Virus record (IMG/VR): IMGVR_UViG_3300037042_007110
Coordinates: 57,157-77,156 of that record
Reading direction: 5' to 3' (one strand)
Length of the DNA: 20,000 nucleotides
Origin: an uncultured virus (IMG/VR IMGVR_UViG_3300037042_007110)
Lineage: Duplodnaviria; Heunggongvirae; Uroviricota; Caudoviricetes
This document shows positions 1-20,000 of this stretch, piece after piece. The position numbers and the translations under genes were made by a program. Below the pieces are notes generated by a model that saw nothing but the letters and a program-made list of their open reading frames with translations, had not been told where the DNA came from and ran no database searches. How positions within the stretch are numbered: the first letter of the stretch is position 1; each line of letters starts with the position of its first letter.

Positions 1-2
1 TG

Positions 3-368
3 GGGTGCGGCCGGCTCACGGTCTGGCTGGAGGAGCGGGCGGCCCGGGCCGAGGGCTTTCTGCCGACGGGCGTGCGTCGGCTCGGCCGGGCGGTCAGTCG
101 ACAGAAGGTCGTCTGCCTCAACCCGTTGCTGTCGCGGGAAGGCTGGTTTGTGACGACCCCGGAGTGGACGCCGGACCACGTCCCGGAGTGGTCGGCGGCC
201 GGGCGGCTCGTGGTCGTGGACGTGGCTGTCTACGGGGTCGGTGTGTTCCGCGTCGGCCGGGCGACCCGCCCGAGTACCGTGGCCCGTGTGGTCGGAGCAG
301 CAGTCGCGCTGCGGCTGCCCGCCTATGGCGACCCGGGCGCCGAGCTGTGGCTCCGGTCCGCGCAATGA
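3..368 (+). CDS. hypothetical protein, 5'-truncated at window edge
   Basis: Frame of ORF 72..368 is open back to position 3 (GCGRLTVWLEERAARAEGFLPTGVRRLG...); stop TGA 366-368. Confidence 0.6.
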   Translation, partial: GCGRLTVWLEERAARAEGFLPTGVRRLGRAVSRQKVVCLNPLLSREGWFVTTPEWTPDHVPEWSAAGRLVVVDVAVYGVGVFRVGRATRPSTVARVVGAAVALRLPAYGDPGAELWLRSAQ

Positions 369-370
369 TC
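360..370 (+). promoter_or_regulatory. CAAT-box element (putative phage promoter), copy 1
   Basis: GCGCAATGATC, then GGAGG 376-380 and ATG 387. Confidence 0.5.
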
Positions 371-386
371 AGGCCGGAGGCCGACC

Positions 387-512
387 ATGTTCCACCACCC
401 GACCGTGTTCCCGCGCTGGCTGGTGTGCCTCGCGTGGGTCATCGACGGCGCCGTCGCGGCGGCCGCCGGCGCCGCCCGTTGGTTGCGGCGATTCCCGGGG
501 TTCGAGTCATGA
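387..512 (+). CDS. small hydrophobic protein (41 aa)
   Basis: GGAGG 376-380; MFHHPTVFPRWLVCLAWVIDGAVAAAAGAARWLRRFPGFES; stop overlaps next ATG (ATGA 509-512); below ORF-track cutoff. Confidence 0.55.
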   Translation: MFHHPTVFPRWLVCLAWVIDGAVAAAAGAARWLRRFPGFES

Positions 513-871
513 GCGAGTCCTACGTCAAGAGGATGCAGCGGGAACGCGACGCGGCTGTCCGCCGGGCCGAGGCTGCCCAGGACGCGCTGGAGGCTGCTCT
601 GGGCGGCGACCTGGCCTGGCAGAAGCGGCTGGCCGAGGAACGGCGCGATCGCTGCCGCGTGCTGTGGGCGGTGCTGGAGCACTACCGCGTCGCCGTCGCC
701 GAGTTCATCGCTCCGACGGCGACGACCGACTGCGTCGCGGCGATCAACCGGGCCGGGCGGGTAGCTGCCGTCGCCGTCGAAGGCGGGCCGCTCGGGCACC
801 AGGGCGAAATCACGACCGAGGACAGGCCTCCGCTGGCCGATCTGGAGCGCATTCTCGGGGTGGTGCGATGA
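509..871 (+). CDS. hypothetical protein with N-terminal coiled coil
   Basis: MSESYVKRMQRERDAAVRRAEAAQDALEAAL...; ATGA coupling at both ends. Confidence 0.7.
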   Translation: MSESYVKRMQRERDAAVRRAEAAQDALEAALGGDLAWQKRLAEERRDRCRVLWAVLEHYRVAVAEFIAPTATTDCVAAINRAGRVAAVAVEGGPLGHQGEITTEDRPPLADLERILGVVR

Positions 872-1596
872 TGCCCGCGTCGATCCGCGACCTCGTCGTC
901 CGGGCCGTCGAGGCTGAAGGCTGGGACGGGCTATTCAACGAGGACGGAGAGTGCGCCTGCGAGGCGCGCGACCTGTTTCCGTGCTGCGACCCGTCCGTCG
1001 ACTGCATGCTCGGCATGAAGTGCCCGTGCCCGCCCGAGCTGTGTGGCGAGCACGACTGGCACATCGCGCCGGGCTGTCCGCGCGGCGCTGGGTCTGGTTT
1101 GCCCTCGGAGTTGAACATCGCAGCTGCGATGTCGCCGGTGAAGCCGCCCCGAGCCGACGAGCCGCTGCTGGAGGCGCTCGACAACCAATGCATGCTCGGG
1201 GACGACCCCGCCGATCCTGCGACGGCGATAGAGCGGCACGCACGCGAACTGATCGCGGAGCGCGACGCCGCCGTCGCCCGCGCCGAGAAGGCCGAGGCTG
1301 CTGTAGTGCAGTGGAAGGCGCGCTCCGCGTCGTGGGCCGCGTGCTTGAGGCTCTTCAAGAACGACGGTGACGTGGCCGACGTGGTCGCACTGATCGACGC
1401 CGCGCTCGATAGCTCCGACGTTGCCACCATGGCCGACACGCGCCGCGTTGACTGGCTAGAGACTCAGGACTGCTGGATCGGGCTGCGCGATACGGGCTCT
1501 GAGATCAGACCGCTGCGGTATGCCGGCGGGTGCTACAGACGCTCGGTGCGTGACGTAGTTGACGCCGCCCTGGTCGACGAGCCCGAGGAGGAGTGA
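868..1596 (+). CDS. phage hypothetical protein, Cys-rich N-terminal domain plus coiled coil
   Basis: GWDGLFNEDGECACEARDLFPCC..C..CPC..C cysteine cluster; ERDAAVARAEKAEA coiled coil; ATGA overlap with upstream stop. Confidence 0.7.
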   Translation: MMPASIRDLVVRAVEAEGWDGLFNEDGECACEARDLFPCCDPSVDCMLGMKCPCPPELCGEHDWHIAPGCPRGAGSGLPSELNIAAAMSPVKPPRADEPLLEALDNQCMLGDDPADPATAIERHARELIAERDAAVARAEKAEAAVVQWKARSASWAACLRLFKNDGDVADVVALIDAALDSSDVATMADTRRVDWLETQDCWIGLRDTGSEIRPLRYAGGCYRRSVRDVVDAALVDEPEEE

Positions 1597-1892
1597 CCGT
1601 GGGCACGCCAGACAGGATGCGGCGTCCGCCTTACCCGGTCTGTCCGGTGTGCGGAGGCCAGGTCGTCGGTGCGATGATGACGAGCGGCTCCGTTGAGATT
1701 GACGGTGTTCGGTTCTACCGACCGGAGGCCGTCTCGGTCTACTGCTCGTCCGGCGGCTGTAACTACGACAGGCTGCTCGCCGAGCTACCATTCCCTCCGG
1801 TTGACCAGAACAGGACGTCGGACGCCGCCCAGCGCGAGGCCACGGCGGTCAGTTCGCCGGGTGACCGCGCCGGGCGAAGGGGACCGCGCTGA
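1593..1892 (+). CDS. putative zinc-ribbon protein
   Basis: CPVC and CSSGGC pairs; GAGGAG upstream; GTGA overlap. Confidence 0.6.
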   Translation: MTVGTPDRMRRPPYPVCPVCGGQVVGAMMTSGSVEIDGVRFYRPEAVSVYCSSGGCNYDRLLAELPFPPVDQNRTSDAAQREATAVSSPGDRAGRRGPR

Positions 1893-2326
1893 TGGGCGTT
1901 GCCGTGAACGATACCGTTGCGGGTCTAGACCCTGTGGTCTTCATCGACACGCGGGGCTGCGCCGTCACGCTTGCCGCCACACGCCGAGCAGCGACGTTGG
2001 CCGAAGCCGAGGCGCGGCTCGGTGGGCTGCGGTACGAGGTCGACACGATGGCCGTCGGAGCCTACCGGCGCGTCGTGAAGGAGCGGGGACGGGGTGACGT
2101 CGTGGCGTCCATCCGTGGCGTCCGCCTTCCGCGCCCCTTCCGCGACCGCGACGGCACATGTCGGTCGGTCTATGGTGACGTGTCGGAGCGTTGGCTCGCG
2201 TTGTCGCTCCGCGCCTTCATGCACTATCCCGTGCTCGCCGATTCCCGTTGGCTCTTCCTGCTTGGCGCCACGGAGGCGAATCGAACTTTGGAGCTCGAGC
2301 TCGTTTGGATGCTCGGAGCAAACTGA
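1892..2326 (+). CDS. hypothetical protein
   Basis: 144-aa ORF with TGATG coupling at both ends. Confidence 0.65.
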   Translation: MGVAVNDTVAGLDPVVFIDTRGCAVTLAATRRAATLAEAEARLGGLRYEVDTMAVGAYRRVVKERGRGDVVASIRGVRLPRPFRDRDGTCRSVYGDVSERWLALSLRAFMHYPVLADSRWLFLLGATEANRTLELELVWMLGAN

Positions 2327-2664
2327 TGGGGTCGCCGGCGAAACCGCTCATCGTGGTGGACGAGGGCGGTGCGTTGCTCGTCTGTGCCAGAACCCAAGCG
2401 GACGCCGTGGCTGCCGAGGCGGAGGTGCGGCTCGGAGCCGACCTGGTTCCGGTCCTCTTCATGCGGATCGCGGACGAAGCTCCCGGCCTCCTGGTCGTTC
2501 TGTTGCTCTGGCGTGGGGGCCGCACGAGCGAGGTTACGCTCTGGGCGACGGCCGCCCTCCAGGCGTACATCGGGCTCCCGGTACGGTTCAACGATGCCGC
2601 GTGGGTGCTGAACGATGTGGAGCGGAGCGAGTGGGGCGTGATCCGGCTGACGCTCCGTCCGTGA
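2326..2664 (+). CDS. hypothetical protein
   Basis: MGSPAKPLIVVDEGG...; TGATG overlap, GGAG upstream. Confidence 0.65.
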   Translation: MGSPAKPLIVVDEGGALLVCARTQADAVAAEAEVRLGADLVPVLFMRIADEAPGLLVVLLLWRGGRTSEVTLWATAALQAYIGLPVRFNDAAWVLNDVERSEWGVIRLTLRP

Positions 2665-2711
2665 CAGGAGTCGCCGACGGTTTCTTTCTTCCTTGCGCGC
2701 GCCCACCGGGC

Positions 2712-2722
2712 GCGCAATGACC
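2712..2722 (+). promoter_or_regulatory. CAAT-box element, copy 2
   Basis: GCGCAATGACC, intergenic, then GGAGG 2731-2735 and ATG 2740. Confidence 0.6.
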
Positions 2723-2739
2723 CGGGGCGCGGAGGCAAC

Positions 2740-2859
2740 ATGGCACAGGAAGCGGAGATGACGAAGACCTCGCTGTCCAGGGCGGCCACTCCGGACGCGC
2801 CCGAGGCGCAGACGCGATGGAACCTCGCTGGACAGGCACCGGGCCGGGCCGGGCAATGA
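2740..2859 (+). CDS. small protein (39 aa)
   Basis: GGAGG RBS; MAQEAEMTKTSLSRAATPDAPEAQTRWNLAGQAPGRAGQ; ATGA overlap with next gene. Confidence 0.5.
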   Translation: MAQEAEMTKTSLSRAATPDAPEAQTRWNLAGQAPGRAGQ

Positions 2860-3089
2860 GCGGGGCGAACATCCACGTCCTTCGCGACAGCCCAGCCGAC
2901 ATCGACGGGTGGGCGGAGCTGCTGTTGGCGGCGGCGGAACGCGTCCGGGCGAGCGACAAGCCGATCCACGGCATAGCCGTGATTGTGGTCCGCGGGGAGC
3001 GCGTTGGAACGGAGTACGCTGGGGAGGAGCTGCGCCTGCTGGGAGGGGCGCAAGTGCTCGCTGCTCGGCTGGAACGGACGCTTGGGTGA
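2856..3089 (+). CDS. hypothetical protein
   Basis: MSGANIHVLRDSPADIDGWAELLL...; ATGA overlap. Confidence 0.65.
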   Translation: MSGANIHVLRDSPADIDGWAELLLAAAERVRASDKPIHGIAVIVVRGERVGTEYAGEELRLLGGAQVLAARLERTLG

Positions 3090-3100
3090 AGGAGGGTTCG

Positions 3101-3358
3101 ATGGCACAGGGCGCAGAACTCACGCGGACGCCGTTGTCGGCTGCGGTCGCCCGGGACAGGGGCGACGAGAAGTGGCGGAAGCTGAAGCCCGGTGACGAGG
3201 TCATCGTGCGTTACGCGGTCGATGCGGTGGCGCGGGCGGTGCTCGGGCGGCGGTTCGTCCTCGACCGCTTCTCCAAACCACACGGCTACGCCGTTGTCCG
3301 TGACGACGCCGGGGCGCTCTATGTTCACCCGGGGGCGCTCGAGCGGGTCGGCACATGA
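3101..3358 (+). CDS. small protein, possible SH3/KOW-like beta barrel
   Basis: AAGGAGG RBS; LKPGDEVIVRY...YVHPGALERV pattern. Confidence 0.65.
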   Translation: MAQGAELTRTPLSAAVARDRGDEKWRKLKPGDEVIVRYAVDAVARAVLGRRFVLDRFSKPHGYAVVRDDAGALYVHPGALERVGT

Positions 3359-3600
3359 GCCGGGCGACGGAGTACGCCGACGGCGACCGGGCGTTCGCCG
3401 AGTGGCTGGAAGATGTCGACGTGCTCGTGCGGGCGCGCGTTCCGCTGGAGCTGTTCGACTTGGAGGACATGGCGCTGCGCGAGAGCTTCGACGCGGGCGA
3501 CACCCCGGCTGATTGCCTTCGTGACGTAGTCGTCGAGTCGGTGCGCGAGTGCTACGGCGACGAGTACGCGGAGCTGCTCGTTGCGGAGGCGGACGAATGA
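3355..3600 (+). CDS. acidic hypothetical protein
   Basis: 81 aa (FAEWLEDVD...LRESFDAGDTP); ATGA overlaps at both ends. Confidence 0.7.
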   Translation: MSRATEYADGDRAFAEWLEDVDVLVRARVPLELFDLEDMALRESFDAGDTPADCLRDVVVESVRECYGDEYAELLVAEADE

Positions 3601-3839
3601 ACCTCTCGGTGATAGCCCGCGAAGAACGACTCGCCCGCGCGCTCAAGTTGACGACGACGGAGCAACTACGAATCGAATACTGCGCGGTCGGCGGCAAGCG
3701 CGGGTGGTGGCTCCGTGGTTGTGTCGAAGGCGACCAGCCCTTGCCCCAAACGGCTGCGGCGCACACGGTGCGTGAAGCACTGGACATGGTGGAGGCGTGG
3801 CTCGCGCCGGAGATCGACGGAGGGGACGATGCCGGGTAG
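3597..3839 (+). CDS. hypothetical protein
   Basis: GGAGG RBS, ATGA overlap; MNLSVIAREERLARALKL... Confidence 0.65.
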   Translation: MNLSVIAREERLARALKLTTTEQLRIEYCAVGGKRGWWLRGCVEGDQPLPQTAAAHTVREALDMVEAWLAPEIDGGDDAG

Positions 3840-4062
3840 GCGCGGGTCGAAGGGCAACCCGTTCAAGGTCGGGGAGCGGGTGCGTCTGCGCGGATCTGAA
3901 GTCGTCGCGGAGGTCGCGGAGGTTTGCAGCCCGGAGCAGAACAGTCCGGCAATGGGCGAGCGCAGCTATGCGCCGATCCGCTACTCCGTCAAGGTGGGCG
4001 CGATCGCCTTCTGGTTTGCGGCCCGGGATTTGGAGGCTGTGGATGAAGATGACGCGAGCTAA
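3829..4062 (+). CDS. small protein, possible SH3/KOW-like fold
   Basis: GGAGGGG RBS; FKVGERVRLR...WFAARDLEAV pattern. Confidence 0.65.
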   Translation: MPGRRGSKGNPFKVGERVRLRGSEVVAEVAEVCSPEQNSPAMGERSYAPIRYSVKVGAIAFWFAARDLEAVDEDDAS

Positions 4063-4125
4063 GGCTACCGTTCCGCCGGGCGCGGACCTTCGGGCGATTG
4101 TGGAGAACGCGGAGGTCGACTTCTG

Positions 4126-4419
4126 ATGAAGGTCCACACCCTGAAGTGCTGGCCTCGGGAGTTCATGGCGATCAAGGACGGGCTGAAGACGTACGAGTGG
4201 CGGAAGGACGATCGCGGTTTCCACGTCGGGGACTTGCTCGAGCTGTGGGAGTTCATCCCGAAGTACAGCCGCATGTCCGGGATGGCCCTCCGGGCGGGCG
4301 TGACCTGGATCACGGCCGGCCCCGAGTTCGGGGTTCCGGAGGGATTCGTGGTGATGGGGCTCCAGTTCCTCGAGACGTTCGACGGCACCGCGTGGGCGCG
4401 GTGGGAGAGGGTAGGGTAG
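4126..4419 (+). CDS. DUF3850 / ASCH (PUA-like) domain protein
   Basis: HTLKCWPREFMAIKDGLKTYEWRKDDRGFHVGDLLEL matches the HxLK..P..F.....G.K..E.R.DDR.F.VGD.L.L signature. Confidence 0.85.
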   Translation: MKVHTLKCWPREFMAIKDGLKTYEWRKDDRGFHVGDLLELWEFIPKYSRMSGMALRAGVTWITAGPEFGVPEGFVVMGLQFLETFDGTAWARWERVG

Positions 4420-4423
4420 CGGG

Positions 4424-4624
4424 ATGCACTTGGATGGCTTGGACGAGACGTTCGGGGAGCTGGAGATCACGGAGATGTTCGCCCACAGGAAGATCGGCCT
4501 GTGGACCGTTCGCGCCTACAGCAAGAACGCCAATTTCGAGAGCCAGCACGCGTCGCTGAAGGAGGCGCTGGAGCGTCTGGTCATCAAGATCGTGGCCGGT
4601 CGCGCCACCGCCGGCTTGGCCTGA
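4424..4624 (+). CDS. hypothetical protein
   Basis: 66-aa ORF filling the gap in the operon, natural composition. Confidence 0.6.
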   Translation: MHLDGLDETFGELEITEMFAHRKIGLWTVRAYSKNANFESQHASLKEALERLVIKIVAGRATAGLA

Positions 4625-4705
4625 CGGTGCGAGCAGCCGTTGACCGCGGCTGCCATTCCAGCCAATTTGGACAGCGCGACTGCAGGAGGCCTGGTCCCGT
4701 CAGGC

Positions 4706-4716
4706 GCTCAATGACC
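4706..4716 (+). promoter_or_regulatory. CAAT-box element, copy 3
   Basis: GCTCAATGACC, intergenic, then GGAGG 4722-4726 and ATG 4732. Confidence 0.6.
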
Positions 4717-4731
4717 AGAACGGAGGACGCG

Positions 4732-4935
4732 ATGAACGGATCGGTGATGGCCGACGCGCGACAGCGGTACGAGATCTGCGACGCGGAAGCCTGGGAACGC
4801 CAGGCAGCGGGCGTCGAGGCCGAGGCTGACCGCCTGGAGAGCAACGCGCGGGCGCTCCGCGAGCAGGCGAAGTCCATGCGGCTCCTGGCGCAGCAGGCGC
4901 GGGGACGGGCTGCTCACCCGACGGGGGTGGCCTGA
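4732..4935 (+). CDS. small coiled-coil protein
   Basis: GGAGG RBS; EAEADRLESNARALREQAKSMRLLAQQAR heptads. Confidence 0.65.
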   Translation: MNGSVMADARQRYEICDAEAWERQAAGVEAEADRLESNARALREQAKSMRLLAQQARGRAAHPTGVA

Positions 4936-5204
4936 TGCCCACGCAGGAACGCTACATGGGGCGGATAGGGGTCGTTCGGTTCTGTCGGGAGGTGACGCGG
5001 GCGCTGCCGCGCCTCTCGGTGCGCCGAAACCGCGTCTGGTACTGGCTGCCGTCCTGCTGGGGCATCGAGGTCGCGCGCCCGCTCTCGACGTGGCTCCTGT
5101 CCGCCTGGGGACGGACGCTCGTGCTGCGGCCGTCTCGTACCACGATGGACGCCGTCGACGAGCTGAAGAACTGCTGCGCCTACTGGCACGAGACGGGGCG
5201 CTGA
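4935..5204 (+). CDS. hypothetical protein
   Basis: TGATG coupling at both ends. Confidence 0.55.
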   Translation: MPTQERYMGRIGVVRFCREVTRALPRLSVRRNRVWYWLPSCWGIEVARPLSTWLLSAWGRTLVLRPSRTTMDAVDELKNCCAYWHETGR

Positions 5205-5509
5205 TGGACTACGCGGCGGAGAAGGTCGCCTTCGTGGACGCGCTCGGCCACTGGGAAGGCGGCTGCCCAGCGAAGGACGCCAGGGTCATCGTCCGTCAGC
5301 GCGTTCGCGGCGAGTACGAGGTGACCAGGCGGGTCGCTCCAGGCAGTTCGCTGGCGACACGGCTCGGGTGGTTGTTGGAGGGGCCGCACCACTGGGAGGT
5401 TCGACCGGCCCAGGGGTTGTCACCGTGGACTGCCCGGATGACGGTGTCCCGCGATTCGGGCATCGCGCTGCTCATGTCGCTGTACGCGGAGCGGGGCCGG
5501 CCGTGCTGA
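5204..5509 (+). CDS. hypothetical protein
   Basis: MDYAAEKVAFVDALGHW...; TGATG overlap. Confidence 0.6.
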   Translation: MDYAAEKVAFVDALGHWEGGCPAKDARVIVRQRVRGEYEVTRRVAPGSSLATRLGWLLEGPHHWEVRPAQGLSPWTARMTVSRDSGIALLMSLYAERGRPC

Positions 5510-5706
5510 CCTCCAAGGAAGGGGTCGGGTCCGGCCTCCACTACGAGTCGCGGCTCATCGTCCGGCCGGACGCCGCGGACGGGCTGATGTTCGAGGTCGT
5601 GCTGCCGGAGGGAGCAGCGTGCCTCGTGCTCCACGAAGACCACGTCCGCGAGCTGTACGGCGCCATCGGGCGTTGGCTGGAGGGGCGGCGGAGGTTGCAT
5701 GGGTAG
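5503..5706 (+). CDS. hypothetical protein
   Basis: GTG start overlapping upstream stop; LVLHEDHVRELYGAIGRWLE. Confidence 0.6.
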   Translation: MLTSKEGVGSGLHYESRLIVRPDAADGLMFEVVLPEGAACLVLHEDHVRELYGAIGRWLEGRRRLHG

Positions 5707-6475
5707 GGCGCTCGACGCTGCGGCCGAGGCCGTCTTCTTCGGACAACGGCTGTCCGACGTGGACGCCATGGTGAAGCGGTCGTCGGACCGCTGGTCCGAG
5801 GCGGCCGGAGTGCGACTGCTTGTGGATGGGCGCCGGGCGGCTTGTCCGGGCTGCGGGCTTGGGCACTGCTGCTACCAGCCAGTCCTGACGACGTTCGTCG
5901 AGGCGCTGGCCGTCGCTCGCGCCTTGACCGCGGCCGGTCGGGCGACGCGTTCCTTTCGCCGCGCACTGCGCCGAGCTGGCGAGAAGCAGGAGCGTACGCT
6001 GCTCGTCGGTCGGGAGAGCGAGCGCATGAGCCGGTGCCCGTTGCTCGACCGACAGAACCGCTGCACCGTGTACGCCGTCAGGCCGACCAGCTGCAGGACG
6101 TACATCGTCTTCGATGGGCGGGACGCCTGCCGTCCCTACGCGGAGCGCGAAGACGGGGAGCGGCCGATGGTCGCCGTGGTCGACAACGGGGCTCCGGTGG
6201 CGACCTCGATCCAGGTGGCGATGACCGCCGCCGCGGGGCTCGGGTGGCCGCGCGACATCTACGTCCGCGGGCTCCCACTTCAGGTTGCCGCGTGGCTGGA
6301 TGCCGACGTTGGCCCGGCGGACGACTTCTGGGAGACGATCCGTCGTCAGTCTGCCATCGACCACGTCAGCCTGGCCAAGATCGCAGCGAACCAAGCGGGC
6401 TCCGTGATCGGGTTCGATTCGCGTGGCATCTTGGACATCATCCGACAGTTCGCCGAGAGCGTGGAGGCACCATGA
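5699..6475 (+). CDS. YkgJ family / CxxCxxCC putative Zn- or Fe-S-cluster protein
   Basis: CPGCGLGHCC ... CPLL....RCTVYAVRPTSCRTY, the characteristic family motif. Confidence 0.85.
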   Translation: MGRALDAAAEAVFFGQRLSDVDAMVKRSSDRWSEAAGVRLLVDGRRAACPGCGLGHCCYQPVLTTFVEALAVARALTAAGRATRSFRRALRRAGEKQERTLLVGRESERMSRCPLLDRQNRCTVYAVRPTSCRTYIVFDGRDACRPYAEREDGERPMVAVVDNGAPVATSIQVAMTAAAGLGWPRDIYVRGLPLQVAAWLDADVGPADDFWETIRRQSAIDHVSLAKIAANQAGSVIGFDSRGILDIIRQFAESVEAP

Positions 6476-7641
6476 ACTTGCTGGAACGTCAGGTCTGGGC
6501 AGCCGTCTTCGGAGACAGCTTCAACAGGTACTCGTCGATGGCCGAGCCCCCACGAGCAGCGGCGCTCGGTGTCGGGCTTGCCGACGAAGCCGTGCTGCTG
6601 CTGCGGGAGCGTGCGGACCTGGGGGCGCTGCACAACAGCGAGGACTTGGAAGCCGAACGCCAGGCCGAGCTCGACCTGGGCGAAACCGACCAGTCCGACG
6701 TCGCCAACCCGGCGCTCGCCGGGCCGCCGCCAGGCGTCGTCGATCTCGTGCTCGCAGCCGGCGACCGACACGAGGCTGAGGCGAAGCGGCTCCGCAAGGA
6801 AGGCGCTCCGCGTGTCGTGGACATGTTGGCGGAGGAACGCGCGCTGGCCTGCTACCAGGTCGCTGATGAGTTGTCCGGGCTCTCGCAGAGCATCATGGGG
6901 CGCCTACCGCGCGTCGAGCACCCCGAACTTCCAGATGCACTGACCGACGCCAACGCGACCATTCTGGAGCTGCGCGAGCGGGTCGCCGCCTTCGCACGGT
7001 CGCGCCGTCGCTGGATCGACGCAATCGTGGCGGCTGTCCCCGACGGCTGGAACACACCGGACGAGGCCACCATCGCCATCAAGGCGGCTGTCGCCGGCGC
7101 TGCTCCGCTCGGGGAGCCCGTTGCGGCGGAGCGCGTCAGTCCGCCCGGTCCGGAGGCGGCGGGGCGGCTGCGCGCCGAGGCGCTCTGTCGCGCGGAGTTC
7201 GCTGCCCACGTCGGGAAGATCCTGGTTGCGCGCACCGTCTATGGATACGTCGGCGACGACTTCCGCGAGTTCCATCTGGACCCGCCCGTCCGCGTGCGCG
7301 TCGAGCCCACGCTGGACGAGGACGTAACGCGCTGGTGCGATGCCTGGTGCGACCCGTACTGGGACGTGACGCTTGTCGACCGGCCGGCCGAGCTGGCTGC
7401 GGCAAGCGCCCTGTGGGTCGACGGGCCGTCTCATGCGATGGACGGGACGGTCGGCTGGGGCCACGACTGGACCGAGGAGGCATCCCTGGTCAACGAGCAC
7501 CGCGAGTGGGACAGGCTTGCCCGGGCGGTGGGCTGGAGCGAGGCCGTCAACTGCCCGCCGTGGGCCTTCGTCTCCGCGGTGCTGGAGCGCCGGGGTTCCG
7601 TACCTCAAGATCCCCAAGGGCCACCGCCGGACGGTGCTTGA
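6472..7641 (+). CDS. multidomain hypothetical protein (389 aa)
   Basis: GGAGG RBS, ATGA overlap; central coiled coil, Trp/Asp-rich C-terminal part. Confidence 0.7.
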   Translation: MNLLERQVWAAVFGDSFNRYSSMAEPPRAAALGVGLADEAVLLLRERADLGALHNSEDLEAERQAELDLGETDQSDVANPALAGPPPGVVDLVLAAGDRHEAEAKRLRKEGAPRVVDMLAEERALACYQVADELSGLSQSIMGRLPRVEHPELPDALTDANATILELRERVAAFARSRRRWIDAIVAAVPDGWNTPDEATIAIKAAVAGAAPLGEPVAAERVSPPGPEAAGRLRAEALCRAEFAAHVGKILVARTVYGYVGDDFREFHLDPPVRVRVEPTLDEDVTRWCDAWCDPYWDVTLVDRPAELAAASALWVDGPSHAMDGTVGWGHDWTEEASLVNEHREWDRLARAVGWSEAVNCPPWAFVSAVLERRGSVPQDPQGPPPDGA

Positions 7642-7981
7642 TCATCCCGAGCCCGTTTATCCGCGTCACCGACTCGATTCCACCGGAGTACGCCACGTCC
7701 CAACCGAAGGACGTGGCGATCTCGACCAGTCCGACAACGAGCGCAACGCGCACGACCTCGGCGCGGAGCGCGATACGGCGCTGTCCGCGCAGCATCACCG
7801 TGATCCGACAGGATGTGTGCCCGACGCCGTGAACGCGAATGCGCCCACGTTCTCCGAGCCGGATGGCAGCGGCATCTTCATCGCTGAACAGGGCGATGAA
7901 GTCCGCCGAGGCCAGGCGCTCATGCGGCCGGCGGAGCACCGGGAGCTTGTCGTCCAGCAGCGGTAGCAACGTCACGGCCAC
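7547..7981 (-). CDS. probable lone minus-strand hypothetical protein (start uncertain: 7981/7975/7969)
   Basis: Fills an otherwise empty 7642-8000 gap. Third codon positions are mostly G/C on this strand and the translation is protein-like (LLPLLDDKLPVLRRPHERLASADFIALF...). A minus-strand CAAT-box sits at 7981-7991. Overlaps the end of the converging gene by about 95 nt. Confidence 0.45.
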   Translation of the reverse strand: MAVTLLPLLDDKLPVLRRPHERLASADFIALFSDEDAAAIRLGERGRIRVHGVGHTSCRITVMLRGQRRIALRAEVVRVALVVGLVEIATSFGWDVAYSGGIESVTRINGLGMIKHRPAVALGDLEVRNPGAPAPRRRRPTAGS

Positions 7982-8005
7982 GTCATTGAGCAGACGCTCA
8001 ATGAC
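7982..8005. promoter_or_regulatory. perfect inverted repeat made of two back-to-back CAAT-box elements
   Basis: GTCATTGAGC-agac-GCTCAATGAC; plus copy (copy 4) is 29 nt before DUF4417 ATG 8028. Confidence 0.65.
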
Positions 8006-8027
8006 CGGCGTGGTAGAAACGAAGGCC

Positions 8028-8801
8028 ATGGGCATTCCGAACGTCAAGGACTGGAAGTGCCTCCCCGGCAACTGGGACCCGCTCCACGCGACGTCCTTGT
8101 ATCGGAGCGCGAACAGGTTCGGCCTCCCAGATGTCGCCGGCCCGGTCGATTGGGTGCCGGACGTGCTGCTTCCGTGGGTGAACCGGAACAAGCTCGACGA
8201 CGACGAAGTGGCTGGCGGCTGTTGGCACTTCTTCTTCGACGACTACCGATTCGAGTCGGTCTGGAACAATCCCGGGAGGTACGACCGCTACGTCCTTGGC
8301 GCGCAGGGCGTGCTGACGCCGGACTTCAGCATGTACGTCGAGTGGCCGCCCGCGCTTCAGCTCTGGAACACCTACCGCTCGCGGTGGCTCGGCGCCTATT
8401 GGGCTGCTCGCGGGGCGGTCGTGGTGCCCACGGTCAACTGGGGCGACTGGCGTACGTTCGACTTCTGCTTTGCCGGGATCGCGCGACGTTCGACGGTCTG
8501 CGTTTCGACGGTAGGTATCAGGGTCGGGGAGGATGTGCGACGTCGGTTCTGCGAGGGGTACCGGGCGATGGTCGACACGATTCAGCCATCCATGGTCCTC
8601 GTGTACGGGGAGCTCTGGGATGACCTCGGCGTGGCAGACCTTTCGTCATTCGCTCGCTTCTCGCCCAAGGGTATACTCGAGATGCGTTCGCGGCTGGAAC
8701 GTGGTCCCGTGGACACGCGGCAGTTGAGCCTCTTGGACGGCCTGTTCGATGACGAGGCAGACGCGGAGCCGGTCGACGCAATAACGGGGACAGGAGGCTG
8801 A
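8028..8801 (+). CDS. DUF4417 domain-containing protein
   Basis: Motifs WHFFFDDYRFESVW, LTPDFSMY, QLWNTYRSRWLG, VVPTVNWG, FCFAGI, VSTVG, VLVYG; start placed at ATG 8028 after GAAGG and the CAAT box (ATG 8001 is an alternative). Confidence 0.85.
   Translation: MGIPNVKDWKCLPGNWDPLHATSLYRSANRFGLPDVAGPVDWVPDVLLPWVNRNKLDDDEVAGGCWHFFFDDYRFESVWNNPGRYDRYVLGAQGVLTPDFSMYVEWPPALQLWNTYRSRWLGAYWAARGAVVVPTVNWGDWRTFDFCFAGIARRSTVCVSTVGIRVGEDVRRRFCEGYRAMVDTIQPSMVLVYGELWDDLGVADLSSFARFSPKGILEMRSRLERGPVDTRQLSLLDGLFDDEADAEPVDAITGTGG
8776..8786 (+). promoter_or_regulatory. CAAT-box element, copy 5 (inside the DUF4417 3' end)
   Basis: ACGCAATAACG, using a rare ATA codon; AGGAGG follows; ATG 8804 is 25 nt downstream. 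Confidence 0.5.
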
Positions 8802-8803
8802 CC

Positions 8804-9148
8804 ATGGGCGGACGTGGTGGAGGAGGCGGTGGTGGTGGTGGTGGTGGAGCTGCCGCGGGTGGGGGTGGAGCTGCCGCGGCTGCCCCGCCGGCTGCCCCGG
8901 CTCTCCCGACCCCGCATTCTCTGAACAACGCTACCCTTGTCCGCGAGTACGACAACCTTGAAAGGCGGATCGAACAACGTGTGTCGACCGCGGAGGAGCG
9001 TGCTCGGTTCATCGAACTGCGTCGGGAGGCCAACGCGCGGTCCAACCTGGGCGTCAACGGGCTTCGGCCCGCGATCCCGCAACGTACTGGCGGTGGCGGT
9101 CCGCCAACGCGGCGTCAGCCGGCTCCGCGACCCCGCGGACAGCGGTAG
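8804..9148 (+). CDS. MGGRG-poly-Gly leader protein 1 (114 aa)
   Basis: AGGAGG RBS; MGGRGGGGGGGGGGGAAAGGGGAAAAA then unique helical body. Confidence 0.85.
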   Translation: MGGRGGGGGGGGGGGAAAGGGGAAAAAPPAAPALPTPHSLNNATLVREYDNLERRIEQRVSTAEERARFIELRREANARSNLGVNGLRPAIPQRTGGGGPPTRRQPAPRPRGQR

Positions 9149-9157
9149 GAGGTCAAG

Positions 9158-9553
9158 ATGGGAGGACGAGGTGGCAGTGGCGGCGGCGGTGGCGGACGCG
9201 GCGGTGGCGGCGGAGGCGGGGCGGCGGCCGAACCGCAGGCGAGTGCGGAGATCTCCGGGCCGGTCGGCCGATGGCTGCAGACAGCTGTGACGACGGACGA
9301 AGGCGCGCAGTTCCGCGATCTTCGGGTGACCCCGGCCGCGGGCGGTCTCTTTCGGGTGGACGGGCCCGTGAGCCAGCTTCGGTCGGCTTCGGACGTGATG
9401 GACTGGTACGGCGGAAACCCAGGGGATCGCGGTCCCAGCTTCCGCTTCCCTCGGGGAACGAACTCAAGGTCCATGTACGCCGCGTCGGGTCGTCTCATCG
9501 GGGGCATCCGTGAGGCAGAGGGCGGTCGGCGCGAAGGACCAGGGCGGAGGTGA
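9158..9553 (+). CDS. MGGRG-poly-Gly leader protein 2 (131 aa)
   Basis: TAGGAGG RBS overlapping previous stop; MGGRGGSGGGGGGRGGGGGGGAAA. Confidence 0.85.
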   Translation: MGGRGGSGGGGGGRGGGGGGGAAAEPQASAEISGPVGRWLQTAVTTDEGAQFRDLRVTPAAGGLFRVDGPVSQLRSASDVMDWYGGNPGDRGPSFRFPRGTNSRSMYAASGRLIGGIREAEGGRREGPGRR

Positions 9554-9558
9554 TTCAC

Positions 9559-9921
9559 ATGGGCGGACGTGGTGGTGGCGGTGGCGGTCGAGGCGGCGGC
9601 GGAGCAGCCGGCGGCGGTGGGGGTGGTGCCGCGGGCGGCGGCGGGGCAGCCGAGGTTCCGCCCGCTGTCGCGTCGGCTGGGCGAGCCATGTCCGGGGCCA
9701 TCGCGGCGATGGACCGGATGGACCGCATGACGCCCTTCTCCGGGTGGTACAAGGGCGACCACGGCGAAGCTCGCCGCGACCTCATCCGAGCGACGCGGAC
9801 CTACCTCGACTCGAATCCGCCGCCAGAGCTCGCGGCGCACGCCCGGAACTTCATGTACGGAGTTCGGCGCAACAACCGTGACCTGGACCCGCAGCTCCGC
9901 GACGCGCTGCGGAGCTACTAG
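9559..9921 (+). CDS. MGGRG-poly-Gly leader protein 3 (120 aa)
   Basis: GGAGGTGA RBS; true start is ATG 9559 rather than GTG 9550. Confidence 0.85.
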   Translation: MGGRGGGGGGRGGGGAAGGGGGGAAGGGGAAEVPPAVASAGRAMSGAIAAMDRMDRMTPFSGWYKGDHGEARRDLIRATRTYLDSNPPPELAAHARNFMYGVRRNNRDLDPQLRDALRSY

Positions 9922-9930
9922 GAGGCGACG

Positions 9931-10329
9931 ATGGGCGGACGTGGTGGTGGCGGCGGTGGCCGGGGAGGCGGAGGCGGCGGTGGGGCTGCTGCAGGAGGCG
10001 GCGGTGGCGGCGGAGCAGCCGCGGTGCTCGCCGAGGCAGCGGCGTCAACGGACCCGGCTGGGGACTTCTCGCCAGCCCGGCTGCAGACGCTCTCGGACCC
10101 GGAGCTGCGCGCGCTCGGTGAGGGCATCAGCACGCGGGGTGTCTGGGGCGATTGGCGTTCGGCTACGTGGCAGGGCGTCGGGATGAACGCGACCGACGCG
10201 ATGAACCGCCGAGGGACGCTCCCGTCGGGGCTCACGGTGAACGAGCTGCGCCAGCTCCCGTCCGGCGTCAGACCGAGCGAGGAGCGGATCAGGCAGGCCG
10301 GGTTGCGCCCCGGTGAGCGGACCCCGTAG
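9931..10329 (+). CDS. MGGRG-poly-Gly leader protein 4 (132 aa)
   Basis: TAGGAGG RBS; same leader, unique body. Confidence 0.85.
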   Translation: MGGRGGGGGGRGGGGGGGAAAGGGGGGGAAAVLAEAAASTDPAGDFSPARLQTLSDPELRALGEGISTRGVWGDWRSATWQGVGMNATDAMNRRGTLPSGLTVNELRQLPSGVRPSEERIRQAGLRPGERTP

Positions 10330-10350
10330 CGGGCGAGCAGGAGGTAAGTC

Positions 10351-10860
10351 ATGGGCGGTCGAGGCGGAGGAGGCGGCGGTCGCGGCGGTGGTGGAGCTGG
10401 CGGTGCCGCGGCCGGCGGTGGCGGCGGAGCAGCCGCGGCCGAGACGGCGACGGTGGTCGAGGCCTCCGGGCTCATCCCCGGCGGGGCTCCACGGCTCGCG
10501 GACGTGCAGCGGAATGTCGCGGCTGCGAATGCGGAGACGCCGCAACAGCGCCAGCGCCGAGCCGAGCGGGCTCTGGTCGACGCCATCAGCGTCGTCCCCG
10601 GGCTGCGCGACCAAGGGCTCCAGGTGAACCGCGACGTGAACACCGGGCGGATCGAGCTCAATTCGGTCGGCCGAGGGAGCAGGACGCGTCCGCTCACCGA
10701 CCGAGAGCAACAGGCCATCGGAGAGATGCTGACCCGACAGGGCATGTCCGGAGCGACAGTCGATCCGGTCACCCGTCCGCGGCCAAATCGACAGCGTCGA
10801 GGTGAAACGCAACTGGCGCGGGTCTACCTGCCCGACACGAGCAGAACAGTCGCGCGGTAG
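10351..10860 (+). CDS. MGGRG-poly-Gly leader protein 5 (169 aa)
   Basis: AGGAGGT RBS; same leader, unique body. Confidence 0.85.
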   Translation: MGGRGGGGGGRGGGGAGGAAAGGGGGAAAAETATVVEASGLIPGGAPRLADVQRNVAAANAETPQQRQRRAERALVDAISVVPGLRDQGLQVNRDVNTGRIELNSVGRGSRTRPLTDREQQAIGEMLTRQGMSGATVDPVTRPRPNRQRRGETQLARVYLPDTSRTVAR

Positions 10861-10869
10861 GAGGTCAAG

Positions 10870-11373
10870 ATGGGAGGACGTGGTGGTGGTGGTGGTGGAG
10901 GCGGCGGCGGTGGTGGTGCCGCGGGTGGTGGCGGGGCAGCCGGCGGCGGTGCCGCGACGGAGACGGCGGCAACGGCGGCAACGGAAACGGTCGTCTCGGG
11001 TGGGCTCCCGGCCGGGCGGTACCCGGGCAACTTGAACCGCAACGACGTCGAAGCCGCAGGCAACGTCATCAGCGTCGGGCAGACCAACGACATCGTCGTC
11101 CGCCAGGTGACAATCGACCGCGGGCAGAACATCCGCGGCGAGCCCGTCTTCGATGTCGCGACGTCCTCGCGCTGGGGACAAGGCGCCAGGGAATTTGGGG
11201 CGCCGAACCGGACGGCAGCGACGACACAGCGGAGCCAGCACGCGACCCTGGAGGCTGCTCAACGGGAGGCAACGCGGTCTGCGGCTGAGTCCGCTCGGCG
11301 GCTCTCCGAGGAGCGGCGGCAGCGTCGGCCATCGTTGCCGACTACTGGCACACGGCCAGGTGGACGGAGGTAG
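10870..11373 (+). CDS. MGGRG-poly-Gly leader protein 6 (167 aa)
   Basis: TAGGAGGT RBS; same leader, unique body. Confidence 0.85.
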   Translation: MGGRGGGGGGGGGGGGAAGGGGAAGGGAATETAATAATETVVSGGLPAGRYPGNLNRNDVEAAGNVISVGQTNDIVVRQVTIDRGQNIRGEPVFDVATSSRWGQGAREFGAPNRTAATTQRSQHATLEAAQREATRSAAESARRLSEERRQRRPSLPTTGTRPGGRR

Positions 11374-11376
11374 GTC

Positions 11377-11871
11377 ATGGGCGGACGTGGAGGCGGTGGC
11401 GGCGGTGGCGGCGGTGGCGGGGCAGCCGGCGGAGCAGCGGCCGGTGGCGGTGGCGAAGCGGCCGGCGGGCTCCCGACAGAGGTGACTCCGCTGACCGGAC
11501 GCATGATCGCCGAGGACGTGATCGAGCGGGTTTCGGCAGCGCCACCGACCGGGACGCGCGCCGAGGACTTCTACAATAACGGCGGTGCCGTGTTCGTGGG
11601 GAACGAGCGCGTGCGCTCACCCTACATGGCGATGGTCCAGACGCGGCGGTCGAACACCGACGAGGTCACGGTCACGGAAGGAGTGCCAGCATTCCGTAAC
11701 CAGGACGGGACGTACTCTCGCCCAGGCGGGCTGTCTACCATACCCGCGCCACGCGCGTTCAGTGGCCCGACCGCCGTGGCCGACGCGCAGGCCCACGTCG
11801 CTGCTCGCACCCGATTCCACGGCGAGCGCCTTGCCCGGGAGCGTGCGCGTCTCGCTCGTGCCGGCCGCTGA
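11377..11871 (+). CDS. MGGRG-poly-Gly leader protein 7 (164 aa)
   Basis: GGAGGT RBS; same leader, unique body. Confidence 0.85.
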   Translation: MGGRGGGGGGGGGGGAAGGAAAGGGGEAAGGLPTEVTPLTGRMIAEDVIERVSAAPPTGTRAEDFYNNGGAVFVGNERVRSPYMAMVQTRRSNTDEVTVTEGVPAFRNQDGTYSRPGGLSTIPAPRAFSGPTAVADAQAHVAARTRFHGERLARERARLARAGR

Positions 11872-11874
11872 CCG

Positions 11875-11885
11875 GCTCAATGACC
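11875..11885 (+). promoter_or_regulatory. CAAT-box element, copy 6
   Basis: GCTCAATGACC immediately after the array; GGGAG then ATG 11905. Confidence 0.6.
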
Positions 11886-11904
11886 GGGGCGGGAGTAACG
11901 AAAC

Positions 11905-12342
11905 ATGGGAGCCTGCTTGGCGTGCTCTGGAGAGATGGGCAAGGTGGACACCTGCGTCAAGAACGTGTCCGTCGTGTTCCCGGACGGGGAGTCCCTTCCG
12001 ACGGTGCCCTACCGCCCGGCCGGGCGTCACTGCTGTCATGACTGCGGGGTGCGCCCCGGCGGTCGGCACCATCCTGGCTGCGACATGGAGCGGTGCCCGC
12101 GGTGTGGAGGCCAGCTCCTCTCGTGTGGGTGCTTGGACGTCTCCTACGAGGCCTGGCTCGCCGAACACGAGGCAAATGCCTGGCTCCGCACAGCACTCCG
12201 TGAGTGCGCCAAGCAGATTCGGTCCCTGGCAGGACAGATGCTCGATCGCGCTGACCACGTCGAAGCGTTCTGTTCGGTGGCCGGCGAGATGGAGGCGGAT
12301 GCCGACCGGCCGACCGACCCGCTGGAATTGGAAGACCAATGA
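11905..12342 (+). CDS. Cys/His-rich metal-binding protein with C-terminal coiled coil
   Basis: CLAC...[37 protein letters not shown]-coupled to the radical SAM gene. Confidence 0.75.
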
Positions 12343-13436
12343 CCGAGCCCCGGGTGAAGCGGAGGTACGTTCGCGACAAGTGGCGGCAGCCGCCGCCGCC
12401 ACACGCGCCTGCAGACGCCATCGCTGCTGACCCGGCGGCTGCTCTGGTCCAGCGTCCCTGGTCCGTCCAGATCGAGCTGACCGAAGGGTGTACCCGGCTC
12501 TGTTCCTTCTGCGGACTGAACGCAATCCGCACGAAGCCTGGCGGCTTCAAGCCGATGACGCTCGACACGGCGCTGCTCGTGGCTGAACAGGCAGCCGCCC
12601 TTGCCCCGTGGGCGCGGTACGAGTTCGCGATGCACGGTGAACCACTTGCCAACCGACAGGCGGTCGAGGTGGTGGCGACCTTCAGGGCGCTGCTCCCGAA
12701 GGCGCAGCTCCAGATGACCACGAACGGCCAGCTTCTCCGGGGCCGGATGCGAGAGAAGATCGTCGGGCTGTTCGACGCCGGACTCGACTACGTCATCATC
12801 GACACCTACCGTGAGGACAGGGACGACCTCCGCGCCGAAGCAGCAACGCTTGGCGTCGGCATCACCGTACGCGACTTCTACGCTGACCTCGCCCCCAGCG
12901 GGTGGTCGCCGTGGGGGAACCACAGGCGCTTCGCCCGCCGGCTCGTCGTGCTCATGGACGACCTGGGACTTCGCGACCGGGAGCGGGCCAGCCGCAAGGT
13001 GCTCAACCACGCCGGGGCGAGCCCGGCTCGCCCCGTTCCAGAAGCTCCGCTCCGGAAGAACTGCTCGAACCCCTTCCGCGAGCTCGCCGTCACCTGGAAC
13101 GGCGAGGTGCGGCTCTGCTGCATCGACTGGCGCGGCGATTACGTCTGCGGCGTGGCTGATCGGGACGAAACGCTGACGGATATCTGGTGGGGCTGGCGGT
13201 TCATGGCTGCTCGGCGCCTGCTCGCGTCGAAGGATCGTCGGTTCGCGCCGTGTGGTTGGTGCGACAAGGACGCCGGCACGCGCGCCTTCCTCCTTCCGAA
13301 GATGCCGAAGCCTTACCCGGACGACGCAGAAGTCGCGGTGCGCGCAACGGCCGGCGGGCCGGTCGGAGCAGCCTGGCCGCGACTCTGCCACCCGCCCGCC
13401 TACTGGCGCGACCCGCCCGGCGGTGGCGTAGACTAG
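12339..13436 (+). CDS. radical SAM protein with C-terminal SPASM/twitch domain
   Basis: [16 protein letters not shown] (CxxxCxxC), [30 protein letters not shown]...PCGWCD auxiliary cluster motif. Confidence 0.92.
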
Positions 13437-13454
13437 AACCCTCGGAGGTACGCC

Positions 13455-14144
13455 ATGCGCTGGAAGTGGATCGTATCCGTCGCCGCCTTCGCGGCCATCG
13501 CCGTGACCGCCGTCGTGCTGCTCGTGTGGTTCGTTCCGCGGCACACCGAGCCGCTCCTGCTTCGTGTGTGCTGGAGCGGAACGGTCGCGCAGTACGCCGA
13601 CCAGGTTGAAGGCTCGGGCGCCGTCGGCGTCTGTGCGTCGCCGGAAGAGGTCCGTTGGGGCAGGAGCGCCTTCCCGCTGTGCCTTGGGGTCCGCAACGAG
13701 AGCGCGGAGCTGACGTCGGCGGACATGCGTCGTGCCGAGTATGCGGTCCGCGAGGTCAACATGCAGCTCGGCTTCGACGCCCTGGCCTTCTGTCCGGTCA
13801 GCGCCGAACCGCGCGTTGCCCTGGTCTTCGGTGTTCCTGCGGAGGCGGCGGACGCCGACGCCGGCTGCTTCCACACCCGCGAGGTCGGAAGCGGCTTCGT
13901 GGCCAGGGCCACTGTCCGGATGCGGAACGTCCCCGACGACGGGACGGCACACCGGGTTCTGGTCCACGAGCTCGGGCATGTACTTGGGCTTGCCCACGAC
14001 CCCGACGACAGCGGGTCGGTGATGTATCCGCTCGCCCCGGACATGGCGTTCCAGGGCGGGCTCGCGCCCGGGCGGTTCCGGGACGCTGACGCGCGGTTGC
14101 TCCGTGACCTGTACGACAGGACACAGGACGCGCCGGCGCAATGA
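13455..14144 (+). CDS. matrixin-like (metzincin, M10-type) zinc metalloprotease, N-terminal membrane anchor or signal
   Basis: HELGHVLGLAH (HExxHxxGxxH) plus Met-turn SVMYP; hydrophobic residues 5-27; GGAGG RBS. Confidence 0.88.
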   Translation: MRWKWIVSVAAFAAIAVTAVVLLVWFVPRHTEPLLLRVCWSGTVAQYADQVEGSGAVGVCASPEEVRWGRSAFPLCLGVRNESAELTSADMRRAEYAVREVNMQLGFDALAFCPVSAEPRVALVFGVPAEAADADAGCFHTREVGSGFVARATVRMRNVPDDGTAHRVLVHELGHVLGLAHDPDDSGSVMYPLAPDMAFQGGLAPGRFRDADARLLRDLYDRTQDAPAQ

Positions 14145-14146
14145 CC
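14136..14146 (+). promoter_or_regulatory. CAAT-box element, copy 7
   Basis: GCGCAATGACC over the protease stop codon; GGAGG 14152-14156, ATG 14163. Confidence 0.55.
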
Positions 14147-14162
14147 GGGGCGGAGGACCTCG

Positions 14163-14279
14163 ATGCTGACACCCCGACCCTTCGACCTCATGCTGGACGT
14201 GGTCGCCCCGTTGATCGGCGCGTTGGTCGGCGTGTCAATCGCCTCTACCGTCTTCGGTTGCCTGGGGTGGCTGCCGTGA
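14163..14279 (+). CDS. small single-TM membrane protein (38 aa)
   Basis: MLTPRPFDLMLDVVAPLIGALVGVSIASTVFGCLGWLP; GGAGG RBS; GTGA overlap with next gene. Confidence 0.6.
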   Translation: MLTPRPFDLMLDVVAPLIGALVGVSIASTVFGCLGWLP

Positions 14280-14530
14280 GCGCACCTGACGACGCGCCGC
14301 TGGAGTGGGACGCCTTCGTGACTCGGGCGCTCATCTGCGTTGGGCTGCTGGAAGGGACGAAGCGCGCTGCGCTCGACACCGTCGAGGTCGGCGGGCGCCA
14401 CGGGAACCGCCCGGCTTGCGGGCTGGGCGCGCTCACCGCTGCTCGTGACCGGCTTGCCGAGACGACCAGGATGCTGAACTGGCTCCACGCCGACGTCGTC
14501 AAGGCGCTTGCCGATTGTGGGTCGGCGTGA
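14276..14530 (+). CDS. hypothetical protein
   Basis: GTG start overlapping upstream stop; (M)SAPDDAPLEWDAFVTRALIC... Confidence 0.6.
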   Translation: MSAPDDAPLEWDAFVTRALICVGLLEGTKRAALDTVEVGGRHGNRPACGLGALTAARDRLAETTRMLNWLHADVVKALADCGSA

Positions 14531-14544
14531 CCAGGGAGGTCAGG

Positions 14545-14754
14545 ATGGACACGGTTCGCTACTGCTCGGACTGCGGAACGTCGGACCAAGAGACGGCTCT
14601 GTCTCCGTCCCTGTTCGGGAGCGACCCGGTCTGTGGCCGCTGCGAGTTGCTGCGGAACGACCAGCGCCACCGGGCTCCGCGGGTTCGCCCTGCCCTTGCT
14701 GCGCGTCGCCAGGTGGAACCTGTTCCGGCGTGGCTTCGCCGCTGGCGTCCGTGA
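14545..14754 (+). CDS. small zinc-finger protein
   Basis: GGGAGG RBS; CSDC...CGRC. Confidence 0.65.
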   Translation: MDTVRYCSDCGTSDQETALSPSLFGSDPVCGRCELLRNDQRHRAPRVRPALAARRQVEPVPAWLRRWRP

Positions 14755-14874
14755 CGCGGTAGACGCTTCCTCACTCCGCACGGCCTCCGGAAATCGTCCG
14801 GGGGATCTCCCCGCGTAGTCCTTCGTGACTCAAGCCGAATTGGGCGGGCGCTCTGATAATCGTCCCGGGATGTG

Positions 14875-14903
14875 TTGTGGGAAACCCGCGGGTTTCCTAT
14901 AAA
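14875..14903 (+). promoter_or_regulatory. sigma70-type promoter with palindromic operator in the spacer (copy A)
   Basis: TTGTGG-17 nt-TATAAA; GGAAACCC-gc-GGGTTTCC at 14880-14897. Confidence 0.75.
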
Positions 14904-14922
14904 GGGTGGTGGAGGTGACGGG

Positions 14923-15321
14923 ATGACGAGAGGCGGGACGAGGAAGGCGGGACAGGGCTCCAAGTGGATCAGGCGTTCGACCCGGTCGCGCATCTACGCT
15001 CGCGATGCCTACTGCTGCCAGTACTGCAGCGGCCATGTGACCCCGGGCGCGGGCGGCAACGCCACCCTGGATCACATCGTCCCCGTCGAGCTCGGCGGTA
15101 CCAACGACCCGTCGAACCTGGTCACCGCCTGTTTGTCCTGCAACAGCGCGAAGCAGGACCGGACCACCAGCGAGTTCGTCGCGCACCTGACCGCCCGCGG
15201 TGTCAACGCGGAGGGCGTGAAGAAGAGCGTAAGGAACGCGGGCCGCCGCCGGATGCCGAGCGCCGCGGCCGGGCTGGCGATGTGGAACACGACCCGGGCG
15301 GCTGTCGCCCTGGTGGCTTGA
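14923..15321 (+). CDS. HNH endonuclease
   Basis: IYARDAYCCQYC...TLDHIVPVELGGTNDPSNLVTACLSCNSAK; GGAGG RBS. Confidence 0.92.
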   Translation: MTRGGTRKAGQGSKWIRRSTRSRIYARDAYCCQYCSGHVTPGAGGNATLDHIVPVELGGTNDPSNLVTACLSCNSAKQDRTTSEFVAHLTARGVNAEGVKKSVRNAGRRRMPSAAAGLAMWNTTRAAVALVA

Positions 15322-15331
15322 GGAGGATGTG

Positions 15332-15613
15332 ATGAAGGCTTCAAGGATCAACGTCCAGCAGTACTCCTGGGGAACGCTTCTGGTCATCGAGGCGGGGCAC
15401 GCGGTGACGGTCATCGTCCACCCCGAGGCCTTCCGCGCGTTGGCCGACGCCCGCGACCGCGGTGTCGCCAGCTCGTTCTTGGAGGAGACGGGGCGCACCT
15501 GGAAGGTCGCCCAGAGCGACGACGGCGGGCTCGTGTTCGTGACCCGTGGCGTGTCGAAGGTCAGGTTGAACGCGCCGCAGGCGGCGGGGCTGCCGGTCGC
15601 TGTGAACGTGTGA
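15332..15613 (+). CDS. hypothetical protein
   Basis: GAGGAGG RBS; 93 aa. Confidence 0.7.
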   Translation: MKASRINVQQYSWGTLLVIEAGHAVTVIVHPEAFRALADARDRGVASSFLEETGRTWKVAQSDDGGLVFVTRGVSKVRLNAPQAAGLPVAVNV

Positions 15614-15633
15614 GACAGGCAAGGAGGCAGACC

Positions 15634-16332
15634 ATGACGGGCAAGGCGAGCAAGACGAGCAGGACGAGCAGGAAGCCGCGCAAGCTGACCGTGGCACAAC
15701 AGGCGTTGGCCGTGGCCGAGTACGTCGACTCGATCCGGGCGGCCGCCCCGGCCGGCGCGACCGTCGCAACGGGCGAGGGCTCCAACGACGGGACGTGTGC
15801 CTACCGGCGGGACGGCCGCGGGTTCGGTACGGGGAACGAGACGTGGGCGACCGTCCTGGTCGGCGCGGCGGCCCGGGTCGTGTTCAACGTCTCCTGTGAC
15901 GAGCAGGGTGTCGACGTCTACGGACACACCCTGTTCACGAACGCCGAGGGCCAGTGGTGCTCCTATTCGCGGCGTGGAATCGAGGATTCCTTCTACGGGA
16001 CCGACTTCTCGAACCGCAGCAACCCGCCCAAGCCGGCCAGCGAGCTCCTCGCGAAGCAGCTCGAACGGGCGGAGGCGGGGCGCGCCAAGGCGCTCGCCAA
16101 CGTGGGTAAGTGGATCACCGTCCCGGGTGCGCCTTCTCGGCTGCACCAGGACGACCTTCCGCGCGTGCAGGCGACCCTGGCCTCGGGCTCCGTCCACAGC
16201 ATCTACCCGCACGGCTTCGGCACCGGGATGCAGATCTCCGCGCGGCTCATCCGCGGCTGGACGAGGAACCCGGCGGTGGCCAAGGCGCTCGGCGTGCGCG
16301 AAGCCTTCACGTCGACCTTCGATGCGGACTGA
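15634..16332 (+). CDS. hypothetical protein
   Basis: AAGGAGG RBS; basic N-terminal tail; strong GC3 bias. Confidence 0.75.
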   Translation: MTGKASKTSRTSRKPRKLTVAQQALAVAEYVDSIRAAAPAGATVATGEGSNDGTCAYRRDGRGFGTGNETWATVLVGAAARVVFNVSCDEQGVDVYGHTLFTNAEGQWCSYSRRGIEDSFYGTDFSNRSNPPKPASELLAKQLERAEAGRAKALANVGKWITVPGAPSRLHQDDLPRVQATLASGSVHSIYPHGFGTGMQISARLIRGWTRNPAVAKALGVREAFTSTFDAD

Positions 16333-16354
16333 AACACAGGGAAAGGAGAGCACG

Positions 16355-16546
16355 ATGACCATGGAACGCTGTGCGTACTGGCGCGAAGTGATCGGGGCGG
16401 AGATGGACGCCGGCTTCGACGCCGGCGAGTTCAGTGGCCCGGACCACGGCAAGGCGCTCGAGACGCTGGAGCCCTGCGGCCGGTGCCCCGACTGCATCAC
16501 CTCCGTCGCTGCTGCCGCCGAGGGGCCGTCCGGCCTCAACGACTAG
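16355..16546 (+). CDS. small Cys-containing protein (63 aa)
   Basis: AAAGGAG RBS; PCGRCPDC. Confidence 0.6.
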   Translation: MTMERCAYWREVIGAEMDAGFDAGEFSGPDHGKALETLEPCGRCPDCITSVAAAAEGPSGLND

Positions 16547-16557
16547 GCGAGCCCGCC

Positions 16558-16568
16558 GCTCAATAACC
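16558..16568 (+). promoter_or_regulatory. CAAT-box element, copy 8
   Basis: GCTCAATAACC, intergenic; GGAGGT then ATG 16588. Confidence 0.6.
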
Positions 16569-16587
16569 AGGCCGAACGGAGGTGAGC

Positions 16588-16890
16588 ATGACGCTGGCGA
16601 CGTTGTTTGCTCTGTGCGACGCCTGGGCGCAGCTCGCGCCAGAGGTGCAGAAGACACTTCGCGCGGCCGCGGCGGCCGACGATTCCTTCGACACGAACCG
16701 CGAGCAGCTCAGCACGGCCATCAAGCAGGCGCGGGCTGGCCTGTCCCTGGCCGACGGGCAGGCCTTCGCGCTCCGCGTCTTCCTGGAAGGCGACAACGAC
16801 CTTCGCGCCGAAGCGGCCGGCATGCGGGCGAAGTACCGTGCGCTGTACGACGACCTGGTCGATGAGGTCGTCGCGCCGGGGCACTCGTGA
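16588..16890 (+). CDS. helical hypothetical protein
   Basis: GGAGGTGA RBS; 100 aa. Confidence 0.7.
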   Translation: MTLATLFALCDAWAQLAPEVQKTLRAAAAADDSFDTNREQLSTAIKQARAGLSLADGQAFALRVFLEGDNDLRAEAAGMRAKYRALYDDLVDEVVAPGHS

Positions 16891-17588
16891 GCCGGGTCGA
16901 CTACGCCTTCCACGATGACGGGGCGGTCATCATTCTGTCGGCTCCTCCGCCAGTCTGGGAGTTACATCTTCCGCCGGACCCGAAATTCACAGCAAACGGA
17001 TGGGGTCGGCGCGTCCGCGCCGCGGGTGGCTCCTACGTGGAGGCGCGCGGCGCCACGACGCGGCGGTTCGTCTCCGTTCCAGGCACCGCTGGGGAGCTCG
17101 TAGACGCGCTCGTCGCCGCCTTTGCCGCGGGGAAGGCGCTGACCGCGGTCGTTCGGGGCGTCCCGCGAGCGCTCCCGACGTGGGCTGTCATGGTCCGCGT
17201 GGAGTCTGCTGCTCGGCCGGGGCCGGCGGCGGCGATGGAACGCGCGTGGTCCAGGAACTTGCAGCGGATGGCTTCCGACCCGCGCATCCCGGTCGTTCCG
17301 TGGAACGACGCGACGCGTGCCGCATTTGCCGAGAACTGCCGAGCGAAGGAGCAGGACGCGTTCGCCCGTGAGGTTGAACGGGCCGTCACGGGGCTCGTCG
17401 GGCTCCTGGCGCGCCTGGAGCCTGGTGTTGCTCGGGTCGTTCTGGCTGCGGTTCGGGCCGGACTGTCCGCGGCACGGAGGCGTGGCGCCGACGTCAGTAC
17501 CGCGTCCGCGGAGGCCGGGGACATCGCTCGGCGGTCCGTCGCACCGGCACCCGCCCGCGGCACGCGCCGTGTCCAGCGGACGCGCTGA
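16887..17588 (+). CDS. hypothetical protein
   Basis: GTGA overlap; 233 aa. Confidence 0.6.
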   Translation: MSRVDYAFHDDGAVIILSAPPPVWELHLPPDPKFTANGWGRRVRAAGGSYVEARGATTRRFVSVPGTAGELVDALVAAFAAGKALTAVVRGVPRALPTWAVMVRVESAARPGPAAAMERAWSRNLQRMASDPRIPVVPWNDATRAAFAENCRAKEQDAFAREVERAVTGLVGLLARLEPGVARVVLAAVRAGLSAARRRGADVSTASAEAGDIARRSVAPAPARGTRRVQRTR

Positions 17589-17688
17589 CCGTCATTCCAC
17601 TCCGATAAATCGTCCTGGGGATCACCCACACAAGTTGCCGAAAGCATTTGCGAAACCAGGGCGGTTCCAACAATCGGCCCCGGATGTC

Positions 17689-17717
17689 TTGCGGGAAACC
17701 GGCGGGTTTCCTATAAA
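17689..17717 (+). promoter_or_regulatory. sigma70-type promoter with palindromic operator in the spacer (copy B)
   Basis: TTGCGG-17 nt-TATAAA; GGAAACC-ggcg-GGTTTCC at 17694-17711. Confidence 0.75.
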
Positions 17718-17735
17718 TGGTGGTGGAGGCTGAGA

Positions 17736-18329
17736 ATGGCGAAGCGAAACGAGAAGACGGCGAAGGCGGCGGCGGTTCTGGCTGAACTCCTGGGAGCGAG
17801 CGGGACAGCCGTGAACACGAACGGCACCCTCCGGGTCGGCAACGCGGCGCTCGCGCGCCTGGCCGAGCTCGCCCCGGGCTATGCCGACTACGTCGGCGTG
17901 CGCGTGAACACCAACAGCGTCACCATCGACCCGACCTCGTTCCCCTACGTCGCCGCGCTCGCCATGAAGGACGCCCCGGTCGTGATCCGCTCCGAGACGC
18001 CCGCCCCGGGCTTCTCCGTTCCGAAGGCGCCGAAGACGACCGCGAAGGCGTTCCCGGGCGCGAAGGCGACGCCCGCCGCCTCGACCGGTCCGACCGTCAT
18101 CATCGACCGCGGGGCGCGCGTCGTGGGCGTCGGCGACCTGGTCGGGTTCAAGAGCGACATCGAGCAGGACGGCATCATCGTGTCGATCGAGGACCGCCGC
18201 GAGTACTGGAACCGCCGGACGGTCATCACCGTGAAGCCGGCCAACGGCGATCACTTCTACGGCGACTACATCGGGCCGCGCTCCACGGGCGAGTCGACGA
18301 CGGAGCTGGACCCCGAGGAGTGCTGGTAG
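17736..18329 (+). CDS. two-domain phage protein, C-terminal SH3/KOW-like domain
   Basis: GGAGG RBS; Pro/Ala/Lys linker, then VGVGDLVGFKSDIEQDGIIVSIE. Confidence 0.75.
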   Translation: MAKRNEKTAKAAAVLAELLGASGTAVNTNGTLRVGNAALARLAELAPGYADYVGVRVNTNSVTIDPTSFPYVAALAMKDAPVVIRSETPAPGFSVPKAPKTTAKAFPGAKATPAASTGPTVIIDRGARVVGVGDLVGFKSDIEQDGIIVSIEDRREYWNRRTVITVKPANGDHFYGDYIGPRSTGESTTELDPEECW

Positions 18330-18358
18330 GCAAGGCAAGAGAGGAACAGGAGGACACC

Positions 18359-18898
18359 ATGAACACCATCACGAGGCAGCAGAGGACCGAGGCGGGGCTG
18401 GCGAAGGCGGCGGCGGCACGGGCCGAGATCGTCGCGGCGCTCACGGCGGCGGAGGCGAGCGTCGAGGACAAGGGACTGTACCTGGTCGTGAACGGCCAGC
18501 GCGTCCCGTTCGAGGTCGGCCTGGAGTACTCGGGCGGGGCGCTCTACTCCAGCCCCAACGGCAAGGTCCGCGCGAAGCTGGGCGCTCACGGGGACGTCCG
18601 GCAGTTCCCCGAGGGCAAGACCGGGCTCAACGTCGCGAAGATCGTCGAAGCGATCGGCGCCTACGCCCGGGCCGAGCTGGCCGCGGCGCGGAGGCGGGCC
18701 GAGCGCGACGGCCGCGAGGCGGCGGGGCTCCAGGTCGCGGCGCGGATCAACGAGACGGCGTCCGCGACCTCGACAGCCCGGGCGGTCGCGCGGAAGGGCA
18801 CCGGCCAGCTCGCCGTCCTGGTCGACATGGACGTGGAGGAGTGGCAGGCGACCGCGATTCTCGCGGCGATCCGCGCCATCGTCGGGGCGGGGAAGTGA
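18359..18898 (+). CDS. hypothetical protein
   Basis: AGGAGG RBS before ATG 18359; strong GC3 bias. Confidence 0.75.
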   Translation: MNTITRQQRTEAGLAKAAAARAEIVAALTAAEASVEDKGLYLVVNGQRVPFEVGLEYSGGALYSSPNGKVRAKLGAHGDVRQFPEGKTGLNVAKIVEAIGAYARAELAAARRRAERDGREAAGLQVAARINETASATSTARAVARKGTGQLAVLVDMDVEEWQATAILAAIRAIVGAGK

Positions 18899-19041
18899 CC
18901 GTGAGCCGCTTCGGGACAGGGACCGAGTTCGAGAGCAACGAGGCTGCGATGGTCGCGGCTTCGCTCAATGAGGCAACTGGCGGCGACGGGACCGCCGCCG
19001 AGCTGGCCGCCACGGGCGGTTGCGAGAGGGAGGCTAGGACC

Positions 19042-20000
19042 ATGACGCAGGGAACCCAGAAGATCGACACCACCGCGATCCGCAACGCCATCGCCGTCGT
19101 GCTGAGCCGGGCCGAAGCCCCGATGCCGACCGCGACCGTGGCCCACACCGCCGGGGAGTCGCTCATGGCAGCTGTTCCCGGGCATCGCATCCGCTACGCG
19201 CTCGAGCAGATGGAGGCCGAAGGGCTCGTCGCCCGCGCGACGCGCGTCCCTCGCGTGAGCTGGGCGCTCGTGGTCACGACCGCCGCACAGAAGGCCGAGC
19301 ACGCCGGCGTGCTGGTGCCCGTCGCCACCGAGCCGCCCGCCATCGACCTCTGCGCCTTCTGCGACGACCAGAGCCACAACCGGGACGCGGACGGCTTCTG
19401 CATCCGGTGCGGCAAGCCCGCGGCGGACGCCCCTTCGCCCGAGGCGCTCTCGTTCATGCGCGAGGAGGCCGGCCAGCCCATCGCGCTCGAGGCGGACGAG
19501 CCGCCCGCCGTCCAGGCCACCCTGGGCGCCACGGCCGCGAAGCGCCGGACCGGGAAGGCGCGGACCCCGAAGGCCGAACCCGTCGCCGCGCCCGCGGCCA
19601 AGCCGAAGAAGGCGCCGGAGCCCGCGACGAACGGCGTCGCTCCGGCCGAGGCCTCGGCTGCAGCGGCAGCCCTCCGCAGCGCAGGCGTCTGCGACAGGAT
19701 GGCTCTCGTTCTCGCGGACGGCCGGGGCCGGCCGGGCTCGGAGCTCGCGCGGCTCGTTGGTGTGGCTTCCAAGGTCCAGCGGGCTGGGTTCGAGCAGATC
19801 GTCGCCGCCATGAACGCCTCCGGCGAGCTGGCGCGCGACGGCGCCGTCGTCATCCTGAACCCGATGGGTGGCCTGGTCGACACCGCCGCGTTGCTCGCCG
19901 CGGTCGCCGGGGCGCTCGGCACCGGCGCGACGGCCGGTGTCGTCAGCGTGAACGTGACCGGTCCGGCGCTGGCTGCGCTGGCGCGGCTGCTCGGGCTCAA
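19042..20000 (+). CDS. putative DNA-binding protein (winged-helix-like, CxxC...CxxC finger, second HTH-like region); 3'-truncated
   Basis: Absent from the ORF track because there is no stop in the window. GGGAGG RBS; MTQGTQKIDTTAIRNAIAVVLSRAEAPMPTATVA...RIRYALEQMEAEGLVAR; CAFC...CIRC. Frame is also open from GTG 18895. Confidence 0.7.
   Translation, partial: MTQGTQKIDTTAIRNAIAVVLSRAEAPMPTATVAHTAGESLMAAVPGHRIRYALEQMEAEGLVARATRVPRVSWALVVTTAAQKAEHAGVLVPVATEPPAIDLCAFCDDQSHNRDADGFCIRCGKPAADAPSPEALSFMREEAGQPIALEADEPPAVQATLGATAAKRRTGKARTPKAEPVAAPAAKPKKAPEPATNGVAPAEASAAAAALRSAGVCDRMALVLADGRGRPGSELARLVGVASKVQRAGFEQIVAAMNASGELARDGAVVILNPMGGLVDTAALLAAVAGALGTGATAGVVSVNVTGPALAALARLLGL

Follow-up and report, generated by a model that had tools for sequence, protein, structure and literature searches.

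A predicted transglycosylase-fold DUF4417 protein and a tandem array of Gly-Gly-Arg-Gly-tagged proteins: a possible system for carrying proteins with phage DNA

A phage gene of the DUF4417 family is followed by seven genes whose products share a Gly-Gly-Arg-Gly start. This tag is very probably read by the DUF4417 protein, and the tagged cargo probably travels with DNA. In the model that we prefer, to which we assign a probability of roughly 0.4, the amine of the tag would replace a nucleophile that is missing from DUF4417 and thereby tether the cargo to the transferred DNA.

A DUF4417 gene followed by seven tagged genes

The window analysed here is a stretch of 20,000 nucleotides from a 77-kb phage contig. 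The source of the phage is sediment. The DUF4417 module and the motif copies that flank it are as follows.

7982..8008, + strand: inverted pair (dyad, 7982-8005) of a recurring GC[GTC]CAATGACC-like motif, directly 5' of the DUF4417 gene
8028..8801, + strand: DUF4417 protein, 257 aa; predicted TGT/DpdA-like TIM barrel; Pfam E-value 5.5e-49
8804..9148, + strand: tagged protein 1, 114 aa, 27-residue leader; body missing in the five-gene form
9158..9553, + strand: tagged protein 2, 131 aa, 24-residue leader; missing in the five-gene form
9559..9921, + strand: tagged protein 3, 120 aa, 31-residue leader; a diverged allele opens the five-gene form
9931..10329, + strand: tagged protein 4, 132 aa, 31-residue leader
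10351..10860, + strand: tagged protein 5, 169 aa, 30-residue leader
10870..11373, + strand: tagged protein 6, 167 aa, 29-residue leader; probable homologue is the first tagged gene of L531
11377..11871, + strand: tagged protein 7, 164 aa, 26-residue leader
11875..11887, + strand: second copy of the motif, which ends the module and starts the next gene group

The open reading frames of the DUF4417 gene and the seven MGGRG genes lie where the initial annotation had placed them, and their coordinates, ribosome-binding sites and leaders confirm its description of seven tandem MGGRG-poly-Gly genes directly after DUF4417. A 2-nt gap separates DUF4417 from the first tagged gene, the tagged genes are 3-21 bases apart with no untagged gene interposed, and each has its own GGAGG located 5-6 bases 5' of the ATG. 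Within the seven-gene array, no adjacent immunity gene of the kind that accompanies polymorphic toxins was found. The leaders are composed of Gly, Ala, Arg and Ser, are 24-31 residues long and all begin with MGGRG, a start that occurs nowhere else in the 77-kb contig. Several signs indicate that these genes are coding: the leaders use mixed Gly codons, the bodies have a GC3 of 0.70-0.88, and the last 79 codons of gene 3 show 15 synonymous and 9 non-synonymous differences from the copy in L001.

The recurring motif has 15 copies on the + strand of the contig and 0 on the - strand; it is absent from the first 26 kb, and most copies lie shortly 5' of gene starts. The dyad before DUF4417 is likely to be a promoter or operator element of the operon. 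Since this motif is also common to non-structural genes, and the array is ~14 kb away from the terminase gene, late expression of the array is not evident in the window phage, which counts against the preferred model.

Variability of the array and diversity of its cargo

Five tagged genes instead of seven were found in a near-identical phage and in four sequencing runs. The first gene of this five-gene form is an allele of tagged protein 3 with about 90% amino acid identity in the body. Arrays of 2-4 tagged genes occur at 80 of 358 loci, so the expansion itself is common and not unusual as had been supposed, although no array seen here exceeds seven.

At the DNA level the poly-Gly stretches are repeats, through which the array gains and loses genes. 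The shared leaders could on these grounds be a by-product of recombination in GC-rich DNA, with a functionless tag. This explanation is scarcely credible: GGRG is retained in both AT-rich and GC-rich genomes despite different codons, it is also kept behind Prp leaders, and it is kept only near DUF4417. The reciprocal linkage of tag and DUF4417 described below already largely refutes it.

When the seven bodies were compared with each other without their leaders, the best BLASTP E-values were 0.005-0.03 with no convincing match, in agreement with the initial view that they are unrelated and not diverged paralogues of one family. The bodies gave no matches in Pfam or PHROGs and have no homologues elsewhere in the phage (best phmmer E-value 0.07). 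These searches thus revealed no recognisable effector domain in the window's seven proteins, a further point against the preferred model. For body 6, a probable homologue lies behind DUF4417 in L531, a relative with 74% DUF4417 identity, with an E-value of 1e-4 that applies to a single comparison and derives partly from the leader; no homologues were found beyond L531. At other loci, tagged proteins bear effector-type or toxin-like domains, as expected for the variable effector cargo that had been predicted, and 246 tagged proteins fall into 61 body families. The tagged bodies are unrelated and exchangeable, and the combination of a constant N-terminal part with exchangeable C-terminal bodies is that of polymorphic toxins of the MuF type.

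Linkage of the tag to DUF4417 and genomic contexts

The tag adjoins DUF4417 in 115 of 162 loci in one set and in 32 of 65 in the other, and the complete lack of strict tags on the opposite strand (0 in 1.47 Mb of DUF4417 loci) excludes chance. In the reverse test, DUF4417 was nearby for 44 of the 53 tag-selected phage genes; the proposed linkage therefore holds in both directions. No strict tag occurs at 27 DUF4417 loci that have 2.5 kb or more of downstream sequence, although a few of them have variant tags, and these loci count against the preferred model.

Firmicute tags sit behind a Prp-type cleavage motif, (D/N)LQ(F/Y)F, and 79 of 80 are near DUF4417. Because this leader stands directly before GGRG, a free N-terminal glycine likely matters, as the initial annotation had assumed on the basis of Met removal. 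The same motif precedes the cleavage site in L27 and in the capsid and scaffold proteins of phage 80alpha, which Prp trims, but these substrates have Ala after the cut, whereas the Firmicute tags have Gly (PMC9405229). Unlike Prp substrates, the seven proteins of the window have no (D/N)LQ(F/L)F leader and would rely on removal of Met.

The DUF4417 family comprises 3,967 clusters at 50% identity and 506 phage records including D29, and no paper describing the DUF4417-MGGRG pairing was found in the literature. In D29, an MGGRG start lies upstream of the annotated start of gp2. The module is present in T4SS-type and FtsK-type conjugative elements as well as in phages. Of the 54 tagged chromosomal loci, 24 have a coupling-protein, FtsK or relaxase gene close by, and in 25 of 37 viral loci the module precedes packaging or head genes. 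The viral arrangement would suit a capsid-targeting signal like that of T4 internal proteins, with DUF4417 as a head-assembly factor that loads cargo into proheads, as would the late expression of genes 1-32 in D29/L5 (PMC5712189) and the activity of Prp on 80alpha head proteins (PMC9405229). This explanation is nevertheless very unlikely, because the module also occurs in conjugative elements, which have no capsid, and in chromosomal toxin fusions, and because a nucleic-acid-base-binding fold would be left unexplained. The analogy to T4 drawn in the initial annotation is therefore weak.

ParB-DUF4417 fusions are common. In a clostridial clade, DUF4417 is fused to toxins, including chromosomal ones, via a Lys-Gly-x-Gly-Ser linker, at which orphan cassettes also start. 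The linker Lys is conserved, the linker has no Arg, and D99 of DUF4417 is relaxed or lost; this loss could mean decay and not a relaxed reading of the tag.

Predicted fold and conserved residues of DUF4417

The window protein belongs to Pfam family PF14386 (166.6 bits against a gathering cut-off of 28.9). The initial annotation had compared the exposed amine of the tag with the nucleophiles that sortases and N-acyltransferases use, and had suggested structure prediction with a Foldseek search. In the structure model (pLDDT 86), DUF4417 is predicted to be a TGT/DpdA-type TIM barrel and is neither sortase-like nor acyltransferase-like. Its best structural matches are DpdA/TGT (PDB 7UI4, 1IQ8), with the non-catalytic QTRT2 tied for second, but Foldseek gave no PDB match at E ≤ 0.001, and no significant profile similarity to TGT or DpdA was obtained (probability 0.1%).

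Among 176 non-redundant homologues, the conserved residues are H67, D71, D72, F75, D99, S101 and R117, with D71 present in 168, F75 in 174 and D99 in 175 of them, and H67, D72, S101 and R117 near-invariant. Motif spacing and a collinear, non-significant profile alignment fit D71-D72-Y-R-F75 to D95-S-G-G-F99 of DpdA and D99 to D130. The mapping extrapolates from motif spacing and from where the alignments end, and in it the guanine pocket (D71, F75, D99, Y193) appears to be kept. Three alignment end points, extrapolated over 2-5 residues, place the nucleophilic Asp of TGT at residue 211, which is Phe here and Tyr in 130 and Phe in 34 of the 176 homologues. A D[ST] pair within positions 204-215 is found in only 7 of 176 rows, and by this mapping DUF4417 has no nucleophilic Asp on the last strand comparable to D256 of DpdA.

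The missing nucleophile fits equally well with a non-catalytic binder like QTRT2. DUF4417 may be a TGT-fold adaptor that binds free GGRG, with Arg mimicking guanine, together with DNA (aided by the ParB clamp where fused), and loads cargo non-covalently for co-transfer. The Phe/Tyr at the nucleophile position, the rank of QTRT2 in the fold search, the frequent ParB fusions and the relaxed D99 where the linker has no Arg are all in line with this proposal, and phage and conjugative contexts suit it equally. We consider it somewhat doubtful, since one 257-aa DUF4417 would be needed per cargo molecule, and the near-invariant H67, D72, S101 and R117 and the conserved Lys of fused linkers look like chemistry beyond binding.

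Alternatively, DUF4417 might attach a small molecule (base, sugar or nucleotide) to the tag while still inside the producing cell, so that its partners are stabilised, activated or neutralised, with no delivery with DNA. Modification of N-terminal Gly is established for CdnD and proposed for QatB (bioRxiv 10.1101/2025.04.06.647259; PMC13279940), several cargos are toxin-like and would need control, and the window array sits among non-structural genes. However, deazaguanylation is not the general route: the complete relative G001 has no QueC, and of 32 host genomes, many of them incomplete, only 7 had a QueC above the cut-off, so the 7-deazaguanine supply expected for TGT/DpdA was not found in these phage and host genomes as a rule. 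Such modification is unlikely also because it does not explain the position beside packaging or coupling-protein genes.

Proposed mechanism and significance

In the preferred model, Met aminopeptidase, or Prp in Firmicutes, would expose Gly1, and DUF4417 would recognise each of the seven proteins by its free Gly-Gly-Arg-Gly start and tie them covalently to phage DNA. A base of the element's DNA would be opened by DUF4417 while the tag Arg is held in the Asp-lined base pocket, and the tag amine would act at the sugar C1' in place of the nucleophile. The predicted transglycosylase-fold protein would have outsourced its nucleophile to the GGRG tag, or to the linker Lys in fusions, with peptide-addressed co-delivery as the outcome. 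The poly-Gly stretch may serve as a tether permitting carriage of any body, and its DNA repeats would allow deletion or swapping of cargo genes. In the recipient, the link would either be broken or be tolerated, and the cargo would act early; a swappable effector set (a recombining panel of five to seven) would thus enter the next host with the genome. A covalent protein-DNA link is the tentative part of this model. Against the model, a bond between an amine and C1' is chemically labile, and DNA that carries protein adducts could be harder to package.

Protein delivery with DNA by phages and conjugative elements is understood for only a few cases. If true, the model describes how any protein could be attached to phage or conjugative DNA by means of a general peptide address, and a widespread family with a four-residue address label would represent a new delivery route independent of capsid type. 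Were the link covalent, its protein-DNA chemistry would be new for the TGT fold, and the tag would be a minimal one for joining proteins to DNA. Hundreds of unknown genes, including the window's seven, are marked by the tag as candidate early effectors or anti-defence proteins, and D29 on M. smegmatis offers a direct test of the system.

Comparison with known systems

T4 internal proteins are unrelated small proteins that share a short N-terminal capsid-targeting signal. This signal is confined to virion proteins and is cleaved off during the prohead stage, and no gene for a dedicated enzyme adjoins it. In contrast, the GGRG module also occurs without capsids, as in the 24 of 54 tagged chromosomal loci near conjugation-type genes.

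DpdA/TGT proteins have the fold predicted for DUF4417 and, like it, occur on mobile DNA, but they have a nucleophile (Asp256/Asp280) where DUF4417 has Phe/Tyr (PMC10164549). DUF4417 also differs in having no zinc module and no deazaguanine pathway nearby, and its obligatory neighbour is a Gly-tagged protein instead of a base supply.

In type IV CBASS (Cap10-CdnD with Cap9) and QatBC, a TGT-fold protein interacts with its partner through the latter's flexible Gly-rich N-terminus, from which Met has been cleaved, as proposed here, and protein transfer onto a target has been suggested by the authors (bioRxiv 10.1101/2025.04.06.647259; PMC13279940). CBASS begins with the addition of 7-amido-7-deazaguanine by a QueC-like enzyme, and its Cap10 has retained the nucleophile D248 (bioRxiv 10.1101/2025.04.06.647259), whereas the DUF4417 module has no QueC, no nucleophile and an invariant Arg. 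An operon with a QueC-like Cap9 and a CD-NTase was not found (no QueC in G001, no Pfam match for the seven proteins). MGGRGG differs from the CBASS motif M(G/S)G(G/S)GG at position 4 (Arg) and is otherwise alike. Given this resemblance, and that to MGTS of QatB, the tagged proteins might serve as decoys, titrating host defence enzymes that target N-terminal Gly motifs (Cap9/Cap10, QatC), with several copies raising the dose. This is even less probable than capsid targeting, as a decoy would require neither DUF4417 nor a variety of folded bodies, which reach 1089 aa, CD-NTase and QatB motifs lack the invariant Arg, and toxin fusions do not fit. The CBASS partner is one CD-NTase in host defence, whereas the cargos of the DUF4417 module number in the dozens, are unrelated to one another and occur on phages as well as conjugative elements.

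MuF polymorphic toxins and polyvalent proteins, like the tagged cargo, are variable effectors (ART, papain-fold, metallopeptidase, RNase, polymerase-like) encoded near head genes or on conjugative elements; they are thought to enter with DNA, and their cassettes are exchanged by recombination (PMC5512222). DUF4417 is not named in the papers on these effectors (PMC5512222, PMC3482391, PMC12226406). Trafficking in these systems depends on a folded domain, for example MuF (PMC5512222), whereas the module described here uses a four-residue tag and a separate enzyme-like protein, or a DUF4417 fusion.

Structure of the tagged array

The window is the last part of a virus record of 77,156 bases (69% GC, 71% complete), which has a near-identical complete relative, G001 (108,577 bases), containing the DUF4417 locus L001. 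Terminase, portal, MuF and capsid genes were identified in G001 using Pfam, and further genes of the phage presumably encode tail-sheath and baseplate-like proteins, as recognised by reading their sequences. The initial annotation reported seven consecutive genes encoding 114-169 amino acids and beginning 2 bases after DUF4417, which was confirmed: all have GGAGG ahead of the ATG and a leader of 24-31 residues with an MGGRG start (the tag), and they are the only genes with such starts in the 77-kb contig. Its description of the protein parts behind the leaders (bodies, or cargos) as dissimilar also stood, since the comparison revealed no convincing mutual similarity (best E 0.005). The seven bodies had no match in Pfam or PHROGs, no relatives in the remainder of the phage, and no relationship to 172 tagged proteins of other loci, L001 excepted. 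The seven-gene tagged feature behind DUF4417 is real.

Features of the window
4706, 7996, 11875, 14136 and 16558, and G000 26156-73714, + strand only: motif GC[GTC]CAAT[GA]A[CG]C, 15 copies
8028-8801, + strand: DUF4417 gene (Pfam E 5.5e-49)
12339-13436: radical SAM/SPASM gene, behind the array
13455-14144: M10/M12-like zinc metallopeptidase gene with a hydrophobic N-terminus, behind the array

The array opens with a dyad of the recurring motif, of which the contig's first 26 kb contain no copy. Most copies lie shortly upstream of non-structural gene starts, and the motif is likely to be a phage-specific promoter or operator; its placement before the array suggests co-regulation with the non-structural genes. 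The contig of one run departs from the window at 11892 and resumes behind the motif copy at 14136 (window 11892-14150), so that the Cys-rich, radical-SAM and metallopeptidase genes flanked by these motif copies are deleted. The radical SAM/SPASM and metallopeptidase genes appear to form a separate, deletable module. Outside the window, G001 encodes a candidate DNA-modification cluster just before the terminase (L299 12210-15254), comprising a radical-SAM gene (weak Pfam match) and genes that we take to be ParB-like (no Pfam match) and glycosyltransferase-like. It also encodes a fusion of an XkdF-type prohead protease with an ATP-dependent DNA ligase domain (L298 14964-16946), and a poly-gamma-glutamate hydrolase among the head genes.

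Variability and copy number

The cassette varies in gene content. In L001 the DUF4417 is identical to that of the window but is followed by five tagged genes, with bodies 1 and 2 absent and gene 3 present as a diverged allele (55 identical, 15 synonymous and 9 non-synonymous among the last 79 codons). The five-gene form, with 8862 joined to 9698, was found in contigs of four out of four sequencing runs from four studies, and the complete seven-gene form in one run only, possibly the source run of the record. In a relative with 74% DUF4417 identity, the first array gene has poly-Gly and a body resembling body 6, and a second tag begins at the contig end. Across 358 DUF4417 loci, which include overlapping and tag-selected loci with limited flanks, strict tags (GGRG-type starts) numbered zero in 70, one in 207, two in 52, three in 24, four in 4 and five in 1. 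A single strict tag is the most frequent state, in line with the initial annotation, but its view of a seven-fold expansion as unusual held only in part: small arrays are common, because two to four strict tags recur, while seven is the largest number seen in this analysis and the locus is the most expanded, demonstrably shuffled example. One contig (L226-L228) has two DUF4417 genes, with several tagged genes interspersed.

Linkage of the tag to DUF4417

The proposed enrichment of MGGRG genes downstream of DUF4417 was borne out in both directions. A similarity search with DUF4417 supplied 165 loci, a redundant set in which cluster A mycobacteriophages are numerous. Of these, 162 extended for 300 bases or more beyond DUF4417, and in 115 a start-G-[GKS]-R-G gene lay at -330 to +200 of the DUF4417 stop. 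A further 57 tags occurred elsewhere on the DUF4417 strand, whereas the opposite strand had no tag in the entire 1.47 Mb of DUF4417 loci. The tag lay beside DUF4417 in 32 of 65 metagenome contigs, and here too the opposite strand had none. For the reverse test, 80 of 132 viral stretches with an RBS-plus-MGGRG pattern were examined (72 distinct); DUF4417 was within 4 kb in 44 of the 53 stretches whose MGGRG gene encodes 70 or more amino acids, versus 2 of the 19 without one. This reciprocal linkage makes a tag without function scarcely credible. A strict rule is contradicted by 59 of the 358 loci that lack a strict tag (70 in the copy-number count); in 27 of the 59 the downstream flank spans 2.5 kb or more, and a small number have variants such as MGRNS, MGGKR or MAKG. 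The annotations of D29 gp2 and many of its relatives lack the tag, since the true start falls in an overlap with the DUF4417 gene, an overlap shared by many cluster A relatives.

L002 1063-2097: D29 gp2, annotated with 259 amino acids; an upstream in-frame MGGRG start gives 344 amino acids and overlaps gene 1

The tag belongs to DUF4417, and the link between tag and enzyme is strong.

Exposure of the N-terminal glycine

At nine loci, LQ[FY]F replaces Met before the tag. A direct search found NLQ[FY]F-GGRG in 120 viral stretches; of the 80 examined, 79 had DUF4417 within 3 kb and all had a start codon 1-4 codons upstream. In L27 and in proteins of phage 80alpha, the Firmicute protease Prp cuts motifs of the (D/N)LQ[FY]F type (PMC9405229). 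Met removal and Prp cutting would therefore be two distinct routes exposing an identical Gly-Gly-Arg-Gly end, and the conserved property appears to be a free N-terminal glycine. In Gordonia phage Chidiebere (L005 2038-5532), the genes behind ParB-DUF4417 encode a Lys/Arg-rich protein that contains a Gly-rich stretch internally and a protein whose motif we take to be JAB-like, perhaps another means of exposing a Gly end.

Cargo proteins and toxin fusions

By their bodies, the 246 tagged proteins sort into 61 families. A Pfam scan of 60 matched nine and left 51 without a match; those over the cut-off were ADP-ribosyltransferase, DUF3626 (D29 gp2), papain-fold deamidase (twice) and DUF6883, and the four others were weak. 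PHROGs added peptidases. MGGRG-tagged proteins of 600-1089 amino acids adjoin coupling-protein or relaxase genes at L144:6669, L089:6653 and 25 other Chloroflexi loci. GGAD[NH]DDA and WRSPN motifs occur in all 27 long Chloroflexi cargos; we tentatively take these to be YonO/RdRP-like polymerases, and they may form a new family of single-subunit RNA polymerases carried by conjugative elements.

In a separate clostridial clade, DUF4417 is fused to barnase-type RNase, Ntox37 or Ntox50. The linker x-G-[GM]-G-[SHA] is found in 39 of 49 non-redundant members (Lys first in 37; 10 lack the pattern).

L451-L530 and P0179, P0187, P0196, P0197, P0229, P0236, P0244, P0264: clostridial DUF4417-toxin fusions, K-G-[GM]-G-S linker, downstream orphan cassettes

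Orphan cassettes in L501 and L506 begin at the fusion linker; polymorphic toxin loci likewise have orphan cassettes, and these fusions apparently represent an undescribed polymorphic toxin class.

Phage and conjugative contexts

Of 43 viral DUF4417 clusters, 37 had sufficient downstream DNA; in 25, the two longest ORFs of the next 3.5 kb included a terminase, portal or head gene. Genes 1-32 of D29/L5 are late, according to PMC5712189. In the phage of the window, the array lies ~14 kb from the terminase. The module is also found on elements without virions: in Chloroflexi a type IV coupling-protein gene is directly upstream, other elements have relaxase and primase-polymerase genes, and actinomycete elements combine it with FtsK, primase-polymerase and integrase. 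Conjugation-type markers lie within 6 kb of 24 of 54 tagged chromosomal loci. These elements make it quite improbable that the tag is a capsid-targeting signal, and the T4-like capsid targeting to which the initial annotation had loosely likened the system is a weak analogy: the factor common to phage and conjugative routes is transferred DNA, not the capsid. An actinomycete conjugative element that bears DUF4417 with its tagged partner also encodes a true DpdA, located three genes upstream of the pair (L160 3402-4382).

Proposed mechanism and relation to known systems

The simplest reading that uses the linkage, exposed Gly, Lys linkers and DNA-transfer contexts together is that the partner protein would supply the nucleophile apparently missing from the predicted DUF4417 barrel and be covalently tethered to DNA; we assign it a probability of about 0.4, every chemical step being inferred. 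The tag Arg would dock in an Asp-lined pocket of DUF4417, and the Gly amine exposed by Met removal or Prp would attack C1' at a base opened by the enzyme; in the fusions, a Lys amine at the equivalent register would act instead. The cargo would then ride along with the DNA. Bifunctional glycosylases are familiar examples of enzymes whose amine nucleophiles act at C1'. It is rather doubtful that DUF4417 is a non-covalent DNA loader of tagged cargo, and unlikely that it modifies the tag with no delivery involved; that the tagged proteins are decoys is highly improbable.

DUF4417 appears in the literature as a ParB fusion of unassigned role and as an entry in an annotation table. Judged from search results that covered few subscription journals, the DUF4417-MGGRG pairing has no description in the literature searched. 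Effectors injected with phage and conjugative DNA are described in PMC5512222, the consulted part of which does not include this module, and PMC9503650 yielded nothing relevant to it. The DUF4417-tag system matches no described family; the novelty lies for now in the system and not in its chemistry, and the proposed mechanism is unproven. Its likeness is to Cap10 of type IV CBASS, a TGT-fold protein that holds the Gly-rich N-terminus of its partner poised for transfer (bioRxiv 10.1101/2025.04.06.647259), as proposed here for DUF4417 and the tag; a similar essential Gly is present in QatB of QatABCD defence (PMC13279940).
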